Sequence record: NC_028831.1
Reading direction: 5' to 3' (one strand)
Origin: Escherichia phage slur01
Length of the DNA stretch: 61,235 nucleotides
The position numbers and the translations under genes were made by a program. The notes under the pieces are model-generated. The model was not told where the DNA came from, ran no database searches, and saw only the letters and a program-made list of their open reading frames with translations. Below are positions 1 to 61,235 of the stretch, one piece after another (positions within the stretch are counted from its first letter, which is position 1; the number at the start of each line of letters is the position of its first letter).

Positions 1-127
1 CACAGGCATCCCAGGCTGCACGTCCGGACAACCTATAACCACACCATCGCAGGAACCGCCAAAGTGTCCGCCAGCTTCGCTGATACGGAACTGGTGTCCA
101 TTTTCGTCCTGCTGATAGACCTGCATA
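1..127. repeat. 127-bp terminal direct repeat, identical to 61109..61235 (circular permutation or assembly overlap)
   Basis: Bases 1..127 match the last 127 bases of the window exactly; a minus-strand ORF reads through the junction. Confidence 0.9.
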
Positions 128-429
128 CCTGCCGCAAGAAGCATAGCAATGAAACGCGCTTCTTCCAGATGTCCGCGGTTAAACAGTCGAAGCTGGCGTC
201 CGTCAAACTCTTTGCGTGTAGCCCAGCGATATCCATAGAAAAGCTTGCGTGCGCATTGCTGCCCAATAAGGGAAGCGCCTAAGTGGCTGCGGTTACCGCT
301 TTCAGGGCGATAAGCGTCTTCAATTGTGGGAATGACTACGCCAAGATACTTACGGTAAGTCCCACCCTGATCTTTTTGCACACCGTCATTGATCGCTTGA
401 AGTGTTTTTTCTGCAATATAAATAGCCAT
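1..429 (-). CDS. 5' part of a YqaJ/lambda-Exo-like PD-(D/E)xK recombination exonuclease (ATG at 427..429; continues in 60629..61235)
   Basis: The minus-strand frame is open from the ATG at 429 (MAIYIAEKTLQAINDG...GASLIGQQCARKLFYG...) and joins in-frame to MQVYQQDENGHQF at 126, which equals 61234. The ORF-track 33..266 ORF is in another frame. Confidence 0.7.
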   Translation of the reverse strand, partial: MAIYIAEKTLQAINDGVQKDQGGTYRKYLGVVIPTIEDAYRPESGNRSHLGASLIGQQCARKLFYGYRWATRKEFDGRQLRLFNRGHLEEARFIAMLLAAGMQVYQQDENGHQFRISEAGGHFGGSCDGVVIGCPDVQPGMPV

Positions 430-494
430 TGGAATACCTTAGAAAAATAAGCCGTCTTTCGACGGCTTATGGACACTACAGAGGGAGGGTTATC

Positions 495-1382
495 TTACTG
501 CTGCCACGGCGGGACTGCTGCTTGTGCTGGATGCGGTTCAGCTTGCTGCTGCGGCTGAGCTTGCTGCTGAGGTGCTGCTGCCTGACCCGGCTGTGCTACC
601 TGCTGCGCCCACGGCTGCTGGGCTGCTTCCGGTGCTACTGGCTGTTGTACCGGAGCTTGCTGCACTGGCTGCTGTGGTGCTGCGTTTTGAGCAGGATTAT
701 CCCACGGCTGCGGTGCGGCATTCTGCCACGGTTGTGCTGCTGCGCCCTGCTGTGGTGCTGGTTGCTGCTGCACAGGCTGCTGAACTGGCTGCTGTTGCTG
801 CACCGGAGCTTGCTGCTGTACAGGCGCTTGCTGTTGCTGAGCAAACGGGTTAGCTGCTGGTTGCTGTGGTGCTGCGCCCGGGAAAGCTGGCTGCTGAGCT
901 GGCGCACCTGCACCGAACGGGTTAGCTACTGCCGCTTGAGCACCCATTGCTGGAGCACCTGCTTCTTTTTCTGCGTACTTAACCGGATCGTTGATGTTAG
1001 CATAACCGTTAGGCTCGTTGCTGTCTTCATAACCTTCCTGAGAACGAACTTTCAGACGCAGGTTCAGCGGAATGTTATGCAGTTGAGCAGGAGTATCCCA
1101 GCGAATTACGCCAACCGCATGGGAAAGCGCGCCCAGTTGCTCGTATGCAATACGCACAGTATCTTCGTTGTCGTTGATAACGTTGTAACGAGCAAAGATT
1201 TTACGACCTTTAGCAAAACCATCAATAATGCTAAACGTTACCTGGATCGCCATACCGCCATTTTTGGTCGGTTTAAATTCAGATGCTTCAATTACTGCTT
1301 TATACCAACCTTTCGGCAATGCGCCGTAAGAAGGTGCTTGATAGCTGCTCGCGTCAAAGTGGAAATTAGTTGGCATAGTCAT
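495..1382 (-). CDS. SSB-like ssDNA-binding protein with Q/P/A-rich disordered C-terminal tail (likely Sak4 partner)
   Basis: Globular N-terminal domain of about 140 aa followed by a long Gln/Pro/Ala low-complexity tail; start overlaps the upstream stop (TAATG); sits next to a Sak4-type ATPase. Confidence 0.6.
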   Translation of the reverse strand: MTMPTNFHFDASSYQAPSYGALPKGWYKAVIEASEFKPTKNGGMAIQVTFSIIDGFAKGRKIFARYNVINDNEDTVRIAYEQLGALSHAVGVIRWDTPAQLHNIPLNLRLKVRSQEGYEDSNEPNGYANINDPVKYAEKEAGAPAMGAQAAVANPFGAGAPAQQPAFPGAAPQQPAANPFAQQQQAPVQQQAPVQQQQPVQQPVQQQPAPQQGAAAQPWQNAAPQPWDNPAQNAAPQQPVQQAPVQQPVAPEAAQQPWAQQVAQPGQAAAPQQQAQPQQQAEPHPAQAAVPPWQQ

Positions 1383-2110
1383 TAGTTGATACCTTTCATT
1401 TTGTTGATAACAGAACCTAAGTGTGGGACTTCAACCGCATCTAAACGTCCCGAACGATCCTTAGCGATTGTATTAAAGTCCGGTTGAGTTTGCAAGTAAC
1501 GATACGAGTTACCTTGCTGATCCTTATTTACATTCAGACGAAATACTTCGTCGAAGAAGTAAGGGAGCATTTGCCCCAATTTGGATCCAGGCATAGACGG
1601 AGCATACGCGGTAACACCGGAGACTTCATCTTTGTCTTTGCCCATTTTAGCAGACATATAAACATGTTTGCCAGGAATATCGCGAAATTTACGGATCAGA
1701 TCTTGCATCTTTTCAAGCAAAGTACCATAAGCTTGACGAGGATCTTTCGTTCCCTTTTTCGCGTTGTTTAAACATTGTTCAGCAATTTCGCTCAAGCTGT
1801 CAAGTGCAATAGAATCGAAATACTGTTGGTTAGCTGGAGTTACGCACCACTGATAAGCCGCTTCAACGTCTTCCAGACATTTCACTTCAATTACCGGAAT
1901 ATCGTAAACGATGGGCAAACCCATGTTACCATAAACACGGTTAAGGTTTTCCGCTGCAATAGACAACAGACCGGATTCTGCGCTGATTAAAATTGGTTTA
2001 GGTAATGTGGCTACAAGGCTGGTTTTACCCATACCTGCTTCACCGTAAACCAGAATTTTGACACCTGTGTCCTGCACAACTTGTGAAGACATTTTAATTT
2101 CAATGGCCAT
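1382..2110 (-). CDS. Sak4-like RecA-fold ATPase (single-strand annealing recombinase)
   Basis: Walker A motif GEAGMGKTS near the N-terminus; about 240 aa; RBS AGAGAGG; adjacent to SSB-like and exonuclease genes. Confidence 0.7.
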   Translation of the reverse strand: MAIEIKMSSQVVQDTGVKILVYGEAGMGKTSLVATLPKPILISAESGLLSIAAENLNRVYGNMGLPIVYDIPVIEVKCLEDVEAAYQWCVTPANQQYFDSIALDSLSEIAEQCLNNAKKGTKDPRQAYGTLLEKMQDLIRKFRDIPGKHVYMSAKMGKDKDEVSGVTAYAPSMPGSKLGQMLPYFFDEVFRLNVNKDQQGNSYRYLQTQPDFNTIAKDRSGRLDAVEVPHLGSVINKMKGIN

Positions 2111-2175
2111 TTAACGCCTCTCTTTTAAGTTCGCGCTCATTGTAACGTAATATACTTTGAACCCTCAATTACTTT

Positions 2176-3102
2176 TTAATCTAAAGCCTGATCACTTTCA
2201 TCGCGGAAATGCATAAAGTTTGCAAAACGCGGTTTATCTTTCACGCCATGAGGGAAGTGTTTATATGAAATAGTCCGACCTTTAATTTTGTCAGGGTTAT
2301 TCCAATAATAAATCTTATCCTCTTGCGTTAGTTTACCAGGACTAACGTTGATTGTATTGCCCGTCTTAACGTCTTTACAAACCAACGTCCCGATCATACC
2401 GTTAGGAACTTTATTTTCCTGATGCGAAGATCGTGTAGTCCTGCCCAGCTCGTTAACAGTAGCTTCATTAAGGTTAGTTTCACCCTCAATAATATCAAGG
2501 ACAATAGCGTCTTCCTGAATAAATCGTTTAATACGAAGATATCCACCTTCACGAACTGTGCCGCGCCCATGTTTATAAGGCTTGTCAGGATCACGGATAA
2601 TAATACCTTCATAACCCATATCAAGCCAGATATTTTCCCAGTAGAGCAGCTCTTGTAAAGACTTAACCACATGCATCTCTACCACTTTCAGGTCGAACAA
2701 TTCACCCTTCGCGTGCTGTGTGGTTATAAAGTCTTTCATCATGTTGTAGCGAGCTTCATACCCCAGCTCTGCTACACTTTCTGCACACAGATCAAAGATG
2801 TGCCATATTAGCAACGGTTCACCTTCAATTGTATTTACCGCACTGGTTGTTTTACGACACAGGTCTGGATCTGTTTCCAACCCTGCTGCAAGTTCACCGT
2901 CATAGCCCATGTACTGGGGACCGCTGAAAATTGCGCTTGTATGGCGGTTTTTAAACAGCTTTAAGCTTCGCCCTACTATCTGCCCGTCCGGATTTAAACC
3001 GCGCACACCGTCGATTTTAGGCAGTATACAGCACGGAAACTTAATCTTTTCTTCAACCGCGTCAGTTGCTAAATGTGGTTTAAATGCCATTGTTAACCTC
3101 AT
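2176..3102 (-). CDS. ATP-dependent DNA ligase
   Basis: Nucleotidyltransferase motif I KIDGVRG (adenylated lysine); start overlaps the RNase H stop (ATGA). An alternative ATG 12 nt downstream has a better RBS. Confidence 0.8.
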   Translation of the reverse strand: MRLTMAFKPHLATDAVEEKIKFPCCILPKIDGVRGLNPDGQIVGRSLKLFKNRHTSAIFSGPQYMGYDGELAAGLETDPDLCRKTTSAVNTIEGEPLLIWHIFDLCAESVAELGYEARYNMMKDFITTQHAKGELFDLKVVEMHVVKSLQELLYWENIWLDMGYEGIIIRDPDKPYKHGRGTVREGGYLRIKRFIQEDAIVLDIIEGETNLNEATVNELGRTTRSSHQENKVPNGMIGTLVCKDVKTGNTINVSPGKLTQEDKIYYWNNPDKIKGRTISYKHFPHGVKDKPRFANFMHFRDESDQALD

Positions 3103-3725
3103 TCATAATAATCATGTTGATAAGAACTGCTACGCATACCGTAACAACGTTCTAAAAGTGTTGCAGCTTTTTGAGCTTTCTCTTTCATACGAGTATTGCG
3201 ACGTAAATGCCCGCTACCCTTTTTAGGTCTATTTTCCTTTTTCTTTGCTTCGGAAATAAGCTCTTTGCATTCCTGCAAACGGATTTTGCTTCTTTCCAAT
3301 CGCATAGCAGAACGCGCACGTTCATCGCAGAATCTTTGTGCTTTACTACGTTGGTCTTGCGTGCTCGTATGACCTTTAACGTGGCGGAACTCAATAGTTA
3401 GATTATATTTACGCAATTGATCGTTCAACCATTTGAAAGCTACACCTTCCTGTTCACTTTTCCAGCTTGCTTCTTTATACACTTTAATAGCTGTTGAACA
3501 ATCTGTTTGCACAATTAAATGATCGCCTGGATGGATTAATTTAGCCTTCATTCCCTCCCAAATAACATTACAGATTGCCATTGTTTCAGCTGCATTATTA
3601 TCAGGAGCGCCCCGTAACGGTCCACCGTTAGCGTTATTTCCACGGTTGCAGACTACCCAGCCCCCATATCCCGCGGCTTTTGTATTTGGACAAAAACTTG
3701 CATCAGATATAATTGTTACTCTCAT
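3099..3725 (-). CDS. Ribonuclease H
   Basis: N-terminal IISDASF and HVKGH motifs typical of RNase H; basic C-terminal extension. Confidence 0.7.
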   Translation of the reverse strand: MRVTIISDASFCPNTKAAGYGGWVVCNRGNNANGGPLRGAPDNNAAETMAICNVIWEGMKAKLIHPGDHLIVQTDCSTAIKVYKEASWKSEQEGVAFKWLNDQLRKYNLTIEFRHVKGHTSTQDQRSKAQRFCDERARSAMRLERSKIRLQECKELISEAKKKENRPKKGSGHLRRNTRMKEKAQKAATLLERCYGMRSSSYQHDYYE

Positions 3726-3735
3726 TATTTATCCT

Positions 3736-3760
3736 TAATAAAAAGGGGTCTGTTGACCCC
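3736..3760 (-). terminator. Rho-independent terminator (minus strand)
   Basis: Hairpin GGGGTC-AACA-GACCCC followed by TTTTTATT on the minus strand, downstream of 3767..3997. Confidence 0.6.
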
Positions 3761-3766
3761 TTATAG

Positions 3767-3997
3767 TTATGCAGGAATGGATTCTTCCGGTGCTTCCGGA
3801 ATAACAATCTCGATCTCTTCCTCATTCTGGAAGGTTAGTCGAAACCCGTCTCCTGGACGCCCGAAAGCAAAGGTAAGGGCTATCGTATTATCCTGCTCGT
3901 AATGACAGATACTTTCTACTTTCATTTCGTTACCGTAAAAGTCACGGTAAATCATTCCAGGTAGCGCATCGGTCGCTTTGATCTTTCTTACAGCCAT
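3767..3997 (-). CDS. hypothetical protein
   Basis: 76-aa ORF with RBS GGGGGAA; compact minus-strand operon context. Confidence 0.5.
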   Translation of the reverse strand: MAVRKIKATDALPGMIYRDFYGNEMKVESICHYEQDNTIALTFAFGRPGDGFRLTFQNEEEIEIVIPEAPEESIPA

Positions 3998-4008
3998 TAT
4001 TCCCCCGT

Positions 4009-4800
4009 TTACAGTTTGTCTTTGAACTCTTCGATATATTGCTCGATCGGATACTGCTTACGCTTGAAACGATCAAACAAGATTTTAGCAGATTCTACGT
4101 CTTCGTCGCTCTCTTTACTTGCGCCCGGTGCCATAAAATCACGCCATGTAAAACCGTTCAGATTATGCATCTTAGCGATGTGCTTGTTGTAACGGCTTTC
4201 CCAGTCCACACGCGGACCTTCCATCTTGCGTAAACCGCGCCCAAGCACCTGTACATACAAATCTTTCTGACGTTGTACAGCTTCACCATTATAAGGTCCG
4301 GTTTTAAACTCAACAACACTACCGTTAAGATCTGCACCATCCGCAAAGTTGTGTAGCATAGTTTCAATAACGTCATTCAATGTTGGAACCGTCACTTTGC
4401 CCTGGGCAATGCCTGCCAAATAACCGACGTTTTCTTCACCGTACAACTCGATCAGTTCTTTCTTGGTTGCTTCTGCTTCTTTGTTTGCGGACAAAGCCAA
4501 CATCTGTTGTTCGAACATGTGTTCCTGTTCCAGGAAGTGAGCATAGCGCTCTTCGTCTACTTTGCACACAATCCATTTATATTCAACATCCTTGCTGAAG
4601 TCCGGATACTGATCTACTTCTACTACTTCCGTAGTAAAGAACTTGCCGTTATATTGAATAACAACTGTATCGCCCGGCTGCAATTCGTCACTTTCCAGAG
4701 CACGGTAGGTATAAAGACGGCCACCTGCTTCAAACTTAACTTTGACAGTTACAACGCCTTTTAACAGAGCATGATAAGCTTTCTGAAATTCTTTACGCAT
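4009..4800 (-). CDS. hypothetical protein
   Basis: 263-aa ORF with RBS AGAGGA; no motif recognised. Confidence 0.6.
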   Translation of the reverse strand: MRKEFQKAYHALLKGVVTVKVKFEAGGRLYTYRALESDELQPGDTVVIQYNGKFFTTEVVEVDQYPDFSKDVEYKWIVCKVDEERYAHFLEQEHMFEQQMLALSANKEAEATKKELIELYGEENVGYLAGIAQGKVTVPTLNDVIETMLHNFADGADLNGSVVEFKTGPYNGEAVQRQKDLYVQVLGRGLRKMEGPRVDWESRYNKHIAKMHNLNGFTWRDFMAPGASKESDEDVESAKILFDRFKRKQYPIEQYIEEFKDKL

Positions 4801-4841
4801 TTTAGTTTCCTCTTGGGCGGATTGACCGCCCGTTAATGTGG

Positions 4842-5252
4842 TTAGGCTTTATTCGGCACAATTTCCAGAGACGCGGAACCAACTTTTGATTCAACGCACT
4901 GGTTAAAGACTGCGGCTTGCTCCGCTGTAAGTTTACGCCAAGCCGCAACTTTCAACACAGGTTTATTTTCCACAAGCTGATCAACGTTAACACCAACTTT
5001 AATCAGATCGCCCAGGATTCCGTTAAGGCTTGGAAGATCAATCTTGCGATCAATCTTGTGTGTCATTTTCATAACCCCGCCAGTAATTTCAACTTTATTA
5101 GTCCCTTCTGATGGAGCAGGGAAATAGGACTTAATAATCTTTTCGCGTAGTGCTCGCTCGCGAGCTTGAAGCTTTTGTAATTCTGCTTTGGTTTTATACC
5201 ACTCAATAACATCTGCTTCGGTTGCTTGTACTGCTTTATCTGCGTCGAACAT
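4842..5252 (-). CDS. hypothetical protein
   Basis: Start re-picked at internal ATG (MFDADKAVQ...) preceded by AGAGGA; the ORF-track start at 5312 lacks an RBS. Confidence 0.5.
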   Translation of the reverse strand: MFDADKAVQATEADVIEWYKTKAELQKLQARERALREKIIKSYFPAPSEGTNKVEITGGVMKMTHKIDRKIDLPSLNGILGDLIKVGVNVDQLVENKPVLKVAAWRKLTAEQAAVFNQCVESKVGSASLEIVPNKA

Positions 5253-5493
5253 TTTTCTATCCTCTGTTGTGTTTCGATGTATGTATAATAGCACATCCAT
5301 GTGACAGGGCAAGACTCAATTTGTATCAATTAATCTTTTTAAACGGATTAGTAATCTAGCAACCTTCCTCCATTCGGCATCCTCCATTAATGGTGAAGGC
5401 TTATACGCTTCAGGTATCGGACAAGGTATATAGGGTTCCATGTCAGATATTACTTGCTTTGATAACTTTTTCTTCCGTTTACCCATAAATAGC

Positions 5494-6147
5494 CTATTTC
5501 AAATAGCGGGAAGTCATAATTGGATGCAAAGACACTTCTTCCTCAGATGTAACCACATCAGTCGCAGGTACAAAGTTGTTGGACTGCTCGTCTCCAAGTT
5601 TCCACCCTTTGCCGTTACCCTTTTTAAGTTCGCCCGTACCAGTGGACCCAAAGCCATTGGCACCGCGCTCAGTGCTCTTAAGCTCGTCCACTTCTACCAG
5701 TTGCACGCTGGGCAGCTTAATAAGCATAGCTTGCGCAATGCGATCACCATGATTGACAGTAAAACTACCATCGTTATCAATAGTAATCTTAACCTTAAGT
5801 TCCCCAGTGTAGTCGCTATCAATGACGCCCACGCAGTTTGCCAAACGCACGTCATTTTTGAATCCGTGCCCGCTACGGGAATAGACCATAAGCGCGTAAC
5901 CTTCAGGAATATCAAACGCTAACCCTGTGCGGAATATGTGCTCGTAAGAGAAAATAATTTGCTCACATCCATCTTCACTTTTAAGATCCGCGTGCAGGTC
6001 AAAGCAAGCAGCCCCAGCACTGGCAAACGATGGCAGGATTGCGGTGTCTGTTAAGCGTTTTACCCCTAACCGCTTGCAAGGTCTATGGGAAAGAATGTTA
6101 CTCTTTACACCTACATTTCGCATTTCGCTAATAATAATATCCTTCAT
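5494..6147 (-). CDS. dut: dUTP diphosphatase (dUTPase)
   Basis: dUTPase motifs AGAACFDL, RSGHG, GVIDSDYTGE, GDRIAQ and GFGSTG in canonical order; RBS AGGTG. Confidence 0.85.
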   Translation of the reverse strand: MKDIIISEMRNVGVKSNILSHRPCKRLGVKRLTDTAILPSFASAGAACFDLHADLKSEDGCEQIIFSYEHIFRTGLAFDIPEGYALMVYSRSGHGFKNDVRLANCVGVIDSDYTGELKVKITIDNDGSFTVNHGDRIAQAMLIKLPSVQLVEVDELKSTERGANGFGSTGTGELKKGNGKGWKLGDEQSNNFVPATDVVTSEEEVSLHPIMTSRYLK

Positions 6148-6156
6148 AATTTCACC

Positions 6157-6624
6157 TTATTGGATTGAACCGCGATCAATTAACCATTGTTTCGCGTGCG
6201 CTTTAAAAATAATGCGGTAGTCATCAAGACTAATTTCCGCGCGGATGGAATCTTTAACTTCATACCACTGCCATTCACCATTACTGAAGACAACTGGGTT
6301 AAGTGGCAAAACAACCTTCCATCCTTTACGTTCTATTTTATACATCAGAACTGGATATCTGCCAAGCTCTTTAGCAGATTGAACAGTCTGCTTCCACCAT
6401 GTGTTTACTTGTGGCGTAGCGTGGTTTTTTACTTCAACCGCATGGTGGCATGTATTGCTAATGTCGCAACCACCGACCGCACTTTGATTCTGGTTACGCT
6501 GAGCAATAGGTTTTTCCGGTAACTGCATCCCCAGCTCTGCGTAAATTTCGGCATAAATTGCATTAAAGAAATCACATACTTCCCGCTCACCGCGTTGACC
6601 TTTAGCGCGAATATTTACTGCCAT
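6157..6624 (-). CDS. Putative PD-(D/E)xK nuclease, Hjc-like Holliday junction resolvase
   Basis: N-terminal GQRGEREV and downstream VEVK resemble the Hjc/archaeal resolvase catalytic core; start re-picked at ATG with GGAG RBS (track uses a GTG at 6654). Confidence 0.45.
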   Translation of the reverse strand: MAVNIRAKGQRGEREVCDFFNAIYAEIYAELGMQLPEKPIAQRNQNQSAVGGCDISNTCHHAVEVKNHATPQVNTWWKQTVQSAKELGRYPVLMYKIERKGWKVVLPLNPVVFSNGEWQWYEVKDSIRAEISLDDYRIIFKAHAKQWLIDRGSIQ

Positions 6625-6696
6625 GTTTGTCTCCATAACTTTAATGTAAAACACTTCATAAAGAATTTTATATTAAAGTTATGTTGATCGCAAGGA

Positions 6697-6729
6697 ACAA
6701 AAAAGCCCAGGCATAAGGATTCCTGGGCT
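6697..6729 (-). terminator. Rho-independent terminator (minus strand)
   Basis: Stem GCCCAGG/CCTGGGC followed by TTTTTTGTT on the minus strand. Confidence 0.6.
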
Positions 6730-7040
6730 CTCTTGATTGTCGGATAGCTTACTTTGACTGCCGTCTTCGTCTATCCTGGCCTACTTGTACAGCCTCGCCA
6801 AAGGCTGGTGACGGTTTGGTACATCTGGCGCCGTCGCGTTAAACATCGTTCACATCGTTCAGTAAGTTGCGGGTTTACCCTGTCCGCTCCAGGAAGCCTA
6901 GCGAAAGTAGTTGCTGTAAGGAGGTACAGCTACCGCTTTCAAGGGCTGAGTTAAGCATCGTTCACTAAGTTAATGTTGTTAAATTGTTAAACCTCGTTAA
7001 CTGTGGTTATCTTAAAGGATGCAGTCTTGAATGGCAAGCT

Positions 7041-7346
7041 TCAATTTTGCGCGGTTCCCTTTGCCGCTTTTGGTGCTAAAGTACCATCATTTAACATCAA
7101 CTCAAAACCTTGTACTTCATAAGTTGGAACAATAGCATAGCCCATGATTGTAAGTACAATAGATTCATCCTCACGACGCGGATAATAAATATGACACCAA
7201 TGAGGAAAAGCATTGTCGTGACGAATCTCTGCATAAGTTTTATGATCAACCAAAATCTTTTGGATTTGGTTATTGTCCTCATTATTTACATTTTCACGGA
7301 TAAGCTCCGCATAAATTGCTTCACAGATAGTATTTACAATGCTCAT
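7041..7346 (-). CDS. hypothetical protein
   Basis: 101-aa ORF with strong RBS GGAGGTG. Confidence 0.55.
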   Translation of the reverse strand: MSIVNTICEAIYAELIRENVNNEDNNQIQKILVDHKTYAEIRHDNAFPHWCHIYYPRREDESIVLTIMGYAIVPTYEVQGFELMLNDGTLAPKAAKGTAQN

Positions 7347-7585
7347 TTTAACACCTCCAACGGACGAAGTAGTTTATAGTGATTTGTTGCAACCCCGCCA
7401 GTGTTATTATATTTCTTCATAACACTGATGAACCCTTTTTGCCGAAGACTTCTTATACAGCTTGATATCATTGTCTGTTGCAATCCTGTAATTTTAGCCA
7501 ATTTTGCATAACTTATGACAATCTCGTTATTAACACGAGGAGCAAATTTTAATGCTTTATATACTAAAATATCATAAGGACACAT
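7343..7585 (-). CDS. Small winged-helix/HTH DNA-binding protein
   Basis: HTH-like segment ISYAKLAKITGLQQTMISSCIRSLRQKGF; start re-picked at ATG preceded by GAGGTG (track ORF runs to 7759 with no RBS). Confidence 0.45.
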   Translation of the reverse strand: MCPYDILVYKALKFAPRVNNEIVISYAKLAKITGLQQTMISSCIRSLRQKGFISVMKKYNNTGGVATNHYKLLRPLEVLK

Positions 7586-7826
7586 TTCACACCTCATAGA
7601 ATGTACATAAACCAGAAATAACCAGCTACGAAAATAGCACCCGCAAATAATTTTAAAAGCTCGAACATTGTTCCCTCCGTCAACTTTATGCTGTAAGTAT
7701 AGCAGGACTTGCGATGTATGCAACAACTTTAGACTTGAAATACATCTATGAAATAGCACGATTTGCCTTTACCTCTGATCCGTCTAGCTGTACTATTAAC
7801 CCATAAACAGAGCGGAGGATTACAAA

Positions 7827-8051
7827 ATGGTCATGCTGAATAAAGTATATAGCACAATGGGCGCGGATTATAAAGTTGTACGTCACCCGCGTACTGGTAA
7901 ATTTGAAGCATACATCCGTCCAATGGGTGAAGGTTGGATGTATTACGGTACTTATGATGATGCTGAGCAAGCTTATAAAGAAGCGGAAAGTGCCGCGGAA
8001 GCATCCGAAATTATGGCAAGGTACGACGTCGATGATTACTACCTTAACTAA
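7827..8051 (+). CDS. Stand-alone AP2-like DNA-binding domain protein
   Basis: YKVVRHPRTGKFEAYIRPMGEGWMYYGTYDDAEQAYKEAE fits the AP2 pattern (R-x-x-GK-W-x-A-x-I...G-T-F-x-x-x-E-x-A); RBS GGAGGA; plus-strand gene inside a minus-strand block, followed by a terminator. Confidence 0.55.
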   Translation: MVMLNKVYSTMGADYKVVRHPRTGKFEAYIRPMGEGWMYYGTYDDAEQAYKEAESAAEASEIMARYDVDDYYLN

Positions 8052-8055
8052 CAAT

Positions 8056-8083
8056 AAAGGGCCTTTCGGCCCTTTATTTATTC
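8056..8083. terminator. Bidirectional rho-independent terminator
   Basis: AAAGGGCC-TTTC-GGCCCTTT hairpin flanked by A-run and T-run; lies between the convergent AP2 and primase genes. Confidence 0.7.
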
Positions 8084-10420
8084 CTCTTCTCCTAAGTTTG
8101 CCATAATACCTTCAACATCTTGCGTAATGCGCCAAGCTGCGCCAGTGAATCCCAGTTTGATAGTCTCCTCCCGTGTTACCGGAACAAGTGCACCCATAGC
8201 AACCATTTCCTTGATCGTAGACTCGATCGCTGCGGACAATCCGTGGTGATAGTTTTTAAACGCGGACTTACTTGCAAGACGAGTAGTAATATCACCCCGC
8301 GTGATAATGCCTTCCTTACGCAGATCTACACGTTTAACTTTGACCCAATCTTTAGTTAGATAATTCACACAAACCTGGCACATAGTACGGATACGAGCTT
8401 CGTCATTAGTACCGATACCCCCACTATGCCATTCCTTCATAATGATATCCTGTCCATGACGCACAAAGTCCAAGGCCCATTGAACATGATAGGTCTGCAC
8501 AACCGGATTGATCCAGTTTTCTCCCACAGCTAACAGGGCGGATAGACGTAACACCTTCAGGTGGGCACGGTTCCAGGGCTGACGGATTGCTTCGTCTTTG
8601 GTTGCGTTAATATTACGGTCACATTCGTCGTTAAACTGATCACATAATGCTTCCGCTTCTGGACTAAACTGCACTTCAATACTTTGATGCTTTGCCATTG
8701 CGACTAAGGTGTGGTTAACAAGATGGCACACCATATCCCGCAAATGCTGATCCATTGTAGTCTGCTGGTTCTTGTTTAAAGGTGGTCGATCCCCTTCATA
8801 GCGGACAACATGGAAACGGGATAAGAAACCGTCCTCCATCATTTCACGGGTTAATGCTTCAAAGAACGTATCCGGTGTCGTTTCGCCCATGATGCTATAG
8901 GCCACACCTTGTTGAGCTTCCGTATTATTAGCCTTATCAGAATAAGACATACCACCGACAATAGACATCTGACCGGACTTTTGATAAACATCGGTAAGGT
9001 CGTTCTTGAAGCTTTGCATCGGTGAACCTGCTGGCGCCGTAGCCATTGCTTTAATAATCTTACCAAACTCACCGTTCAAGTTGATAAAAGATTGTTTGTC
9101 CGCAAAAGATTTACGCAGTGCAGAGCCGGAAGCACATCGGTCAAAAGATACAAAGCTATGAATCTGCGGAAACGGTTCCTGAAGCTGGCTAACTATATTA
9201 GATAAGCCACTGTTCAACGTTTCTTTACCAACACCAGAACGAGCAATAAGGACAAAATATCCATTAAGACCAGATTGCGGAATCTGCCAGACCTTGCCGC
9301 ATACACCGGCCATAAATCCTAGTGCCGTCACAATAGAAATTTCTTTCACTGGTCGGACGGATGCTTTGTAGATATACTTCGCAAGCTCCCCAGCAAGCCC
9401 CGGCGGCCAGTCAATGGCGGTTGCATCAATAGACGTACTTTCTGCAACTACGGTCTGCCCCTGTGTTGTTTCAACAGTTACGGGCATTTCCGCTACCTGT
9501 TGCATTGCACTGTGTGCCGCTTGCATACGGGCAGCATAATCCCGCGCCAGCGCCGCTACGTTTTCCTGGGCAATGCGCTCACGCTCCATGCGACCGCGAC
9601 ACATACGCAAGCAACGGTCAATATGAACATTGTTCTTATTAGCCTTCTCACGTTTGCCCAGTGCGCTATAACGGAACAGACGACGACATTGCTCATTACT
9701 TTCCGTGTAGAATGCATACATAGAAATAAGGGCAAGGTCTGCTTCAGACTGGGAAGGGAATCCCATTTCAACCCATTCACCGTTAAATAACCGTGCATAC
9801 TTATCGCCGTTATCTGCTTCAAGCGCACGCTGATGAATAGTTGCATCATCTTCTACCGGATCTTTTTCTACCAGTTCAATTTCATATGTCTTGCGCTGAA
9901 GATCAATTTCATTCACAAGCATAGTAAGGTAATGATCACGTTCTGCAACTGGTTTGTTGTAGACGGGATTGCCCGTGCAGATAATAAAACGCTCCTGACT
10001 ATAAACCTCGACACCATCACGTCGACGACCTTTACCGATGTTACCTCTTAACCACAGGTGGACACCCAGGCCTGAGCGACTCACTTCGGTGTAAGTATCG
10101 AATGCAGTCATGATCTGTTCGAAGCGGCGCAACTGTTCCGGCGTCGTGTGCTTTTTGGGATCCGGTTCATTGGTTGCGTTCTTCACATCCAGGTCGATGC
10201 AGGTGAACGGGTCTTGTGCAGTAAGCACGAATCCAATATAAGGTTTATTGAAATGAGCGGCGCAACCTTTGGCAGCTTCAAACGTCATAAGCATATCCGG
10301 ATCGGTAACGTCCGCCGCCATCAAACGTCCAATATCGTTATCCCATACGAGCGGCTTCTTGTCCGCATCGGCCACCGCCCATTGTGGGAAAGCTTTAATT
10401 TCAGCGGGAAACAGTTCCAT
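8078..10420 (-). CDS. Putative DNA primase/replicative helicase (primase-polymerase-like N-terminal domain)
   Basis: 780 aa; N-terminal region resembles bifunctional prim-pol domains; central GYFVLIARSGVGKE P-loop-like segment; strong RBS AGGAGG. Confidence 0.5.
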   Translation of the reverse strand: MELFPAEIKAFPQWAVADADKKPLVWDNDIGRLMAADVTDPDMLMTFEAAKGCAAHFNKPYIGFVLTAQDPFTCIDLDVKNATNEPDPKKHTTPEQLRRFEQIMTAFDTYTEVSRSGLGVHLWLRGNIGKGRRRDGVEVYSQERFIICTGNPVYNKPVAERDHYLTMLVNEIDLQRKTYEIELVEKDPVEDDATIHQRALEADNGDKYARLFNGEWVEMGFPSQSEADLALISMYAFYTESNEQCRRLFRYSALGKREKANKNNVHIDRCLRMCRGRMERERIAQENVAALARDYAARMQAAHSAMQQVAEMPVTVETTQGQTVVAESTSIDATAIDWPPGLAGELAKYIYKASVRPVKEISIVTALGFMAGVCGKVWQIPQSGLNGYFVLIARSGVGKETLNSGLSNIVSQLQEPFPQIHSFVSFDRCASGSALRKSFADKQSFINLNGEFGKIIKAMATAPAGSPMQSFKNDLTDVYQKSGQMSIVGGMSYSDKANNTEAQQGVAYSIMGETTPDTFFEALTREMMEDGFLSRFHVVRYEGDRPPLNKNQQTTMDQHLRDMVCHLVNHTLVAMAKHQSIEVQFSPEAEALCDQFNDECDRNINATKDEAIRQPWNRAHLKVLRLSALLAVGENWINPVVQTYHVQWALDFVRHGQDIIMKEWHSGGIGTNDEARIRTMCQVCVNYLTKDWVKVKRVDLRKEGIITRGDITTRLASKSAFKNYHHGLSAAIESTIKEMVAMGALVPVTREETIKLGFTGAAWRITQDVEGIMANLGEEE

Positions 10421-10426
10421 ATTAAA

Positions 10427-10630
10427 TTAAGACCTCCTACGCTTATCGCCTTGCATTGCTATAAGTGCTGGCTCAGCAATTTCGCGCACGTATACAAATA
10501 CGTTAGCGATACGAACAGCTCCAGGAAGTATATCTCGATTGCGGCACAACTTATAACGACTAACCCCGAAACGGGCTTCAATCTCTGATGTGGTTATATA
10601 CTTAGCATCAAACTCGTCTTGTGCAGTCAT
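10427..10630 (-). CDS. Small HTH DNA-binding protein (AlpA/excisionase-like)
   Basis: ITTSEIEARFGVSRYKLCRNRD helix-turn-helix; RBS AGGAGG. Confidence 0.55.
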   Translation of the reverse strand: MTAQDEFDAKYITTSEIEARFGVSRYKLCRNRDILPGAVRIANVFVYVREIAEPALIAMQGDKRRRS

Positions 10631-10691
10631 AGCTCCTCCTTTGTCCGCACACTATACACAGATAAGAGGAGCCATTGCAACCAAATTTGCA

Positions 10692-11474
10692 TTATTGCGC
10701 AGCAAAGTTCGCATATCCCATAACGCATTCATATACCTCTTCAGGAGTGCGACCTTCCCGTAGATTTATCATCCATTCGTCCAATTGTCCAAGGCGTTGC
10801 TGAGCCTTCGTGATGTCATGAAACGCTTGCCATGGAAAAAAGTTTCCCCCAGCTAGTGCAACCTCTATGCCCGTAGCGGCGTTGCCATATGCCTTGAGCT
10901 TGCAAACAGGCCAACGTCCACGATTATCCCAAATTACGGGTTCCACGTTTTTATCCGGTCGCGAATACCATCTATTTTTAAGAGATGTGATTTCTTTTTC
11001 CGTTAACTGCTCACCCTTCGCACGCTCATTCTTGGCAAGCCAAACTTTAAACACAGACTCATTATTTTTATCCTTTGTTTGGCAAACCTTAAAAGCATTC
11101 TCATATGGTGCTTCCGGCCCAAACCGTTTGTAGTAGTCAAACTTGCCGCGGAACTTTGCAACTTCTTTAGTTGTAAGTTCACGATTTTCTTTTTCCTTTA
11201 TTTGTTCGCGCACCCATGCCATAAACTTATCACGCTCAGGGTTTTCTTTTTTTGCAGCAGCTTTTCCATGTTTAACTTTAGGCGTCACATCTTGTGCGCT
11301 ATCAAAATAATCCTCAACCATCTTAAGAGCCTGCTCTTTAGTTACCTTTCCGCGAATACGGGAGCACGCTTGCACGACCCAGGCCGCGAAGCACAAATCC
11401 TTAACCACATTTGAGTTGGTGCTGGTCGGCTGTTCCTCCGCCACCGCGTTATTGTTAGTCAGCTCTGTATTCAT
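10692..11474 (-). CDS. hypothetical protein (adjacent to iteron array)
   Basis: Start re-picked at ATG (MNTELTNNN...) preceded by GGAGG; the track start at 11534 is a TTG inside the repeat array. Confidence 0.55.
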   Translation of the reverse strand: MNTELTNNNAVAEEQPTSTNSNVVKDLCFAAWVVQACSRIRGKVTKEQALKMVEDYFDSAQDVTPKVKHGKAAAKKENPERDKFMAWVREQIKEKENRELTTKEVAKFRGKFDYYKRFGPEAPYENAFKVCQTKDKNNESVFKVWLAKNERAKGEQLTEKEITSLKNRWYSRPDKNVEPVIWDNRGRWPVCKLKAYGNAATGIEVALAGGNFFPWQAFHDITKAQQRLGQLDEWMINLREGRTPEEVYECVMGYANFAAQ

Positions 11475-11482
11475 ATAGCCTC

Positions 11483-11770
11483 CGATAGGGTATTGCCTTA
11501 ACCCTATGGTAAGACCCTCCCTATTAAATTGCAAGAGTTATTGTAAAACAATAGGTATAGGGTGCAATACAGGGTTCATATAGGGTAACCCTATAAACAC
11601 CCTATAAAATACCCTCCCTATGCAGCTTTCTAAATTTATAGTTTTAGTTTACCCCTTGCGCCCCCGCAGAAAAACTAAAGATAGGGGTACTAGGGTATAA
11701 CAATGGCAAATACCCTATACCCTACTCCCTATACTATGATTCTAAAAAATTTGGTGTATACCCCTATAAA
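11483..11770. repeat. Array of at least 12 CCCTATA/TATAGGG heptamer iterons in both orientations
   Basis: Repeated TATAGGG and CCCTATA in direct and inverted arrangements, e.g. TATAGGGTAACCCTATA; followed by an AT-rich tract (11771..11940). Confidence 0.7.
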
Positions 11771-12106
11771 CTTATAAACTTTCAGTCAACTAACTAAAAT
11801 AAACCTAATTAAACTAATATTAATAATAACTATAAATATATATAAAATAAGGATTTATTATTATTGTATATAGTACCTATTGGTATTATGTGATGAGTTT
11901 ATAGTCACTAAATAAACTCTATAAATTTTAATAAACCTGAACGGATGCAGATCAAAAATGAGAAGTCAAGTGCTTTTGAGGGAAATTTATTGAACTATTG
12001 TGATCGGATGGTATATCAAGCTATAATGCGCTTAATCGCGGGATATTGGAGGAGGACTTTATTGCGCGGTTAACCGGACCAGTAGGAGGGCTGGCCCGGA
12101 AGTAGT

Positions 12107-12433
12107 TTAGAGTTGTACAGGTGTGAAGTGGGCTAGCGTATCGTCGGACATAATACCCGACAGTTTTTCGCTTACCCATTCGGACCAAATACTATCCGGT
12201 TCCTGGCGGTGTACAAACCAGATCTCGGATGTGCCTTCTTTGCGCATCGGTTGCACTTCTGCAAGGAACTTGTCCTGCATGAGGCGGGTGAAGCAGACGC
12301 TGGTCATTGGAACTGGCTTTTCGTCTTTATTGTAATAAGGGACCAATATTTTATTTCCGAAGTCGGCAACTTCATAAACCGTTCCTTTACGTAGACCTCT
12401 GATGTCTGTGTAAGAGCGGATAAATGTTCTCAT
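12107..12433 (-). CDS. hypothetical protein
   Basis: Start at ATG with AGGAG RBS (track uses an upstream GTG at 12439). Confidence 0.5.
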   Translation of the reverse strand: MRTFIRSYTDIRGLRKGTVYEVADFGNKILVPYYNKDEKPVPMTSVCFTRLMQDKFLAEVQPMRKEGTSEIWFVHRQEPDSIWSEWVSEKLSGIMSDDTLAHFTPVQL

Positions 12434-12483
12434 GTTCACTCCTAGGGCTCCCGCAGAAGCCCGTTGGTTGATGTGGTTATGGA

Positions 12484-13098
12484 TTATGCGTCCAGTCCGT
12501 TATATTTGCGCCAGGCGTAGAACTGAATGGCGACCGTTGTCCCGTTGTAAGAAGGCATTGCAGCTTTCATTTCTTTCAGCTCCGGCGTGCGGCCCAGTTC
12601 GGCTAAAAGTTTATCGCCCATTGCCCACACGTCGGCGGTTTTTCCTTTCAGAGGCTTGCGAGCGCCATTTTTGAAATCACAGCGAGCAGCTTTTGCATCC
12701 TGTTTTGGTGCGGCAGCTTTTGGCTCTTCAATTTTGATCTCAGAAACCTGCGTGGCAGCTTTTGCGTGTTTCATATCTTTCTCTTCCTCCTGCTCCAGAG
12801 CTTCGAGGCAGCTTTTGACAATTTCCGGATTTACCATTGGGCGCAGTACCGAGACGCTGGCAGCGGGCGCGGCGGTTGGTGCCGGGACTTTCTGCTCCGG
12901 CTGTTGCGCTTTCTTATGGTCGCGCAGCACCTGAAGCACTTCCTTTTCGACGATGTAAAAACCGATCTCGTCCTGATGGATTAACTGTTCGTGTGCGTCG
13001 CGTGCAACCTGGCCCCAGCGAGTTTTGAGGGCGCGGCGTGCATTCGTTTTCATGGTGTAGCGCATTTTGTCCTGTTCGCGGTGAGTTACTTTAGACAT
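12484..13098 (-). CDS. hypothetical protein
   Basis: Start re-picked at MSKVTHREQ with GGAG RBS; Ala/Pro-rich linker in the middle. Confidence 0.5.
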   Translation of the reverse strand: MSKVTHREQDKMRYTMKTNARRALKTRWGQVARDAHEQLIHQDEIGFYIVEKEVLQVLRDHKKAQQPEQKVPAPTAAPAASVSVLRPMVNPEIVKSCLEALEQEEEKDMKHAKAATQVSEIKIEEPKAAAPKQDAKAARCDFKNGARKPLKGKTADVWAMGDKLLAELGRTPELKEMKAAMPSYNGTTVAIQFYAWRKYNGLDA

Positions 13099-13171
13099 GG
13101 TATAGCTCCTTTCGTTAATATTAGTTTGCTTATTACTGCCCACCGTAATGATGAGCAGTGTATAAGAAAAC

Positions 13172-13420
13172 TTATTGCACGATTGCTACGAAATCGGCGG
13201 TTGCGATATCCATGCTTGCGAAAGCAACGATGCTATAGTCGGTGTCGTTGTCCGCGTTAAAAGCTTTGAGGAACTGCTGCACCGCTGCTTTATGGTTAAG
13301 AGTTACGTCGATAGCATAGTCCCAGCTATAGACTTTGCGCTTGCCAAAACCTTTAACTGCAATGCGAGCGCTTTTAGTGTTGGTTGGTGCCAAAAATTTG
13401 GTGACGATAGAAGTAGCCAT
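13172..13420 (-). CDS. hypothetical protein
   Basis: 82-aa ORF with RBS GAGGA. Confidence 0.5.
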   Translation of the reverse strand: MATSIVTKFLAPTNTKSARIAVKGFGKRKVYSWDYAIDVTLNHKAAVQQFLKAFNADNDTDYSIVAFASMDIATADFVAIVQ

Positions 13421-13451
13421 GATGTAATCCTCGTTTTGTTTAAGTTGACTT

Positions 13452-13480
13452 ATTATTGCCCAGTCAGATCAACTAGGCAA
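13452..13480 (-). promoter_or_regulatory. Putative sigma70-type early promoter (TTGCCT-17-AATAAT) for the leftward operon
   Basis: On the minus strand, hexamers TTGCCT and AATAAT with a 17-nt spacer about 30 nt upstream of the 13420 start codon. Confidence 0.3.
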
Positions 13481-13958
13481 GATATAAATCACTTAATTTG
13501 TACTAAATCGTATTCCTTGTAGATGTCGCTAATGTACATATCAAACTGACCCATTAAGAAGATTTCGGCCTCCTCCCAGCTTGGGGCAGATACATAACCA
13601 GCTATTTACCGGAGGCGAGTTCCACTAATTTGAATTCCATGATGCAACCTTAATGTGGTTAAGCAGTATTGCTTTGTTGAAGTAATAATAGCCTTGCATC
13701 GTGATATTGAATAGGCCAAAAGTGCTCTTTTAGAATTGTTTTGCATCTAGTGAAAAATACGCTTGCCCTGCATGTTTAGCACTAATGGCCTAACTAACAT
13801 CACATTATCTGGAGTATTCGCGCGGGCGCACACATACATATAAAGCTGCCAAAATATTTTTATAAAAAGATGCAAAAAGGTGTAGACATATGATCGGTCT
13901 AGCATTACTATATACACATACCGCAAGGTACTACAAATTAACTTAAAGGGTACACATT

Positions 13959-14243
13959 ATGTCCATCGTCACTATGTCGTTCTTCGACCATTGCAATAAC
14001 GAAAAACAAATTATCGTTAACCTGCAAAAAGGGTTTGTTGTCGCACGCAATGCTAACCGCCAATGCATCGCGCTAACCGATTTTGCTTTCCGCCTTAACG
14101 TGGACAACACCACCGCTAAAAATATCGTTCACGATACAGCGTTGGAAGCTGCTCACGCTGCGAAGGATAAAGGTATCCGTGCCGCACGCGAGATTATGCA
14201 CAAGGCGCTCGGCGTCACGTTCTTCGTTGGGATTAAGGGGTAA
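13959..14243 (+). CDS. hypothetical protein (first gene of rightward block)
   Basis: 94-aa ORF at the head of the plus-strand block after a divergent intergenic region. Confidence 0.5.
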   Translation: MSIVTMSFFDHCNNEKQIIVNLQKGFVVARNANRQCIALTDFAFRLNVDNTTAKNIVHDTALEAAHAAKDKGIRAAREIMHKALGVTFFVGIKG

Positions 14244-14248
14244 CTACT

Positions 14249-14392
14249 ATGTCACGCAAATACACGCTTACACGCGCACAGCACGCGTTATTATTGCAGG
14301 TTATGCGCATGGAGTACGAAGAGACTACATGGGCACAAGCTATGCAGACAGGGCGCGAGTTCTACGCGCAACTAATAGCACAAAATGCCTAG
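14249..14392 (+). CDS. hypothetical small protein (47 aa)
   Basis: ATG preceded by AAGGGG; below the ORF-track size cutoff. Confidence 0.3.
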   Translation: MSRKYTLTRAQHALLLQVMRMEYEETTWAQAMQTGREFYAQLIAQNA

Positions 14393-14451
14393 ACAACATG
14401 ATCGGTCTGGTGGATACTACACACATCAACCAAACAACGGGGGTAAACAAA

Positions 14452-14679
14452 ATGCGTAGTTTCAAATGTGTAAGCGTAAATACTACTGGTAACGGTCTGT
14501 TCACGGCAGGTAATGTATATGACTTCAACATGGAAAGTTATAAAGACACAACGCTTACAGGTGTAATGTTCGGTGGCGCTCGTGTCGTTCGCTGCCATTT
14601 AAACAAGAACACGGAAAATGAATATACCCTTATCAGTCGCTACACGGGCGAGCCGTTAGCTGTGTTCCATGCAGCTTAA
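14452..14679 (+). CDS. hypothetical protein
   Basis: ATG preceded by GGGGG; the track's longer 14083..14679 ORF has no plausible upstream start. Confidence 0.45.
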   Translation: MRSFKCVSVNTTGNGLFTAGNVYDFNMESYKDTTLTGVMFGGARVVRCHLNKNTENEYTLISRYTGEPLAVFHAA

Positions 14680-15143
14680 GCTATAACGCACACAGCGCCG
14701 CGCTAGCGAGCTAATGTACATAGGTAATGGTAATGCATTAGCTCGGGCGAAACAGGCGCACAGCGTCGCGCACAGCTCGCACAGCGCACACAGACCCACG
14801 CAGGCCCAGCCGCGCAACCCGACCCATCCTTTTCCAGGTACTTGGATCGCTGGGGCGTGCCCTGTCCATCCTGATAGTATCCTTGTTTGAAAATCTAACT
14901 CGTCAACTATGTTGTTGCCGACATACGCACCCATCACATCCCTGTCCACCTACATCCATGACCCCACCTACCTTCTTTTTGAATATATTACACTCATCCT
15001 TTCTAAATATATGGATTTTGGTAGTAAATTCTGAGTCGTCAACGTATAATTCGTCTTGTAGCTGCTCCATAGCTATCATCTTTAAGCGGATGCAACCAAT
15101 TTCTATCAATTCTTACCAGTTTTACAGCATCAAGGAGGTATTT

Positions 15144-15401
15144 ATGTGCGACTCCAGTGCAAGCGCTACACCCAGCACCTCCAGCAATGTGGTTACAGAG
15201 GTAAATGCAATGCGATTAGGTCCATATCGCGGCTATTATGGTCGGGCAGCATGGAATGACGCTACTCAACGTTTTGAAGGCTGGATTATCTGTCCGGAAC
15301 GTGTTAAATTTCACTCCGTAAAAGAGAAAAATATCGTTCTTAATTTTCAAAAATGTGTCACTAAATATGTAGAGGAGCAAGAAGAATGTCTTATCAATTA
15401 G
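15144..15401 (+). CDS. hypothetical protein
   Basis: ATG preceded by AGGAGG; the track start at 14883 lies in a non-coding repeat region. Confidence 0.55.
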   Translation: MCDSSASATPSTSSNVVTEVNAMRLGPYRGYYGRAAWNDATQRFEGWIICPERVKFHSVKEKNIVLNFQKCVTKYVEEQEECLIN

Positions 15402-15748
15402 CTTTAGAAGCTGCCGGATGCGAAGTATTAGATTATGTTGAATACGGCTGCTATCAAGGTGAGTGGCTTGCATTGATCCGCAAGGACGGCGCTTTGGGAG
15501 TTTGCGAAGGGTCTTATGGTTCCTGCTTAGGTTGCGATGCATTTGAGGCTGAATTTGGTTATTTAGATGATGAGGAAGCGGATTACCAGAAACGTCTTGC
15601 AGATTTTGGAGAAGGTTACTTACCCGCAAATACTTTTGAAGAGATGATTGCTAAGCTTCAGAAGGATGTTGAAAACTATTCATACGATGACGATTATAAG
15701 TCAATGTTGAATACAGTTATTAACTGGCAAAAGCAATACGGGGTTTAA
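15386..15748 (+). CDS. hypothetical acidic Cys-containing protein
   Basis: 120 aa, acidic, with GSYGSCLGCDAFE segment; RBS GAGGAG. Confidence 0.55.
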   Translation: MSYQLALEAAGCEVLDYVEYGCYQGEWLALIRKDGALGVCEGSYGSCLGCDAFEAEFGYLDDEEADYQKRLADFGEGYLPANTFEEMIAKLQKDVENYSYDDDYKSMLNTVINWQKQYGV

Positions 15749-15749
15749 G

Positions 15750-15989
15750 ATGCGTTTAAAGTATAAGCAAAAGATTGTAGAATACTTCGGGATGCAACTT
15801 GTTGTCCCTGAATGGGTTAAATGGCTTGCTGTCGATGGTGATGGGGAGCTGTACGGTTACGAATGCGAGCCTGATATCTTAGTTGATGAACCGTGGGACG
15901 AATGGTACACAGAAGAAGGTAAATGTTACCGCATTACAGAAGTAGTTCTTGAAGAACATTGGTCTGAAACCTTAGTGGAGCTTTTCTAA
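15750..15989 (+). CDS. hypothetical protein, small paralog family member
   Basis: Shares W-x-AVDGDG...Y-x-x-x-P and W...TL motifs with 16333..16629 and 55631..55885. Confidence 0.55.
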   Translation: MRLKYKQKIVEYFGMQLVVPEWVKWLAVDGDGELYGYECEPDILVDEPWDEWYTEEGKCYRITEVVLEEHWSETLVELF

Positions 15990-15990
15990 A

Positions 15991-16281
15991 ATGCACATAG
16001 AAGAGATTGTTGAAGGCAAAGAGTATCGTTTACTGACCGATATTGGTGGTGTTGGGTATACTCCGGATGATGCGGCTTGTTTTAACGTCCTTCCGCAAGG
16101 TGCTATCGTGACAGTTAACAAGGTCGTTACCGATTTATACAGTGTTCATGACGGCAGATGGCCACATGCAGTTATTGTCACCTTCGGTAAAGATGGTTAT
16201 GTGGACCTTGATGGCGAAGACGATACTTACGAAGTTGCGTATACAGGTCTGGTAAGTCCCAATTTCCTGGAAGAAGTATAA
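15991..16281 (+). CDS. hypothetical protein
   Basis: 96-aa ORF, tightly packed with neighbours. Confidence 0.5.
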   Translation: MHIEEIVEGKEYRLLTDIGGVGYTPDDAACFNVLPQGAIVTVNKVVTDLYSVHDGRWPHAVIVTFGKDGYVDLDGEDDTYEVAYTGLVSPNFLEEV

Positions 16282-16332
16282 TTATCAATCTATAATGGGC
16301 TCTACGGAGCCCTTAATTATCTGGAGGCTGTT

Positions 16333-16629
16333 ATGCTGTATTTAGGAATGGACGAAACTGGACACGCGATCCCTTCTGTTAACAAGGAGACGCAAGTATT
16401 TACAGACTATTACGGGTCTGCTATCCCTGTAGAGCCCTGGGCAAACTTTATTGCTGTAGACGCAGACGGTAAAGTTCATTGTTATGACGCCAAACCTTCT
16501 TGCTATGAATCTGGTAAGCAATGGATGCTTGGCGTATACGGTTTGCATGTCCGCTACTGCGGCGAAGTTGACATTGAAGGTGTGGACTGGCGCGATACGT
16601 TGAAGGAGATTAAAGATGTCCGCGGCTGA
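16333..16629 (+). CDS. hypothetical protein, small paralog family member
   Basis: ANFIAVDADGKVHCYDAKP...DWRDTLKEI matches the family motif. Confidence 0.55.
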   Translation: MLYLGMDETGHAIPSVNKETQVFTDYYGSAIPVEPWANFIAVDADGKVHCYDAKPSCYESGKQWMLGVYGLHVRYCGEVDIEGVDWRDTLKEIKDVRG

Positions 16630-16705
16630 AGTTACGACATTTATAATAGCTTTTGCTGTTGCTTTATTCCTTATAGCTAAGTTAGATTTAATGATGGGAT
16701 AGTTT

Positions 16706-16930
16706 ATGCGCTTACTCATGGTGTTAGGTGTTATACTTGCCGCTTTCGTTGTATTTGCAATTGTAGACTCTAAAGAAATGGAGCGGCAAAACTGCCAACG
16801 TACTGGTAACAGCCGGGATGATATTATTTGGCAATATATTTACGATGCAAAAGGTAATGTTATGTCAATGTATCCTCAGGTTATTACTAAGTATGAATAT
16901 AAATGCAATGACCGTAACAGGTGGAGATAA
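16706..16930 (+). CDS. hypothetical membrane protein (one N-terminal TM helix)
   Basis: Hydrophobic N-terminus LLMVLGVILAAFVVFAIV. Confidence 0.5.
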   Translation: MRLLMVLGVILAAFVVFAIVDSKEMERQNCQRTGNSRDDIIWQYIYDAKGNVMSMYPQVITKYEYKCNDRNRWR

Positions 16931-16932
16931 TA

Positions 16933-17286
16933 ATGGAAGTTACTGAAGCTGCTAAACGCATGGTAAAATTCTATGTCGGTTCTGATGCACCTTTAATTCG
17001 CGCTTTTGGTCAGGAACTTTATGTTTTCCAGGGCGATCGAGAGGAGGCTGAAGAAATTGCTCAGGCAATCCTCGATCTGCAAGCAAAAGCGGATCGTGCG
17101 GAAGCCCTTGAAGCCGAATGGCGTGCTCAGGAAGAACGTGCCGAAAATGCTGAAACTGAATTAGTCGACTTGCGTGATCGCTATAGTCAATTGGAAGCTG
17201 TAGCAAAGGACTTCCTGCGTCGTAATAAATATGGTCCTTTGTTCTATCGTGATCTGTATAACCGTTTTAAGGAGATTGTAAAATGA
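16933..17286 (+). CDS. hypothetical coiled-coil protein
   Basis: ATG preceded by GTGGAG; Glu/Ala/Arg-rich heptad-like region. Confidence 0.5.
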   Translation: MEVTEAAKRMVKFYVGSDAPLIRAFGQELYVFQGDREEAEEIAQAILDLQAKADRAEALEAEWRAQEERAENAETELVDLRDRYSQLEAVAKDFLRRNKYGPLFYRDLYNRFKEIVK

Positions 17287-17552
17287 TTACTGCTCAAGAA
17301 GCTCGTGAATTAAGCGATAAGCTGGATATTAGCGAAGATATTGAATTTATCAGTGACAGCATTCGCGTAGCTGCTACAAAGGGATACAATAAAGTATCAC
17401 TGGTAACCAAATACGGCGCTGTTGGCAATCCTGACACTCAAGACCCGACCACTATGAAGATTGCTAAATGGTTAGCTGATTCTGGTTTTACGGTGTTATA
17501 TTATCCTTCAATGGACCAACGTGATAACGAGCGTACTGAGGTAGCATGGTGA
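17283..17552 (+). CDS. hypothetical protein
   Basis: 89-aa ORF; start overlaps the upstream stop. Confidence 0.5.
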   Translation: MITAQEARELSDKLDISEDIEFISDSIRVAATKGYNKVSLVTKYGAVGNPDTQDPTTMKIAKWLADSGFTVLYYPSMDQRDNERTEVAW

Positions 17553-17619
17553 TTGAAGAAAATATCAAATATTGGAAAGGCTTTATTGACGAAATGTTGA
17601 AACCATTGGAGAAGAAATA

Positions 17620-18012
17620 ATGCTATTAGTCGTCACCGGAGGTCGAAATTTTAAGCATGTGGAGTATATTTATGCTCAATTGGATAAGCTGCATATGCAA
17701 AGAAGGATAACCACACTTCGCCACGGTGACGCTGACGGTGTTGACCGCATTTGTGCACAGTGGGCAGAGCGCAACGGTATTAAGACAGAAGCGTTCCCTG
17801 CCCCGTGGGACAATCTTTCCTTACCAAATACCAAGATACGGTATAACGCCAAGGGTGCTTATAATGCACAAGCTGGCGCATACCGTAACCAATTAATGCT
17901 GGATACTGATCCTAAACCAGATCACGCTATTGTGTTTCCTGGCGGAGCTGGTACTATGGATATGTACAGACGGATTAAAGCATCCGGTATCCATTACACA
18001 TTAGCGGAGTAA
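17620..18012 (+). CDS. SLOG/DUF2493-like Rossmann-fold protein
   Basis: Motif series VVTGGRNF, HGDADGVDR, WAERNGI, VFPGGAGTMDM resembles YpsA/DprA-LOG (SLOG) superfamily proteins. Confidence 0.45.
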   Translation: MLLVVTGGRNFKHVEYIYAQLDKLHMQRRITTLRHGDADGVDRICAQWAERNGIKTEAFPAPWDNLSLPNTKIRYNAKGAYNAQAGAYRNQLMLDTDPKPDHAIVFPGGAGTMDMYRRIKASGIHYTLAE

Positions 18013-18015
18013 ATA

Positions 18016-18486
18016 ATGGCTGACGTTAAAACTATTGTTGATGCAATGGACGAATCCAAAGACTGCCAACTGAAGAAGTCGTTTGAAGTAAAACAGGTTA
18101 CAGAGACTCAGTTGGTCTGTAATTTTGCGCGTTATTGTGGACTGGGGCGCGGGAAAGACTGGAACGGGCTTATTGTTATGCCCACATCACAAATCCTCGT
18201 TTACGTTCGCAATATTCTTGAGGATTTATTATATCTTCAGATTGATATCGGTGATGTAGAAATCAATATGACTGCGAGCTCTACCATTGTGGTTAAATGG
18301 CAGTCGGGCGAGACACTGCGTTTGGAAGCGTGCCATTGTGCTAAGAGCCTACACCACCTGCGCGGTTGTCATTACCAGTTCGTTGGGTTTGTACATCCGC
18401 AAGGGTTAAGCGAGCGTACGGCGCTTGTAGCGCGTTTGCTTCTGCGTCCTTATAATAACGAGCCGGAAGTTATATACGAGGCATAA
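18016..18486 (+). CDS. hypothetical protein
   Basis: 156-aa ORF; no motif recognised. Confidence 0.5.
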   Translation: MADVKTIVDAMDESKDCQLKKSFEVKQVTETQLVCNFARYCGLGRGKDWNGLIVMPTSQILVYVRNILEDLLYLQIDIGDVEINMTASSTIVVKWQSGETLRLEACHCAKSLHHLRGCHYQFVGFVHPQGLSERTALVARLLLRPYNNEPEVIYEA

Positions 18487-18487
18487 A

Positions 18488-18913
18488 ATGTCAGTAAATT
18501 TTGTCAAACAGCCAACTTTAAATACATGCGTTTCTGCGTGTTTGGCAATGATCCTTAATAAACCTGTCGAAAAGGTCATTAAGGAATTTCACAGTCGTTA
18601 TTATAACAACTGGGAAATCACTATCAGCGAATATTTGACTAAAAACGGCGTCCCGCATCATTGTTCAGAAGGTGGTGGGCGTGAAACTTTGCATATGGGA
18701 GGTTTGTTCCTGTGCACGGTGCCAAGTCTTAATATTCCTGGCGCATTGCACCAGATTGTGATTGATATGACAGATCACAAGTTTATTGTGCATGATCCAA
18801 TTAAAGGATGGGAAGGTAAAAAGTTCTATGTTGGTCCGGATCAAGATCCTGAAGAGCCTGGAGCTTTTATCATTCATACTTGGGTCAAAGACGTTGAAAT
18901 CCTGCCTTATTAA
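18488..18913 (+). CDS. Putative papain-like (C39-like) cysteine peptidase
   Basis: N-terminal QPTLNTCVSACLAMIL (Gln-Cys arrangement as in C39 peptidases) with a downstream His in FIVHDP. Confidence 0.35.
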   Translation: MSVNFVKQPTLNTCVSACLAMILNKPVEKVIKEFHSRYYNNWEITISEYLTKNGVPHHCSEGGGRETLHMGGLFLCTVPSLNIPGALHQIVIDMTDHKFIVHDPIKGWEGKKFYVGPDQDPEEPGAFIIHTWVKDVEILPY

Positions 18914-18975
18914 TTTTCTTGCTATCACATAACCCTTCATTGTATTGTGTACCCATCGAATAAGAGGGGTACACA

Positions 18976-19161
18976 ATGACCAAACTATACGCCGGATTGT
19001 TTTTATTTGCGACGTTGATGTTCGCTGGGCTTTATACCTATACAGTAGTCGAACAACCTTCCACGGTTATCCGAATCTTTGCAAGTACAGGGCTTTGCAT
19101 CTGTCTTATTCTATTTGTTTTATGCATTGTTATTATCCAAGACCAAAGGAAAATTAAATGA
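18976..19161 (+). CDS. Small membrane protein (two TM helices)
   Basis: Two hydrophobic segments separated by a short loop; RBS GAGGGG. Confidence 0.5.
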   Translation: MTKLYAGLFLFATLMFAGLYTYTVVEQPSTVIRIFASTGLCICLILFVLCIVIIQDQRKIK

Positions 19162-19622
19162 CCACAATTGCGTTTGATGGAAAAGTATTAGCTGCGGACC
19201 GTGGAGTTATGCGCGGGGAAGCTGTGACTGCTTATAAGAAAGTTCATAGCGTGAATGGACATCGTGGACGGTTTTTACTGGGCTTGTGCGGCCTTACAGC
19301 ATTTACCGATCAGGTGTTGCGTTATTTTAATAGCGCGGAACCTGTTAAGTTCCCTGATATTAAACTTTACAGCAAAGATGATGATTACGGGCAAACTTGC
19401 GGTCTTGCTGTCACTCCGGAAGGTACTTGCCATTTTATTTATAATGATGGTACTTTGAGCGAGCCCATGCTGGATGGATGGGGGTCTGAGGGTAGCGGTT
19501 GTGTGTTTGCTGCTGGCGCGTTAGCTGCTGGTGCAAGTGCGAGCGAAGCTATTGAGTTGGCAATTAAACACACCACATGCGCATTCCTGGGAGTTGATAC
19601 AATATCATTTGAGGGTTTTTAA
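19158..19622 (+). CDS. HslV/proteasome-like Ntn-hydrolase peptidase homolog
   Basis: Starts MTTIAFDGKVLAADRGV (Thr directly after Met, as in HslV TTIV...); GWGSEGSGCVFAAGALAAG parallels the HslV GSGG segment. Confidence 0.5.
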   Translation: MTTIAFDGKVLAADRGVMRGEAVTAYKKVHSVNGHRGRFLLGLCGLTAFTDQVLRYFNSAEPVKFPDIKLYSKDDDYGQTCGLAVTPEGTCHFIYNDGTLSEPMLDGWGSEGSGCVFAAGALAAGASASEAIELAIKHTTCAFLGVDTISFEGF

Positions 19623-19623
19623 A

Positions 19624-20115
19624 ATGGAATGGTCTTCCATATTCACTTATTTGGATGGAAAGCTGTTCTGGAAAACTTCTAGAGGTGGTAGAGTTATACC
19701 AGGAGCACTTGCTGGTCATGCTACAAAGAGGGGTTACGTCAAAATACGATGCGGTTGTAGTTTCTATCTAAGGCATCGTATAGTATGGGAAATGCATAAT
19801 GGTTCCATTCCCGAAAATATGCAAATAGATCATATTAATCACGTTCCTGGAGATGATAGGATAGAGAATCTTAGATTAGTTACAAGTACATTAAATAATA
19901 GGAACGTAACCAGATCTAAGCTTAATAAGTCTGGTGTTACTGGTGTTTGCTATCACAAAAGAAATAAAAGATGGATAGCTTATATTAATACACAGGTCGG
20001 TCAAGTAAGACTTGGCTCTTTTATTAATTTTGAAGATGCTGTCAATGCTCGTAAAAATGCTGAGATTGTATATGAATACCACGAGAATCATGGAACTGAA
20101 CGTAAGAGTTTTTGA
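19624..20115 (+). CDS. HNH homing endonuclease with C-terminal AP2 domain
   Basis: HNH core HRIVWEMHNG...IDHINHVPGDDRIENL followed by AP2 segment SGVTGVCYHKRNKRWIAYI...GSFINFEDAVNARKNAE; start re-picked at ATG with GAGGG RBS. Confidence 0.75.
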   Translation: MEWSSIFTYLDGKLFWKTSRGGRVIPGALAGHATKRGYVKIRCGCSFYLRHRIVWEMHNGSIPENMQIDHINHVPGDDRIENLRLVTSTLNNRNVTRSKLNKSGVTGVCYHKRNKRWIAYINTQVGQVRLGSFINFEDAVNARKNAEIVYEYHENHGTERKSF

Positions 20116-20359
20116 TGTTTTACCTTCACAATTAAACTGGAGGATAAAAGATTTTTATAACTATGTCCAAGTGAACGATGATATTTTCTTCACTGATTGT
20201 GAGGAGGTAGCTATTGCGATTATTGATAGTCTGCAAACTAATGGCCTTGTTATCTTTTGGGATGGGGTTAACGATTACTCAGTATATTCAGAAAAGTATC
20301 TTGGCGAAGGGAACTCATTATTCGCTAAGTCCTGCGTTCTGGCATTCCTTAATAGATGA
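20090..20359 (+). CDS. hypothetical protein
   Basis: Start uncertain; chosen as the first ATG not deep inside the HNH gene. Confidence 0.35.
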   Translation: MELNVRVFDVLPSQLNWRIKDFYNYVQVNDDIFFTDCEEVAIAIIDSLQTNGLVIFWDGVNDYSVYSEKYLGEGNSLFAKSCVLAFLNR

Positions 20360-20444
20360 TCCGTCATATCCAATTCAGCTTGCTCCTCTTGATCAAAGCC
20401 TGTTAATATTATCAAGCCTAAATCAAGCGGAGGAGGCTTTATCT

Positions 20445-20882
20445 ATGGCACTTCAACCTCGTGGTATTCGTAATAACAATCCAGGCAATATTCGCTGGGG
20501 TGACAATTGGCAGGGCTTAGTTCCTGCTGATAAGCGAACCGATAAATCTTTTGCGCAATTCACGCAACCGATTTACGGCATTCGTGCACTAGCGAAAATC
20601 CTGACAAACTACACCAAACGTGAAGGCTTACCCAATGTGGGTAAGAAAAACATCGATACTGTACGTGAAATCATCGCTCGCTGGGCACCGCCTAACGAAA
20701 ACGATACGGAAGCGTATATTCGCTCTGTTGCCAAAGCAATTGGTGTTCAACCTAACGATCCAATTAATGTCTTCGACAAGGCAATTATGTCAGGATTGGT
20801 GAAAGCAATCATTCGTCATGAAAATGGCATGATGCCCTATACCGACGACGTAATTAACCGCGCTATTGCAATGGTACTTTAA
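20445..20882 (+). CDS. Putative endolysin (peptidoglycan hydrolase, fold unassigned)
   Basis: Strong RBS GGAGGAGG; conserved-looking GIRNNNPGNIRWGDNWQG motif; sits immediately upstream of holin and spanin genes. Confidence 0.4.
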   Translation: MALQPRGIRNNNPGNIRWGDNWQGLVPADKRTDKSFAQFTQPIYGIRALAKILTNYTKREGLPNVGKKNIDTVREIIARWAPPNENDTEAYIRSVAKAIGVQPNDPINVFDKAIMSGLVKAIIRHENGMMPYTDDVINRAIAMVL

Positions 20883-20884
20883 CT

Positions 20885-20909
20885 GACGGGGCGTTAGCCC
20901 CTTTTATTT
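20885..20909 (+). terminator. Rho-independent terminator
   Basis: GGGGCGTTAGCCCC hairpin followed by TTTTATTT. Confidence 0.55.
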
Positions 20910-20918
20910 GGAGGGAAC

Positions 20919-21263
20919 ATGTTCAATTCACCCAACGAACATTGGGCAGTTCTAGCGGGGTTTGCGTTTATCTCCCTCATTGGGGGAGCTCTCGGTTATG
21001 TCATGCGTACAATAGACGCTGGTAAGAAAGTACGGGCGAGCATTGCATTTCTTGAAGGCTTATCCGCCGCTTTCTTTGGCGTTATAATGTATGCGATCTA
21101 CAGGGAGTTTAACATCAGCCTTTGGTTCGCTTTTGGCCTTGCTGGCCTATTTGCTTGGGCAGGTTCACGTGCTACGCTAAAAGCCCTAACGTCGCTTATA
21201 GCTTCACGGACAGGGATCAAACTCGATTCAGGGGACTGCAAACATGAAAACGATTCTAAATAA
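20919..21263 (+). CDS. Putative holin (multi-TM membrane protein)
   Basis: Three to four hydrophobic helices and a charged C-terminus; directly upstream of the spanin pair. Confidence 0.5.
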   Translation: MFNSPNEHWAVLAGFAFISLIGGALGYVMRTIDAGKKVRASIAFLEGLSAAFFGVIMYAIYREFNISLWFAFGLAGLFAWAGSRATLKALTSLIASRTGIKLDSGDCKHENDSK

Positions 21264-21720
21264 CTTCTTCGGTTTTATAAAAACTAAACCGCGTCTGTTT
21301 ATCGAGTATTTGATGATCGGCGCGGTTGTGTTTTTATGCGGGGTGGCTGCATACTTGTGGTCACAGAACGAGCTCAGCAAAACTAATTTAAATCATGCTG
21401 AGCAAAGACTAACCGTTGTAGAACGGGACAATGCAAAGCTGGGCGAAGCTGTTGTATTTCTTGCATCCCAACGGGAGAAGGATACTGAATCCTATCGAAA
21501 ATTGGCTTCAGCGATTGAAAGTGAGCAACATAACCACAGGTTGCTTCAGGACAAATTAAAAGCACTGGAGAAAAGCAATGCCGACGTCAAAGCTTATCTT
21601 AATGAGCGTGTTCCTGATGATTTGCGCAGGCTGCTCGACGGAGATACAACCTCCACCACCGCCGCAGATAGTGAAGATAAAACTTCCGGCCCATCTGTTG
21701 GTAGAATGTCGGGAAGTTGA
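21244..21720 (+). CDS. Inner-membrane spanin (Rz-like i-spanin)
   Basis: N-terminal TM helix followed by a coiled-coil periplasmic region; the o-spanin gene overlaps its 3' end in another frame. Confidence 0.6.
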   Translation: MKTILNNFFGFIKTKPRLFIEYLMIGAVVFLCGVAAYLWSQNELSKTNLNHAEQRLTVVERDNAKLGEAVVFLASQREKDTESYRKLASAIESEQHNHRLLQDKLKALEKSNADVKAYLNERVPDDLRRLLDGDTTSTTAADSEDKTSGPSVGRMSGS

Positions 21721-21883
21721 TAAATATCCTTTGGTTTATACAAGGGACATTATCCAACGTTTGCAGGATACAGAAACAGCTCTGACTGAATGTAAACTGA
21801 GGGTTAAGGAAATCATACGCTATGAAGCTGAAAATGTTTCGCTTGATTTTGTAGGATCAAGCAATTATATTCAGCCTAAATAG
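21578..21883 (+). CDS. Outer-membrane lipoprotein spanin (Rz1-like o-spanin)
   Basis: Lipoprotein signal with lipobox LMICAGC|S and a Pro-rich stretch; overlaps the i-spanin out of frame. Confidence 0.6.
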   Translation: MPTSKLILMSVFLMICAGCSTEIQPPPPPQIVKIKLPAHLLVECREVDKYPLVYTRDIIQRLQDTETALTECKLRVKEIIRYEAENVSLDFVGSSNYIQPK

Positions 21884-21903
21884 CAATAAGAAAGGGGGCT
21901 TCC

Positions 21904-22461
21904 ATGAACGGGGCAAGTCAAGAGCAATATGATCGTGACTGGACGAATTACATCCAGTATGCAAATAGCTTGTCCGCTGAAGAGATGGCAATACGTGACA
22001 AAGTTGTTGCTGAGTACATGTTCGACTACAATTGGACTAACGCTTGCATGAGATGCGGGTTCAATGCTATGTTTGCACAGGAGCTTGGCCAACGCTTTGC
22101 CACGGACTGTTATGTTCGATGGAAGCTCAAGGAGATTGAAAGATCCCGTGTTCAACGTACTTCTGAGCAAGCTAACATTGAAGCAGACCTTGAGCGTCAG
22201 CATATCATTGAAGCATTAAAACGTGAAGCTCATTATACAGGACCGGGATCTTCTCAAGCTGCTAGAGTCGCCGCATTGGGCAAGCTTGCACAAATTTATG
22301 ATTTGGATGCTCCCAAGAAGGCTAAGATTGATGTTACTAACAGAGGCGGCGTAATGATAGTCCCTGCTGTAGCAAATATTGACGAATGGGAAAAAACTGC
22401 ATCCGAGTCTCAACAACGACTAGTTAAAGAGACTGAAGATGGAGCTAAACCGACAACCTGA
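21904..22461 (+). CDS. Terminase small subunit
   Basis: 185-aa protein immediately upstream of the large terminase; RBS AAGGGGG. Confidence 0.55.
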   Translation: MNGASQEQYDRDWTNYIQYANSLSAEEMAIRDKVVAEYMFDYNWTNACMRCGFNAMFAQELGQRFATDCYVRWKLKEIERSRVQRTSEQANIEADLERQHIIEALKREAHYTGPGSSQAARVAALGKLAQIYDLDAPKKAKIDVTNRGGVMIVPAVANIDEWEKTASESQQRLVKETEDGAKPTT

Positions 22462-23998
22462 TAACATGCCGCGAGTCGTCTGGAAACCACATCCAGGTTC
22501 ACAGACACTCGCTCTATCCTGCCCCGCTGATATTATCCTATACCACGGAACTCGCGGTCCTGGAAAAACGGACTGCCAGCTTATGCGTTTCCGTAAGAAT
22601 GTTGGTGTAGGGTACGGTAAATTTTGGAAGGGTATTATATTCGACCGTGAATATAAAAACCTTGATGACCTTGTAACTAAATCCCAGCGTTGGTTTCCTG
22701 AATTTAAAGACGGGGCTAAATTCCTTAGCTCTAAGTCTGATTATAAATGGGTTTGGCCTACAGGTGAAGAGCTACTTTTCCGCGTTGCTTGTAAAGAAAA
22801 GGATTACTGGTCTTATCACGGTCACGAATACCCATTTATCGGATGGAACGAATTAACAAAATATCCGGACGGGCGTTTGTTTGAAGCTATGATGTCCTGT
22901 AACCGTTCATCTTTCTTACCAGAAGATAACCCAATTATTAATCCAGATGGTACGGTCACATATTTACCGGATATCCCTCTTGAAGTGTTTGCTACCAGTA
23001 ACCCGTTTGGTGCGGGGCATAACTGGGTTAAGAAACGCTTCATTGACGCTGCACCGATGGGTAAAATACTCAGGAAGACTACGCGAGTGTTTAACCCGAG
23101 GACGCAGAAAGACGAAGATGTGGTTACGACGCAATGCCATATCTTTGGTTCGTACCGTGAAAACAAAAACCTAAGTCCAAAATATATTGCAGAACTTATG
23201 TCTATCACAGACCCGAACAAGCGTGCTGCATGGTTGGGCGGGAGCTGGGATATTACATCCGGTGGTATGTTCGATGATCTGTGGCGTAGCACTGTTCACA
23301 AAGTACGACCATTCCCAATTCCAGCAAGTTGGAAGATTACACGTTCGTTTGACTGGGGTTCTTCAAAACCTTTCTCTGTCGGTTGGTGGGCCATTAGTGA
23401 TGGTTCGGATGTTGTGCGCGAAGACGGCACTACATTCTCCACGGTCCGCGGTGACCTGTTTAGGATTAACGAATGGTATGGGACCAACGGTAAGACAAAC
23501 GAAGGTCTACATTTGCTGGACTCAGAAATTGCAAGCGGTATACTGGAGCGGGAATTGGCCTGGGGTATACACGATCGTGTAGTTCCTGGTCCTGCGGATA
23601 ACTCCATTTGGGATCTGGAGAACAATAACTCCACCGCTGCAACAATGGCGAAGAAAATTCGTCTTAACGGGAAGTTATACGACGGTATACATTGGAAGCG
23701 CAGTGATAAGTCTGCTGGGTCGCGTAAACGGGGCTGGCAGAAAATGCGTGAGTTCCTTAAAGCTGCACTGCGGGAAGATGCGAACGGTAAACCTTTGCCC
23801 GGTCCGCGCGAGAATCCAGCAATGTACATTTTTGATAACTGCAACTATTTCTTTGAGCTGGTTCCAAGTCTACCTCGCGATGAAGTAGATCAGGACGACG
23901 TTGATACGGAATGTGAAGACCATATGGGTGATGAAGTTCGTTATATGGTTCTGGATCAAGCTGTTTATACAGGTGTTGGCAAAACTATCGGTATTTAA
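22439..23998 (+). CDS. Terminase large subunit
   Basis: N-terminal Walker A-like YHGTRGPGKTD and a C-terminal nuclease-like region; about 520 aa; followed by the portal gene. Start could instead be the ATG at 22466. Confidence 0.8.
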   Translation: MELNRQPDNMPRVVWKPHPGSQTLALSCPADIILYHGTRGPGKTDCQLMRFRKNVGVGYGKFWKGIIFDREYKNLDDLVTKSQRWFPEFKDGAKFLSSKSDYKWVWPTGEELLFRVACKEKDYWSYHGHEYPFIGWNELTKYPDGRLFEAMMSCNRSSFLPEDNPIINPDGTVTYLPDIPLEVFATSNPFGAGHNWVKKRFIDAAPMGKILRKTTRVFNPRTQKDEDVVTTQCHIFGSYRENKNLSPKYIAELMSITDPNKRAAWLGGSWDITSGGMFDDLWRSTVHKVRPFPIPASWKITRSFDWGSSKPFSVGWWAISDGSDVVREDGTTFSTVRGDLFRINEWYGTNGKTNEGLHLLDSEIASGILERELAWGIHDRVVPGPADNSIWDLENNNSTAATMAKKIRLNGKLYDGIHWKRSDKSAGSRKRGWQKMREFLKAALREDANGKPLPGPRENPAMYIFDNCNYFFELVPSLPRDEVDQDDVDTECEDHMGDEVRYMVLDQAVYTGVGKTIGI

Positions 23999-24009
23999 CT
24001 GGAGGGTAT

Positions 24010-25506
24010 ATGGGTATTGATGCAACTCACCCGCTATATGACAAGTGGAAGGATGCATGGGTCAAGTGCAACGACTGCTATGAGGGTGAAGATAAAATTA
24101 AGGAAGAAGGTGTTAAATATCTACCGCCTTTAGCTTCCATGATTATTGATGGGATGAATAATCCTAATGATTTGGGCTTTCAACGTTGGCTCGCTTATCG
24201 TCTGCGTGCTAACTTCCCTGACGATTATTCAAGTGCGGTTACAAACAATTTAGGTCTGCTGCACCAGAAGCCTCCTACAATCCAGCTTCCACCTGAAATG
24301 GAATACATGCGGGAGCTGTGTACTGCGGACGGTGAAGACATTATTGCTCTGCTACGTCGCATCAATGAAATGCAGTTAAAAAATGGACGTTTGGGCCTGC
24401 TGCTGGACTTGCCGAAAGGTGAGGATGTAAATAACAGACCTTATATTAGCGTTTATGATGCTTTATCCATTATCAACTGGGATGATGGTAAAGATGAATT
24501 GGGCAATATCAACTTGAACATGGTTGTTCTGGATGAAAGCGGTCCTGTACGTGTCAATCAGTTTGACTGGAAAGAAGAGAAGCGTTATCGCGTTCTACAA
24601 TTAGGTCCAATGGACACAGATGAAGTAGCAGGTGGAGCGGTCTACTCCCAACATCTGTTTATTAACAATACCAATTATGATGAAGGGCAAATGATTGCTC
24701 CTTATTATAAAGGTAATACGCTGGATGAAATTCCTTTCCAGTTTGTCAATACAACAGATATTACCCCAGCACCGGAAGCGCCGCCATTGTTGGGTCTTGC
24801 TAACATTTGTCTAAGCATGTACCGAAGTGACGCGGATTACCGCCAATGCTTGCATATGCAGGGTCAGGATACTTTAGTTGTTGTTGGTGGTTCCATGGAA
24901 AATGGAGATAAAGCCCCTCAGCGTATTGGTCCTGGTGCAGTCATTAACGTTTCTCAGGGAGGTGACGCTAAATATGTAGGTGTTAGCGGTGACGGTTTGT
25001 CCGAGCAACGTCTTGCACTGGCAGCGGATAAGCAAGAAGCCCAAATTAAAGCCGGGCAAATGGTAAACAACACCAAGAGCACGCAGGAATCAGGCGAAGC
25101 TATGAAAACGCGTATTGCTGCGCGTACAGCTAGTTTGATTCGAATTGCGTATACTGGTGCGGCTGGTTTGGAGAACTTGCTGAAGGTTTGCGCTAAGTGG
25201 ATGGGTGCGGATCCCGAGAAAGTTGTGGTTAAGCCTAATCTTGAATTTACCAAGAGCATGTTTAACGGTCAGGACTTTGTTCAAATTATTACTGCACGCA
25301 ACCTTAAGGCTCCGATTAGCTTGCAGTCTATTCATGGCTGGCTTGTTGATCAGGGCTTAACCACACTAAGCTTTGAAGAAGAAATGGCAATTCTTGAAGA
25401 AGAGCTTAAGAAGTGGCCTCTGCCCGATGATGCTAAAGCTGATTTAAACGCAGAGCAGCAAGTAAGCAAAGATCCTAAGGAAGACGACGCTTCCGATAAA
25501 GAATAG
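24010..25506 (+). CDS. Portal protein
   Basis: 498 aa, between terminase and scaffold genes, acidic C-terminus; RBS GGAGGG. Confidence 0.7.
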   Translation: MGIDATHPLYDKWKDAWVKCNDCYEGEDKIKEEGVKYLPPLASMIIDGMNNPNDLGFQRWLAYRLRANFPDDYSSAVTNNLGLLHQKPPTIQLPPEMEYMRELCTADGEDIIALLRRINEMQLKNGRLGLLLDLPKGEDVNNRPYISVYDALSIINWDDGKDELGNINLNMVVLDESGPVRVNQFDWKEEKRYRVLQLGPMDTDEVAGGAVYSQHLFINNTNYDEGQMIAPYYKGNTLDEIPFQFVNTTDITPAPEAPPLLGLANICLSMYRSDADYRQCLHMQGQDTLVVVGGSMENGDKAPQRIGPGAVINVSQGGDAKYVGVSGDGLSEQRLALAADKQEAQIKAGQMVNNTKSTQESGEAMKTRIAARTASLIRIAYTGAAGLENLLKVCAKWMGADPEKVVVKPNLEFTKSMFNGQDFVQIITARNLKAPISLQSIHGWLVDQGLTTLSFEEEMAILEEELKKWPLPDDAKADLNAEQQVSKDPKEDDASDKE

Positions 25507-25601
25507 TTGCAACTTCCAAGTTGATTGGTTTATATTAACGAACACGGGGCTGGGACGGCTCAGCTCCAAAAACGTCACACGGGTGACAACGGAGATAAGA
25601 A

Positions 25602-26474
25602 ATGAAAAAGAGTTCTGTAGCTATTAGTGTTGGTATGGCTTTAATTAATCCACGCGCTCGCGGTGAAGGTGATGTGGAACTGGAATACGAATATGCATCT
25701 GCGGAAGAGATCCCGGCAGAGTTTGCAACTCTTTACGCAGAGCAGGGCGGTAAATACGTTCTTGCAAAAGTTAAAGGTGTAGCCCCTGCTGATAGCGTTC
25801 GTCGTCTGGAAAGTGCATTGGCAAAAGAACGTAACGACCATCGTCAGGTGAAGCAACAGATTAGCGCACTTGGGCGTCCGGTTGAAGAAGTCCTTGCGGA
25901 CCTTGATCGTATCCCTCAACTGGAAGCTGCCGCTAACGGTAAAGGTACTCCGGAAGACATCGAAAAGATGGTTAAAGCTCGTCTTGCTCCGCTCGAGCGT
26001 CAATTGCAAACTGTAGCAGCTGAACGCGATTCCGTTAAGCAGGAAATTGAAGGCTACCGCACTCGCGAAACTAAAGCGAAGATTAAAGACGCAGTTATTG
26101 CTGCTGCATCCGGTGCTAAGCTGCGTCCGTCTGCTATCGAAGATGCGGTGACTTATGCACAGTTGCAAATGACCGTCGACGAGAACGGCAATGTGGTTAC
26201 GAAAGATGGGGCGGGTGTAACTCCATACCTAACCCCGGCGGATTGGCTTAACGAGATCCTCCCGAAACGTCCTCACTGGGTTGAGGGTTCTGCTGGTGGC
26301 GGTGCATCTGGTCCGGGCGCTGGCGGTCATCACGGTGAAGACCCATACAGTCACGACGGTTGGAACATCTCTAAGCAGATGAATCTCTGGAAAACTAATC
26401 AATCTTTAGCTAAACGCTTAGCTGAAAAGAATGGCGTAGATCCGCTGAAGCCTGTACGTCCTGCTAAGAAATAA
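25602..26474 (+). CDS. Head scaffolding protein
   Basis: Coiled-coil-rich, charged 290-aa protein immediately upstream of the major capsid gene. Confidence 0.6.
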   Translation: MKKSSVAISVGMALINPRARGEGDVELEYEYASAEEIPAEFATLYAEQGGKYVLAKVKGVAPADSVRRLESALAKERNDHRQVKQQISALGRPVEEVLADLDRIPQLEAAANGKGTPEDIEKMVKARLAPLERQLQTVAAERDSVKQEIEGYRTRETKAKIKDAVIAAASGAKLRPSAIEDAVTYAQLQMTVDENGNVVTKDGAGVTPYLTPADWLNEILPKRPHWVEGSAGGGASGPGAGGHHGEDPYSHDGWNISKQMNLWKTNQSLAKRLAEKNGVDPLKPVRPAKK

Positions 26475-26475
26475 G

Positions 26476-26504
26476 TTGACATCCCGACGTCCCTGATGTT
26501 AAGT
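26476..26504 (+). promoter_or_regulatory. Putative sigma70-like promoter TTGACA-17-TTAAGT upstream of the major capsid gene
   Basis: Consensus -35 TTGACA, 17-nt spacer, -10 TTAAGT; overlaps a 10-bp inverted repeat (26490..26520). Confidence 0.4.
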
Positions 26505-26596
26505 TTCAACACATCAGGGACACGGGTTCCTAAACAGCCTTCCACGGGGAAAGGCTACCAACAGTAAACAAATCAATCCTTTTCCTGGAGACAAGT

Positions 26597-27658
26597 ATGT
26601 CTAAATCTAAAATTATTCTGCCATTTGGTCGTGGTGAAACTGACCTGACTCGTTTGACGGATGTCATTGTCCCTGAGATCTTCACTGGTTATGTGCAGAC
26701 GCAGACCGCTGAACTTTCTGCTCTGATTCAATCCGGTGCGGTTGTAATGGACGAGCGTTTATCTGCTAACCTTGCTGGTGCAGGTCTGACTTTTAACGAG
26801 CCGTTCTATAACGACCTGAAAGATGAAGACGAAGATATCGCGGTTGATAAAGGTAATCCGTCAAAACCGTCTAATATCACTACCGGATCTGAAGTTCAGG
26901 TTCGTATGAGTCGTTCAAAATCCTGGGGTTCTGCGGATCTGGTATCAGCTTTGATTGGTAACGACCCAATGACCGCTATCGGTAACCGCGTGTCTGCGTG
27001 GTGGGTCCGCCGTCTGCAAGCTGCATACATCGCAACCTGGAAAGGTGTATTTGCTAATGCGAAGAAATCTCATAACGACGATTTGACTTTCGACATCTCT
27101 GGTTCTTCTTTTGTAAATAACCAGACCAACTTTACCGCGTCTAACTTCATCAACGCAACTGCAACGATGGGTGATGCTGCTCGCGGTCTGACCATGATTA
27201 TGGTACACTCTACCGTTCGTAACCGTATGCGTCAGTTGAACCTGATCGACTTCATTCCGGATGCTCGCGGTGAAACTCAGTTTGAGTATTATCAGGGTCT
27301 GCGTATTATTGAAGACGACTCCATGCCGCACGATCCGTCTACTGGTGTGTTTGAAAGCTGGCTGTTCGGCCCGGGCGCAACTGCAATGGGTGCTGGATCA
27401 CCGAAAGTTCCGACCGCTGTGGTGCGTGACGAAGCCGCTAACCAAGGCGCTGGTGAAGAAGTTCTTCACAACCGTGTTGAATGGATTCTGCATCCGGTTG
27501 GCCATGCTTGGGCTGCTGCTCAAACTGCTAAAGGTGGTCCGTCTAACGCTGCTACCACTAACAACCTGGCCCATGAAGATTCCTGGCGTCGTGCGTTCCC
27601 TGAGCGCAAGCAGCTTAAAGTTGCACGCCTGATTACTCGTGAGTATCAGGGTTCCTAA
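26597..27658 (+). CDS. Major capsid protein
   Basis: 353 aa, follows the scaffold gene, followed by a strong terminator. Confidence 0.75.
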   Translation: MSKSKIILPFGRGETDLTRLTDVIVPEIFTGYVQTQTAELSALIQSGAVVMDERLSANLAGAGLTFNEPFYNDLKDEDEDIAVDKGNPSKPSNITTGSEVQVRMSRSKSWGSADLVSALIGNDPMTAIGNRVSAWWVRRLQAAYIATWKGVFANAKKSHNDDLTFDISGSSFVNNQTNFTASNFINATATMGDAARGLTMIMVHSTVRNRMRQLNLIDFIPDARGETQFEYYQGLRIIEDDSMPHDPSTGVFESWLFGPGATAMGAGSPKVPTAVVRDEAANQGAGEEVLHNRVEWILHPVGHAWAAAQTAKGGPSNAATTNNLAHEDSWRRAFPERKQLKVARLITREYQGS

Positions 27659-27689
27659 GGCTTCACTCAACGCCGCGCTGTAGTATTTT

Positions 27690-27716
27690 GGGGACATCTT
27701 ATGTCCCCTCTTTTTT
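27690..27716 (+). terminator. Rho-independent terminator after the major capsid gene
   Basis: GGGGACAT-CTT-ATGTCCCC hairpin followed by TCTTTTTT. Confidence 0.8.
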
Positions 27717-27728
27717 AGGAGAACAACC

Positions 27729-28052
27729 ATGCGTTATCAACGTTATGAGCGACATGACTTGATGGAAAAATCGTTGCAGGTGGAGCCAATTTCGATTACT
27801 CTCGATCCTGCTACGATTGACACCACAACTTCAGAAGTAAAAACGGTTACTGTTAAAATAAACTTTGTCCCAGGCGGAACTACAAACAAAGCGTATAGCG
27901 CGTCAGTTGACGGTTCCTCTGCTACAATTAAAGACAACGGGGACGGTACAATTACTGTGACCACAACCGAAAGCAGTGGTACTTCAAACTTGACAGTAAC
28001 GTCCAAGGCAAAGGATAGTGTTACTGGTACATGTGTTATTAATGTGACCTAA
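27729..28052 (+). CDS. Ig-like domain protein (probable capsid decoration protein)
   Basis: Thr/Ser-rich beta-strand pattern (TVTVKINFVPGG...TITVTTTESSGTSNLTVTSKAKDSVTGTCVINVT) typical of bacterial Ig-like domains; sits directly after the capsid gene. Confidence 0.5.
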   Translation: MRYQRYERHDLMEKSLQVEPISITLDPATIDTTTSEVKTVTVKINFVPGGTTNKAYSASVDGSSATIKDNGDGTITVTTTESSGTSNLTVTSKAKDSVTGTCVINVT

Positions 28053-28069
28053 AAAATAAGGATTAAACA

Positions 28070-28723
28070 ATGAAGACATTAATTGAAGCATTGTTAGAAC
28101 TTGATCCGGATAACCCGAATCATTGGACTAGCGACGGTCTACCTAAAGTAGACGCTCTGCGTTTCGCTACCGCTAACCCGTCTTTAACCCGCGACGATAT
28201 TACGACTGCTGCCCCTCTATTCACCCGCGATAACCGCGTGCTGGAAGAGCCCGAGCCTGTGGAACCCGTTAAATCTGCTGATCCAGTTTTACATGAAGCA
28301 GTTAAACAGGAGAAAGCTCATGAAGAACAAAAGAAAGTCGCGGTTGCAACGATGCAAATCGAAGTTAAGATTAGCGAAGCACTGCGTGCTCTTCTGGAGC
28401 CGGAAAAAATCGGTGACGCTTCCAGCTTAACCGATGAAGAACTGAAAGCGAAGCGCGAAAAGCTTAGCAATGTGGTTAAAGAGATTGCCCACACTAAGCA
28501 CGCGCTGGAGCTTGCTATTGCCGACGTTCAAGCGGATCTGGATAAGATTATCGTTGAGCAGGAAAGTCGTCGTCCTAAGTCCGGGCTTACTGCAACTCAG
28601 ATGTATCTTGAAGCGCAGAAAAAACGTAAACCTGAAGACATGCTTTCTGACCATCTCTTCCAGAACCCTATTGACGATCCGGTCGCCCGTATGGTTGCGC
28701 GTAATATGATGCGTCGAGGTTAA
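28070..28723 (+). CDS. hypothetical structural protein
   Basis: 217 aa, charged and helical; head-to-tail module position. Confidence 0.5.
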   Translation: MKTLIEALLELDPDNPNHWTSDGLPKVDALRFATANPSLTRDDITTAAPLFTRDNRVLEEPEPVEPVKSADPVLHEAVKQEKAHEEQKKVAVATMQIEVKISEALRALLEPEKIGDASSLTDEELKAKREKLSNVVKEIAHTKHALELAIADVQADLDKIIVEQESRRPKSGLTATQMYLEAQKKRKPEDMLSDHLFQNPIDDPVARMVARNMMRRG

Positions 28724-28776
28724 CCATGGAAATGAGCCATAGACAATATGTGTTGTGGCTCCTCCGACGTAATAGA

Positions 28777-28808
28777 AAACGGCGTCAAGAAGACGCCGTT
28801 TCTGTTCC
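28777..28808 (+). terminator. Possible rho-independent terminator or attenuator
   Basis: Perfect 10-bp stem AAACGGCGTC/GACGCCGTTT with loop AAGAA, followed by CTGTTCC (weak T-run). Confidence 0.35.
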
Positions 28809-28861
28809 TGAAGAAGAGCTCCCGCCGCTTATCCCTACAACCATCGCAATGAGGAAGAAAG

Positions 28862-29368
28862 ATGGAGATTCCACTGATAGTTGAAGATGGTACTGGTGTA
28901 CCGGACGCCAACAGTTATGTTACCATTGAACAAGTCCGCATGTATGCAGCAATGCGAGGTATTGTACTTCCAAGTGAAGACGAAGATCTAAAGACAAAGA
29001 TCTTTGACGCTATGGATTTTGTGGAAGGGTACAGCCAACGCTTTAAAGGTTATAAAATTAACCCACAGCAACCGCTAAATTGGCCACGCTACGGGGTGTT
29101 TGTGGACGGGTTCGAGCTACCCCAAAGCCCCTTACCAAAGGCGCTTATAAACGCTGTTTGCCAGCTTACAGCGGACTCAGCTACTGGCGGTCCTCTTAAT
29201 GGGAAAACTACTGCATATGCAGTCAAAAGAACTAAAGTAGAAGGTCTTGAGATTGAATACGCAACTGGTAGCACAGCACAGTCAGGTCCAGCAAAAACAT
29301 ATGATAAAGCTATGACGTTTTTATCACCTTTGCTGGGTTATCAAATGGGTAACAGATTAATACGGTGA
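28862..29368 (+). CDS. Putative head-tail adaptor/connector protein
   Basis: 168 aa; position between head and tail genes. Confidence 0.4.
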   Translation: MEIPLIVEDGTGVPDANSYVTIEQVRMYAAMRGIVLPSEDEDLKTKIFDAMDFVEGYSQRFKGYKINPQQPLNWPRYGVFVDGFELPQSPLPKALINAVCQLTADSATGGPLNGKTTAYAVKRTKVEGLEIEYATGSTAQSGPAKTYDKAMTFLSPLLGYQMGNRLIR

Positions 29369-29371
29369 TTT

Positions 29372-29752
29372 ATGAGCTTTCCTTATGAGCAGTTAGTTGA
29401 AGCTGCAAAGCAAATGATCAACGACGCTGGCGTTAACTGTACCCTTGTTGTTATGGAGCAAGGGGAAGGTCAAGATGAATGGGACGATCCGAGCGTTGAA
29501 AAACGATACCCATTCATTGGAGCTTTCCTTTCACCGAAGGAAAAGATGATTGGCGGCAGTCTTGTTTCTGCTGGTGAACTGAAAGTGTTGACTTACCCAA
29601 TGACACCTCCATTGACTCGCGATAAAGCAATGACTGCACGCATTGAGCGTGTGTCACCGGATGGGGAACTGGAAGTGTGGACAATAAATGAGTTTGTTGA
29701 TACACGACCAGCTAACGTTTCTGTTCTTTACACTTTTAAGGTGACGCGATAA
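29372..29752 (+). CDS. Putative head closure/neck protein
   Basis: 126 aa; start overlaps the upstream stop; position. Confidence 0.4.
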   Translation: MSFPYEQLVEAAKQMINDAGVNCTLVVMEQGEGQDEWDDPSVEKRYPFIGAFLSPKEKMIGGSLVSAGELKVLTYPMTPPLTRDKAMTARIERVSPDGELEVWTINEFVDTRPANVSVLYTFKVTR

Positions 29753-30159
29753 TGGGATTCGGGGCGGATATTCGACGTGCAAGTCAGAAGGTACTTGTTC
29801 AGACAAGCGAACAGGCCAAAAAAGTCGTTGTCAAGTTCACAGAGAACGTGATACAGGATACTCCTGTTAAGACCGGACGCACAAAAGGTGGTTGGCGGTC
29901 ATCCATTGGTGCGCCGTATGCAACGGAAACTATCCGCCTCGATCCTACTGGAGAGATGGCTAAAGCTGAAGCCCGAGTTATTGCACGCAAACTACCTAAT
30001 GATAAAGACTGGACTTTCTATTTTAGCAACCTGACACCATATGCTGGCAAACTGGAGTTCTTAGGTTGGTCACAGCAAGCCCCGAACGGTATGGTTCGTA
30101 TTAACGTAGCGAAGCTTCCAATGTTGATACGTCAAGCTATAGCAGAAGGAAAACTATAA
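29752..30159 (+). CDS. HK97 gp10-like tail component (neck/tail completion)
   Basis: DTPVKTGRTKGGWRS matches the HK97 gp10-family PVDTGRLRGSW motif. Confidence 0.6.
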   Translation: MGFGADIRRASQKVLVQTSEQAKKVVVKFTENVIQDTPVKTGRTKGGWRSSIGAPYATETIRLDPTGEMAKAEARVIARKLPNDKDWTFYFSNLTPYAGKLEFLGWSQQAPNGMVRINVAKLPMLIRQAIAEGKL

Positions 30160-30608
30160 TGCTTGGATACGATTTCATTAATGATGCATTTAATAAGATG
30201 CTACGCGAAGCAGTTGGACCGGATATTGGTATAGCGTGGAAGAATAAGAAGTTTACACCTAAAGCTAACCAGATGTGGTTAAAGGCAATCAATGCTCCCG
30301 CTTCCACTTACGCTGCAACGCTAGGTGATAACGGTCTGAATGAAATTCCAGGCTTCTACCAAATCACAGTATATAGTCCTTTAAACACTGGAACGTCTAA
30401 GCAGAATCAAATCTTGGATTCTATTCGGAAAAAGTTTAAACTGGGCTTGCGTATCCCGTGCCCGGATGACCACACGTTACGGATTGTCAGTTTAGACTTT
30501 TCGCAAGGTGGACAAACTTCGCTGAACGATTTTACCAAAGGCGGGGTTGAAGATAACTGGGACGTTAACTTTATCACAATCTATTGGTCGGCTCGTGAGC
30601 CGAGGTAA
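30159..30608 (+). CDS. Putative tail terminator/completion protein
   Basis: 149 aa, immediately upstream of the major tail protein. Confidence 0.4.
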   Translation: MLGYDFINDAFNKMLREAVGPDIGIAWKNKKFTPKANQMWLKAINAPASTYAATLGDNGLNEIPGFYQITVYSPLNTGTSKQNQILDSIRKKFKLGLRIPCPDDHTLRIVSLDFSQGGQTSLNDFTKGGVEDNWDVNFITIYWSAREPR

Positions 30609-30622
30609 GAGAGGATCTAAAT

Positions 30623-31546
30623 ATGGCTACAGGTTCACGTTATTCGTGTTACTACGTCAAAGAAGATGTAAGCAACACTACGCCAGCGAGTGCGAAGTTT
30701 ACTCCGTTCCGTGTGACCAGCTCCGGTCTGGACATTAATATTGCAACGCTGGAATCTGAAGAACTGCGCGATGACGCTGAAACTGCGGACTTCCGCCTCG
30801 GTGCTCGCAGTGTTGAAGGTACAGTAACGGGCGAAATGTCCTTCGGCACCTTCGATGATCTTATTGCTGCTGCACTTCGTGGGGAGTGGCAAGACAACGT
30901 CCTTAAAGGCGGTATTATCCGTCAGTCGTTTACTTTCGTAGACTATAACGCAGATCTACCGTCAGGTAAATATACAATTTATCGCGGTTGCGAAGTTAAT
31001 AGCATGACTTTCTCATTGTCTGCTGAAAACATGACCACAGTGGAATTCGGTATTGTTGGTCGCTCGATGGAGATTGCGGAATCGCTTCCATCTGGTGCAA
31101 CTATCAAAGAGCGTACGACTACTTCACCGATGGATGGTTTCTCCGGCCGCTTGCTGGAAAACGACGAAGAAATCAGCGTTATTACGGAAATCGGTCTTAC
31201 CGTTGAAAACGATATTGCACCACGCTTTGTTGTTGGTTCTAAGTTCTCCATTGAACCGTCCGCTGGTCGTCGTGCGGTAACTGGTACAGCTAACGTGTAC
31301 TTCCTGGATAACAAGCTGCGTATGAAGTATCTGGATGAAGTGGAAACTTCAATCAAGTTTGATCTGATTGACCCAAGCAATCCGGAACAAAAATACACTG
31401 TGGAAATCCCTCGCGTGAAGTTCACTGAAGCTCCACGTCCTATTAACGGCGAAGGGGATATCATGCTTAATATGGGCTACCGCGGATTGCTGGACCCAAC
31501 AACCGCAAGTTCCATCAAAATTACCCGCGTTCTAGCGGCAGCCTAA
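30623..31546 (+). CDS. Major tail (tube) protein
   Basis: 307 aa, directly upstream of the chaperone-frameshift-tape measure unit. Confidence 0.65.
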   Translation: MATGSRYSCYYVKEDVSNTTPASAKFTPFRVTSSGLDINIATLESEELRDDAETADFRLGARSVEGTVTGEMSFGTFDDLIAAALRGEWQDNVLKGGIIRQSFTFVDYNADLPSGKYTIYRGCEVNSMTFSLSAENMTTVEFGIVGRSMEIAESLPSGATIKERTTTSPMDGFSGRLLENDEEISVITEIGLTVENDIAPRFVVGSKFSIEPSAGRRAVTGTANVYFLDNKLRMKYLDEVETSIKFDLIDPSNPEQKYTVEIPRVKFTEAPRPINGEGDIMLNMGYRGLLDPTTASSIKITRVLAAA

Positions 31547-31555
31547 GGATAAGAA

Positions 31556-31963
31556 ATGACCGACACCAAAAAAGCCAAAGTTGTAGTAGCTAAAAGCTTC
31601 CGTGATTTTAAAACTGTGAGCCGGGCCAACGACCCGGCAAACACTAAGCCTATGAATGTGGTTATTCCTGGTGTAGGCGACACTGGCGAAAAACTCTACA
31701 TTCGTAGCCGCTACTGCACAGAGTACCGTGATGCTGAACTGAAAGCACAGCGTCAACTGTTGGCTCTTATGCAGGGTAAAGACGGTGAAGTAACGGATGC
31801 TATGAAGGAAGATATCCTTACCCGTTCACTGTGTAACCTTGTAGCAGGTTGGACTTTTGACGAGCCACCGACTGTTGACAACGTGTTTGAGTTCTTAACG
31901 GAGAACCCAACTGTCCGAGAAGATCTTAACGTATTTGCCGCTAAAGATAGTAATTTTTTCTAA
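31556..31963 (+). CDS. Tail assembly chaperone (G-like, 0-frame product)
   Basis: 135 aa between major tail and tape measure genes; ends with slippery heptamer T-TTT-TTC just before the stop. Confidence 0.7.
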   Translation: MTDTKKAKVVVAKSFRDFKTVSRANDPANTKPMNVVIPGVGDTGEKLYIRSRYCTEYRDAELKAQRQLLALMQGKDGEVTDAMKEDILTRSLCNLVAGWTFDEPPTVDNVFEFLTENPTVREDLNVFAAKDSNFF

Positions 31964-32361
31964 AAGCGCGCAGACAGTTAATTGATAAGAAGATCCTCCA
32001 ATGGGAACTAAATAGCAAAGTCCCCGGCGGGGGATCTTCTTTATTATCGCAACTGCAAAAGGTTGAGGAACAGTCTGGTAAGACGCCACCTAAGCTTAAA
32101 GAATATCGGGAAAAGGAAATACCGGTTTGCTTTGAATACCTGTCTACTTTATTTGATGACATTTACACTGGAGGGGATTTTAGTTATACAGAATTGCACA
32201 GCTATCAGGTAACAATGGGCTTACATCTTCAACCGTACGAATGCGAAATACTGCGACAGCTATGGCTTGAAAAGCGCGTGTCTGAAGCTGAACAAAATGC
32301 TAAACTCATGGAAAGTCAAATGCAAAATCAGAATAAAGGTAGAAGGAAAAGGAGAAGGTAA
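31556..32361 (+). CDS. Tail assembly chaperone frameshift product (GT-like; programmed -1 frameshift at 31954..31960)
   Basis: The -1 frame after the slippery site TTTTTTC is open for 133 codons with no ATG and ends at a TAA overlapping the tape-measure ATG. Confidence 0.6.
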
Positions 32362-35300
32362 TGGCCGAAACTGCTTCGCTAGTAATCAGGGTTGACGCGA
32401 AAGGGATTAGCACAGCGGACTCCATGCTGCGTAACCTTGCGCGTACAGGTGACACAGCGGAGCGTTCCGCTCAACGTGTCACATCCAGCTATAAAACATT
32501 GTCTAACACATCTAACGAACTTGCAACTGTCACAAGTCGTTTAGATGCTGCAATTGTAGGAATGATCAGCGTTGACACCATTAACCGTGTTATTTCGCTA
32601 TCGGACTCCTGGACTATCCTCACCAACAAACTTGAACTGGCTCGTACGGGTAATGAAACCGTTGCGGATGCACAGCAACGCGTGTTTGATATTGCCCAGC
32701 GGTCACGTACAAGCTTGGAAGCAACTGCAACTCTATATTCCCGTCTCCAGCGTGCAATGAAGAATACTGGTATGACGGGTATGGAGCTTGGACGTATCAC
32801 TGAAACAATTAACAAAGCGATGATTGTTTCCGGTGCAACGTCACATGAAGCAAGCGCTGCTCTTATTCAGTTTTCGCAAGCAATGGCATCCGGTGTTTTG
32901 CGCGGGGATGAATTCCGTTCTGTTGCAGAACAAGCCCCGCGCTTAACTCAAATCATGTCCGATGCGTTAGGTGTTACCATTGGACAATTGCGTGAAATGG
33001 CTTACAGCGGCAAGTTGAGCGCCGATGTGGTTATCAAATCGTTGTCTGGTGCTGCGGATACAATTGATAAAGAATTTAGCCGCACTATGCCAACGTTTAA
33101 CCAGCAATGGACGGTTGCAACAAACAACTTGACTAAGTTCATGGGCGAATCCCAAAAGACTCAAGGTGCGGTTGCTGCATTGGGACAGACGTTTGTTGCG
33201 TTATCCGAAAACTTAGGAACGGTTGTAACAGTTGGTTCAGCTTTAGCCACAGTGATTACCGCCCGTATCATTACGGCAATGCTTGCTAAGACTAAAGCGT
33301 CTATAGCTGCTGCAAAAGCATCGCAGATGGAAGCTGCACAAACGGCGGCAACTACTGCGGTGATGCAAAGCTCTATTGGCGTTACCGCGCAGAAAGCGGC
33401 TGCGGATCGTGCTGCCTCTCTTGCAGCGTTACAGGTTGCTCGCGGGTCATTAGCGGTTGCTAAAGGTACGGCAGCGGAAGCAGGCGCACGTCTTGCGCTT
33501 ATTAACGCTACCCGTGCGCATTCTGCGGCAATTATGGCGGACGTACAAGCGCGGCAAGCGCTCAATGCTGCGCTTAATGCAACTGTACCAGCCGCAAGCC
33601 GAGCAGCTACAGCAATGAGCGTGCTGCGCGGTACTATGGGGTTAATTGGCGGTCCTGTTGGTGTAGCAATGCTGGCAGCGGGTGCAATTTACTCCTATAA
33701 AGCGTCGTTGGAAGCTGGTCGTGCGGAAAACAATCAGTTTGCGGATAGTGTTGATTCTGTACGCGAGAAACTGATGCAGATGACAGAAGCTCAGTTGGCA
33801 GCTAACGCAGTTAAAGCTCGCGCAATTCTCCCCGAACTTGAAGAGCAAATGAAGCGGGAGCAAACTGCTCTTAAATCTGCAACGGAAACGCAGAAGTTCT
33901 ATGAAGCACAATTAAAACGTCGCGCTGCGTCCGGTCGTAATACAGCTAGTGCCGAGAAGAATTTACAGATTGCTACGGATAACGTCAAGCTTGCTGCTGA
34001 ACGTGCTGAAGAAGCTCAACGCCGTTACAACAATGTCTTAGAAATGACAAGCCCTGCTATCGAGAAGATAATTCCGTTAGCTCGTCAGCTTGCAGCGGAT
34101 ATGAAAGCAGTGCTTAATATCAAATCCGGTCCGCTTATTGACGAGAAAGTGCTTGATCGTTTTAAAGGTCAGTTAGGTGACGTTAACCGTGAGATTGACG
34201 TTAACACGGTTAAAGGTGCTGGTAATGCTCGCCAGGCTGCAATCCTTAGTGGGCTGTATCAAACTCTGGGCAAAGATGCAGACACCTACGGAAGTCTAAT
34301 TCGCAAAGTAGCTATGGGGCAGGATGTTAGCTCTGAAGCAACAAGCGAGTCCGCAAAAGAACTTGTTAAATATGCTCAAGAGCTAGCGGAAGCTTACGGC
34401 AAGAATTATGATCTTGAAGAAGCGGAGAGAAATCGAACCAAAGCTACAAAAGACGCTATTAAGGCGGATCAACAGAACGCCAAAGTTATTGACGATTTAC
34501 GCAACAAGCTTAACGAAGTAACCACAGGGGTTAAGGAAAACGCTAAAGCTAAAGCGCAAGCTGTAGCACTCAATAAGTTAAATGCGTCCGCAACGGCTGC
34601 GGAAAAAGCAGAAGTTGTTAGTCTTGCTGCTGCAATTTACGATGCAGAAGAAGCTCAAAAGAAACTGGACGAGCGTAAGAAGAATCGTAAGTTTGCTCAG
34701 GGTCTGTTAGATGAAGGTATGACAGACTACGCGCAAATTGAATACGAGATGCAAGAAAAGATTATGAAGCTTCACAGGGATCAACAAGCGGATGATCTTG
34801 AGCATTATAAGCTCTACGAAGATGCAAAGACGCAAGTCCTGAAGAAAGCAAGTATGGAAAGAGAAAATCTGGATAAAGTTCTTATGAACCGAATGATATC
34901 TTTTTCTCAGGAATCCTTAGGCATTATAATGGATGGCCTGTCACAGGCTGTAAGCCAGCAGAACTTCTTTTATAAAGCTATGTTTGCAGCACAGAAAGCA
35001 ATGCAAATCCCATCAATCCTTGCCAACACGGAAACGGCAGCATCTGCGGCGCTTGCATGGGGTACACAGCAAGGAGGTGCTACGATGGGTGCAACAATGG
35101 CAGCTATAGTGAAAACTATGGGTTATGCGTCCGCTGCTACTGTGGGTGGCTTGGCGATCGCTGGTATGGCTCACGACGGTATTGATAACGTTCCGCGTGA
35201 AGGTACATGGCTGCTGGATAAGGGTGAACGTGTACTTAATGCTCCGTCTAATGACAAGTTAAATCGCTTCCTGGATAGCCAAGCTTCACAACAAGGTGGC

Positions 35301-35477
35301 GTGAATATGTCCGGTGGTGTTAGCATTGTTCAGTATATCACGGTGCAAGGGAATGGCGATGCAGCACTCACACAAGCCATGCAAAAAGCGGCCCGTGATG
35401 GCGCTGAGCAGGGATATAATAAAGTTCTCAATGACTTTGCATCCCGAGGAACAATTCGTAGAACTGCAATGGGGTAA
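32361..35477 (+). CDS. Tail tape measure protein
   Basis: 1038 aa, Ala-rich helical, after the chaperone frameshift unit; RBS AAGGAG. Confidence 0.85.
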   Translation: MAETASLVIRVDAKGISTADSMLRNLARTGDTAERSAQRVTSSYKTLSNTSNELATVTSRLDAAIVGMISVDTINRVISLSDSWTILTNKLELARTGNETVADAQQRVFDIAQRSRTSLEATATLYSRLQRAMKNTGMTGMELGRITETINKAMIVSGATSHEASAALIQFSQAMASGVLRGDEFRSVAEQAPRLTQIMSDALGVTIGQLREMAYSGKLSADVVIKSLSGAADTIDKEFSRTMPTFNQQWTVATNNLTKFMGESQKTQGAVAALGQTFVALSENLGTVVTVGSALATVITARIITAMLAKTKASIAAAKASQMEAAQTAATTAVMQSSIGVTAQKAAADRAASLAALQVARGSLAVAKGTAAEAGARLALINATRAHSAAIMADVQARQALNAALNATVPAASRAATAMSVLRGTMGLIGGPVGVAMLAAGAIYSYKASLEAGRAENNQFADSVDSVREKLMQMTEAQLAANAVKARAILPELEEQMKREQTALKSATETQKFYEAQLKRRAASGRNTASAEKNLQIATDNVKLAAERAEEAQRRYNNVLEMTSPAIEKIIPLARQLAADMKAVLNIKSGPLIDEKVLDRFKGQLGDVNREIDVNTVKGAGNARQAAILSGLYQTLGKDADTYGSLIRKVAMGQDVSSEATSESAKELVKYAQELAEAYGKNYDLEEAERNRTKATKDAIKADQQNAKVIDDLRNKLNEVTTGVKENAKAKAQAVALNKLNASATAAEKAEVVSLAAAIYDAEEAQKKLDERKKNRKFAQGLLDEGMTDYAQIEYEMQEKIMKLHRDQQADDLEHYKLYEDAKTQVLKKASMERENLDKVLMNRMISFSQESLGIIMDGLSQAVSQQNFFYKAMFAAQKAMQIPSILANTETAASAALAWGTQQGGATMGATMAAIVKTMGYASAATVGGLAIAGMAHDGIDNVPREGTWLLDKGERVLNAPSNDKLNRFLDSQASQQGGVNMSGGVSIVQYITVQGNGDAALTQAMQKAARDGAEQGYNKVLNDFASRGTIRRTAMG

Positions 35478-35480
35478 TAT

Positions 35481-36065
35481 ATGCTCACTTGGCCCGAAGA
35501 AATTAGACCGTCTGAGATGGAATGGTATCTAGTTTCAAACTCTGTAGAATTTACAAGCCCCTTCAATGGGGCTTCCCAAACTGTGTCCTATCCTGGATCA
35601 CGATGGGAAGCAACGTTGACATTTAGTAATTTAAATGACTGGCAATCCAGAAAGCTTGAATCAACATTAGCTAAGCTTGATGGTAAAGCTGGTCGAATCA
35701 TGCTCCAGGATTTTGGTCGTTGGGGACGTGCACCGATTGGATCACCTGTGGTTAACGGTGCAAACAATACGGGGACAACTTTATCAACTAAAGGTTGGAC
35801 ACCTAATAGAAAGGTTTTATGGGAAGGGGATTACATCGCAGTAAACAATGAATTAAAATTAATAACCGAGGATGCTTGGAGCGATTCTTCTGGCAACGTG
35901 ATATTAAATATCGCCCCGATGCTAAGGACTATTCCACCGAATGGGGCTAAAATCGAAACTCAAAAGCCACAAGGGGCTTTCCGGTTAGCGGAAAATACTA
36001 ACGGGGTTAAGCGTCAGCCAGCTTTTAATAATTCATTCACTCTAAAATTCTCGGAGGCGTTCTAA
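35481..36065 (+). CDS. Minor tail protein (lambda gpM-like position)
   Basis: First gene after the tape measure in a lambda-like tail-tip cassette. Confidence 0.45.
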   Translation: MLTWPEEIRPSEMEWYLVSNSVEFTSPFNGASQTVSYPGSRWEATLTFSNLNDWQSRKLESTLAKLDGKAGRIMLQDFGRWGRAPIGSPVVNGANNTGTTLSTKGWTPNRKVLWEGDYIAVNNELKLITEDAWSDSSGNVILNIAPMLRTIPPNGAKIETQKPQGAFRLAENTNGVKRQPAFNNSFTLKFSEAF

Positions 36066-36649
36066 TGCTATTCAGTCCTTTCAGCGATACGCTTCTCAAC
36101 GCAATGGAGCAGTCGAACGTTAGTCTGGTACTTGCTGCGGAAATTGACTTTCCTTCTGGTGTAACGCGTGTGCATACTGGGACAGGGGTTGTTGTTATTA
36201 ATGGTCAGACTTTCCTTGGCGTTGGTACTCTTGGGGACGTTGGGTCCGTGACTGAGGAAAACAGCACTAGCTCCAGCACAATGTCCATGGCGCTTAGCGG
36301 TCTGGACATGAGTCTTGTTGGGGAGACATTAAACGAAGAAGTTATCGGGCGTAATGTTGTTTGCTATATTGCAGTGATGAGCGATCAAGGTAATGTCATT
36401 GCTGCTAATATTTTATTTGAAGGTTTTATTACAGACACCGCATTACAAGCAGGTCAACAGAATGCCTTGAGTTATGTTATTTCCAACGTGTTTGAGCGTT
36501 GGTCACAAGGTTTACCGGATCGCTATACAGATGAAAGTCAACAGCGTTTATATCCAGGCGACCGTTTCTTTAGATACATTGCACAAATGGCTGAACGTTC
36601 AATCTTTTGGGGGAGTAAGAAAGATGCGCCAGGGTTCTCCTATGAGTAA
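36065..36649 (+). CDS. Minor tail protein (lambda gpL-like position)
   Basis: Second gene after the tape measure; RBS GGAGG. Confidence 0.45.
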   Translation: MLFSPFSDTLLNAMEQSNVSLVLAAEIDFPSGVTRVHTGTGVVVINGQTFLGVGTLGDVGSVTEENSTSSSTMSMALSGLDMSLVGETLNEEVIGRNVVCYIAVMSDQGNVIAANILFEGFITDTALQAGQQNALSYVISNVFERWSQGLPDRYTDESQQRLYPGDRFFRYIAQMAERSIFWGSKKDAPGFSYE

Positions 36650-37058
36650 GTTGCCGGGCTGGCAGACACGTTTATTAACCACAGTAAAGGAGTTGTCATC
36701 GACTCCTTTTTCTTGGGGTGAAAATGATTGCTGCACCTTCGCGGCTAAATGTGTTGATGCGCAATACGGCACAAATATCTACGAACAAGTTGCTGGAAAA
36801 TATAGTACCGAGCTTGGAAGTAAAAAGTTCACTATTGAAAGAGTTGGAACCGCTTACCTTCCATTGTTATTGGATACTTACCTCAGCGAACGAGTTGACA
36901 AGAACTATGCGCAAAGAGGCGATGTGGTTACATTTGAGGGAGCATTGGGCTTAACTGCTGGCATATTATGGACTGGATATGTATGGGCTATGGGTCCGAA
37001 CGGTGTGGAAACATTCCCGCTTAATAAGATCAAAATTACGGATATTTGGAGGGTCTAA
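36624..37058 (+). CDS. Tail assembly protein with NlpC/P60-like cysteine peptidase motif (lambda gpK-like)
   Basis: FSWGENDCCTFAAKCV resembles the NlpC/P60 catalytic Cys region; start re-picked at ATG with GGGAG RBS. Confidence 0.5.
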   Translation: MRQGSPMSKLPGWQTRLLTTVKELSSTPFSWGENDCCTFAAKCVDAQYGTNIYEQVAGKYSTELGSKKFTIERVGTAYLPLLLDTYLSERVDKNYAQRGDVVTFEGALGLTAGILWTGYVWAMGPNGVETFPLNKIKITDIWRV

Positions 37059-46948: not shown

Positions 46949-47242
46949 CTAGCCCCCAAAAGTACCCATATGATCAAGGGTTCTAATGCGCTGCTCCAGC
47001 CAACGTGCGTTCTTTTCAAAATGTTTATTGGTACGCGCTGCTTTGCACGCATCAATAATACCTAACTCACATCCAAGCTGCGTTTGTCCCATCACGTAAG
47101 AATGGGTCAACATGCTGGATACAAGCTCTTCACATTGTAACTTAATAGGATGGTCTTGGCATAGTTTCTTTGCTGCATCTTTTAAATCCACAGCTTGGAC
47201 ACCAGGCGCTATCAGCAAAGTTACGAGTAATAAACGTTTCAT
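46949..47242 (-). CDS. Secreted/periplasmic hypothetical protein
   Basis: Sec signal peptide MKRLLLVTLLIAPGVQA; four Cys. Confidence 0.5.
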   Translation of the reverse strand: MKRLLLVTLLIAPGVQAVDLKDAAKKLCQDHPIKLQCEELVSSMLTHSYVMGQTQLGCELGIIDACKAARTNKHFEKNARWLEQRIRTLDHMGTFGG

Positions 47243-47526
47243 TATGCTTTCCCTTTACGACATAAGGCTTGAAGTTCCAGAAGCGCATCAATGTCTTCCT
47301 GTGGAGTTACACCAACGTGAATTGGATATTTAGCGCGGCATTCGTTGCCGACTTCAACAGTGTGGTTAATGTAGCCGTAAACACATCCGCCAATAACAGT
47401 GAAGATAAGCGCAACAATCATTGTAAGGTACTTACCTTGTTTGCGTTCTTCATTTTGTTTATTAAGCTGACGGTTAAGTTCTACCGCGTCGATTTTACCT
47501 TTATTGTAATCGTCTACTAAGCTCAT
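47242..47526 (-). CDS. hypothetical membrane-anchored protein
   Basis: Start re-picked at ATG with GAGGAG RBS; one TM helix LTMIVALIFTVIGGCVYGYI. Confidence 0.45.
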   Translation of the reverse strand: MSLVDDYNKGKIDAVELNRQLNKQNEERKQGKYLTMIVALIFTVIGGCVYGYINHTVEVGNECRAKYPIHVGVTPQEDIDALLELQALCRKGKA

Positions 47527-47552
47527 TTTGTATCTCCTCTTGTTGTATGCAT

Positions 47553-47580
47553 ATATTAAAACAGACCCGCGAAGGGTCTG
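47553..47580 (-). terminator. Rho-independent terminator after the DNA polymerase gene (minus strand)
   Basis: CAGACCC-GCGAA-GGGTCTG hairpin followed by TTTTAATAT on the minus strand. Confidence 0.7.
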
Positions 47581-47590
47581 CAAGTAGAAT

Positions 47591-49576
47591 TTAGGCGTAT
47601 CCCATGTCTTCGAGATACTTCTCTGCTTTAGCTATATAAGCATCATAATCTATGTCGTCCGGTATTTTATCCGGTAGCGTCATAATCGGGACGCCTCCCG
47701 CGCTACCAGCTACACGGTTGCCCGAGTTAGCATAGATTATTTCAGGTGTTTCTTCATTAGTGCTTAAGTACCAGCGTACAACCTTACCCAAAAATTCGCC
47801 ATTCCATACCGCGCCACCTTTTACCGCACGTAGGATAATGAATTTTCTAATATCGTTGCAATTGCGTATAGTACGAGAAACAGGCGTACCGTGGGCCAAA
47901 CATTCACATACAGCTTCCATAATGATCTCACCAGTACAGTTCTTTTGAAGACCTGTCTTTGCGAACCACCCTTTACGTTTAATTTCAACATTTCCTTCCT
48001 CGTCAGGTTCTTTTACTGCAACATAGTTATTGACGTTAGCGCTGTACAGCTTGTCATAGTAGTTGGACTCCATTACAAAACCTGTTACGGATTCCCACCA
48101 CTTGATCATATTATCAACGAAGTCCTGCATGTGGTCCGGATACTTAAGCACAATGCCGTCCGTGTTGGCTGAAATTACTTTAACTCCGTTCAGCTCAAAC
48201 GCTTCAATAAGCATTAACAGCGATAACTGCCCAGTTAATGTAACTTGTATCAATAATTGCGGAGCGTACAGTACAGACCACATTGATCCCAACTTACCGA
48301 ACGATCCGTTGATTACGATCTTCAGAGTATTGGCTGTGTTCTTGTCCCCTGACTGCTTAGCTGCAATACGGCGGTCTACAATGCTTTTATAAACACGAAG
48401 AAACGCTGGTCCCAACTGTTCTGGATATAAGCCCTGATTAAGAATGATTGTAGGATAATAAGACGTTACGTCAATGTCCCGCTTTTTGATACCAGGCTCT
48501 TTACCGTGGCCAGCACACTCTTCGGAGCTGTGCAAACCACCAATACCCATACGGTAGACACCGTCCGCAATCTTGATCTCAAGACCTGTTAATGCAGGAG
48601 GTAAGCTGACACCACCGTTATCGCTAACAATAAAGCGACAGTCCCGAACAATATCCAAAACACTATTCATCAGAGGTGTTTGAAAACGAATAAAGTCCGG
48701 TATGTTATATGCATATTTAGTTCCAGGATAAACTTGTGGACGCTGCGGACGCACGCCCGTTAACGCTTGAATTTCGTGTTTAATCACGTCTTCTGCAATC
48801 TGCGCATCAGAACGTGAACGCAGATCCACACCGTATTCTTTCGACATAATTTCACGAAGATGTAAAGGTTCCTGTAATGCAATAAAACATTCTTCCGTCT
48901 GTACAAGGTCGTTAATACAGTACCAGCGTACAATCAACATCTGGTCCTGCGTCAGCATTGTATTTGGCTTGAACGGTAAATCCTGCATACGGCGAGTATG
49001 TACACGTCCGCCATATTGTTTCAAACCACCGGACCCAGGCAGCACTTCCATAATATCGATGTGGTTAACGTTCTGCATACGCTTGAGACGGTAACTCTTC
49101 AATACATCCGAAGGACGCCAGTCTTCAACGATTATTTTATCAGTTGCGTCTTTAAGCTGAGCATTAGAGCAGCCGTTAAGCGCAAGCGTAGCAATGGGCA
49201 TATCGTACCCGTTACCGTTAAAGCTTACGATAAGGAAGTTTGTCATTACCCAGTTAAGTAATAAGCAATTCAAACTACAACCGTGATACATCTCGAAGTA
49301 GACAACTTTCTTAGTTCGCACTCCGCGAAATGCAATTAAGAAATAATTTGGATAACATTCTATATCATATACAAGCGGTTCGCGGTTAATCCATGCTTGA
49401 ATAAGTTCGTCCTGTGTGTACAGGTTGTATTGGAAGTTCCGCGCTTCCTCAAGGTTAGGCAAATAATCCGGGCGCTCCCAAGTTCGCTCCGGCGGTAAAC
49501 GTTTAACCTTTTCTTTCTTTGCTTTTGGCTCAGGCGGTAAGTCCTGCCAAAAGAAACCAATAGCATCTGTCCGCAT
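47591..49576 (-). CDS. DNA polymerase with N-terminal 3'-5' exonuclease domain
   Basis: Exo-I-like YDIECYPNYF; polymerase motifs DVTSYYPTII, KIVINGSFGKLG, ANTDGIVL; start chosen at ATG overlapping the upstream stop (TAATG). The track ORF extends to 49630. Confidence 0.85.
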   Translation of the reverse strand: MRTDAIGFFWQDLPPEPKAKKEKVKRLPPERTWERPDYLPNLEEARNFQYNLYTQDELIQAWINREPLVYDIECYPNYFLIAFRGVRTKKVVYFEMYHGCSLNCLLLNWVMTNFLIVSFNGNGYDMPIATLALNGCSNAQLKDATDKIIVEDWRPSDVLKSYRLKRMQNVNHIDIMEVLPGSGGLKQYGGRVHTRRMQDLPFKPNTMLTQDQMLIVRWYCINDLVQTEECFIALQEPLHLREIMSKEYGVDLRSRSDAQIAEDVIKHEIQALTGVRPQRPQVYPGTKYAYNIPDFIRFQTPLMNSVLDIVRDCRFIVSDNGGVSLPPALTGLEIKIADGVYRMGIGGLHSSEECAGHGKEPGIKKRDIDVTSYYPTIILNQGLYPEQLGPAFLRVYKSIVDRRIAAKQSGDKNTANTLKIVINGSFGKLGSMWSVLYAPQLLIQVTLTGQLSLLMLIEAFELNGVKVISANTDGIVLKYPDHMQDFVDNMIKWWESVTGFVMESNYYDKLYSANVNNYVAVKEPDEEGNVEIKRKGWFAKTGLQKNCTGEIIMEAVCECLAHGTPVSRTIRNCNDIRKFIILRAVKGGAVWNGEFLGKVVRWYLSTNEETPEIIYANSGNRVAGSAGGVPIMTLPDKIPDDIDYDAYIAKAEKYLEDMGYA

Positions 49577-50529
49577 TAGACACGTTCTCCAATTAATACA
49601 CCGCGAAGATTTTCCCCAAAGAATGCACAAGGTTGCGGATATAAACTAAAGTCCGCAGTCTTAACCACATTTTCGAGTAATAACAGGATGTCGATATTGT
49701 AAACTCCTGTTATTGATCTGTCCTGCAATACGAAGCTTGCACCTTCTGCATCATCGTAATGAGTACGTGCTAGACCGTTTTCAATATATACGCGAGGACG
49801 ATCTTCCGCAAACGGTTTGATTTTATGCAGACCCTCAAAAAGTCCTGGATCAACAGGATGTGCATTGCATTGAACATTTAAAATACGACGTATATCAGGC
49901 CACTCCGCATCAATAAGCTGTGTCCGCAACCAGCGACCTTCCGGATAATGAAACGTGACATTGTTCTTGCTAACCTGAATATGTGTCGGGTTAGATTTAA
50001 TACGCAGTATTTCTTTAATAGCAACAGACGGTATTATGCAGTCAATAGGGAATTGATTACCGAACCAATATTCCGCAATGGTGACGTTATTTGTAGCAAA
50101 CAGGCTACCGTTATTAATCAGAATACCGCAAGCCCACGGGCGGGATGCATCTGAGCCTACAAACGGAGCAACGGACTTCACACCGTGTACGAAGCGAGCA
50201 CCGTCTATTTCGTATAACTCCCCTTCAGGGAATACGTGAGGCGTTTCCTTGTCAATGCAGCGTATAGCAACACGAAAAGGCCCGGACTTGATATTAAGTT
50301 TACCGTTAGCCATCATTGTTAGCTGCACTGTTTCATCGCAGTTCGAAATAGCTTTAATCATAGGGCCAGCTTCGGGCTTGCAATCAATATCCAGCTCAAT
50401 AGGGCTACCCAGTGCAATAACACCGTTAAAGCCCTGTACCTGTCCGTCACGAATAAGAAAACTGGTAAGCCCTTCTACCAGTTCCTTTTTAGCGACCGAG
50501 CCTTGAACAAATTTAAGAGCGTCTAACAT
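49576..50529 (-). CDS. hypothetical protein, possibly sliding-clamp-like processivity factor
   Basis: 317 aa, translationally coupled to the DNA polymerase gene; N-terminus loosely resembles beta-clamp starts. Confidence 0.3.
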   Translation of the reverse strand: MLDALKFVQGSVAKKELVEGLTSFLIRDGQVQGFNGVIALGSPIELDIDCKPEAGPMIKAISNCDETVQLTMMANGKLNIKSGPFRVAIRCIDKETPHVFPEGELYEIDGARFVHGVKSVAPFVGSDASRPWACGILINNGSLFATNNVTIAEYWFGNQFPIDCIIPSVAIKEILRIKSNPTHIQVSKNNVTFHYPEGRWLRTQLIDAEWPDIRRILNVQCNAHPVDPGLFEGLHKIKPFAEDRPRVYIENGLARTHYDDAEGASFVLQDRSITGVYNIDILLLLENVVKTADFSLYPQPCAFFGENLRGVLIGERV

Positions 50530-50756
50530 TAGCGGTCCTCGATTGCTCTAATTGTGGTTAAATCTAATTCACAGGTTGGAGGGTATCCATAAAGTCCAAT
50601 TTGTTTTCCTTGTGCATTAAACCATGTACCTGACGGATCCTGCCACTGCTTAGGTGTCTTGTGGAGAAATACTACTCTGTTTTCACCGTAATAATTAATT
50701 CTTACACCTGTGTGAGTATATTTACGTTTACCTTTTGGTCTTCTTAAGTTAGCCAT
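50529..50756 (-). CDS. hypothetical protein
   Basis: 75-aa basic ORF coupled between dpdA and the downstream gene. Confidence 0.45.
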   Translation of the reverse strand: MANLRRPKGKRKYTHTGVRINYYGENRVVFLHKTPKQWQDPSGTWFNAQGKQIGLYGYPPTCELDLTTIRAIEDR

Positions 50757-51676
50757 CAGAACAACTCCATTACACGATCACGGAATGTGCCGTCATGGGT
50801 GGCGTTAATGTTTGCAGCAATTACACCATACGCCCATAAGTTGAAGGCAGCACGTGATTCATAGATTGTTGATAAACGTTCGTAAGTGAAACCGTTTTGC
50901 TCAAGGTATTTAAGGACAGCGTCTTGTTCAATTTCAGTTAATGTTGAAACATGCTTACCAAAATGGTGGCGGTCCGGCGACTTATCTGATACGCGCATTG
51001 GGCCCCACGGAGGAGTAACCACACTTCCAAACGCTGCTGCTTGAATCCAGGAGGATGAGTCACAGCTATACCACGGATAACGCTCCATAATGGTTGTGGA
51101 CGTAATACCAAACGCATGAAGTTTAATCTTAGCACGTCCGCTACCGTCGCAAATATATTTGTCCCACATGCGGTCAAGCCAAGTTTTAAGCGTGTCTGTG
51201 GAACGCCCTACCATGCCACCGATGGTGATATATTCGTAGTTCTTCATGTAGTATTCAAGATAGCGGAAGTCCTCCCCAAAGTGAAAGCAAGGTAACGGTT
51301 TAGCACCGCGTGCTTCCATTTCAAGTTGGTTACGGTAGGTTTGCAACGGATCACCGATACCATCGAGCACCGACGCCATTACTGCGCCATCTTCTACGCG
51401 AAGGATGTCTTTGTTGCGCTTGATGTATTCGCAGTATTCAACAATATCAATGTGAGCACCTAACGAGTGCGCGGAGAATGCACCGGAGTCGAGAAACACT
51501 TTAGCCCCGTCCGCACGCATCTGATCGACATACTTCTGACGCCCAACGTAGTGGTATGATTCCAAAATATGGGGCAGATTGCGCGTGATATTTTTCTCAT
51601 GCTCAGACAGCTTTTCATAACGCTGCTGGCCAGGCATATAGCCGTTAGTATACACAGCCGCCATGAATACATTCAT
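50756..51676 (-). CDS. dpdA: DpdA-like DNA-guanine transglycosylase (TGT superfamily)
   Basis: 306 aa with FLDSGAF and ITIGGMVGRS segments, encoded next to the folE-queD-queC-queE cluster; RBS GGAGG. Confidence 0.6.
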   Translation of the reverse strand: MNVFMAAVYTNGYMPGQQRYEKLSEHEKNITRNLPHILESYHYVGRQKYVDQMRADGAKVFLDSGAFSAHSLGAHIDIVEYCEYIKRNKDILRVEDGAVMASVLDGIGDPLQTYRNQLEMEARGAKPLPCFHFGEDFRYLEYYMKNYEYITIGGMVGRSTDTLKTWLDRMWDKYICDGSGRAKIKLHAFGITSTTIMERYPWYSCDSSSWIQAAAFGSVVTPPWGPMRVSDKSPDRHHFGKHVSTLTEIEQDAVLKYLEQNGFTYERLSTIYESRAAFNLWAYGVIAANINATHDGTFRDRVMELF

Positions 51677-51697
51677 ATCTTAAATAAACCTCCAATG

Positions 51698-51736
51698 ACT
51701 AAAAAGCCCATACCAGTATTATGACCGATATGGGCT
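51698..51736 (-). terminator. Rho-independent terminator (minus strand)
   Basis: AGCCCATA...TATGGGCT hairpin followed by TTTTTAG on the minus strand, downstream of the HNH gene. Confidence 0.55.
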
Positions 51737-51755
51737 TGATCTGTAAAGCTATCTA

Positions 51756-52214
51756 TTATTTAAAATTAGCTTTCTTAGTTTCGCTAATTTTACGTTTGGT
51801 TTCCTCTGTATGATGTTTCCCGTACATTGGATTCAGTTCACCATATTTTTGATACATTGGGTTATCTTTCCCAAACCGTGGACGTGTCCTTGCCCTCCCT
51901 CTAACTTTCTTATCCAACCCGTTTTGTTTTTGATCTCCTAAATATAAATGATCTGGGTTAATGCAAGACGGATTATCACATGTATGCAGAACGCACCCTG
52001 TAGCGGAATCAGGTAAACCAATTTCTCCTTTGTACAGTTTATAGCTCTCGCGATGCGCAAAACTAAAAATTCGTTCACCTTTGGAACCACTAATCATTCT
52101 ACCGTAACCGTCTTTATCCTTACTACCAGTCCAGTTCCAGCAACCAGTAGAAGGGTCTATAACGTATTTGCTTAGTCTTTCGGACATCGGCTTTTTAGTA
52201 TAGACCCTTGGCAT
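51756..52214 (-). CDS. HNH homing endonuclease
   Basis: GCWNWTGSKDKDGYGRM and HTCDNPSCINPDHL HNH_3-type motifs; inserted between folE and dpdA. Confidence 0.75.
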   Translation of the reverse strand: MPRVYTKKPMSERLSKYVIDPSTGCWNWTGSKDKDGYGRMISGSKGERIFSFAHRESYKLYKGEIGLPDSATGCVLHTCDNPSCINPDHLYLGDQKQNGLDKKVRGRARTRPRFGKDNPMYQKYGELNPMYGKHHTEETKRKISETKKANFK

Positions 52215-52215
52215 A

Positions 52216-52875
52216 TTAACGAATCCGTTGATAATTAGTAGCAGATTCTAAAAATTCTTGGCGCCATTGTTTACCAATATCACTACCATGTTCCAGCTCT
52301 GTAGCTCCACGGAAAGCTTTCGTAATAGTGCTCGAGCCACAAACCTGCTTGATTCCTCTTGCCTCCATGCACATATGCTTAGCGTCAATATAAACACATA
52401 CAGCTTTCGGGTTTAAATGCTCCTGAATAGCGTCTGCAATCTGGTTAGTAAGACGTTCCTGAACTTGCAGTCGACGACTAAAAGCATCCACAACGCGAGA
52501 CAGCTTACTAAGCCCAACAATCTTCCCATTGGGGACATAACCAACAACAGCACGACCGATGATAGGAGCCATGTGATGCTCACAATGACTGTATACAGGA
52601 ATATCACGGACAATGACCATTTCATTGGTGTTTTCCGCCCCATCCTCAAAGGTTTTAAACAGTCCAGCAATATCTACATCATAGCCCCCGAACCACGTCT
52701 GGTATGCTTTAGCAACACGATATGGAGTCTCTTCCAAACCTGGACGTAATTCAATGCAATCTTCAATACGAGTTAGTAAAGTACGCACAGCTCGAGTAAT
52801 ATCAAATTGAGTAGCTTCGTTATCAATAGTAAATTTTGGCATGGTTTGCAGTTTCCTTGTTGTTAATGTGGTCAT
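52216..52875 (-). CDS. folE: GTP cyclohydrolase I
   Basis: Signature SHCEHHMAPI and HMCMEARG motifs. Confidence 0.9.
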   Translation of the reverse strand: MTTLTTRKLQTMPKFTIDNEATQFDITRAVRTLLTRIEDCIELRPGLEETPYRVAKAYQTWFGGYDVDIAGLFKTFEDGAENTNEMVIVRDIPVYSHCEHHMAPIIGRAVVGYVPNGKIVGLSKLSRVVDAFSRRLQVQERLTNQIADAIQEHLNPKAVCVYIDAKHMCMEARGIKQVCGSSTITKAFRGATELEHGSDIGKQWRQEFLESATNYQRIR

Positions 52876-52876
52876 A

Positions 52877-53371
52877 TTACAGGCTATAGTTTACGTGACA
52901 TTTCGAAGTTTCTTCGATGGTGCATTCTACAAGTTGAACACCATGTTCGTCAAGCAGTTGTGGCCCAATTACGTTGACCATATATGCAGCTAAGTTTTCC
53001 GCAGTTGGGTTGAATGGTAAAGATACCAATGAGCTTAAGAAATGCTCATGGTCTTCATGTTCCAGAGGACAACTCGGGCGACTTGCTGCAATTTTCAAAG
53101 CGTCAATCAAATTATCACGATTCCAATGCAGGAACTTATGATCCCAATTATCTTCCAACCACTGGCAGAGCGTAGTTTTAACCACACTGAAGTCGATAAC
53201 CCGCCCAACGTCGTCCAGCAAGTTACTATTGATTTCTTGAAACCCTTTTTTCGGCGCAACCTTAAAGTGAAACTTATAGTTGTGACCGTGAAGGTGACGA
53301 CACTTACTTTCATGACCCACAACGCGGTGACCAGCGCAAATTTCATGTGAACGAATTACTGTATAACTCAT
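52877..53371 (-). CDS. queD: 6-carboxy-5,6,7,8-tetrahydropterin synthase
   Basis: Zn-binding CxxxHGH pattern (CAGHRVVGHESKCRHLHGHNY); T-fold size. Confidence 0.85.
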   Translation of the reverse strand: MSYTVIRSHEICAGHRVVGHESKCRHLHGHNYKFHFKVAPKKGFQEINSNLLDDVGRVIDFSVVKTTLCQWLEDNWDHKFLHWNRDNLIDALKIAASRPSCPLEHEDHEHFLSSLVSLPFNPTAENLAAYMVNVIGPQLLDEHGVQLVECTIEETSKCHVNYSL

Positions 53372-53925
53372 TTTAATACCTCTTTAGACTGTTCAATTTC
53401 TAACGCACGCTGCGCCGACGCAATAATGTCTTTCAAATCTTCTACAAGACTTTTATGACCGCGTTCGCCAGGCTGCAACGCCTTTTTAATCAAATGTTGT
53501 AAAGCTGGGTTAGTTGTCTTCCAAGCTTCCAAGACATCATAGACGTCCACGATGCATTTTACAACATTCCCGTTTTGATCTTTACCATAAATAACTTTCT
53601 GATATTTATTCATGGGAATTTTAGACGGTTCGTATTTCATAAAAATTGCGGTTTTGTCAGTTCGCCAATTGGGTAAATTCCCTTCAATAGCTTGCTTGGC
53701 ATAATCCTCCGCAACGATATATCGCCAGGCTATAATATCTTGAATTTTATAAGGGCTATTCTCATCCATAGCTGAACGCCCTTCTACAGCCCAATCCCAT
53801 CCATCTAATAGATTCTTAACGTGTGTGCCGTTGCGCAAACGAACTTCAAACTTTTCATTGCGAAGAAAGATAGGCATTCCTTTCCCATCGTGCTGGTGCC
53901 AAATTTTATTCAAATTATCTTTCAT
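53368..53925 (-). CDS. hypothetical protein inside the 7-deazaguanine cluster
   Basis: 186 aa from the ATG 2 nt after the upstream stop; no recognised motif. Confidence 0.5.
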   Translation of the reverse strand: MKDNLNKIWHQHDGKGMPIFLRNEKFEVRLRNGTHVKNLLDGWDWAVEGRSAMDENSPYKIQDIIAWRYIVAEDYAKQAIEGNLPNWRTDKTAIFMKYEPSKIPMNKYQKVIYGKDQNGNVVKCIVDVYDVLEAWKTTNPALQHLIKKALQPGERGHKSLVEDLKDIIASAQRALEIEQSKEVLK

Positions 53926-53927
53926 TT

Positions 53928-54407
53928 TTACACTCTCGCTGTACGTGAATGAACTTCGTAAACAATCCAAAGGATAGCGGACGCTGTGAACTTACTTAAG
54001 CTCATTGCTACCATAGATCCTGGATTAACAATACCTATAATACTTAAGAACACAATGGAATCAATTGGTACAGCTACCAAAGAGCTGATAAATACACGTT
54101 GATGAAACGGCTTCTTAGTAATCGTGTATACCGCATAGTCCGCAAACTCGCTAAGAGCAAAGGATGCAACGGATGCAACTACAACCGCAGGATTACCGAA
54201 CACCCAGCTAAGGATGCAACCAACAATCATTGCCGGGATGACGCCTTTACCAGCGTTACGCTGTGCGTAATCACGCAGGACAAAGATAATGCCTACAAAG
54301 AAAGCCATCATTGGGACTACGCCAAGTGGCGTGTTAAGCATTGGAAGGTAGGAAAATCCCAGATTTACGAATATGATTGCAGCCAAGTAAGCAACGATAA
54401 ATTTCAT
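53928..54407 (-). CDS. Integral membrane protein, candidate queuosine-precursor transporter
   Basis: Four to five predicted TM helices; encoded inside the que cluster. Function is inferred from context only. Confidence 0.35.
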   Translation of the reverse strand: MKFIVAYLAAIIFVNLGFSYLPMLNTPLGVVPMMAFFVGIIFVLRDYAQRNAGKGVIPAMIVGCILSWVFGNPAVVVASVASFALSEFADYAVYTITKKPFHQRVFISSLVAVPIDSIVFLSIIGIVNPGSMVAMSLSKFTASAILWIVYEVHSRTARV

Positions 54408-54527
54408 ACTTTTGTTCTCCAGTTTTAACAGCGCTATTCGCTGGTTGTTGGGTTTAAAAGCTTTAGTAGTATAGTTGGGTTACCGCACCCTAAACAATGC
54501 GCTAGCGGTGCGGTTTTCGCGGTAAGA

Positions 54528-55235
54528 TCAAGCTTTGCTGATAAATTCGCTATAGCCTTTAGCGCGAAGTTTACACGCCGGGCATTCCCCGCAACCGTAT
54601 CCCCAGTCATGCAGAGTGCGACGGACGCCATTATAGCACGTATGGGACTGCTCAATTACTGTGGTTAAGAAACCAACCTTATCCGCCAGCTCAAACGTTT
54701 CTGCTTTATTTAAACGCATAAGCGGAGTAACAAAATGGATATCTGTTTCATATCCAACGTTTAATGTAGCTTCAAGAAGGTCTACAAACTGCTGACGGCA
54801 ATCCGGATAACCGCTATAGTCCGTTTCACAAACGCCCGTAACCACATATCGGGCTCCAACCTTCTGCGCGTAGGCGTGCGCGGTAGTCAGGAAAAGAGCA
54901 TTACGGTTGGGCACAAAGCTTGCCGGAAGGTTGTTGTGCTGTTCGTGATGTTCGTTAACATCACCTTCGTTCCCGATTAAAGCACTATTGCCGATCTGTT
55001 TCAAAGCAGGTAATTCAAAGACAACAAACGGGACATTGTGCTCTTTACAAATTTGATTAGCACAAGCCAGCTCAATGTTATGACGTTGACCGTATGCAAA
55101 ACCAATAGCGTACACCTTATCATAGTTATTAAGCGCAAGACCCAAACAGGTCACGCTGTCCTGGCCGCCAGACAGGACGACAACGGCGGAGTTATGATTT
55201 TTTACAGGGAATACCAGTTTATCTAATTTATTCAT
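54528..55235 (-). CDS. queC: 7-cyano-7-deazaguanine synthase
   Basis: PP-loop VLSGGQDS and C-terminal Zn motif CGECPAC; 235 aa with no amidotransferase fusion. Confidence 0.9.
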   Translation of the reverse strand: MNKLDKLVFPVKNHNSAVVVLSGGQDSVTCLGLALNNYDKVYAIGFAYGQRHNIELACANQICKEHNVPFVVFELPALKQIGNSALIGNEGDVNEHHEQHNNLPASFVPNRNALFLTTAHAYAQKVGARYVVTGVCETDYSGYPDCRQQFVDLLEATLNVGYETDIHFVTPLMRLNKAETFELADKVGFLTTVIEQSHTCYNGVRRTLHDWGYGCGECPACKLRAKGYSEFISKA

Positions 55236-55236
55236 T

Positions 55237-55425
55237 TTAGAAACCTTTAAGGCTAATATTAAGGTTAATGACTACTTGTTCAACTACAGCTTCAGAGGTT
55301 ACCTGACGCTGGTGTATCTCAAGCTCCGTATGTATTTTCTTGGATGCAGCACGACAAATAGCGTCATTCAACTCGTCTTGTAAACGTTGAATTTTCTGCA
55401 TAAGGATTACAGTTTCTTCATTCAT
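55237..55425 (-). CDS. hypothetical small protein in the que cluster
   Basis: 62-aa ORF between queC and queE. Confidence 0.4.
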   Translation of the reverse strand: MNEETVILMQKIQRLQDELNDAICRAASKKIHTELEIHQRQVTSEAVVEQVVINLNISLKGF

Positions 55426-55630
55426 TTACTTCACCTTTAATATCACAAGGGTTGATTGTTACGTTAGACATTACAATTGGATGATTGCGCGCTCCAATTG
55501 TGCTAACGTGATTAATATCTAATTCTACATGCACGCCCTGCATAGTAGCGTGAGCAATTGAAGAATTAAGTTTTTCTACCAGCTCAGTAATCATTTCCTG
55601 ATGCTGTTTCGCTTCTTCCAAAGTGATCAT
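55418..55630 (-). CDS. hypothetical small protein in the que cluster
   Basis: 70-aa ORF; shares a loose pattern (hydrophobic-H-x-EL-x-I-x-H...V-x-x-N-x-x-I) with 55237..55425. Confidence 0.4.
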   Translation of the reverse strand: MITLEEAKQHQEMITELVEKLNSSIAHATMQGVHVELDINHVSTIGARNHPIVMSNVTINPCDIKGEVNE

Positions 55631-55885
55631 TTAAACCTCCGTTAATGTTTGAGTCCAGTCTAAGCCTTCAAGATCTACATCAGCTATTTCATCGTACTCG
55701 TAAGCTTCCGGATCTGCTGGCAACCATCTATCAAAGCGATGGCTAAGTTCTGGAGGAATTGCTTCATACCCCCAAACCTTCCCATCCTTGTCGGCTGCCA
55801 GATAATCAACTCGACTTGGAACGGTTAAAGTGACACCACAAAAATTAACATCTTTAGTATGCACAACCTGGCTTAACACACGCAT
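55631..55885 (-). CDS. hypothetical protein, small paralog family member
   Basis: YLAADKDGKVWGYEAIPPE...DLEGLDWTQTL matches the family at 15750..15989 and 16333..16629. Confidence 0.5.
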   Translation of the reverse strand: MRVLSQVVHTKDVNFCGVTLTVPSRVDYLAADKDGKVWGYEAIPPELSHRFDRWLPADPEAYEYDEIADVDLEGLDWTQTLTEV

Positions 55886-56592
55886 TATTCCACTCCGATA
55901 TATTTGTGAACCTGAAGCTGCAACGTGTAACCGTGTTTCATACAGCTTTGGACAACGGCTTGGATATTACTGTGGTTAAGGTCTTCATCCTGCTCGTCCA
56001 TTGGCTGTAAATATATCTTACCCTTGAAACCCTTCGGAGGTCTAGCGATAAATGGCGTAGCTTGATGATCTAATGCCTGAAGCGGCAAACCATCTTCCAC
56101 GTTTACACAGCACGCTTTAAGTACATATTTAAATGCATTAGCGCGGCGCAGCACAGAAGGATGAATCTTTGAGGTCTTGGGACTACATACAATTACAGGT
56201 AACTGGGAAAAGTTCTTAGGTAAAGGCATAGACCCATTAGTTTCAATTTGCACCAAATACCCGCGCGATAACAGTTGTTCAATAAACGGGTTAATTTGCT
56301 GACGGAACGGTTCACCCCCAGTGATAACCACAAGTGAGGTGCTATTACCTGATTCCAGCTTACGGCTTTCGATTAAACGCATAATATCGACAATATGATA
56401 AAGACTACGACCAACAGTATAATCCGTATCACAGCCAGGACATTGCAGGTTGCACCCAGCAAGACGCACAAATACAGCAGGTTGTCCGCAGAATGGACCT
56501 TCACCCTGAATGGTAGAGAATACCGAATGCACGTCTAAATACATATCGTTTTCTTTAGAACGAGACTCGGGAGCTTGTTGATTAATATTCAT
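55885..56592 (-). CDS. queE: 7-carboxy-7-deazaguanine synthase (radical SAM)
   Basis: Radical-SAM cluster motif CNLQCPGC; 235 aa; coupled to the downstream gene. Confidence 0.85.
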   Translation of the reverse strand: MNINQQAPESRSKENDMYLDVHSVFSTIQGEGPFCGQPAVFVRLAGCNLQCPGCDTDYTVGRSLYHIVDIMRLIESRKLESGNSTSLVVITGGEPFRQQINPFIEQLLSRGYLVQIETNGSMPLPKNFSQLPVIVCSPKTSKIHPSVLRRANAFKYVLKACCVNVEDGLPLQALDHQATPFIARPPKGFKGKIYLQPMDEQDEDLNHSNIQAVVQSCMKHGYTLQLQVHKYIGVE

Positions 56593-56606
56593 CTTAAATC
56601 CTCTAG

Positions 56607-56634
56607 TGAAAAAGAAAGCGCCTCATTGGGCGCT
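56607..56634 (-). terminator. Rho-independent terminator (minus strand)
   Basis: AAGCGCC-TCATT-GGCGCTT hairpin followed by CTTTTTC on the minus strand. Confidence 0.6.
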
Positions 56635-56661
56635 TTCATTATAACGTGATATGTTTTGATA

Positions 56662-57465
56662 TTACAAGCCGTTCAGGGCTTCCGGTACTGGCATAGGTAC
56701 GCGACCAGTTACACCATTAAACTTCTTCCAACGTGCATACTGAGTTTTAACGGTATCTTCGTTCAGACCGTGGCGACCAGCCAGATTCAGAACATAAGAG
56801 ATCGGAGCAGGCTGACCCAGCGTAGCGCTAATCTGATCCATCAGAGCCCAGGCACGACCGCAGGAAGTTTCAGGTTGTGGACGACGAACACCATTCTGTT
56901 CAGGCATACGGTTCGCTTCTTTCGCTTTTTCACGTTCAGCTTTTTCGCGGGCTTTTTCAGCAGCCTTTTCAGCCTGTTTAGCAGCGCGGATCTTGTCTTT
57001 GAAGCCTTTGATAAACGAATCCAGTTCGTCAACCATGCTCTGAGCAGCACTTACTGCACCGGACAGATCTTCATCTTTGGATTTTTTAACAACTGCTTTC
57101 AGCTCTTTCAGTTTATTCTTAAAAAGCTTCAGCTGTTCAGAACCCTGAAATTCAGCTACCGTAATCTCTTCAATAGTGCCTTTATCGGCAACATCGGATA
57201 AAACAGACCTCACGGTTTCAACTCCGCGGGAAAGAGCGGTAAATTTATTTTCCGCTACAGCACGAATTTCAGCTTGTTTCTTTTCAGCGGCAGCTTTTTT
57301 CTCTGCTTCTTTTTTCTCTTTTGCTACGCGTGCAGCTTCAGCGGCAGCGGCTTTTTTAGCTTCTGCATCGTTAGCAGTAACTTCTTTCTTTGCAGGCTTA
57401 GCAGATTTTGCAGCGGCAGCAGCGGCTGCGGCAGCAGCGGCTTTCTTATCTTCAATATTACTCAT
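56662..57465 (-). CDS. Ala/Lys-rich histone-H1-like protein with a globular C-terminal domain
   Basis: N-terminal AAAAAAAAAAKSAKPAKK and AEKKAAAEKK repeats; start re-picked at ATG with GGAG RBS. Confidence 0.55.
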   Translation of the reverse strand: MSNIEDKKAAAAAAAAAAAKSAKPAKKEVTANDAEAKKAAAAEAARVAKEKKEAEKKAAAEKKQAEIRAVAENKFTALSRGVETVRSVLSDVADKGTIEEITVAEFQGSEQLKLFKNKLKELKAVVKKSKDEDLSGAVSAAQSMVDELDSFIKGFKDKIRAAKQAEKAAEKAREKAEREKAKEANRMPEQNGVRRPQPETSCGRAWALMDQISATLGQPAPISYVLNLAGRHGLNEDTVKTQYARWKKFNGVTGRVPMPVPEALNGL

Positions 57466-57592
57466 TTTCTTCACTCCGAATTATTATGGGTTCGTTTGTT
57501 ACCAACGGGGTTAAATGTACCAAAGGATTTTGTGACACGCAACCACTTACATAAACATTTTTAAAAATATTTTTGATCAGGGTTAGAACTTA

Positions 57593-58087
57593 TTAGCTCT
57601 TCGCACCTCTGCCCGGTGTCCATGCGGCTTGCAATGCGGGTTGCTCACAAATGACCCTGGCACCGGAAATAATACCACCCTCCCGTTCAGCATCGTATTT
57701 GACACGGGCAGGTTTCCAAAGTCCTTCATCCATTGACGGTACGTATTGCCCAAGTTGAGGCGAGCAAAAGCCCTGGATATCATATTCCACACAGAATTCG
57801 GCTTGTGCGCTAATTTGGGCGTGATCCAGGATTGTTTCTGGAAGTTGCGTAAAGTAATCAGACAAAATGCGCTCAACGATTTCCCGTTCATATGGTGCAG
57901 CTCCTAAATTTTCTGTCAGGTTAATATAAAGCATTTGAAGATCAACATCTTCAAGATCTTTTAAATCGTTTACTGGTGTTACCAGTGTTGACTCCGGACA
58001 ACAGATAATTCCAAGTTGGTGTAGTGTCAACCAATTGGGATGTTTTGCCAAGAGTTCAAATTTATCTGTATCAATTAGGACGTACAT
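57593..58087 (-). CDS. hypothetical protein
   Basis: 164-aa ORF; preferred over the overlapping 57583..57891 ORF in another frame. Confidence 0.5.
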   Translation of the reverse strand: MYVLIDTDKFELLAKHPNWLTLHQLGIICCPESTLVTPVNDLKDLEDVDLQMLYINLTENLGAAPYEREIVERILSDYFTQLPETILDHAQISAQAEFCVEYDIQGFCSPQLGQYVPSMDEGLWKPARVKYDAEREGGIISGARVICEQPALQAAWTPGRGAKS

Positions 58088-58146
58088 TGCAATCCCCTAT
58101 AAATAAGTAATGCCCCAATAGTAGGGGCATTAGATGTTGAAGTCAA

Positions 58147-60123
58147 TTAGAAAGGAACGTAATCCGGATCGTCTACTTGCACAGGGTTAACCACATTGTT
58201 CACCGTTATACCTTGCGTATTCTGCGAAACAATATCGTCCCAACTTACATCATCGTTATAGCTCGGACCTTCTGTTGTTCCATCCTGACCGTATACTTTA
58301 ACCTGAATAGCTTCGTCGTCCTGTGGAGCTTCAAACTTACCGAAACAAGTACCGTCATAATCATAGTTCAATATCTCAGGCCATTTCTTATTGGTATGAA
58401 CTTTGATGTATTTTGGTGTTTTAAGCATTGCAGCAACATCAAGAGCTTCTTCAATAGTTTGTGGTAAAGGTAAATGTGTCCTTTTCTTCCACCATGCGAC
58501 AGCTTTACGACCTGCCCAGTCCCCATGAAGCAGAGCTACCCATTCACTGAATATTTTACTACCGCAATAATAAGTCACCTTCATTGTTGGAGGTTTAGAG
58601 CTGTCATTGCGTTTAGTATGCTTTGCATAAGTAACATGCGTAACTTTGAAGTCTTCAACTACTGGAATATCCTGCTTGATCAGGGCTTCCGTACTTGCAG
58701 CTTTCTTGAGTTTGGTCTGGAACTTAAACTCATGACCGCAAAAGCCTTCTTTAACGTAATCCGTCCCGCGTAGCCTAAATCCTTTCAGATATAATTGTTG
58801 AACTTGTTCCTGTGTGACGCTGTCCATTGGGATTGGTGCGAAGCCACCGCAATAGCGAGCGGATGCATGATTATACGACCCACATACATCGCATTCTTTA
58901 ACCGGAGCAGTGCCAGCACCTTTTTCGCCCGGGCGCTTGGGTTTAACAGGGTCGTTAATAGGGCCCAAACGGCGCGTATTACCGCTGAAATCCAGTACAA
59001 GGCAGTTCTGCTTGGGGCTTGCCGCAATAGCTTGTAAGCGTCCCTCCTGCGTGGAAAGATCAAAGCCCTCCGCGTACACCGGACGCGTACCGCGACCCAG
59101 CATCTGAACCCATAGCACCGCCGACGCAGTGGGACGGAGCATGATAATTAAGTCCAGCATTGGATGATCAAAACCTGTGGTTAAGACGTTATTGTTAGTT
59201 AATGCTCGAAATTCACCGCGCTTGAATTTTTCAATAATCTCGTCACGTTCTTTTGCATCAAGCTTAGAGTGAATACATCCACAGCTAATACCCATATCGT
59301 TCAGCATATCGCACGCGTCTTTAGCGTGTTCAATGCCAGAACAAAATATAAGCCAGCTTTGACGGTCTTCACCACATTCAATTGCTTCCTCAAGTGCGCG
59401 GAGTGTTGCGTCATCGCGGTTTACCGCACTTTGCAGCTCACTCTGAATAAATTCACCGCCGCGTTTACCTACCCCGTTGAGGTCTAGTTCCATCTTAGTA
59501 CGCTTTGGCACAACCGGAAGAAGATAACCTTGTTCCAGAAACCAGTTGAAGGCTTCCGGAGTAGTTGCATCAAACGTTACCTTATCAAATAACGCATCAT
59601 CGTCTTCGTTTTCCTTAACAATTGAACCATACCCCAGTCGATAAGGTGTAGCAGTAAGACCGATGATTTTTAAGTAAGGGTTAACTTCACGCAACGCTGC
59701 AAAGAACTTCTTATACATTGTTGCATCACGCGGACTAATAAGATGCGCTTCGTCCACAAAAATAAGATCAACTTTGCCGAACTTTTTCGGATGCTTAGCA
59801 ACGGACGCAATTCCTGCAAAGGTAATAAGATTGTAGACTTCTTTACGCTTCAAACCCGCGCTGTAAATACCTGCTGGCGCTTCGGGCCAGACTTTCATTA
59901 ATTTATCATAGTTTTGTGCAATTAACTCTTTGACGTGAGTTAACATCATTACGCGCTGGTTTGGATACCATTTGTAAAGCAGATCGAGGAACCCCGCGAT
60001 AACGAGCGATTTTCCTGTCCCTGTTGGTAACAGGATCAAAGGGTTCCCCGCGTTACCCTTTTCAGCATCAAAATAGCGGAATACGCTATAAACTGCTTCC
60101 TGTTGATAATCTCTTAATTTCAT
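58147..60123 (-). CDS. Superfamily-2 DEAH-box DNA helicase with C-terminal extension
   Basis: Walker A LLPTGTGKS, DEAH box FVDEAHLIS, motif III GLTATPYR, motif VI QMLGRGTR; about 250 extra C-terminal residues with Cys cluster CDVCGSYNHASARYCGG. Confidence 0.85.
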   Translation of the reverse strand: MKLRDYQQEAVYSVFRYFDAEKGNAGNPLILLPTGTGKSLVIAGFLDLLYKWYPNQRVMMLTHVKELIAQNYDKLMKVWPEAPAGIYSAGLKRKEVYNLITFAGIASVAKHPKKFGKVDLIFVDEAHLISPRDATMYKKFFAALREVNPYLKIIGLTATPYRLGYGSIVKENEDDDALFDKVTFDATTPEAFNWFLEQGYLLPVVPKRTKMELDLNGVGKRGGEFIQSELQSAVNRDDATLRALEEAIECGEDRQSWLIFCSGIEHAKDACDMLNDMGISCGCIHSKLDAKERDEIIEKFKRGEFRALTNNNVLTTGFDHPMLDLIIMLRPTASAVLWVQMLGRGTRPVYAEGFDLSTQEGRLQAIAASPKQNCLVLDFSGNTRRLGPINDPVKPKRPGEKGAGTAPVKECDVCGSYNHASARYCGGFAPIPMDSVTQEQVQQLYLKGFRLRGTDYVKEGFCGHEFKFQTKLKKAASTEALIKQDIPVVEDFKVTHVTYAKHTKRNDSSKPPTMKVTYYCGSKIFSEWVALLHGDWAGRKAVAWWKKRTHLPLPQTIEEALDVAAMLKTPKYIKVHTNKKWPEILNYDYDGTCFGKFEAPQDDEAIQVKVYGQDGTTEGPSYNDDVSWDDIVSQNTQGITVNNVVNPVQVDDPDYVPF

Positions 60124-60626
60124 AAAGGTCTCACTGTTCCATGATTCTTGTTAAACCCGTATGTAATTTCAGCCTCTTTTCTTGTCTTTATTGCGTCTTG
60201 TAGACTTTCAAAATAACCAAGATGCAGCCGAATACCGTATACATCAATTTGAGCTTTCCATTTCTTATTTGCCTTAGCCCATGTCACTCCAGGACAACCG
60301 CTCTTATTATTCGATGGTAGTTTTCTATTATGGTTGTTATGGTATTTATTACTTTTATTTAGATTAGTTTTCCAATTATGCGTACCATCACCATCATCAT
60401 GATCAATATATTCAGGTTCTTCATCATAGAGCATTTTCCAGATTATACGGTGTGCGTAATAATTAAGACCGTTCATAAAAACCATAATATAGGTTTTACC
60501 ATGATTAAAAGTAACTTCACTCCCTGCAATTTGACCGTTATGGTTCCAAAATAAGTTACCGCTATCTTCGCTATAGCTAAAAATCCTATTGAGTTCTTCT
60601 TGCGTCGGTAACGGCAACCTTTTCAT
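60120..60626 (-). CDS. HNH homing endonuclease with C-terminal AP2 domain
   Basis: HNH segment HRIIWKMLYDEEP...IDHDDGDGTHNW and AP2 segment SGCPGVTWAKANKKWKAQIDVYGIRLHLGYFESLQDA; start at ATG (track uses a TTG at 60632). Confidence 0.7.
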   Translation of the reverse strand: MKRLPLPTQEELNRIFSYSEDSGNLFWNHNGQIAGSEVTFNHGKTYIMVFMNGLNYYAHRIIWKMLYDEEPEYIDHDDGDGTHNWKTNLNKSNKYHNNHNRKLPSNNKSGCPGVTWAKANKKWKAQIDVYGIRLHLGYFESLQDAIKTRKEAEITYGFNKNHGTVRPL

Positions 60627-60628
60627 AA

Positions 60629-61235
60629 TCAATCTTTCCCGTAATAATTAGCTACTTGATAGTTTTGACAACCAACTTTCTGTCCTTGCGTATCCACTGC
60701 GGCGGAATGGAAATTGCAATACCATGTTCCATCTTCTTTTGGTTCAAGGAATTGACATGTGCGGCAGTTTACTTCCGGCATAGTTTTACGCCAGCATAGT
60801 GAGGAGTGATCGCACCATTTACATTCGAAGAAAGTGGAATCTTTAAATGCGCGGTCCGGAATATCTGTAGCAATAGCAATCTGCACACCACGATCAATAT
60901 ACATGTCCGCGGTAACAGGATCAAACGGAATAATTTCTGCGTAAACTTCATCGTCATTCTTGTTTACAGCAAGATATAACGCTGCGCCAAGACCTAGTTT
61001 TCGCATGTACACGTTCATCTGTACATAGTGCTCAGGTTTGGCTTCTTTAACACCTTTAGCTTTCAGCTTTTTAAAAGACTTATCGTTATGCGTCTTCATT
61101 TCGGTGAGCACAGGCATCCCAGGCTGCACGTCCGGACAACCTATAACCACACCATCGCAGGAACCGCCAAAGTGTCCGCCAGCTTCGCTGATACGGAACT
61201 GGTGTCCATTTTCGTCCTGCTGATAGACCTGCATA
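60629..61235 (-). CDS. 3' part of the YqaJ/lambda-Exo-like PD-(D/E)xK exonuclease (5' part at 1..429 across the junction)
   Basis: In frame with the 1..429 segment through the terminal repeat; C-terminal Cys cluster CKWC...CWRK...CRTC; total about 302 aa. Confidence 0.7.
   Translation of the reverse strand, partial: MQVYQQDENGHQFRISEAGGHFGGSCDGVVIGCPDVQPGMPVLTEMKTHNDKSFKKLKAKGVKEAKPEHYVQMNVYMRKLGLGAALYLAVNKNDDEVYAEIIPFDPVTADMYIDRGVQIAIATDIPDRAFKDSTFFECKWCDHSSLCWRKTMPEVNCRTCQFLEPKEDGTWYCNFHSAAVDTQGQKVGCQNYQVANYYGKD
61109..61235. repeat. 127-bp terminal direct repeat, identical to 1..127
   Basis: Exact identity with the first 127 bases of the window. Confidence 0.9.

What the first reader, a model, noticed from the sequence alone, without database searches (positions are those of the whole stretch)
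14700..14830. GC-rich non-coding segment with a 10-bp inverted repeat and tandem CGCACAG repeats
The 460-bp intergenic region 14680..15143 contains a perfect inverted repeat CGAGCTAATG...CATTAGCTCG (14707..14745) followed by four closely spaced CGCACAG copies (about 14757..14795) with strong strand asymmetry in base composition. This is unlike the surrounding early genes and could be a packaging site or a regulatory hub. The terminase genes lie about 7 kb downstream.
Basis: seen in the sequence. Interest (0 to 1): 0.5.

Follow-up and report, generated by a model that had tools for sequence, protein, structure and literature searches.

The report
Repeat array beside phage genome end
The hairpin and CGCACAG repeats are real, conserved non-coding DNA lying 70-155 bases inside the predicted physical end of this E. 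coli phage's genome, so they belong to the genome-end region, but evidence from relatives says they are not the essential packaging signal.

Summary
There is a perfect 10-bp inverted repeat at 14707-16/14736-45. On one strand there are five CACAG-core heptamers: three exact CGCACAG and two CGCACACAG. This is the densest such cluster in the genome. The window is a circularly assembled Seuratvirus (Queuovirinae) genome.

Four relatives have GenBank records with exact 3.4-3.7-kb direct terminal repeats: HdSG1, HdK1, ECP2304 and yong3. Their right boundary falls inside this intergenic region. In Nonagvirus it matches, to the nucleotide, the published 9g read-start hot spot. In the two Seuratvirus records it lies exactly 2 nt before CCATCCTGATAGTA, which occurs once in the window (14866-79). 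The predicted right genome end is therefore 14863|14864. The finding is the non-coding sub-terminal edge of a roughly 3.1-kb terminal repeat.

Three results count against the repeats being the terminase recognition site:
- TerS is 100% identical in sister phages that carry an unrelated module here.
- Deleting 111 nt of that module in phage DruSM1 gave viable phage.
- Deleting the 72 nt that span the boundary also gave viable phage.

The region is not coding, matches no Rfam family, is not an intrinsic terminator, and is neither cos nor headful pac. The closest known anatomy is the CCTAAAG heptamer array next to the T7 terminal repeat. Interest is moderate.

The parts
14680..15143 (.). Whole non-coding interval between the last rightward gene inside the terminal repeat (stop codon 14677-14679) and the next gene (ATG at 15144).
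   Evidence: It is conserved from 14683 onward even where the upstream gene differs (Seurat, CAjan, STP-SP5). Indels of 1, 2, 11 and 31 nt rule out a conserved reading frame, and database annotators call mutually inconsistent ORFs here.
14683..14740 (+). Segment shared by all E. coli Seuratviruses of both module types. It contains CGCACACAG (14687-14695), the left arm of the inverted repeat, and the loop word GGTAATGGTAATG (14723-14735).
   Evidence: Phages of subgroup 2 match only query positions 1-58. Sequences. No DruSM1 deletion removed this segment.
14707..14745 (.). Hairpin or cruciform-capable inverted repeat: 10-bp arms and a 19-nt loop.
   Evidence: The stem top is changed in a compensatory way in STP-SP5 (GAGCTAGCCC/GGGCTAGCTC, z = -5.2). 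An unrelated hairpin sits at the same place in yong3 (z = -2.4). The hairpin is lost in subgroup 2, which has a different 11-bp hairpin about 80 nt further on (z = -5.5).
14757..14803 (+). Same-strand heptamer array: CGCACAG x3 (14757, 14769, 14778), CGCACACAG (14785-14793) and CACGCAG (14797-14803).
   Evidence: The array is kept in every phage that carries module A. STP-SP5 and yong3 have 3 CACAG and 0 CTGTG in the last 200 nt of the repeat.
14804..14863 (+). C-rich tail of the terminal repeat. It contains CCAGGTACTTGG (14834-14845) and the G+C-rich near-palindrome GGGCGTGCCC (14853-14862). The last base of the predicted terminal repeat is 14863.
   Evidence: AGGTACT-like words and a G+C palindrome directly before the boundary recur in ECP2304 (AGGGCCCT), SHIN8 (AGGCGCCT) and 9g (GCCGCGGGGCGGC).
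14864..14879 (+). First unique bases after the predicted boundary: GT followed by CCATCCTGATAGTA (14866-14879).
   Evidence: The deposited terminal repeats of ECP2304 and yong3 both end exactly 2 nt before this 14-mer. The 14-mer occurs once in the window, against 0.18 matches with up to 2 mismatches expected by chance.
14880..14990 (+). Hypervariable stretch just outside the repeat (59-69% identity). It includes an insertion of about 31 nt (~14897-14927) that duplicates AAAATCTAACTCGTCAAC, followed by a C-rich, G-poor tract (14928-14975: C 25, G 2).
   Evidence: (D4).
15026..15092 (+). Promoter-like and leader elements of the downstream operon: GAGTCGTCAAC, then TATAAT (15045-15050), the hairpin GTAGCT/AGCTAT (15058-15076) and the invariant CATCTTTAAGCGGATG (15077-15092).
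   Evidence: The hairpin is compensated in STP-SP5 (GTACC/GGTAC). On the minus strand, TTGACG-16-CAAAAT (15042..15015) is also promoter-like.
11715..14863 (.). Predicted direct terminal repeat of this phage, about 3.15 kb. The left boundary is approximate (+/- about 20 nt).
   Evidence: The left boundary was transferred from position 1 of ECP2304 (position 54 aligns to window 11768) and from the left boundary of yong3 (48 nt before CCCCTATAA)..

Best explanation
The segment is the non-coding sub-terminal edge of a direct terminal repeat of about 3.1 kb.

What follows from homology. In virions the DNA is linear and carries window ~11715-14863 at both ends. The right physical end lies at 14863|14864. 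At that end the hairpin is about 120-155 nt from the tip and the CACAG array about 60-105 nt from it. In the left-hand copy, and in replicating concatemers, the same element sits between the small early operon of the repeat (13959-14679) and the promoter and leader of the next operon.

What is inferred. The hairpin and the one-strand heptamer array are an accessory boundary element. I think they help terminase or the concatemer-processing machinery place or time the right-end cut. They may do so as a protein-binding or pausing platform about one helical turn apart, as is suspected for the heptamer arrays flanking the T7 terminal repeat. They probably also mark the 3' end of the rightward transcript of the repeat. 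They modulate end formation rather than specify it, and they are not the essential recognition site.

Confidence by step. Location next to the genome end: about 0.85. The accessory end-processing mechanism: about 0.35-0.4.
For: 1. The window is a Seuratvirus: 89-97% identical to KurtStettler, SeppeHuegi, Greed, Seurat and CAjan.
2. The records of Nonagvirus HdSG1 and HdK1 and of Seuratvirus ECP2304 and yong3 carry exact terminal repeats of 3363, 3367, 3695 and 3424 bp. [quoted passage not shown]
3. The right boundary in HdSG1 and HdK1 (...GCCGCGGGGCGGCTC|TTAGATC) equals the 9g hot spot at position 28,243. There, 91 reads start and 23 end, against a mean of 2.6 per position (PMC4276943).
4. The ECP2304 and yong3 repeats both end 2 nt before CCATCCTGATAGTA. 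That word occurs once in the window, at 14866-14879.
5. Both boundaries are site-specific. HdK1 has 460 bp more unique DNA than HdSG1, yet the repeat length is the same and the left boundary agrees within 3 nt.
6. Another member of the subfamily, iggy, has a 1091-bp terminal repeat shown by nanopore sequencing (PMC10484667).
7. The hairpin is kept through compensatory change, and the CACAG array and its strand are kept, in three lineages about 70% identical to each other.
8. The Nonagvirus sub-terminal region also has direct-repeat arrays, of different sequence: three copies of a 21-mer and at least three copies of ATAGTAAC.
9. T7 has about 12 CCTAAAG heptamers at 13-nt spacing directly beside its 160-bp terminal repeat.
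Against: 1. No reads or virion DNA of this phage were available, so the end is inferred by homology.
2. TerS is 100% identical in phages with module A and in phages with the unrelated module B.
3. In DruSM1 (module B), deleting 111 nt of the module gave recoverable phage. So did deleting 72 nt across the boundary, including CCATCCTGATAGTA. The non-recoverable deletions lie at the left boundary of the repeat.
4. Within the close group the module is no better conserved (96-98%) than the neighbouring genes (87-99%).
5. The 191-nt segment as a whole is not unusually structured: z = -0.5 to -1.3.
6. No binding protein has been identified.
Confidence: 0.45

Rival explanations
1. It is purely a transcription boundary. 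The hairpin plus the C-rich RNA form the 3' end of the rightward operon of the terminal repeat (13959-14679), either as a Rho-dependent terminator or as a stabilising 3' hairpin. This insulates the early anti-defence genes in the repeat from the next operon. Its closeness to the DNA end is incidental.
For: - The module starts at or within a few nt of the stop codon of three different upstream genes.
- Every lineage has a strong hairpin downstream of that operon.
- Annotators of SA80RD and SA126VB called terminators on these hairpins.
- C exceeds G from 14746 onward, and 14928-14975 is extremely G-poor.
- Two of the four single substitutions in the stem give G.U pairs on the + strand RNA.
- The T7 concatemer junction is itself a terminator or pause site (abstract listed).
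Against: - There is no U tract, and the terminator scan found nothing at this site.
- The CACAG array is G+C-rich with only a modest excess of C over G (47:33). The best rut-like tract lies outside the finding.
- Termination does not explain a strand-fixed heptamer array conserved across lineages.
- The other two of the four stem substitutions break a pair.
Confidence: 0.25
2. One reading: the inverted repeat and the CGCACAG repeats are the sequence-specific recognition site (pac or cosB-like) bound by terminase small subunit to start packaging.
For: They lie 60-155 nt from the inferred cut. The repeats are spaced about one helical turn apart, as at other terminase binding sites.
Against: - TerS is identical in phages that lack the array.
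- The analogous region and the cut site itself are dispensable in DruSM1, whereas the left-boundary region is not.
- The ends are a site-specific terminal repeat, neither cos nor headful.
Confidence: 0.08
3. It is a DNA-entry element: a T5-like injection stop or pause signal at the inner edge of the left terminal repeat. This would let the anti-defence genes of the repeat be expressed before the rest of the genome enters.
For: [quoted passage not shown]
- Genes in the DruSM1 repeat (ORF71, ORF72) affect Druantia, BREX and AVAST.
- The repeat is a self-contained divergent transcription unit flanked by non-coding, repeat-rich DNA.
Against: - There are no DnaA boxes (0 with up to 1 mismatch in 14600-15150), which Davison names as the conserved feature of iss.
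- Two-step injection has never been reported for these siphoviruses.
- Deletions within module B are viable.
Confidence: 0.05
4. It has no specific function. It is a mosaic filler cassette: two alternative modules (A and B) swapped by recombination at a homing-endonuclease-prone intergenic site, and conserved only because the phages are close relatives.
For: - Replacement by module B has sharp borders.
- HNH genes are inserted in this intergenic region in SA80RD, Skure and DruSM1.
- Deletions are viable.
- Conservation is similar to that of the flanks.
Against: - The hairpin is kept by compensatory change, and the CACAG number and strand are kept, in STP-SP5 and yong3 at about 70% identity.
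- The motif cluster is statistically extreme: 0 of 300 shuffles reached it.
Confidence: 0.12
5. It is a gene: a small protein (annotators call various ORFs here) or a structured small RNA.
For: ORFs of 43-97 codons exist on both strands, and several records annotate a CDS here.
Against: - The annotated ORFs differ in strand, frame and length between records.
- Indels of 1, 2, 11 and 31 nt occur.
- There is no Rfam match and no tRNA.
- Whole-segment folding is not better than shuffles on either strand.
Confidence: 0.03

Closest known systems
Short-repeat arrays of phage T7 (CCTAAAG heptamers, called SRL/SRR in my recollection of Dunn & Studier 1983) that flank the 160-bp direct terminal repeat at the concatemer junction
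   Same: Both have a same-orientation array of 7-bp words about one helical turn apart, in non-coding DNA directly beside a terminal-repeat boundary of a phage with site-specific repeated ends. I verified this in the T7 sequence: the repeat is 1-160 and the heptamers lie at 175-345 with 13-nt spacing. The T7 junction also acts as a transcription pause or terminator (abstract listed).
   Different: - Here there are 5 copies, not about 12, with spacing of 9-12 nt.
- Here the array lies inside the repeat, 60-105 nt from the boundary, not just outside it.
- The repeat is about 3.1 kb long and belongs to a siphovirus that uses host RNA polymerase.
- The word is unrelated in sequence.
- The array is replaceable by another module.
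- The function of the T7 arrays is itself not established (my own knowledge).
Right end of the Nonagvirus 9g / HdSG1 / HdK1 terminal repeat (sister genus)
   Same: - It occupies the homologous genomic position, between the early minus-strand genes and the rightward operon that leads to terminase.
- It shows the same order of words: ATAGTA, then (A)TCTCGTCA, then a C-rich tract.
- The sub-terminal DNA is non-coding and holds direct-repeat arrays, with a G+C palindrome at the cut.
   Different: - The sequence is not alignable by blastn.
- The arrays are 21-mers containing ATACCAGGTAAC, plus ATAGTAAC words, not CACAG.
- There are no rightward genes inside the Nonagvirus repeat.
- The cut lies after ATAGTAAC...GGCTC rather than before CCATCCTGATAGTA.
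T5 injection stop signal (iss) in the untranslated part of the left terminal repeat
   Same: Both are repeat-, inverted-repeat- and palindrome-rich non-coding DNA at the inner edge of a long terminal repeat that carries the earliest genes.
   Different: There are no DnaA boxes here. The region is about 180 nt, against more than 1 kb in T5. Two-step entry is not known for this group.
pac sites of headful phages and cosB of lambda-like phages
   Same: Both have repeated short words near a terminase cut.
   Different: - The ends here are long, exact, site-specific repeats at both boundaries.
- The array does not co-vary with TerS.
- The corresponding region is dispensable in the one relative tested, DruSM1.

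Membership tests
Terminus region of a phage with direct terminal repeats (T7/T5 type) | Virion DNA carries the same sequence at both ends. | tested here: met
   This was tested in relatives only. Exact repeats occur in the records of HdSG1 (3363 bp), HdK1 (3367), ECP2304 (3695) and yong3 (3424), each at 100% identity. The 9g paper reports reads crossing the hot spot and infers a terminal repeat.
Terminus region of a phage with direct terminal repeats (T7/T5 type) | The same is true of the phage in this window. | not testable with these tools
   The window is a circular assembly whose first 127 nt equal its last 127 nt. No reads are available.
Terminus region of a phage with direct terminal repeats (T7/T5 type) | The boundaries are site-specific and conserved among relatives. 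| tested here: met
   The right boundary is identical in 9g, HdSG1 and HdK1. In ECP2304 and yong3 it lies 2 nt before CCATCCTGATAGTA. The left boundary of HdSG1 and HdK1 agrees within 3 nt although their unique DNA differs by 460 bp.
Terminus region of a phage with direct terminal repeats (T7/T5 type) | The boundary sequence is present, and unique, in the window. | tested here: met
   CCATCCTGATAGTA occurs once, at 14866-14879. The flanks align with ECP2304 and yong3.
Headful pac site | Terminal redundancy absorbs differences in genome length, and the ends are permuted or imprecise. | tested here: not met
   The repeat is 3363 bp in HdSG1 and 3367 bp in HdK1 although the unique genomes are 60,232 and 60,692 bp. 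The left ends are at the same site.
Terminase small-subunit recognition site (pac or cosB) | The site co-varies with, or is required together with, its TerS. | tested here: not met
   TerS is 100% identical in phages with module A and module B. In DruSM1, deletion of module B sequence and deletion of the boundary both gave viable phage.
cos site | Single-stranded cohesive ends with no terminal duplication. | tested here: not met
   Relatives carry exact duplications of 3.4-3.7 kb at their ends.
Intrinsic (Rho-independent) terminator | A G+C-rich hairpin immediately followed by a U tract. | tested here: not met
   The hairpin is followed by GGGCGAAACAGG on the + strand and CTAGCGCGG on the minus strand. 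The scan lists no site at 14700-14760.
Rho-dependent terminator (rut) | A C-rich, G-poor, unstructured RNA tract of about 70-80 nt or more downstream of a stop codon. | tested here: inconclusive
   14746-14863 has C 47 and G 33, which is modest. 14928-14975 has C 25 and G 2, which is strong but lies outside the finding. No functional test was possible.
T7-type heptamer array at a terminal-repeat boundary | Several same-orientation 7-bp words about one helical turn apart, beside the repeat boundary. | tested here: met
   Five CACAG-core heptamers, all on the + strand, with spacings of 12, 9 and 9 nt, lie 60-105 nt from the predicted boundary. The T7 anatomy was verified. This is a resemblance in anatomy only; no function is known for either.
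T5 injection stop signal | An ordered series of DnaA boxes among repeats and palindromes in the untranslated part of the repeat. | tested here: not met
   There are 0 DnaA boxes (TTWTNCACA, up to 1 mismatch) in 14600-15150, against a genome average of 2.3 per kb. The feature is as stated.
Any Rfam RNA family, tRNA or tmRNA | A match at the family's gathering score. | tested here: not met
   There were 0 Rfam matches and 0 tRNA or tmRNA genes in the whole window.

The most novel reading that the evidence does not exclude
In this siphovirus subfamily the right-end cut may be positioned from a distance, by a sub-terminal structured element, rather than by the sequence at the cut. That element would be the shared 14683-14740 segment plus the hairpin and array. 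This would explain why deleting the boundary itself is tolerated in DruSM1 while the ends remain nucleotide-precise in nature. The element would then be a new kind of 'measuring' or pausing signal for making long direct terminal repeats. It might also act as an entry pause that gives the two-copy anti-defence genes a head start.
Probability: 0.12. Interest if true: 0.6.

Novelty: new member of a known kind. Interest (0 to 1): 0.38.

Why it matters
- Most Seuratvirus and Nonagvirus records are deposited as circularly arranged sequences that start at terS. Their true ends and their 3-kb terminal duplication are therefore invisible to users.
- Placing the end at 14863|14864 shows that the anti-defence genes in the repeat are present in two copies per virion and sit at both tips. 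It also corrects spurious ORF calls in this interval.
- It tells people who rebuild or engineer these phages (BASEL collection, DruSM1-type synthetic genomes) which non-coding DNA lies at the termini.
- The hairpin and heptamer array is a compact, testable candidate for how long direct terminal repeats are delimited. That question remains unsettled even for T7 and T5.

Tried and rejected
- **RNA gene:** an Rfam scan at gathering scores and ARAGORN found nothing over the whole window.
- **Coding:** rejected because of frame-breaking indels and inconsistent annotation.
- **Large structured RNA or DNA:** folding of 14680-14870 on both strands gave z = -0.5 to -1.3, so only the local hairpin is significant.
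- **Intrinsic terminator:** there is no U tract.
- **cos ends from record starts:** the CAjan, KurtStettler and Seurat records simply start at terS, so they are uninformative.
- **Literature on CAjan or Seuratvirus ends:** I found nothing usable. For the Seuratvirus phiHS1, PhageTerm failed.
- **More divergent homologues in IMG/VR:** Two longer patterns gave only 2-3 Seuratvirus contigs.
- **Nucleotide search from Seuratvirus to Nonagvirus:** no hits. The link was made through position and shared word order instead.
- **TerS co-variation with module type:** none.
- **Pfam and PHROGs on neighbouring genes:** no DNA-binding or other informative families.
- **DnaA boxes:** none.
- **Other copies of the loop word GGTAATGGTAATG:** none that are convincing.
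- **A T7-like genome paper, for a description of the heptamer arrays:** not described there, so I checked the T7 sequence directly.

Full report
**What the window is.** The interval 14300-15500 is 89-97% identical to Escherichia phages KurtStettler, SeppeHuegi, Greed, Seurat, CAjan and about 30 others of the genus Seuratvirus, subfamily Queuovirinae. The first 127 nt of the window equal the last 127 nt. It is therefore a circularised assembly of one phage genome, with 61,108 unique bp.

CGAGCTAATG (14707-14716) and CATTAGCTCG (14736-14745) are perfectly complementary around a 19-nt loop. An inverted repeat this long appeared in 6 of 1000 dinucleotide shuffles of the intergenic region. The hairpin is far more stable than shuffles (z = -4.7, 0 of 200).

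Exact CGCACAG occurs three times (14757, 14769, 14778). CGCACACAG variants lie at 14785 and, upstream of the hairpin, at 14687. A CACGCAG lies at 14797. All five CACAG cores are on the + strand. Five within 120 nt is the genome maximum, and none of 300 shuffles that kept local composition reached it. The segment is 68% G+C against 44% for the genome and is C-rich on the + strand.

**It is non-coding and not a known RNA.**
- Ten relatives align across the whole 464-nt interval. Homology starts sharply at 14683 even where the upstream gene is different.
- Indels of 1, 2, 11 and 31 nt break every reading frame.
- Database annotators place ORFs of different strand, frame and length here, or none at all.
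- Rfam and ARAGORN find nothing.
- The 191-nt segment as a whole does not fold better than shuffles on either strand.
- The hairpin has no U tract, and the terminator scan lists nothing there.

**How the elements vary among relatives.**
- In Salmonella phage STP-SP5 (about 70% identity) the stem base GAGCTA/TAGCTC is kept. The stem top changes from ATG/CAT to GCCC/GGGC, giving again a perfect 10-bp stem (z = -5.2).
- Hafnia phage yong3 has an unrelated two-part hairpin at the same place (z = -2.4).
- Both keep a CACACAG before the hairpin and CACAG-type words after it, always on the same strand.
- A second set of E. coli Seuratviruses (SHIN8, Skure, SA126VB, ECP2304, DruSM1 and others) keeps only 14683-14740. 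It replaces the right arm and the whole array with an unrelated module of about 260 nt. That module has its own 11-bp hairpin (z = -5.5).

**The decisive context: the genome end.**
- *Read-start evidence in 9g.* Kulikov et al. mapped a read-start hot spot in Nonagvirus 9g at position 28,243. There, 91 reads start, all in one orientation, and 23 end, against a mean of 2.6 per position. The site lies inside the 603-bp non-coding region between the two divergent halves of the genome, and the authors inferred a terminal repeat (PMC4276943). The coordinates fit record NC_024146: 473 + 130 nt.
[quoted passage not shown] They carry exact terminal repeats of 3363 and 3367 bp. Their right boundary...GCCGCGGGGCGGCTC|TTAGATC, is the 9g hot spot to the nucleotide.
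- *Deposited repeats in Seuratvirus.* The records of ECP2304 and yong3 carry exact repeats of 3695 and 3424 bp. Both end exactly 2 nt before CCATCCTGATAGTA.
- *Transfer to the window.* That 14-mer occurs once in the window, at 14866-14879. The predicted right end of this phage is therefore ...GGGGCGTGCCCT(14863)|GTCCATCC.
- *The two regions correspond.* The 9g and window regions share word order across the boundary: ATAGTA, then TCTCGTCA, then a C-rich tract.
- *Not headful.* HdK1 has 460 bp more unique DNA than HdSG1. Its repeat length is the same and its left boundary agrees within 3 nt, so the ends are site-specific.
- *The left boundary.* Transferred from ECP2304 and yong3, it falls near 11715 in the window. 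This gives a repeat of about 3.15 kb.
- *Another subfamily member.* Phage iggy has a 1091-bp terminal repeat shown by nanopore sequencing.

The finding therefore lies in the last 35-180 bp of the terminal repeat.

**Does that make it the packaging site?** Position says perhaps. Three tests say it is not the essential, TerS-specific one.
1. TerS (21904-22461) is 100% identical in phages with the array and in phages with the alternative module.
2. The DruSM1 knock-out table lists two recovered deletion phages. I mapped their primers onto the DruSM1 sequence. PH_ORF89 removes 111 nt of the alternative module, including half of its hairpin. PH_ORF90 removes 72 nt that span the inferred boundary itself: 52 nt inside the repeat and 20 nt outside, including CCATCCTGATAGTA (bioRxiv 10.1101/2024.04.14.589459).
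3. The deletions that could not be recovered (PH_ORF75, PH_ORF76) lie in the non-coding region at the left boundary of the repeat.

No DruSM1 deletion removed the shared 14683-14740 segment, so that part remains untested. The DruSM1 results are for module B. Applying them to module A is an argument from position, not a direct test.

**Best reading.** The hairpin and heptamer array are a sub-terminal boundary element of the direct terminal repeat. What rests on homology is where it sits. What I infer is what it does: an accessory platform that helps place or time the right-end cut during concatemer processing, and probably also marks the 3' end of the rightward transcript of the repeat.

The closest verified anatomy is T7. 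An array of about 12 CCTAAAG heptamers at 13-nt spacing directly adjoins its 160-bp terminal repeat. Its junction also acts as a transcription pause or terminator. The sister genus Nonagvirus also has direct-repeat arrays in the same sub-terminal position, with unrelated words.

**Rivals.**
- *Pure transcription boundary.* This fits the position right after stop codons and the hairpin present in every lineage. It does not explain the array, and there is no U tract.
- *T5-like entry stop.* The defining DnaA boxes are absent.
- *Mosaic filler.* Viable deletions and conservation similar to the flanks favour it. Compensatory hairpin conservation and the extreme motif clustering argue against it.
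- *Replication origin.* The left-boundary region is a much better origin candidate.

**Verdict.** The region is a further example of the repeat-rich sub-terminal DNA seen in phages with direct terminal repeats. The concrete, testable prediction is an end at 14863|14864.

Noticed in passing
window 11475-12107: A non-coding region of about 630 bp sits at the predicted left boundary of the terminal repeat (~11715). It holds at least 12 copies of (A/C)CCCTAT(A) in both orientations, followed by a stretch of 16-18% G+C. This looks like iterons plus an unwinding element, so it is a candidate replication origin or left-end packaging signal. The repeated word is lineage-specific: GGAATAAT in ECP2304 and GCCACTATAA in DruSM1. 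DruSM1 deletions here (PH_ORF75, PH_ORF76) were not recoverable.
   Followed up: partly
window 1-127 and 61109-61235: The first and last 127 nt are identical. The window is a circularised assembly (probably a k = 127 overlap) with an arbitrary start. The terminal repeat is collapsed to one copy.
   Followed up: yes
window 14897-14927: An insertion of about 31 nt, present only in the window and in SeppeHuegi, duplicates AAAATCTAACTCGTCAAC (second copy at 15026-15043). It lies in a hypervariable stretch (14859-14958, 59-69% identity) that begins immediately outside the repeat boundary.
   Followed up: partly
window 15026-15092: The word GAGTCGTCAAC is conserved, and a related word (CTCGTCAC) occurs in yong3 and 9g. 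On the + strand it is followed by TATAAT (15045-15050). On the minus strand it reads as TTGACG-16-CAAAAT, whose -10 box improves to TAAAAT in yong3. Then comes a leader hairpin, GTAGCT/AGCTAT, compensated to GTACC/GGTAC in STP-SP5, and the invariant CATCTTTAAGCGGATG. Which strand's promoter is real was not settled.
   Followed up: partly
L011 1559-1819 (SHIN8), L163 3795-4055 (DruSM1), L023 (ECP2304): An alternative sub-terminal module of about 260 nt replaces the array in about 8 Seuratviruses. It has an 11-bp hairpin, an AT-rich TATAAT-like box and scattered (T/C)CACAG words. Deleting 111 nt of it is tolerated in DruSM1.
   Followed up: partly
L010 1830-2312 (SA80RD), L012 1968-2441 (Skure), L163 4232-4705 (DruSM1), L161 3536- (HdK1): HNH homing-endonuclease genes are inserted repeatedly just outside the right boundary of the terminal repeat, between the boundary and the first downstream gene.
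   Followed up: no
window 12107-14679 (genes inside the predicted terminal repeat): The repeat is a self-contained divergent unit of small genes of unknown function (PHROGs without annotation). In the DruSM1 knock-out table, the homologous genes ORF71 and ORF72 change sensitivity to Druantia I, BREX I, AVAST 3 and qatABCD. Anti-defence genes would therefore be present twice per virion, once at each tip.
   Followed up: partly
window 14272-14288: A small hairpin, ACGCG-CACAGCA-CGCGT, followed by TATTATT lies inside the 47-codon gene 14249-14392. It is terminator-like in the scan, and its loop carries another CGCACAG.
   Followed up: no
records MK373795.1, MK373794.1, OR880647.1, OM868075.1: Total virion DNA lengths, including both repeats, are 63,595, 64,059, 63,590 and 62,823 bp. 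The yong3 record is labelled circular although it contains the repeat twice. Most other records of these genera start at terS and omit the duplication.
   Followed up: yes

What the first reader, a model, noticed from the sequence alone, without database searches (positions are those of the whole stretch)
15750..16629. Three-member paralogous family of small proteins split between the early block and the que cluster
ORFs 15750..15989, 16333..16629 and 55631..55885 share the pattern W-x-A-V/A-D-x-DG-x-x-x-x-Y-E...P...W...(D/E)...W-x-x-TL at similar spacing. One copy is embedded in the deazaguanine operon right beside queE. Paralog expansion of a small acidic protein in a phage often marks an anti-defence or host-takeover function.
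Basis: seen in the sequence. Interest (0 to 1): 0.5.

Follow-up and report, generated by a model that had tools for sequence, protein, structure and literature searches.

The report
Three paralogous small acidic phage proteins
Three small acidic genes in this Seurat-like coliphage are true paralogues of a widespread, phage-only protein domain of unknown function, and the copy inside the DNA-modification operon is a lineage-specific insertion, not part of that pathway.

Summary
ORFs A (15750..15989), B (16333..16629) and C (55631..55885, minus strand) are homologous: BLASTP E is 1e-8 to 1e-11, shuffle z is 10-15, and all three hit PHROG 1972 at E<=1e-21. A family HMM finds no fourth copy. The window is a complete Seuratvirus genome.

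All three are acidic (pI 4.2-4.7) and under purifying selection (dN/dS 0.02-0.13). They are predicted to be a compact all-beta domain (pLDDT 88 and 93). That model has no Pfam or NCBIfam match and no significant PDB fold match.

The family is large (about 1,300 cluster representatives) and almost confined to phages. It recurs as paralogue arrays and as fusions of up to 8 repeats.

C overlaps the queE stop codon (TAATG). However, other deazaguanine phages have queE directly next to queC, with no family member nearby. C-type genes also occupy the A slot in a related phage, and very different alleles replace each other exactly at the C ORF.

So C is an exchangeable accessory cassette, not a pathway component. 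An anti-defence or host-takeover role is plausible but untested. A weak AcrIC9 lead failed the fold test.

This is a modest lead in an uncharacterised but already catalogued family.

The parts
15750..15989 (+). Paralogue A, 79 aa, pI 4.2. It occupies the variable 'A slot' of the small-gene block. Its start lies 1 nt after the stop of the upstream ORF, and its stop lies 1 nt before the next ATG.
   Evidence: ORF. PHROG 1972 at E=1.3e-21. Equals Seurat gp73 at 98.7%. dN/dS is 0.13 against the SHIN8 allele. Relatives at >=76% identity occur in only 8 phage records; other alleles, or no family member, occupy the slot elsewhere.
16333..16629 (+). Paralogue B, 98 aa, pI 4.7. It carries an extra conserved N-terminal segment (MLYLGMD...) that is predicted to add one beta-strand.
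   Evidence: ORF. PHROG 1972 at E=7e-28. Equals Seurat gp75. Relatives at >=77% identity occur in about 30 phage records. dN/dS is 0.02-0.13. AF2 model has pLDDT 93.1, with the same strand order as C plus strand 2-5.
55631..55885 (-). Paralogue C, 84 aa, pI 4.3. It is inserted between queE and queC, and its start overlaps the queE stop (TAATG).
   Evidence: ORF. PHROG 1972 at E=1.3e-22. Junction sequence. AF2 model has pLDDT 87.8 and is all-beta. dN/dS is 0.04-0.13. The same position is occupied in Seuratvirus and Nonagvirus.
55688..55750 (-). Codons 46-66 of C. This is the hypervariable central segment of the domain, lying between the invariant P45 and the conserved V70-D-L-E-G-x-D-W-x-x-T-L tail, with the invariant W54 inside it.
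   Evidence: Column entropies are 3.4-4.0 bits, with indels, across 119 family members.
55885..56592 (-). queE (7-carboxy-7-deazaguanine synthase), immediately upstream of C in the operon.
   Evidence: ORF. 100% protein identity to Seurat QueE. Annotation in relatives.
54528..55235 (-). queC. It is separated from queE by C and two further small ORFs (55418..55630 and 55237..55425).
   Evidence: ORFs. Annotation in relatives. In four other deazaguanine phage lineages queE abuts queC directly.
15991..16281 (+). Unrelated 96-aa ORF (PHROG 27099) lying between A and B.
   Evidence: No match to the family HMM.
16297..16312 (+). GC-rich hairpin (GGGCTC-TACG-GAGCCC) followed by a T-rich tail. It lies just upstream of the Shine-Dalgarno sequence of B (GGAGG, 16323..16327).
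   Evidence: Terminator-like site in the scan. Sequence.

Best explanation
A, B and C are three diverged paralogues of one compact, acidic, all-beta domain of about 75 residues (PHROG 1972). This domain is a phage-restricted accessory module of unknown biochemical function.

Shown:
- The three are homologous and are real genes under purifying selection.
- The domain has a conserved hydrophobic and turn scaffold: Y/F-F-G, V-P, A-x-D-x-D/N-G hairpin, Y, P, W, and V-D-L-E-G-x-D-W-x-x-T-L.
- A hypervariable segment of about 20 residues lies within that scaffold.
- No conserved residues look catalytic.
- The family duplicates readily, giving paralogue arrays and fusions of 2 to 8 repeats in other phages.
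- In Queuovirinae it occupies a few fixed 'slots', and members of different clades are exchanged between slots by recombination.
- C is a lineage-specific insertion into the ancestral queE-queC junction of the enterobacterial Queuovirinae (Seuratvirus, Nonagvirus). It overlaps the queE stop codon and is not a component of the deazaguanine pathway.

Inferred:
- C is co-expressed with queE by translational coupling through the TAATG overlap.
- The proteins act non-enzymatically as binding modules, and their specificity lies in the variable segment.
- The different paralogues most likely bind different host targets during lytic infection, for anti-defence or host takeover.
For: Homology and copy number.

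The window is a complete Seuratvirus genome.

Real genes: dN/dS is 0.02-0.13 in unsaturated comparisons. B and C have Shine-Dalgarno sequences, and the ORFs are packed with 1-nt spacers or overlaps.

Fold:
- The C and B models are confident and share one strand order.
- 26 BFVD matches at E<=1e-3, all uncharacterised phage proteins, with TM up to 0.88.
- No Pfam or NCBIfam family.

Family size and architecture:
- 1366 cluster representatives at E<=1e-3.
- Multi-repeat proteins sit on phage-sized contigs among small unknown genes.
- At least 10 domain-bearing genes occur in 14 kb of L009, and 4 consecutive genes in a T4-like Bragavirus.

Conserved scaffold and hypervariable residues 46-66.

Cassette exchange:
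- Window versus Greed is 95-100% identical across queE..queC, except inside the C ORF, where identity is about 40-50%.
- A C-clade gene (64% aa identity, 71% nt identity to C) sits in the A slot of a related phage.
- The A slot is occupied by other alleles in RCIP0359 and holds no family member in OddieOddie.

C is not part of the pathway:
- queE abuts queC directly in Nipunavirus, in the Queuovirinae Vibrio phage vB_VhaS-tm, and in the unclassified phages S0112 and MiCath.
- Vid5 has only an unrelated 63-aa ORF between queE and gat-queC.
- No HMM hit lies within 3 kb of queE in these five phages or in Ec1-ASingh.

Phage restriction.

Acidity.
Against: No experiment and no homologue of known function bears on the mechanism. 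'Binding module directed at host targets' is inferred from general features only.

Points that fit a conserved phage-internal role at least as well:
- Purifying selection is strong.
- B is close to a core gene in Seuratvirus.

The allele classes differ at saturated dS. The diversity therefore reflects old lineages being shuffled, not demonstrated fast positive selection.

The family is absent from conjugative plasmids, where many anti-restriction genes are shared.

The small-gene block has not been shown to be early. The promoter scan was uninformative.

Two contigs carry frameshifted C (P0028, P0029). This may mean C is dispensable, or it may be assembly error.
Confidence: 0.5

Rival explanations
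1. The proteins serve a phage-internal housekeeping role. They would bind a phage protein or phage DNA during replication, modification, transcription or assembly, rather than a host target.
For: dN/dS is low. B is conserved in nearly all Seuratviruses. In several phages, family members lie inside replication or nucleotide-metabolism modules. Examples are directly downstream of DNA primase in Pseudomonas phage Cygsa01, between the primase and dCTPase genes in the Bragavirus, downstream of the primase/helicase gene in the Klebsiella phage K70PH128C1, and in the que operon here.
Against: Copy number and slot occupancy vary among near-identical phages. A is missing or replaced in many of them, and C alleles only about 50% identical sit in flanks that are 97% identical. 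A partner that co-evolves inside the same genome would not tolerate such swaps. Other members sit in plain arrays of small unknown genes.
Confidence: 0.25
2. The proteins are DNA-mimic inhibitors of restriction or CRISPR effectors, in the manner of Ocr, ArdA, Arn or AcrIC9. Their acidic surface would occupy the DNA-binding site of a host nuclease.
For: All three are strongly acidic, and the family median pI is 4.6. A family profile gives a marginal hit to AcrIC9 (E=0.19, 15 bits). AcrIC9 is a small acidic Cascade binder (PMC10478522).
Confidence: 0.1
3. C is an accessory subunit or regulator of the deazaguanine pathway, for example a QueE partner. A and B would be diverged copies with other roles.
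For: C overlaps the queE stop codon. A family member holds this position in every Seuratvirus and Nonagvirus genome examined.
Against: Deazaguanine phages of other lineages have queE next to queC, with no family member nearby. C alleles differ by 50% while QueE is 99.6% identical. A C-clade gene sits outside the que operon in a related phage. The family is common in phages whose copies are not next to que genes.
Confidence: 0.05
4. The similarity is chance, or the ORFs are not genes.
For: None beyond their small size.
Against: Shuffle z is 10-15. All three hit the same PHROG at E<=1e-21. dN/dS is far below 1. The structure models are confident.
Confidence: 0.01

Closest known systems
PHROG 1972 (phage orthologous group, function unknown)
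   Same: All three proteins match it over nearly their full length at E=1e-21 to 7e-28. It is the catalogued family they belong to.
   Different: The PHROG carries no function, name or structure. Its profile is 160 positions long, about twice the single domain, which suggests it was built partly from two-domain members.
AcrIC9 (anti-CRISPR, PDB 8HJJ / 8G9T)
   Same: It is a small (about 70-80 aa), highly acidic phage protein. There is a marginal profile match over the N-terminal half (E=0.19).
   Different: The match is not significant. AcrIC9 is alpha/beta (three strands, three helices; PMC10478522), whereas the models here are all-beta. There is no fold match. It is not a member.
Small acidic DNA-mimic anti-restriction proteins (T7 Ocr, ArdA, T4 Arn). 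Comparison from general knowledge.
   Same: Small size, strong negative charge, phage accessory genes.
   Different: No sequence or fold similarity was found in the PDB. Whether the charges mimic DNA could not be examined.
Small accessory genes embedded in T4 early and middle nucleotide-metabolism operons, and T4 inhibitors that accompany DNA hypermodification (IPI*, Arn). Comparison from general knowledge.
   Same: A small non-enzymatic gene sits among DNA-modification or replication genes. A T4-like Bragavirus carries four family members between the primase and dCTPase genes.
   Different: No homology to those T4 proteins has been shown. No target is known.
Polyvalent or tandem-domain conflict proteins of phages (Iyer et al. 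2017 concept). Comparison from general knowledge.
   Same: The domain is fused head-to-tail 2-8 times in single proteins at the head of small-gene operons.
   Different: Here the repeats are copies of one domain, not assortments of different enzymatic or anti-defence domains.
Pfam DUF5111 (UniRef's automatic name for Seurat gp73)
   Same: Paralogue A gives a weak hit (E=0.018, 15.3 bits).
   Different: The hit is far below the gathering score of 31.9, and B and C give none. The automatic name is not supported.

Membership tests
PHROG 1972 | Significant full-length match to the family profile | tested here: met
   E=1.3e-21 (A), 7.3e-28 (B) and 1.3e-22 (C). It is the best hit for each by more than 14 orders of magnitude.
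AcrIC9 anti-CRISPR family | Significant sequence similarity to AcrIC9 | tested here: not met
   Profile against PDB sequences gives E=0.19 and 15 bits, over profile positions 17-60 only.
AcrIC9 anti-CRISPR family | beta1-beta2-alpha1-beta3-alpha2-alpha3 fold | tested here: not met
AcrIC9 anti-CRISPR family | Binds type I-C Cascade (Cas7) and blocks DNA binding | not testable with these tools
   Needs biochemistry.
Pfam DUF5111 (PF17138) | Score at or above the gathering threshold (31.9 bits) | tested here: not met
   A scores 15.3 bits. B and C give no hit.
Phage 7-deazaguanine (dPreQ0) modification module | Homology to a pathway protein (FolE, QueD, QueE, QueC, DpdA, YhhQ) | tested here: not met
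   No Pfam, NCBIfam or PDB sequence match.
Phage 7-deazaguanine (dPreQ0) modification module | Conserved presence next to queE/queC across deazaguanine phages | tested here: not met
   A family member is present there in Seuratvirus and Nonagvirus. None is present in Vid5, Quinobequin-P09, S0112, vB_VhaS-tm, MiCath or Ec1-ASingh. In four of these six, queE abuts queC directly.
Phage 7-deazaguanine (dPreQ0) modification module | Required for the dPreQ0 content of virion DNA | not testable with these tools
   Needs a deletion mutant and LC-MS/MS.
DNA-mimic anti-restriction proteins (Ocr/ArdA/Arn type) | Small, strongly acidic protein | tested here: met
   pI 4.2-4.7 and net charge -7 to -12.
DNA-mimic anti-restriction proteins (Ocr/ArdA/Arn type) | Sequence or fold relationship to a known mimic | tested here: not met
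DNA-mimic anti-restriction proteins (Ocr/ArdA/Arn type) | Surface carboxylates arranged like the phosphates of B-DNA, and inhibition of a nuclease | not testable with these tools

The most novel reading that the evidence does not exclude
The domain is a phage-only, hypervariable-loop binding scaffold used as a family of interchangeable counter-defence cassettes. Each paralogue or allele would neutralise a different host immunity protein. Phages would shuffle the cassettes between fixed genomic slots and concatenate them into polyvalent arrays of 2-8 repeats. The queE-coupled slot in enterobacterial Queuovirinae could then carry an inhibitor timed with DNA modification. One example would be an inhibitor of a modification-dependent (type IV-like) nuclease that senses deazaguanine DNA, analogous to T4 IPI* or Arn.
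Probability: 0.15. Interest if true: 0.7.

Novelty: new member of a known kind. Interest (0 to 1): 0.3.

Why it matters
The family has about 1,300 cluster representatives. It recurs in Seuratvirus, Nonagvirus, Webervirus, Wifcevirus, T4-like, N4-like and jumbo phages. It has no Pfam or NCBIfam entry, no solved structure and no annotation anywhere.

The Queuovirinae offer a convenient natural experiment. Near-isogenic phages, several of them in the public BASEL collection, differ almost only in which allele fills the A and C slots. Differences in host range or defence sensitivity could therefore be mapped to single cassettes.

The work also corrects a tempting inference. A gene embedded in the deazaguanine operon is not necessarily part of that pathway.

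Tried and rejected
Function by homology:
- Pfam, NCBIfam and PDB sequence searches gave nothing significant.
- The afdb50 fold library was unavailable.

The AcrIC9 lead was rejected on statistics and on fold.

Fusion partners as functional clues:
- N-terminal regions and extensions of 22 longer family proteins have no Pfam domain.
- Two giant 'hits' are probably additive weak matches rather than members. They are P0038, an MBG_2 repeat protein, and P0032, a PKD-containing protein.

Names from sources: two large homology searches returned only unnamed or hypothetical proteins. Cluster look-up returned no names.

Literature: no paper mentions PHROG 1972. The Seuratvirus, deazaguanine and BASEL papers treat these genes as unknown. 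A Queuovirinae plus anti-defence search gave nothing relevant, and a search for CAjan plus early genes gave noise.

The search for related loci in viral contigs returned only one locus.

The promoter scan did not establish early expression.

GC content of the three genes is unremarkable.

Full report
**What the window is.** The region matches Escherichia phage Seurat and about 30 other Seuratvirus genomes at 92-98% nucleotide identity. The first 127 nt equal the last 127 nt. The window is therefore a complete, circularly assembled genome of 61,108 bp from a member of the Queuovirinae. In its relative CAjan, roughly a third of the G residues are replaced by dPreQ0 (PMC6884629). Genes for replication and modification lie on the minus strand (about 47-61 kb and 1-13 kb). 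A block of small ORFs lies on the plus strand (about 14-21 kb) and runs into the packaging and structural genes.

**Checking the observation.**
- Pairwise BLASTP gives E=2e-8 (A/B), 1e-8 (B/C) and 1e-11 (A/C).
- Smith-Waterman scores lie 10-15 standard deviations above 2000 shuffles, and no shuffle reaches them.
- All three hit the same family, PHROG 1972, at E=1e-21 to 7e-28.
- HMMs built from the three, or from 119 family members, find exactly these three in the six-frame translation.
The first W is present only in A, and Y-E is Y-D in B.
- The proteins are acidic, with pI 4.2-4.7 and net charge -7 to -12.
- The C start codon shares base 55885 with the queE stop codon (TAATG). A GGAG sits 7 nt upstream of the C start.

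**Are they genes?** Comparisons with orthologous alleles whose synonymous sites are not saturated give the following dN/dS values:
- A: 0.13
- B: 0.02-0.13
- C: 0.04-0.13

B has a GGAGG Shine-Dalgarno sequence behind a GC-rich hairpin. A is packed between its neighbours with 1-nt spacers. They are real protein-coding genes under purifying selection.

**The protein.**
- AlphaFold2 models of C (pLDDT 87.8) and B (pLDDT 93.1) give the same compact all-beta domain. B has one extra N-terminal strand.
- Foldseek against viral models finds 26 matches at E<=1e-3, all uncharacterised phage proteins. They come from jumbo, T4-like, N4-like and other phages.
- Pfam and NCBIfam give nothing. The 'DUF5111' label that UniRef attaches to Seurat gp73 rests on a sub-threshold hit.
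- Across 119 members the conserved positions are hydrophobic, aromatic or turn residues: Y/F-F-G, V-P, A-x-D-x-D/N-G, Y, P45, W54, and V-D-L-E-G-x-D-W-x-x-T-L.
- Residues 46-66 are highly variable and carry indels.
- No position looks catalytic.

**The family at large.**
- An exhaustive profile search finds 1366 cluster representatives at E<=1e-3 and 182 at E<=1e-10.
- Most are proteins of about 80 aa. Many are two-domain proteins. A few carry 5-8 repeats, such as P0035 and P0031.
- The multi-repeat proteins sit on phage-sized contigs of about 62 kb, at the head of runs of small unknown genes.
- One such contig has at least 10 domain-bearing genes in 14 kb. A T4-like Bragavirus has four in a row between the primase and dCTPase genes.
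- In Carvajevirus, Wifcevirus, a 47.5-kb Klebsiella phage and a Pseudomonas phage, the gene again lies among small hypothetical genes.
- C has no match in 72,556 plasmids. A second member finds three weak hits in non-mobilisable replicons. The A-B DNA has no match in 5,426 complete E. coli genomes.
- No source names any member.
- Two giant 'hits', an MBG_2 protein and a PKD-containing protein, are probably additive noise.

**The copy in the que operon.** A family member follows queE in every Seuratvirus and Nonagvirus genome examined. Four observations argue against a pathway role.
1. In Nipunavirus Quinobequin-P09, Shewanella phage S0112, Vibrio phage vB_VhaS-tm and Pseudomonas phage MiCath, queE is directly followed by queC or gat-queC. 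Pantoea phage Vid5 has only an unrelated 63-aa ORF there. The family HMM finds nothing within 3 kb of queE in these five phages or in Ec1-ASingh. The queE-queC junction is therefore the likely ancestral state, and C is an insertion.
2. The window and phage Greed are 95-100% identical across queE..queC, except exactly within the C ORF. There identity drops to about 40-50% after the first 40 nt or so. Yet their QueE proteins are 99.6% identical. A partner of QueE would not be expected to change by 50% while QueE stays fixed.
3. The window's C is closer to a Nonagvirus allele (54%) than to the Greed allele (49%). The Greed allele is about as close to A (45%).
4. A gene of the C clade sits not at queE but in the A slot of a diverged Queuovirinae contig. 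It has the same MRVLSQ.VHTK N-terminus and is 64% identical to C in protein and 71% in nucleotides. That contig is syntenic with window 12.4-19.2 kb, and the gene is followed by a B-type gene.

The A slot itself holds several alleles (77% and 47% identity), or no family member, in other Seuratviruses. B is present in about 30 records.

The family therefore occupies a few slots, and its members are exchanged among them. The allele classes differ at saturated dS. This is shuffling of old lineages, not demonstrated rapid evolution in place.

**Mechanism.** No homologue of known function exists, so the mechanism is inferred. The features are: a small, stable, non-catalytic beta scaffold; a hypervariable segment; strong acidity; restriction to (mostly virulent) phages; ready duplication and concatenation; and cassette exchange among near-identical phages. 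Together these fit a binding module whose variants recognise different partners. The most likely partners are host proteins met during lytic infection, which would mean anti-defence or takeover. I give this about 0.35-0.4.

The descriptive conclusions are much firmer: the paralogy is real, the family is phage-restricted, and C is an insertion rather than a pathway gene. The main rival is a phage-internal role. It is supported by purifying selection, by the near-core status of B, and by frequent placement inside replication modules. A DNA-mimic mechanism is a narrower version of the first idea. Its only specific lead, a marginal AcrIC9 match (E=0.19), fails because AcrIC9 is an alpha/beta fold and is not recovered by fold search.

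**Novelty and verdict.** The genes are already catalogued (PHROG 1972) and annotated as hypothetical in all relatives. The papers found say nothing about them. The paralogy within Seuratvirus, the slot-swapping and the family-wide expansion appear not to have been described, but they do not reveal a new kind of system. This is a new, uncharacterised member set of a known (catalogued) kind. Interest is about 0.3.

Noticed in passing
window 55418..55630 (-) and 55237..55425 (-): The two small ORFs between C and queC (70 and 62 aa; PHROG 26258 and 24420) are weakly similar to each other (BLASTP E=6e-5). They form a second mini-paralogue pair inside the que operon. Their GC content (37.6%) is below the genome's 44.4%. 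One related contig (L019) has only one of them. PHROG 26258 is labelled 'radical SAM domain-containing protein', which looks like an annotation carried over from the neighbouring queE.
   Followed up: partly
window 19531..20115 (+) and 60120..60632 (-): Another paralogue pair: 35% identity over 164 aa, E=3e-20. The first has a Pfam HNH_3 endonuclease domain (E=1.8e-19). They are likely homing-endonuclease-type insertions. One lies in the plus-strand small-gene block and one lies next to the helicase gene.
   Followed up: partly
window 1..127 and 61109..61235: The first 127 nt are identical to the last 127 nt. This is an assembler overlap of a circular or terminally redundant genome, so the unique genome length is 61,108 bp.
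   Followed up: yes
window 17620..18012 (+): A 130-aa protein with a Pfam YAcAr (YspA/cpYpsA-related SLOG) domain, E=3.5e-18. This is a predicted nucleotide-binding domain in the small-gene block. It is conserved in the related contig L021.
   Followed up: no
window 56662..57474 (-): A 270-aa Ala/Lys/Glu-rich protein with an 11-residue poly-Ala run, just upstream of queE. Relatives annotate it variously as 'plectin 1' or 'transcriptional activator FtrA domain'. It matches PHROG 11298 (unknown function) and no Pfam family.
   Followed up: no
L010 8001..12418 and L009 5102..6415 (metagenomic phage contigs of about 62 kb): These are proteins made of 8, 8 and 5 tandem copies of the same domain, placed at the head of operons of small unknown genes. 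L009 carries at least 10 domain-bearing genes in 14 kb.
   Followed up: partly
P0028 and P0029 (contigs of 24.9 and 60.6 kb), corresponding to window 55631..55885: Two contigs encode a C variant that is frameshifted after about codon 38, running into the alternative frame seen at window 55684..55809. This is either natural loss of C or assembly error.
   Followed up: no
L011 (Shigella phage vB_SdyM_006) 1870..3773: Four consecutive genes carry the domain. Three are about 190 aa, with the domain at the C-terminus behind an unknown N-terminal region (weak, sub-threshold MIB_HERC2-like hits). The domain is therefore also used as a C-terminal module.
   Followed up: partly

Follow-up and report, generated by a model that had tools for sequence, protein, structure and literature searches.

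The window analysed here, NC_028831.1 (61,235 nucleotides), is a complete Seuratvirus genome (Queuovirinae), circularly permuted and colinear with that of phage Dru_SM1 (DruSM1). A ligase gene lies at ~2.2 kb, the large terminase gene (TerL) at 22.4 kb and a 7-deazaguanine cluster (dpdA/TGT, folE, queD, queC, queE) at 50.7–56.6 kb. The gene of interest encodes a SLOG protein and sits in a co-directional run of small open reading frames (ORFs), upstream of the lysis cassette and the terminase genes. The features of the locus are listed in Table 1. The ORF is the ortholog of CAjan gp82 and of DruSM1 ORF83 (WZK98996.1), and the region is 97–98% identical to Seuratvirus genomes such as SLUR75, Skure, CAjan and Seurat. 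Upstream of the ORF, the region containing the GGAG element exactly matches a primer used to delete the gene from DruSM1. When nine flanking ORFs were compared with Pfam and PHROG, only PHROGs of unknown function, one HslV-like peptidase and one HNH endonuclease were recovered. A scan for promoters and terminators between 12.5 and 22.5 kb of the window gave counts that were not above those expected from shuffled sequence.

Table 1. Features of the SLOG locus (positions in the window; residues are those of the SLOG protein).
Feature	Position	Strand	Basis or comment
Shine–Dalgarno-like element GGAG, 8 nt 5' of the SLOG ATG	17608..17611	+	Read from sequence
SLOG gene, stand-alone YAcAr (DUF2493), 130 aa	17620..18012	+	ATG to TAA; ORF listing and raw sequence
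G7-G8-R9, the phosphate-binding loop that follows strand 1 in the SLOG pocket	17638..17646	+	98–99% conserved, n = 415; compare DprA 'GSR'
GGRNF, residues 7–11	17638..17652	+	
HGDADGVDR, residues 35–43	17722..17748	+	
G36-x-A38-x-G40-x-D42 motif after strand 2	17725..17745	+	Conservation, n = 415; spacing as in Smf SGLARGID
21-residue β-hairpin insertion, residues 64–84, defining the 'long' YAcAr subfamily	17809..17871	+	Gap relative to short forms
Invariant R89-N90	17884..17889	+	100% conserved, n = 415; compare LOG 'RK' and DprA 'RNR'
FPGGAGTMDM, residues 106–115	17935..17964	+	
P107-G-G-x-G-T-x-D114-M115, LOG-like PGGxGTxxE loop, Met at the catalytic Glu position	17938..17964	+	hhalign to PpnN
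ORF84 ortholog, associated gene, translationally coupled	18016..18486	+	Start codon 3 nt past the SLOG stop

The protein is almost certainly a stand-alone SLOG domain of the YAcAr family. The Pfam model PF10686 matched with 65.6 bits (gathering cut-off 28.2; E = 3.5e-18) and aligned residues 3–64 with profile positions 3–64 of 66. PF10686, formerly DUF2493, is named YAcAr by Pfam for 'YspA, cpYpsA-related SLOG family'. PHROG 289 was also matched (E = 9e-23), and PF10686 was present in all 120 homologs listed from our profile search. The predicted fold is a three-layer α/β Rossmannoid, and the nearest known structures are those of SLOG proteins. Both the SLOG/DUF2493-like identity and the SLOG/Rossmann class of fold that a preliminary description had proposed are thus borne out. 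Sequence searches of the PDB, made with the protein and with the family profile, returned nothing meaningful; matches to BtuF (E ~0.005) were generic Rossmann-like similarities and were dismissed. NCBIfam and PADLOC scans of the protein and its neighbours gave no matches, and none of the PADLOC defence-protein models (ThsA, ShosA and TIR-SLOG modules) matched the protein at E ≤ 0.01.

In public records, the CAjan gp82 ORF is labelled 'GTP-binding domain', 'phosphoribosyl transferase', 'putative DNA binding protein' or 'hypothetical'. We reject the first label (PHROG 289; RefSeq/pharokka); the 130 residues contain no GK[ST] sequence and the fold is that of a SLOG protein, not a P-loop NTPase. 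The label probably stems from guanylate-kinase-fused members, such as that of Clostridium phage c-st. The 'phosphoribosyl transferase' label is supported by neither sequence nor fold.

We measured conservation in an alignment of 415 unique YAcAr family sequences. Residues G36, G40, D42, R89, N90, G111 and T112 were found in 100% of sequences, G7, R9 and G108 in 99%, G8 in 98%, and A38 and M115 in 94%. Every position conserved to 94% or more is matched in the window protein, including W48, W63, RN and PGGxGT-x-D-M. The motifs GGRNF, HGDADGVDR and FPGGAGTMDM, which the preliminary description had singled out, coincide with invariant family positions and so reflect more than chance. The GxD/E motif, a substrate-binding signature of the YpsA-like SLOG clade (PMC6459960), is present as G40 and D42, the positional equivalence being drawn from motif order and secondary structure rather than structure superposition. 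The β-hairpin of the long forms has strands at residues 73–76 and 79–82 in the predicted model; Y81 is invariant among long forms and K or R occupies position 74 in 86%. About half of the family has a 6-residue loop in its place. Judged by sequence, the protein is a small basic Rossmannoid with an intact, family-invariant SLOG ligand pocket (GGR loop, GxAxGxD, RN and PGGxGT). Judging from these features, its ligand may be a nucleotide, either free or part of DNA, or a derivative of ADP-ribose.

Several better-known SLOG proteins invite comparison. In E. coli Smf/DprA, the motifs VVGSR, SGLARGID and RRNRII occur in the same order and with the same spacing as VTGGR, HGDADGVD and YRNQLM in the window protein. 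This comparison relies on motifs read by eye, because hhalign of the family profile against the single E. coli Smf sequence produced no Rossmann-domain alignment. The Pfam DprA model PF02481 did not match the protein. The protein is basic (pI 9.5; family median 9.1) and, with the motifs taken by eye, the combination of motif set and charge appears DprA-like. The window protein has no SAM or winged-helix domain, in which it differs from DprA/Smf, with its PF02481 Rossmann domain (PDB 3MAJ, 4LJK, 3UQZ), and from ShosA of the Shosta system (8ZVA). The EVADES preprint reports that ORF83 lacks the DprA dimerisation and RecA-binding residues, and that an AlphaFold 3 (AF3) model of ORF83 with RecA scored an ipTM of 0.18 (10.1101/2025.06.06.658234). 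YpsA of B. subtilis (PDB 2NX2; 178 aa), founder of the YpsA-like clade and with roles in Firmicutes cell division and oxidative stress, is 14% identical to the window protein. Pfam treats YAcAr as a family of its own, and an invariant signature of W48, W63, RN and PGGxGT-x-D-M sets it apart from YpsA. The SLOG domain of ThsA from type I Thoeris (PDB 7UXS, with 3'cADPR) is 11% identical and gave no PADLOC match; it is joined to a SIR2 effector and forms part of host defence.

LOG enzymes are defined by the motif PGGxGTxxE, in which the Glu is catalytic. Alignment to E. coli PpnN by hhalign pairs FPGGAGTMDM with FPGGVGTAEE and puts M115 at the position of the motif Glu; with the family profile and the single PpnN sequence, only the 15-residue PGGxGT loop was aligned, short of the R89 region. 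The LOG model PF03641 did not match the protein at E ≤ 1, and one tandem-YAcAr relative gave a sub-threshold local match of 23 bits. Residue 114 is D in 84% of the family (n = 415), N in 9% and H in 5%. Other differences from LOG/PpnN (PF03641; PDB 5WQ3, 1WEK, 9US2) are the motif GxAxGxD, where those proteins have GGGxxGxMG, and a length half that of typical LOGs. The EVADES authors predict a LOG-like AMP phosphoribohydrolase, from structural similarity and an AF3 complex in which AMP docks confidently into ORF83 (ipTM 0.9); they superpose R89/N90 on R115/K116 of Cg1261 and equate D114 with the LOG catalytic Glu (10.1101/2025.06.06.658234). Because the catalytic Glu position is Met (94%), D114 is replaced by N or H in 14% of the family and PF03641 does not match, canonical LOG catalysis of AMP phosphoribohydrolysis appears unlikely on these alignments. 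Catalysis through another acid, for example the invariant D42, is conceivable.

The window protein and DruSM1 ORF83 are equal in length and identical at 126 of 130 positions (97%), with the same flanking genes and the same translational coupling to ORF84. The four substitutions (N10D, V14A, D95N and H124P) all fall at variable positions and every family-invariant residue is identical. DruSM1 has an additional 68-aa gene, ORF85, between ORF84 and a 141-aa gene; the window phage does not. Ojima et al. (2024), in a preprint, described a 73-gene knockout library of Seuratvirus DruSM1 (10.1101/2024.04.14.589459). Deletion of ORF83, ORF55 (ATP-dependent DNA ligase), ORF72 or ORF84 lowered plating and reduced plaque size on cells carrying AVAST type III (Avs3), the strongest effect (about 1e-4) being that of ORF84. 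Among ~33 defence systems in the panel, loss of ORF83 sensitised the phage only to AVAST III, and the gene was dispensable for plating. The supplement lists the cloned ORF83 insert as 'Anti-AVAST typeIII' and trans-complementation as restoring resistance; ORF84 could not be cloned (10.1101/2024.04.14.589459). The phenotype rests on this one preprint and on the DruSM1 allele, with EOP values given in figures only, and the documentation is imperfect because the primer table repeats one primer pair for ORF83, ORF84 and ORF85 (10.1101/2024.04.14.589459). The ORF83 deletion primers map onto the boundaries of the window ORF. Since the ATG and the last seven codons are kept, the deletion is in frame.

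ORF83 has also been entered in the EVADES database (2025), and the EVADES preprint discusses residues R89, N90, T112 and D114 of 'anti-Avs protein ORF83' with the numbering of the window protein (10.1101/2025.06.06.658234). Hence, the gene is already known, since catalogues of anti-defence proteins include its near-identical DruSM1 counterpart. SeAvs3 binds the large terminase, contacting its active-site residues as well as its bound ATP; tetramerisation follows and switches on a dsDNA-degrading nuclease, and no diffusible nucleotide signal takes part (PMC13601566). Another anti-Avs3 gene is the phage ATP-dependent DNA ligase ORF55 (10.1101/2024.04.14.589459), and EVADES interprets the ligase as repairing cuts made by Avs3 (10.1101/2025.06.06.658234). 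By orthology with DruSM1 ORF83, an accessory counter-defence role is likely for the window gene. The preliminary description had suggested that the protein might counter nucleotide-signalling defences. The counter-defence half of that suggestion agrees with the anti-Avs3 phenotype of ORF83; interception of a signal does not, as Avs3 acts without a diffusible one.

The ORF84 ortholog in the window is 100% identical to DruSM1 ORF84. It has a large-terminase-ATPase-like fold and looks like a fragment of the phage's own TerL ATPase domain. In hhalign comparisons, which did not draw on the structure, the ORF84 profile aligns to residues 44–137 of the window TerL, directly after the Walker A sequence GPGKT (probability 79–86%, E = 1.6e-5 to 4.6e-6). 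The alignment score was 42.6, compared with 13.4 ± 2.7 (maximum 21.8) for 100 shuffled TerL sequences. Among the 322 ORFs of the window, TerL was the only non-self match of the profile (E = 0.0035; next 0.4). The ORF84 family is tiny: 5.8 billion proteins yielded 16 clusters, and 33 phage records contain it. The SLOG–ORF84 gene pair is retained in relatives whose two proteins have diverged to ~70% and ~57% identity, respectively. In a survey of 159 other YAcAr loci, no ORF84-like gene was found beside a YAcAr gene outside the Seuratvirus group. We found no mention of the terminase likeness in the EVADES preprint or in searchable Avs papers. Since ORF84 deletion sensitises most strongly and the TerL ATPase domain is what Avs3 senses, an attractive hypothesis is that of a decoy derived from the terminase; ORF84 could, on these comparisons, act in this way towards the terminase sensor Avs3.

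The YAcAr family is far larger and is not confined to phages of this type. An exhaustive profile search recovered 23,685 clusters (50% identity) at E ≤ 1e-3, and 9,049 at E ≤ 1e-10. Using tblastn, YAcAr was detected in 679 phage records (Ackermannviridae, Klebsiella podophages, and Vibrio, Mycobacterium, Rhodobacter, Rhizobium and Bacillus phages) and on 407 plasmids, half of them conjugative. Structural matches included proteins of the archaeal virus HGTV-1, Pandoravirus and Marseillevirus. At 160 viral and bacterial YAcAr loci, the ~125 neighbours on each side fell into ~105 unrelated families; there is no universal operon partner, because nearly all neighbours differ. Most of the immediate neighbours belong to DNA metabolism, the recurring Pfam classes being SF2 helicases, DNA methylases, ParB, HNH, ThyA/ThyX, ribonucleotide reductase (RNR), DnaB, UDG and Toprim. 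On 6 of 10 sampled plasmids, a Toprim gene (DUF7146-Toprim, or a CHC2 zinc ribbon with Toprim) lies directly upstream of the YAcAr gene. The plasmid proteins are ~310 aa long with the YAcAr domain at the C-terminus, and such loci often have a strawberry-notch helicase gene upstream and WGR, DUF736 or traG nearby.

Some YAcAr members are fused to other domains. We observed a DnaG CHC2 zinc ribbon joined to YAcAr, NADAR-DarT1 followed by three YAcAr domains and DUF4326, YAcAr with NADAR, DUF4326 with YAcAr, and tandem YAcAr. NADAR was also encoded by 3 of 120 downstream genes. NADAR is a hydrolase of ADP-ribosylated guanine in DNA and, because of this activity, both lines of context can converge on DNA. 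The NADAR and DUF4326 fusions are as compatible with chemistry on small ADP-ribose molecules as with chemistry on DNA. The Aravind group has read the links to NADAR, Macro and DUF4326 as processing of soluble ADP-ribose signals (PMC9503650, PMC7824862). HelB of ICP1, an SF1B helicase, carries DUF2493 at its C-terminus (bioRxiv 671271).

The explanation that we favour overall, at a probability of roughly 45%, is that the window gene is a YAcAr SLOG counter-defence gene, the pocket of which acts on the nucleotide moiety of a nucleic acid in genome maintenance under Avs3 attack. The pocket would bind a nucleotide-type ligand, and this would most likely be part of ssDNA, of DNA ends, or of base-modified or ADP-ribosylated DNA. 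The protein would thereby support maintenance and replication of the phage genome while the Avs3 nuclease is active, working beside ORF55, the DNA ligase of the phage, and the terminase-like product of the coupled gene ORF84, without intercepting a second messenger. The DNA-directed mechanism, taken separately, is tentative and leans towards doubtful; we infer both the ligand class and the link to DNA. The DNA-directed reading draws on the Smf-like motif spacing, the basic pI, the DNA-metabolism neighbours, the Toprim genes upstream on plasmids, the fusions to a DnaG zinc ribbon and an SF1B helicase, the degradation of dsDNA by the Avs3 effector and the DNA ligase as a second anti-Avs3 gene. 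Of these, the basic pI and the DNA-metabolism neighbours are weak, non-specific evidence of action on DNA.

Other ligands would imply other roles. From the Aravind-lab prediction for viral YpsA-like SLOG proteins, the protein could be a sensor, sponge or degrader of NAD+/ADP-ribose-derived signals, for instance cADPR isomers, with the Avs3 phenotype secondary. A sponge, or degradation of a signal, fails to explain the published phenotype because Avs3 uses no diffusible nucleotide signal, and Avs3 sensitivity is the only phenotype of ORF83. Deletion of ORF83 had no reported phenotype on Sir2+HerA or the other NAD-linked systems of the panel. Furthermore, defence-system SLOG modules in PADLOC do not match the protein, most YAcAr members stand alone among DNA-metabolism genes, and the NADAR fusions need no soluble ligand, given the action of NADAR on DNA. 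We regard the ADP-ribose signal reading as rather unlikely. About as improbable is a LOG-like nucleotide 5'-monophosphate phosphoribohydrolase that splits AMP, or a nucleotide related to it, at the N-glycosidic bond; the AF3 complex with AMP speaks for it and Met115 against it. Very much less probable is a role in processing 7-deazaguanine (preQ0-type) nucleotides for modification of the phage DNA. The phage does encode dpdA/TGT, folE, queD, queC and queE, and SLOG enzymes can cleave or exchange nucleotide bases (PMC9503650). Against this, the que/dpdA cluster is ~33 kb away from the SLOG gene and belongs to another transcription block, most YAcAr homologs come from phages and plasmids for which no 7-deazaguanine pathway is known, and none of 236 immediate neighbours of YAcAr genes is a que or TGT gene; that DruSM1 ORF83 is dispensable for plating also counts against the role. 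The wide distribution of the family and the lack of linkage likewise argue against the modified-nucleotide handling that the preliminary description had offered.

Alternatively, the protein might inhibit Avs3 directly at the protein level, or form an obligate complex with ORF84 that blocks the Avs3 sensor. The two genes are translationally coupled (SLOG stop codon at 18010–18012, ORF84 ATG at 18016), the pairing is kept in relatives at 70% and 57% identity, and the phage becomes sensitive to Avs3 when either gene is deleted. The TerL ATPase domain, which ORF84 resembles, is the ligand of Avs3. As Avs3 reads terminase-bound ATP and ORF84 has no Walker A loop, a nucleotide-binding partner is conceivable. 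The size of the YAcAr family (23,685 clusters), with an invariant pocket of small-ligand type in hosts and replicons far from any Avs3 context, points the other way. So do the restriction of ORF84-like genes to 16 clusters, their absence from the remaining 159 YAcAr loci surveyed, and the listing of ORF83 alone as complementing its own deletion. We consider inhibition of Avs3, directly or in complex with ORF84, improbable, and give no more credence to an indirect phenotype, in which the deletion would lower fitness in general, slow replication or exert polarity on ORF84, and the true function would be unrelated housekeeping of nucleotides or DNA. Four functionally unrelated genes (ligase, KfrA-like, SLOG and ORF84) share the small-plaque phenotype, so an indirect cost to fitness could account for the effect; the DruSM1 authors themselves mention polar effects (10.1101/2024.04.14.589459), ORF84 was not clonable and the data come from a single preprint. 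Conversely, the in-frame ORF83 deletion keeps the ribosome-binding region of ORF84, ORF83 appears in the supplement among validated inserts, as 'Anti-AVAST typeIII', and the mutant was reported as sensitised to AVAST III only, among ~33 systems.

The SLOG/DUF2493-like assignment is correct but routine; the family is in Pfam and the DruSM1 gene has been catalogued. What is new here is the replacement of the LOG Glu by Met115, the DprA-like motif set and basic pI, the DNA-metabolism neighbours, the Toprim–DUF2493 pair that recurs on conjugative plasmids, the fusions of some members to NADAR or DUF4326, the lack of linkage to 7-deazaguanine genes and the wide occurrence of the family in phages for which no 7-deazaguanine modification is known. 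The options for function are narrowed: canonical LOG catalysis is unlikely, a 7-deazaguanine link is unsupported and the genomic context is DNA-centred. YAcAr spans phages, archaeal and giant viruses, conjugative plasmids and bacterial chromosomes. Identification of its ligand would explain a very common gene of mobile elements, and would reveal by what means a fold that binds nucleotides can weaken the action of a STAND nuclease that senses proteins.

A more speculative extension, to which we attach a low probability, joins the two coupled genes in one anti-Avs3 module. Here, ORF84 would be a TerL ATPase decoy devoid of Walker A, and the terminase nucleotide read by Avs3 would be what the SLOG protein binds, presents or removes, unless it acts on DNA ends that the Avs3 nuclease generates. 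YAcAr proteins more broadly would then be DNA- or nucleotide-acting factors that phages, giant viruses and conjugative plasmids use during establishment in a new host. If ORF84 does prove to be a terminase mimic, it would represent a new kind of Avs evasion.

Sequences of the YAcAr family, to which the window SLOG protein belongs, take either a short-loop or a long form, in near-equal shares of a 415-sequence alignment. In the short-loop form, 6 residues separate W63 from A85 (window residue numbering). The long form instead carries a β-hairpin of 21-23 residues, in which Y81 is invariant. The window SLOG protein is of the long form, with residues 64-84 making up the hairpin. Fusions involving YAcAr were found in the proteins P0204 (1099 aa), P0252, P0040, P0127 and P0123/P0129. 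The architectures are a NADAR-DarT1-type domain with three YAcAr copies and DUF4326; YAcAr with NADAR; DUF4326 with YAcAr; a DnaG CHC2 zinc ribbon with YAcAr; and tandem YAcAr. The occurrence of tandem copies suggests that the domain acts as a dimer or oligomer.

The family is also carried by plasmids of alphaproteobacteria and Campylobacter (records L008, L009, L010, L175, L176 and L177). Here, a repeated module comprises a DUF7146/Toprim primase-like gene, often preceded by a strawberry-notch helicase gene, and, directly downstream of the Toprim gene, a gene for a YAcAr protein of ~310 aa. In this protein the YAcAr domain is C-terminal and the N-terminal domain has no assignment. The Toprim-YAcAr module was present in 6 of the 10 plasmids sampled, often near WGR-domain, DUF736, DUF932 or traG genes.

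Features of the slur01 genome in and around the block holding the SLOG gene, and the DNA-modification cluster.
Feature	Position	Strand	Remark
Terminator-like hairpin	16297..16312	+	GGGCTC-TACG-GAGCCC; among two best
β-hairpin of SLOG protein	17809..17871	+	residues 64-84
141-aa ORF	18488..18913	+	PHROG 4049
HslV/proteasome-like peptidase gene	19158..19622	+	PHROG 1040
HNH_3 homing-endonuclease gene	19531..20115	+	next after peptidase gene
Terminator-like hairpin	20888..20901	+	GGGGC-GTTA-GCCCC, then T run; among two best
7-deazaguanine DNA-modification cluster	50756..56592		dpdA/TGT, folE, queD, queC, queE

Between ORF84 and the gene for the 141-aa protein, the related phage DruSM1 has an additional 68-aa gene (ORF85; L173 3973-4179), which is absent from the 18486/18488 junction of the window phage. 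The block is thus an accessory island, small and variable in content. Deletion of ORF85 sensitised DruSM1 to qatABCD, and ORF86, the counterpart of the 141-aa ORF, was among the genes resisting deletion. The record of the complementation constructs is inconsistent (bioRxiv 10.1101/2024.04.14.589459), because the supplementary table gives ORF83, ORF84 and ORF85 one and the same pair of cloning primers; the forward primer matches the start of ORF85 and the reverse primer the end of ORF83. The ORF83 insert sequence listed in that supplement is correct.

The 141-aa ORF is translationally coupled to the ORF84 ortholog. Its N-terminus weakly resembles the catalytic-Cys region of peptidase C39, at a below-threshold E=0.042. 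Further downstream, the HNH_3 endonuclease gene probably starts at an ATG near 19624. This gene looks like a mobile insertion, as phage CAjan lacks it at the equivalent position.

Terminator-like hairpins were in total no more numerous than expected by chance; the two best flank the block holding the SLOG gene. In the 7-deazaguanine cluster, folE and queD share 86% and 80% nucleotide identity with DruSM1, whereas the genes alongside share ~96%.

Follow-up and report, generated by a model that had tools for sequence, protein, structure and literature searches.

The DNA analysed here (the window) is a stretch of 61,235 nucleotides from Escherichia phage slur01 (NC_028831.1) and represents a near-complete Seuratvirus genome, with 95-98% nucleotide identity to Escherichia phages CAjan, Seurat, SHIN8, and the SLUR phages. 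A first-pass annotation had proposed a gene for a C39-like cysteine peptidase at 18488..18913 on the plus strand, and the ORF was placed exactly there. Its features are as follows.

18478..18481 (+): Shine-Dalgarno motif GAGG, 6 nt ahead of the peptidase ATG, read directly from the sequence.
18488..18913 (+): C39-like peptidase ORF with ATG start, 141 codons, coordinates including the stop.
18509..18511 (+): codon of Gln8, the predicted oxyanion-hole residue, six residues ahead of the nucleophile; conserved in 150/150.
18527..18529 (+): codon of Cys14, the predicted catalytic nucleophile and first residue of model helix 14-23; conserved in 149/150.
18539..18541 (+): codon of Cys18, a non-catalytic Cys at position Cys+4; conserved in 139/150, otherwise T/S/A.
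18749..18751 (+): codon of His88, the predicted catalytic base at the start of model strand 87-93; conserved in 150/150.
18794..18799 (+): codons of Asp103-Pro104, with Asp the predicted third catalytic residue in a D-P-x-x-G motif; D in 150/150 and P in 150/150.

The protein begins with MSVNFVKQPTLNTCVSACLAMIL. The TAA of the upstream ORF (18016..18486) is located at 18484-18486, between the GAGG and the peptidase ATG, so that translational coupling between the two genes is likely. Pairwise dN/dS of the peptidase gene against diverged Seuratvirus orthologues is 0.09-0.15. In several Seuratviruses (KS_A3, Dru_SM1, and SHIN8 among them; L025-L028), an insert of approximately 205 bp, annotated as an additional small ORF, separates the peptidase gene from its upstream neighbour (phrog_25149). 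The corresponding junction in the window is 18486..18488, and the peptidase N-terminus reads MIKHVKQ in these insert-bearing phages versus MSVNFVKQ in slur01. The 5′ junction of the gene is thus a point of recombination or indels, and the coupling is not conserved.

The residue counts given above derive from an alignment of 150 family representatives that share no more than 50% identity with each other. The Gln-Cys spacing of C39 active sites, which had been suspected at the N-terminus, is present as Gln8-x5-Cys14 and equals that of ComA Gln11/Cys17 (ComA sequence confirmed against PDB 8HF7); the candidate His further downstream is His88, which is followed by Asp103-Pro104. Among the reference domains, Gln8 aligns with Gln177 of StbD-CT/9L5U and with the Gln of ComA/LahT (bioRxiv 10.64898/2026.05.07.723447), and Cys14 falls on the catalytic Cys in each of ComA, LahT, and 9L5U. 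In HHalign comparisons, His88 is paired with the catalytic His of the reference domains, and Asp103-Pro104 is aligned to IADP (ComA), NDP (LahT), and YDP (9L5U, Asp275 of StbD-CT). The Q-C-H-D order is therefore the same, with Q8/C14/H88/D103 falling on the corresponding residues of ComA, LahT, and 9L5U by HHalign and hmmsearch. The D-P-x-x-G motif is common to C39 peptidases and C39 toxins. Other positions are specific to the phage family, namely F34-H35, Y74, the V78-P79-S80-L81-N82 motif (VPSLN) that precedes His88, and Y114. Position 87, immediately before His88, is variable (L57/M28/F22/T15/N15/A5 among the 150), as is position 15 after Cys14 (V73/T32/M14/A12). Translated in six frames, the window contains the motif Q-x5-C-x3-[CA]-[LIVM]-x-M a single time versus 0.03 times per shuffled window, and the full stop-free Q..C..H..DP arrangement occurs once versus 0.0 in shuffles. 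The Gln-Cys motif is no chance pattern.

A papain-like fold, as the first-pass annotation had supposed, was found: the alpha+beta structure of the phage protein superposes on solved C39 domains. The Pfam model for Peptidase_C39 (PF03412) scores below its gathering cutoff on the phage protein (14.1 bits versus 22, residues 3-25 only). This model matches 19 of the 59 homologues examined at E<0.1 (best 4e-4), and none of these is reported above threshold. Searches of PDB sequences with the single sequence and with the family profile returned no significant match, so homology is shown by structure and profile-profile comparison; the sole PDB sequence touched by the family profile, below significance, was 9L5U_A. 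No model for the family was found in NCBIfam or PADLOC, and a BFVD fold search matched uncharacterised phage proteins only. In PHROGs, the slur01 protein matches phrog_4049 (E 8e-58); all 59 members map to this group and 14 also map to phrog_5845, both labelled as of unknown function. The gene is a "hypothetical protein" in the phage records matched. The peptidase call itself is not new, since automatic annotation had already flagged two members: UniRef lists the Pantoea phage Vid5 protein as "Peptidase C39 domain-containing", and S0112_034 of Shewanella phage S0112 is annotated likewise. The family is not treated in the literature searched, and a 2023 survey of papain-like enzymes does not include it.

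The gene is present in 183 of 50,697 phage records by tblastn. Its carriers include Seuratvirus, Nonagvirus, Kuttervirus/Agtrevirus (Ackermannviridae), Vequintavirinae, Samunavirus, the Vibrio podoviruses around VP2/phiVC8, Pantoea phage Vid5, and Shewanella phage S0112. An exhaustive HMMER search against 1.84 billion cluster representatives gave at least 1,471 clusters at E<=1e-3, of which 775 reach E<=1e-10; with few exceptions, the proteins stand alone and are 135-160 aa long. A scan of 185,579 species genomes gave one match, in a Methylophaga MAG, which indicates that this is essentially a virulent-phage family; the genome, viral, and metagenome scans use one short peptide pattern, such that their low counts are lower bounds. 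Fusions are rare and involve unrelated small phage domains. Those seen in longer members (YunG-like, zinc ribbon, and MazG-like N-terminus) look like merged neighbours and were set aside as functionally uninformative. What is new is the delineation of this branch of the C39 superfamily, which is very large, specific to virulent phages, made up of stand-alone proteins, and invariant in its catalytic tetrad.

Characterized C39 peptidases of MEROPS family C39 and PF03412, such as PCAT1, ComA, and LahT, are domains of peptidase-containing ABC transporters, whereas the phage protein stands alone and has neither transmembrane nor ATPase domains. It also differs from these domains in having its own motifs (F34-H35, Y74, VPSLN, and Y114) and in the residue after the catalytic Cys, which is Val/Thr in the phage family and Gly in the C39 reference domains. 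No ABC transporter was found in the CAjan-type genome or in 19 or more family neighbourhoods, and the window has one ORF with a double-glycine leader (an antisense ORF) versus 1.3 expected. A classical PCAT peptidase is ruled out by the single domain, the absence of an ABC transporter, and the absence of leaders above chance. Taken together, Cys-[Val/Thr] rather than Cys-Gly and [Leu/Met/Phe/Thr/Asn]-His rather than Gly-His lead us to treat the phage proteins as a third, divergent branch of the superfamily.

The surroundings of the gene bring up a lysis role. The peptidase gene lies in a run of small ORFs directly upstream of the endolysin/holin/spanin genes and the terminase, 1.3 kb ahead of the lysis cassette in the window, and lysis genes are also nearby in five other neighbourhoods (L002, L007, L017, L020, and L046). 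An accessory part in lysis, acting on holin, spanin, or peptidoglycan, would fit this location, just as removal of double-glycine leaders would fit the function typical of C39 domains (PMC10318531). The marks of peptidoglycan-hydrolysing papain-like enzymes (structural similarity to NlpC/P60 or CHAP, export or cell-wall-binding features, and consistent placement in lysis cassettes) were not found for the phage protein, and we regard both the leader-processing and the lysis role as highly improbable.

Regarding expression, counts of consensus promoters and terminators were at background in our scans and gave no early or late signal for the peptidase gene. The 62-nt spacer that follows the peptidase gene contains a 12-bp perfect stem at 18943..18978 (+) (UUGUGUACCC..GGGUACACAA plus flanks; dG -20.1 kcal/mol, z -2.2). 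The Shine-Dalgarno motif and the first AUG bases of the next ORF (18976..19161), which encodes a 61-aa hydrophobic membrane protein, fall within this stem. No T-run follows this stem, such that it resembles a site of translational occlusion or RNA processing more than a terminator. The best two terminator-like hairpins between 13 and 22.5 kb are at 16297..16312 (+) (GGGCTC-TACG-GAGCCC) and 20888..20901 (+) (GGGGC-GTTA-GCCCC, then TTTTATTT). It is possible that these two bracket a transcription unit comprising ORF 16333 and the SLOG, C39-like, HslV-like, HNH, and endolysin genes. If this unit exists, peptidase and endolysin would share a transcript, and the peptidase gene would not be a classical early gene.

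The HslV-like gene that the first-pass annotation had pointed to downstream is real. It encodes a putative Ntn-hydrolase at 19158..19622 (+) that matches phrog_1040 ("peptidase HslV family", E 5e-32) and, at only 15.4 bits, the Pfam Proteasome model, and its N-terminus reads MTTIAF. Judged against E. coli HslV, the protein keeps Thr2, a Lys in YKKV, and a GSG motif, and by that measure it may be active as a threonine protease. The CAjan annotation lists no HslU-like ATPase. Upstream of the peptidase gene, at 17620..18012 (+), is a gene for a SLOG-superfamily protein (Pfam YAcAr/DUF2493, E 3.5e-18), which has been labelled variously as "GTP-binding domain", "putative DNA binding protein", and "phosphoribosyl transferase". 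Only in Seuratvirus and Vid5 does this gene accompany both the C39-like and the HslV-like gene; in Shewanella phage S0112, a DprA-like gene, also of the SLOG superfamily, is found 3 kb upstream of the C39-like gene.

The HslV-like gene has further peculiarities of its own. An HNH_3 homing endonuclease ORF at 19531..20115 (+) overlaps its 3′ end; of 33 related phages, only 4 carry this ORF, and the others align over 77-78% of the 2.6-kb query. In a 99%-identical metagenomic relative (L022, 6671..7141), the HslV-like gene has a different HNH endonuclease at its 5′ end, which takes over its ATG; the junction reads ...GGGGGTGGGTT ATC ACT ACT..., with Thr-Thr-Ile preceded by ATC and not by ATG. This gene seems to be an insertion hotspot for homing endonucleases.

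Proximity of the two protease genes had led to the suggestion of a small proteolysis module. In such a dedicated two-protease module, possibly including the SLOG/YAcAr protein, one protease might activate the other or both might share a substrate. In Seuratvirus, Nonagvirus SE1, and Pantoea phage Vid5, the C39-like proteins of which share just 33-38% identity, the C39-like, HslV-like, and usually SLOG genes do occur on one strand within approximately 1.5 kb, and the residues kept by the HslV-like protein would suit a functional partner. However, these three are related 60-kb deazaguanine-DNA siphoviruses, such that the synteny may simply be inherited, and gene order and intervening genes differ among them. 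The adjacency does not extend further. No HslV-like or SLOG homologue was found within 6 kb of the peptidase gene in 14 or more other lineages, including Kuttervirus, Agtrevirus, Samunavirus, Enhodamvirus, Henunavirus, Mydovirus, S0112, and all the other sampled metagenomic lineages, and only 38 phage records (Seuratvirus and kin, and Providencia phages) contain the HslV-like gene versus 183 for the peptidase gene. Clustering of neighbours across 19 lineages gave no family besides the peptidase in more than five; the commonest neighbour was holin, consistent with chance proximity to the lysis cassette. One apparent conserved neighbour "family" turned out to be an antisense ORF of the peptidase gene itself. 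The peptidase gene is an autonomous accessory gene, and a module with HslV is at best lineage-specific. A dedicated module is thus quite improbable as a general explanation, and this independence from HslV is also new.

With an unchanged papain-fold catalytic set, the phage protein might not be a peptide-bond endopeptidase but an isopeptidase or deconjugase (acting on ubiquitin-like or other immunity tags), a deamidase, or an acyltransferase. Clan-CA relatives of these and other types, including the pseudomurein endoisopeptidase PeiR, staphopains, YopT/PfhB2 (C58), and Josephin/UfSP/ZUFSP, differ from the phage protein in being larger and in having extra subdomains, and with the exception of PeiR, they score below C39 domains against it. 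Both the leader peptidases and the toxins of the C39 type give higher scores, with alignments that span the full catalytic set. Models in PADLOC and NCBIfam give no hint of a deconjugase-type role, no ubiquitin-like gene or conjugation system is linked to the peptidase gene, and the gene context gives no support for the substrates of the other clan-CA enzymes (cell wall, host GTPases, or ubiquitin-like tags). We consider an activity of this kind improbable.

The C39 toxins bear most directly on a possible substrate. Cpe1, delivered by a type VI secretion system (T6SS), and StbD-CT, of a CDI system, kill bacteria by cleaving GyrB/ParE in the conserved LHAGGKF loop of the ATPase domain, at the scissile site HAGG|K (PMC12136450; bioRxiv 10.64898/2026.05.07.723447). 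The 9L5U structure represents a Cpe1-type homologue, and 9L5U_A is closely related to the StbD-CT peptidase (E 4e-33), for which structures 8SSM and 8SSK are available. The catalytic set of StbD-CT is Gln177/Cys183/His258/Asp275, with Cys187 being non-catalytic (bioRxiv 10.64898/2026.05.07.723447); this layout corresponds to Gln8/Cys14/His88/Asp103 and Cys18 of the phage protein. The putative link of the phage family to GyrB/ParE-cleaving toxins is likewise new. The toxins differ in forming the C-terminal part of PAAR/Rhs/VgrG/CdiA carriers, and they come with an entry domain, an autoprocessing site, and an immunity gene next to them. In the neighbourhoods examined, the phage family has no carrier or entry domain, no autoprocessing site, and no conserved downstream immunity gene, and the genes downstream vary by lineage (the 61-aa membrane protein, SLOG, the topoisomerase II medium subunit, and others). 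A polymorphic-toxin module is ruled out on these grounds. Furthermore, the Pfam models C39 and C39_2 match the toxins and not the phage family, and the toxins have GH at the catalytic His and CG at the nucleophile, whereas the phage family has [LMFTN]-His and C[V/T].

On this basis, the phage enzyme might cut host GyrB/ParE at HAGG|K, as Cpe1 and StbD-CT do, and thereby halt supercoiling and segregation of the host chromosome. This explanation is unlikely, although several observations are consistent with it. The one PDB sequence touched by the family profile belongs to a relative of the gyrase-cleaving StbD-CT, and the catalytic layout is common to both, including the Cys at Cys+4. In Ackermannviridae, the peptidase gene is located between the genes for the large and medium subunits of topoisomerase II, with its ATG 1 base past the large-subunit stop and its end overlapping the medium-subunit start. 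The Ackermannviridae enzyme reads LYAGSNF at the loop position, without the scissile Gly-Gly, and in these phages the protease would be expressed together with a phage topoisomerase II that resists cleavage and takes over. However, topoisomerase II of the T4/eukaryotic type is not known to carry HAGGK anyway, such that LYAGSNF does not discriminate. This synteny is also restricted to one phage family and could be chance inheritance. Most carriers, including the slur01 Seuratvirus, encode no topoisomerase and might need host gyrase.

At the sequence level, all links between the phage family and the toxins are weak. The preference of the profile for toxins over PCAT domains is marginal, and the toxin and PCAT alignments behind it have little depth (Neff about 2). 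The Gly before the catalytic His of StbD-CT, the backbone of which touches the GyrB loop (bioRxiv 10.64898/2026.05.07.723447), is absent from the phage family, with L/M/F/T/N at position 87. Precedents for phage inhibition of host gyrase are Igy (LUZ24) and Gip (CGP3), both phage-encoded inhibitors (PMC10886550). These are also small accessory phage proteins directed against a host type II topoisomerase, but they are non-enzymatic binders and are unrelated to the phage peptidase in sequence and fold, such that any link is hypothetical. We similarly see only a small chance that the minimal protease of these Gammaproteobacteria phages would act as an intracellular "toxin without a delivery system", through irreversible cleavage of GyrB/ParE. 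If GyrB/ParE were the target, the enzyme would be the first host-takeover factor to act on DNA topology by proteolysis. It would also connect phage accessory genes with interbacterial toxins, as a weapon converged on or exchanged, and would point to a validated antibacterial target site.

The Ackermannviridae genes also revealed an annotation problem. In Salmonella phage aagejoakim (MT074474.1, Kuttervirus; L003, 3474..3923), the GenBank CDS aagejoakim_166 starts at an internal Met (MSACLAM...), a choice that drops the Gln and the catalytic Cys. The true start is the ATG one base past the topoisomerase II large-subunit stop (MVLNPLVHQKQPTGNTCMSACLAM...). The Kuttervirus annotation in GenBank thus cuts off the active site of the peptidase. 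The peptidase ORF is embedded between the two topoisomerase II subunit genes in Agtrevirus (L049) as well.

Of the original proposal, the C39-type fold and catalytic set stand, while the two-protease module is at best lineage-specific. The phage protein is very probably an active papain-fold protease of the C39 type. In our preferred reading, the product of the slur01 gene is likely a cysteine endopeptidase of the C39 branch that consists of a single domain, is catalytically competent, works in the cytoplasm, acts autonomously, and likely targets a host protein. This reading rests on the fold, the catalytic residues, their conservation, the autonomy of the gene, and its distribution; activity, cytoplasmic location, a host-protein target, and a Gly-Gly preference are its predicted components. 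As an enzyme of papain-like clan CA, it would use Cys14 as the nucleophile and His88 as the base, with Asp103 orienting His88 and Gln8 serving the oxyanion hole. The catalytic residues start at residue 8 and leave no space for a signal peptide, so the enzyme presumably acts in the cytoplasm. Since its carriers have unrelated structural and replication modules and share no nearby gene, the substrate is unlikely to be a phage protein conserved among them. The most economical target would be a conserved protein of the host, and its cleavage may serve host takeover or counter-defence. Because characterized C39-superfamily enzymes cleave at Gly-Gly (PMC12136450; PMC10318531), a preference for small residues at P1/P2 is the default expectation, and cleavage probably occurs at a small-residue site of the Gly-Gly type.

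A single small gene thus defines a family with an invariant catalytic centre in many unrelated virulent phage lineages, among them Kuttervirus, Seuratvirus, and Nonagvirus phages that infect E. coli and Salmonella. Phage-encoded proteases are almost unexplored, head-maturation proteases aside. If the enzyme cuts a conserved host protein, it would represent a new type of host-takeover or anti-defence effector, and also a compact and probably specific protease for biotechnology.

What the first reader, a model, noticed from the sequence alone, without database searches (positions are those of the whole stretch)
19158..19622. HslV/proteasome-like Ntn-hydrolase homolog encoded by the phage
The protein begins Met-Thr-Thr-Ile, which would expose an N-terminal threonine nucleophile as in HslV, and has a Gly-Ser-Gly-rich segment aligned to the HslV GSGG region. 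Proteasome-like peptidases are unusual in phages and could process phage or host proteins. It lies two genes downstream of a putative C39-like cysteine peptidase, separated by a small membrane protein.
Basis: partly seen in the sequence, partly recalled or inferred. Interest (0 to 1): 0.6.

Follow-up and report, generated by a model that had tools for sequence, protein, structure and literature searches.

The report
Phage mini-proteasome homolog (PPH family)
The gene is real and encodes a compact proteasome/HslV-like threonine peptidase, but it belongs to a phage-typical family (PPH) described by bioinformatics in 2021 and already labelled this way in GenBank, and its role in infection is still unknown.

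The parts
19158..19622 (+). PPH-family proteasome-like N-terminal-threonine peptidase gene (154 aa plus stop)
19146..19150 (+). Shine-Dalgarno-like AAGGA, 7 nt upstream of the ATG; the ATG overlaps the upstream stop codon (ATGA, 19158-19161)
   Evidence: read directly from the sequence
19161..19163 (+). codon of Thr2, the predicted N-terminal nucleophile once Met1 is removed
   Evidence: Thr in 157 and Ser in 10 of 167 family members; invariant in A1
19197..19199 (+). codon of Asp14 (equivalent to proteasome/HslV Asp17)
   Evidence: 166/167 conserved; aligned with HslV D17
19239..19241 (+). codon of Lys28 (equivalent to Lys33)
   Evidence: 167/167 conserved; aligned with HslV K33
19290..19292 (+). 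codon of Gly45 (oxyanion-hole glycine; Gly47 in proteasome numbering, Gly45 in HslV)
   Evidence: 167/167 conserved
19332..19394 (+). residues 59-79: loop that replaces helix H2, with the family-conserved Pro66 and an acidic stretch (K73-D74-D75-D76) where HslV has its basic pore cluster
   Evidence: no helix between H47-58 and E80-85 in the model; P66 162/167 and acidic columns 72-76; HslV R86/R89/K90 fall in or next to an insertion relative to the family HMM
19491..19499 (+). codons of Gly112-Ser113-Gly114 (equivalent to HslV G123-S124-G125; proteasome Ser129 region)
   Evidence: G 167/167, S 143/167, G 167/167; aligned with HslV GSGG
19596..19598 (+). codon of Asp147 in the last strand (inferred equivalent of proteasome Asp166)
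   Evidence: 147/167 conserved; the equivalence rests on position in the fold and was not checked by superposition
18976..19161 (+). context: 61-aa predicted membrane protein whose stop overlaps the PPH start; restricted to this phage group
   Evidence: phrog_22841; not found next to PPH outside Seuratvirus-like loci
18488..18913 (+). context: 141-aa C39-like/papain-like putative cysteine peptidase (weak assignment)
   Evidence: Pfam Peptidase_C39 E=0.042, below threshold; invariant Q8, C14, H88, D103; AF2 pLDDT 64.7; best Foldseek hits are C39 domains of PCAT1, LahT and ComA, none at E<=1e-3
19624..20115 (+). context: HNH homing endonuclease inserted directly after the PPH gene; absent from most relatives
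   Evidence: Pfam HNH_3 E=1.5e-19; only 4 of 33 related records cover the whole stretch; CAjan has no gene here
20888..20901 (+). context: terminator-like hairpin (GGGGC-GTTA-GCCCC plus a T-run) after the endolysin gene; likely end of the transcription block that contains the PPH gene
   Evidence: consensus scan only; a terminator is annotated in the Seurat record under the matching stretch

Best explanation
[quoted passage not shown] Inferred mechanism: host methionine aminopeptidase removes Met1, which is favoured because Thr is a small second residue. This exposes Thr2, whose side-chain hydroxyl attacks peptide bonds. Its own free amino group and the Lys28/Asp14 pair act as the proton relay, Gly45 supplies the oxyanion hole, and Ser113 and Asp147 stabilise the site, as in proteasome beta subunits and HslV. 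No propeptide needs to be cut. Helices H3 and H4, which join the two rings in HslV, BPH and the proteasome, are kept, so a ring-shaped homo-oligomer is plausible. Helix H2 and the basic pore cluster that HslV needs for HslU-dependent activity are missing and replaced by a conserved acidic loop. The enzyme therefore most likely works without HslU, as BPH appears to. It lies in the + strand gene block that ends with the endolysin and is followed by the holin/spanin and packaging genes, and relatives in other phages also usually sit next to terminase and portal genes. This suggests expression with the late program. Fold, family and conserved catalytic residues are shown; the chemistry, oligomeric state, HslU-independence, timing and substrates are inferred.
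Against: No enzymatic data exist for any PPH. The related BPH was inert on standard substrates despite a complete active site (PMC5777263), so conserved residues do not guarantee general peptidase activity. Connectase, another proteasome homolog, is a ligase. The oligomeric state could not be modelled here. The Pfam Proteasome score (15.4 bits) is below the gathering threshold of 22.4 and NCBIfam has no hit, so the assignment rests on profile and fold comparison. Direct clustering with the published PPH representative (WP_042125023.1) could not be done. Late expression is inferred from gene order only; the promoter and terminator scans are not above chance as a class.
Confidence: 0.8

Rival explanations
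1. A true phage HslV that docks onto the host unfoldase HslU (ClpY) and redirects ATP-dependent proteolysis, as the first reader proposed to test.
For: HslV chains are the best sequence and fold matches. The host E. coli encodes hslVU. The family keeps the same N-terminal Thr-Thr, KKV and GSG motifs as HslV. One GenBank record calls a homolog 'ATP-dependent protease'.
Confidence: 0.1
2. A monomeric or non-ring, highly specific enzyme that makes a single processing cut in one phage or host protein, or acts as a connectase-like peptide ligase or other amidase, rather than a self-compartmentalised degradative protease.
Confidence: 0.15
3. A trans-acting head-maturation or scaffold-removing protease that substitutes for the canonical prohead protease this phage lacks.
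For: The window's head module runs portal, scaffolding protein, major head protein, with no recognisable prohead protease. PPH genes lie within 5 kb of terminase, portal or MuF genes, on the same strand, in 40 of 57 locus groups. In 261 ORFs from 56 PPH loci, the capsid families found (P22 coat, SPP1 Gp13-like, Phage_capsid_2/3, GP7, SU10) are, as far as I know, types that assemble with a separate scaffold. No prohead-protease Pfam family had two or more hits.
Against: From general knowledge, P22-, SPP1- and T7-type heads mature without any protease. The gene is not between portal and capsid genes, and here it is separated from them by the lysis cassette and a terminator-like site. The census has low power: only about 10 loci reached a capsid gene, and families with a single hit beyond the top 25 were not shown. 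A 10-kb window covers a large fraction of a 40-60 kb genome, so proximity is only moderately enriched.
Confidence: 0.1

Closest known systems
[quoted passage not shown]
   Same: It is compact (154 aa against about 140) and encoded in a tailed phage, with relatives in prophages. Helix H2 is missing. There is no propeptide and no C-terminal extension. The Thr1/Asp17/Lys33/Gly47 equivalents are conserved. Its nearest relatives are HslV and BPH (group I). No AAA+ partner was found.
   Different: No feature was found to differ. This phage's clade is slightly longer, owing to short insertions at residues 35-36 and 71-78. Direct clustering with the published representative could not be run. My searches suggest the family is far larger (7,900 clusters at 50% identity with E<=1e-10) than the 324 nr90 sequences reported in 2021. 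They also show a bias toward packaging-gene neighbourhoods, whereas the paper reported no informative gene context.
HslV (ClpQ), the peptidase of the bacterial HslUV protease
   Different: The phage protein is about 20 residues shorter and lacks H2. The basic pore cluster R86/R89/K90 is replaced by an acidic loop, and the Lys28 column is not conserved. It scores below the Pfam threshold and has no NCBIfam HslV hit. No hslU lies next to it. It is phage-borne.
BPH (Betaproteobacteria proteasome homolog; PDB 5ovs, 5ovu)
   Different: BPH is 185-200 aa, keeps H2 and has a much longer pore loop. It is chromosomal and linked to stress operons, and forms tetradecamers. The oligomeric state of PPH is unknown.
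20S proteasome beta subunits (MEROPS family T1)
   Different: PPH has no propeptide, no alpha-ring partner, no H2 and no C-terminal S12/H5 elements, and it is much shorter.

Membership tests
Proteasome-like Ntn hydrolases (MEROPS T1 superfamily) | Alpha-beta-beta-alpha sandwich fold of proteasome beta/HslV | tested here: met
Proteasome-like Ntn hydrolases (MEROPS T1 superfamily) | Thr/Ser nucleophile at the mature N-terminus, plus Asp17, Lys33 and the Gly47 oxyanion hole | tested here: met
   Position 2 is Thr 157 / Ser 10 of 167; Asp14 166, Lys28 167, Gly45 167
Proteasome-like Ntn hydrolases (MEROPS T1 superfamily) | Curated sequence-model threshold (Pfam PF00227 Proteasome) | tested here: not met
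   15.4 bits against a gathering score of 22.4, E=0.015. The family is too divergent for the model, so membership rests on profile and fold evidence.
Proteasome-like Ntn hydrolases (MEROPS T1 superfamily) | Peptide-bond hydrolysis dependent on Thr1 | not testable with these tools
   Needs purified protein, inhibitor labelling and a T2A mutant
HslV (ClpQ) sensu stricto | Two apical helices H1 and H2, with the basic pore cluster Arg86/Arg89/Lys90 | tested here: not met
   No helix between residues 59 and 79. HslV residues 86-90 fall in or next to an insertion relative to the family HMM, and the family has D/E-rich columns there. Role of the cluster from PMC5777263.
HslV (ClpQ) sensu stricto | Partner AAA+ HslU encoded alongside (hslVU operon) or otherwise co-occurring | tested here: not met
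   No AAA+ gene in the window block 16333-22461 or among conserved neighbours in 57 viral locus groups. The host has its own hslVU.
HslV (ClpQ) sensu stricto | Clearly closer to HslV than to other proteasome homologs | tested here: inconclusive
HslV (ClpQ) sensu stricto | Activation by HslU binding | not testable with these tools
   Biochemical assay needed
PPH (Fuchs et al. 2021) | Compact subunit of about 140 residues, without propeptide, insertions or C-terminal extension | tested here: met
   154 aa here; the 166 retrieved relatives have a median of 148 aa. The protein starts M-T and ends right after the last strand.
PPH (Fuchs et al. 2021) | Second helix (H2) absent (shared only with RPC, which has a C-terminal extension) | tested here: met
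   DSSP of the model gives H47-58 and then no helix until strand 80-85. Definition from PMC8665760 section 3.3.
PPH (Fuchs et al. 2021) | Encoded by tailed phages, or in bacterial genomes flanked by phage genes | tested here: met
   The window is a Seuratvirus-like phage. 143 IMG/VR contigs were confirmed. Prophage-like contexts with terminase, portal and capsid genes.
PPH (Fuchs et al. 2021) | Clusters with the published PPH set (representative WP_042125023.1; KEGG OC.1434257) | not tested
   The reference sequence and the CLANS/HHpred 'proteasome_homologs' database are not available in these tools; the paper's held supplement lacks it.
BPH | 185-200 aa subunit with H2 retained and a long acidic pore loop | tested here: not met
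   Here the protein is 154 aa with H2 absent. An acidic loop is present but short. BPH description from PMC5777263.
Peptidase C39 (neighbour gene 18488-18913, not the finding itself) | Papain-like fold with a Gln/Cys/His/Asp catalytic arrangement, and the Pfam PF03412 threshold | tested here: inconclusive
   Q8, C14, H88 and D103 are invariant in 12 homologs. Pfam gives 14.1 bits against 22. The model has pLDDT 64.7. The best Foldseek hits are C39 domains, but E>=0.05.

The most novel reading that the evidence does not exclude
PPH is an HslU-independent, late-expressed phage protease with a dedicated role at the transition to packaging and lysis. One candidate role is removing scaffolding protein, or another assembly or host factor, in phages whose head modules lack a canonical prohead protease. 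That would be a second, unrelated kind of virion-assembly protease, built on the proteasome fold. The evidence is only gene placement: packaging genes within 5 kb in 40 of 57 locus groups, and no canonical prohead protease seen near PPH.
Probability: 0.1. Interest if true: 0.65.

Novelty: already known. Interest (0 to 1): 0.3.

Why it matters
[quoted passage not shown] This phage group infects E. coli K-12 and is easy to manipulate genetically; CAjan, Seurat and several BASEL-collection phages carry an identical protein. That makes it a convenient system for asking what a minimal, H2-less proteasome homolog does, whether it forms rings, and whether it needs an unfoldase. The finding does not reveal a new kind of element, because both the gene annotation and the family description already exist.

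Tried and rejected
1. Single-sequence search against PDB gave nothing meaningful (best hit an S-layer protein, E=0.04); only the family profile reached HslV.
2. NCBIfam and PADLOC gave no relevant hit for the protein or its neighbours, so a link to a defence or anti-defence system has no support from those libraries.
3. A conserved C39-like / membrane protein / PPH module was rejected: these neighbours cluster only with the near-identical IMG/VR contig L005.
4. A conserved AAA+ or other partner was not found in viral loci. In 35 bacterial loci nothing was conserved beyond shadow ORFs.
5. Literature searches for experimental work on phage HslV-like or PPH proteins found only annotation mentions and the 2021 bioinformatics paper. 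The Avs2 paper that mentions Seuratvirus concerns the terminase, not this gene.
6. The paper on HslV-HslU functional interactions (PMC124242) is not held. The statement about HslV Lys28 therefore rests on my own recollection, while the R86/R89/K90 statement is cited from PMC5777263.
7. The promoter scan is not above chance (34 found against 24.9 +/- 5.2), nor is the terminator scan (13 against 10.3 +/- 3.6), so the operon boundaries are tentative.
8. The prohead-protease census has low power and is reported only as weak evidence.
9. Oligomer modelling and mapping of conservation onto the model surface could not be done, because predictions are single-chain only and coordinates are not exposed.

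Full report
OBSERVATION. The ORF at 19158-19622 on the + strand is present and translates to 154 residues beginning MTTIAFDGKVLAADRG. An AAGGA Shine-Dalgarno-like motif lies 7 nt upstream. The ATG overlaps the TGA of the preceding 61-codon membrane-protein ORF (ATGA), so the two are probably translationally coupled; this is read directly from the sequence. The window is a Seuratvirus-like E. coli siphophage (Queuovirinae), 97-98% identical over this region to phages SHIN8, CAjan, Seurat and others. Its first 127 bases recur at its end, so it is a circularly closed assembly of about 61.1 kb. The protein is 100% identical in at least 15 deposited phage genomes. Several records already label it 'peptidase HslV family' (the PHROG/pharokka name) or 'putative protease' (CAjan). 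A 63%-identical homolog in Hafnia phage yong3 is called 'ATP-dependent protease'.

CATALYTIC RESIDUES. An exhaustive profile search of 1.84 billion cluster representatives found 11,461 proteins at E<=1e-3 and 7,900 at E<=1e-10. The 166 sequences retrieved in all have a median length of 148 residues. I aligned these with the query, 167 sequences in total. Position 2 is Thr in 157 and Ser in 10. Asp14 is present in 166, Lys28 in 167 and Gly45 in 167. Gly112-Ser113-Gly114 are present in 167, 143 and 167, and Asp147 in 147. In HMM alignments these columns align with HslV Thr1, Asp17, Lys33, Gly45 and G-S124-G. The equivalence of Asp147 to proteasome Asp166 is inferred from its place in the last strand. 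Almost every member starts M-T or M-S. The few with longer N-termini have an internal Met directly before the Thr-Thr, which looks like a mis-called start rather than a propeptide. The second refutation criterion, non-conservation of Thr2, is therefore also not met. Strict conservation of the whole catalytic set argues for an active enzyme rather than a pseudo-enzyme. Removal of Met1 by methionine aminopeptidase before a small residue such as Thr is established general knowledge and was not shown here.

WHAT IT IS NOT: AN HslV PROPER. The protein is about 20 residues shorter than E. coli HslV (176 codons, taken from MG1655). The model has H1 (residues 47-58), then a loop up to strand 80-85, with no second helix. 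In the alignment to E. coli HslV, the missing material is the H2 region. HslV's basic pore cluster Arg86/Arg89/Lys90 falls in or next to an insertion relative to the family profile. The family instead has an Asp/Glu-rich stretch there (K73-D74-D75-D76 here) and a family-specific W56...G60...P66 signature. The BPH structure paper states that mutating R86/R89/K90 severely reduces HslV activity and that HslU binding remodels this region. It also reports that HslU-interface residues are not conserved in BPH and that BPH did not pull down HslU (PMC5777263). The column corresponding to HslV Lys28 is variable in this family; from my own recollection of the H. influenzae HslUV structure, that residue contacts the HslU C-terminus. 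No AAA+ gene lies near the gene in this window or among conserved neighbours elsewhere (see below).

WHAT IT IS: PPH. [quoted passage not shown] They describe it as about 140 residues long and found in Caudovirales phages and, flanked by phage genes, in their hosts. It belongs to 'group I', radiating from BPH together with HslV, AAH and CPH. It has no propeptide, and PPH and its relative RPC are the only homologs besides connectase to lack a helix of the first pair: they lack H2. [quoted passage not shown] They found no informative gene context, no AAA+ partner and no functional data. Every feature I could test matches: size, absence of H2, no propeptide, no C-terminal extension (which excludes RPC), phage context, and HslV/BPH as nearest relatives. 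I could not run the direct clustering test, because the reference sequence WP_042125023.1 is not available here. I found no later paper that characterises PPH and no experimental paper on phage HslV-like proteins.

CONTEXT. In the window the gene sits in a run of + strand genes:
- a YspA/SLOG-domain protein, 17620-18012 (Pfam E=3.5e-18);
- a 156-aa protein of unknown function;
- the 141-aa C39-like protein;
- the 61-aa membrane protein;
- PPH;
- an HNH homing endonuclease, 19624-20115;
- an 86-aa protein (phrog_23528);
- the endolysin, 20445-20882;
- a terminator-like hairpin, 20888-20901;
- then holin, spanins, small and large terminase, portal, scaffolding protein and major head protein.

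No canonical prohead protease is present in the head module. The HNH gene is absent from most relatives, so it is a mobile insertion.

I fetched 80 IMG/VR loci carrying a family member, called ORFs and clustered neighbours within 5 kb. This gave 57 non-redundant locus groups. The recurrent neighbours are large terminase (30 groups), portal (19), small terminase (13) and Mu-F-like head protein (7), all on the same strand. At least one of them is present in 40 of the 57 groups, and their identities were checked with Pfam. Providencia phage PSTCR7 and Nonagvirus JenK1 show the same order as here: PPH, then lysis genes, then terminase. Three metagenomic or prophage contexts agree. This is a moderate enrichment, since a 10-kb window is a sizeable part of a 40-60 kb genome. 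It suggests expression with the late program.

The window's C39-like, membrane and 156-aa neighbours cluster only with the near-identical contig L005. They are therefore not part of a conserved module with PPH.

A Pfam census of 261 mid-sized ORFs from 56 loci found capsid families of the P22-coat, SPP1 Gp13-like, Phage_capsid_2/3, GP7 and SU10 types. No prohead-protease family had two or more hits. This is suggestive but underpowered.

THE C39-LIKE NEIGHBOUR. Its homologs are confined to this phage group. Gln8, Cys14, His88 and Asp103 are invariant, in the order expected for a papain-like/C39 peptidase. However, Pfam is below threshold (E=0.042) and the profile finds nothing in PDB. The model is mediocre (pLDDT 64.7). 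The best Foldseek matches are C39 domains (PCAT1, a double-glycine protease, ComA), but only at E=0.05-0.7. The assignment is plausible but not established.

MECHANISM AND RIVALS. Best supported (about 0.8 for the family and the chemistry): a PPH-family N-terminal-threonine peptidase that needs no propeptide cleavage. It keeps the H3/H4 ring-contact helices and so may form HslV/BPH-like rings. It lacks the HslU-responsive elements and so probably acts without an unfoldase. It is made together with late functions. The substrates are unknown. The rivals are:
- HslU-dependent action (about 0.1);
- a non-ring, highly specific processing enzyme or ligase in the manner of connectase (about 0.15);
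- a trans-acting head-assembly protease (about 0.1), which is compatible with the best explanation rather than exclusive of it.

A caution applies: BPH has a complete active site and binds epoxomicin, yet it was inert on standard substrates.

NOVELTY AND VERDICT. However, the gene is already annotated as such in public records, and the family was described and named in 2021. The refinements made here are as follows:
- it is PPH rather than HslV;
- the H2 deletion removes HslV's basic pore cluster and leaves a conserved acidic loop;
- the family is much larger than was reported in 2021;
- it tends to sit next to packaging and lysis genes;
- the C39-like neighbour is not a conserved partner.

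Interest is modest. The protein family is an open functional question in a tractable E. coli phage, but nothing here would surprise a specialist.

Noticed in passing
window 1-127 and 61109-61235: The first 127 bases are repeated exactly at the end of the window. The window is therefore a circularly closed assembly of a complete phage genome of about 61,108 bp, permuted relative to the reference Seuratvirus records (there the PPH gene lies near 57 kb).
   Followed up: partly
window 19624-20115 (+): An HNH homing endonuclease (Pfam HNH_3 E=1.5e-19, plus a weak AP2-like region) is inserted directly after the PPH stop codon. Only 4 of 33 related phage records cover this stretch, and CAjan and Seurat lack it, so it looks like a recent mobile insertion.
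   Followed up: partly
window 18488-18913 (+): A 141-aa protein has invariant Gln8, Cys14, His88 and Asp103 and weak fold similarity to C39 double-glycine peptidase domains (best Foldseek E=0.05; model pLDDT 64.7). It is confined to Seuratvirus-like phages. Its function and any substrate are unknown.
   Followed up: yes
window 18486-18488, compared with L085 1189-1395 and L086 1189-1395: Relatives such as SLUR76 and Greed carry an extra 68-codon ORF between the 156-aa gene and the C39-like gene. It is absent here, and the C39-like protein has a different N-terminus (MSVNFVKQ against MIKHVKQ).
   Followed up: no
window 17620-18012 (+): A YspA/cpYpsA-related SLOG-domain protein (Pfam PF10686, E=3.5e-18) lies three genes upstream of the PPH gene. 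Different records annotate it as 'GTP-binding domain' or 'phosphoribosyl transferase'. SLOG domains are usually linked to nucleotide-derived ligands. Its role here is unexplored.
   Followed up: no
window 24010-27658 (+): The head module runs portal, scaffolding protein (phrog_206), major head protein (phrog_247), with no recognisable prohead protease. Capsid genes near PPH in other loci were also of scaffold-dependent types (P22 coat, SPP1 Gp13-like, T7-like).
   Followed up: partly
protein family: The profile search found 7,900 cluster representatives (50% identity) at E<=1e-10, against the 324 nr90 sequences listed for PPH in the 2021 paper. The family appears to be one to two orders of magnitude larger than published, mostly in metagenomes.
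   Followed up: partly
L093-L101, L106, L113, L120, L123, L124 (genome contigs): Many Roseomonas, Falsiroseomonas and other Acetobacteraceae genomes carry a 138-aa PPH homolog. No conserved non-phage neighbour was detected, but high-GC shadow ORFs obscured the analysis. The 2021 paper noted Pseudoalteromonas and Mesorhizobium as lineages with non-phage contexts, but not this one.
   Followed up: partly
L090 4001-4495 (Nonagvirus JenK1 gp80) and similar hits H47-H60: Nonagvirus phages have a PPH-like gene at the same position (upstream of the lysis genes). It aligns with the query only over residues 1-117, at about 30-36% identity, so the C-terminal third, which includes the GSG region, is strongly diverged.
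   Followed up: no
window 16297-16312 and 20888-20901 (+): Two GC-rich hairpins followed by T-runs bracket the + strand block 16333-20882 that holds the SLOG, C39-like, PPH, HNH and endolysin genes. This may define a transcription unit, although the number of terminator-like sites in the region is not above the shuffled expectation.
   Followed up: no
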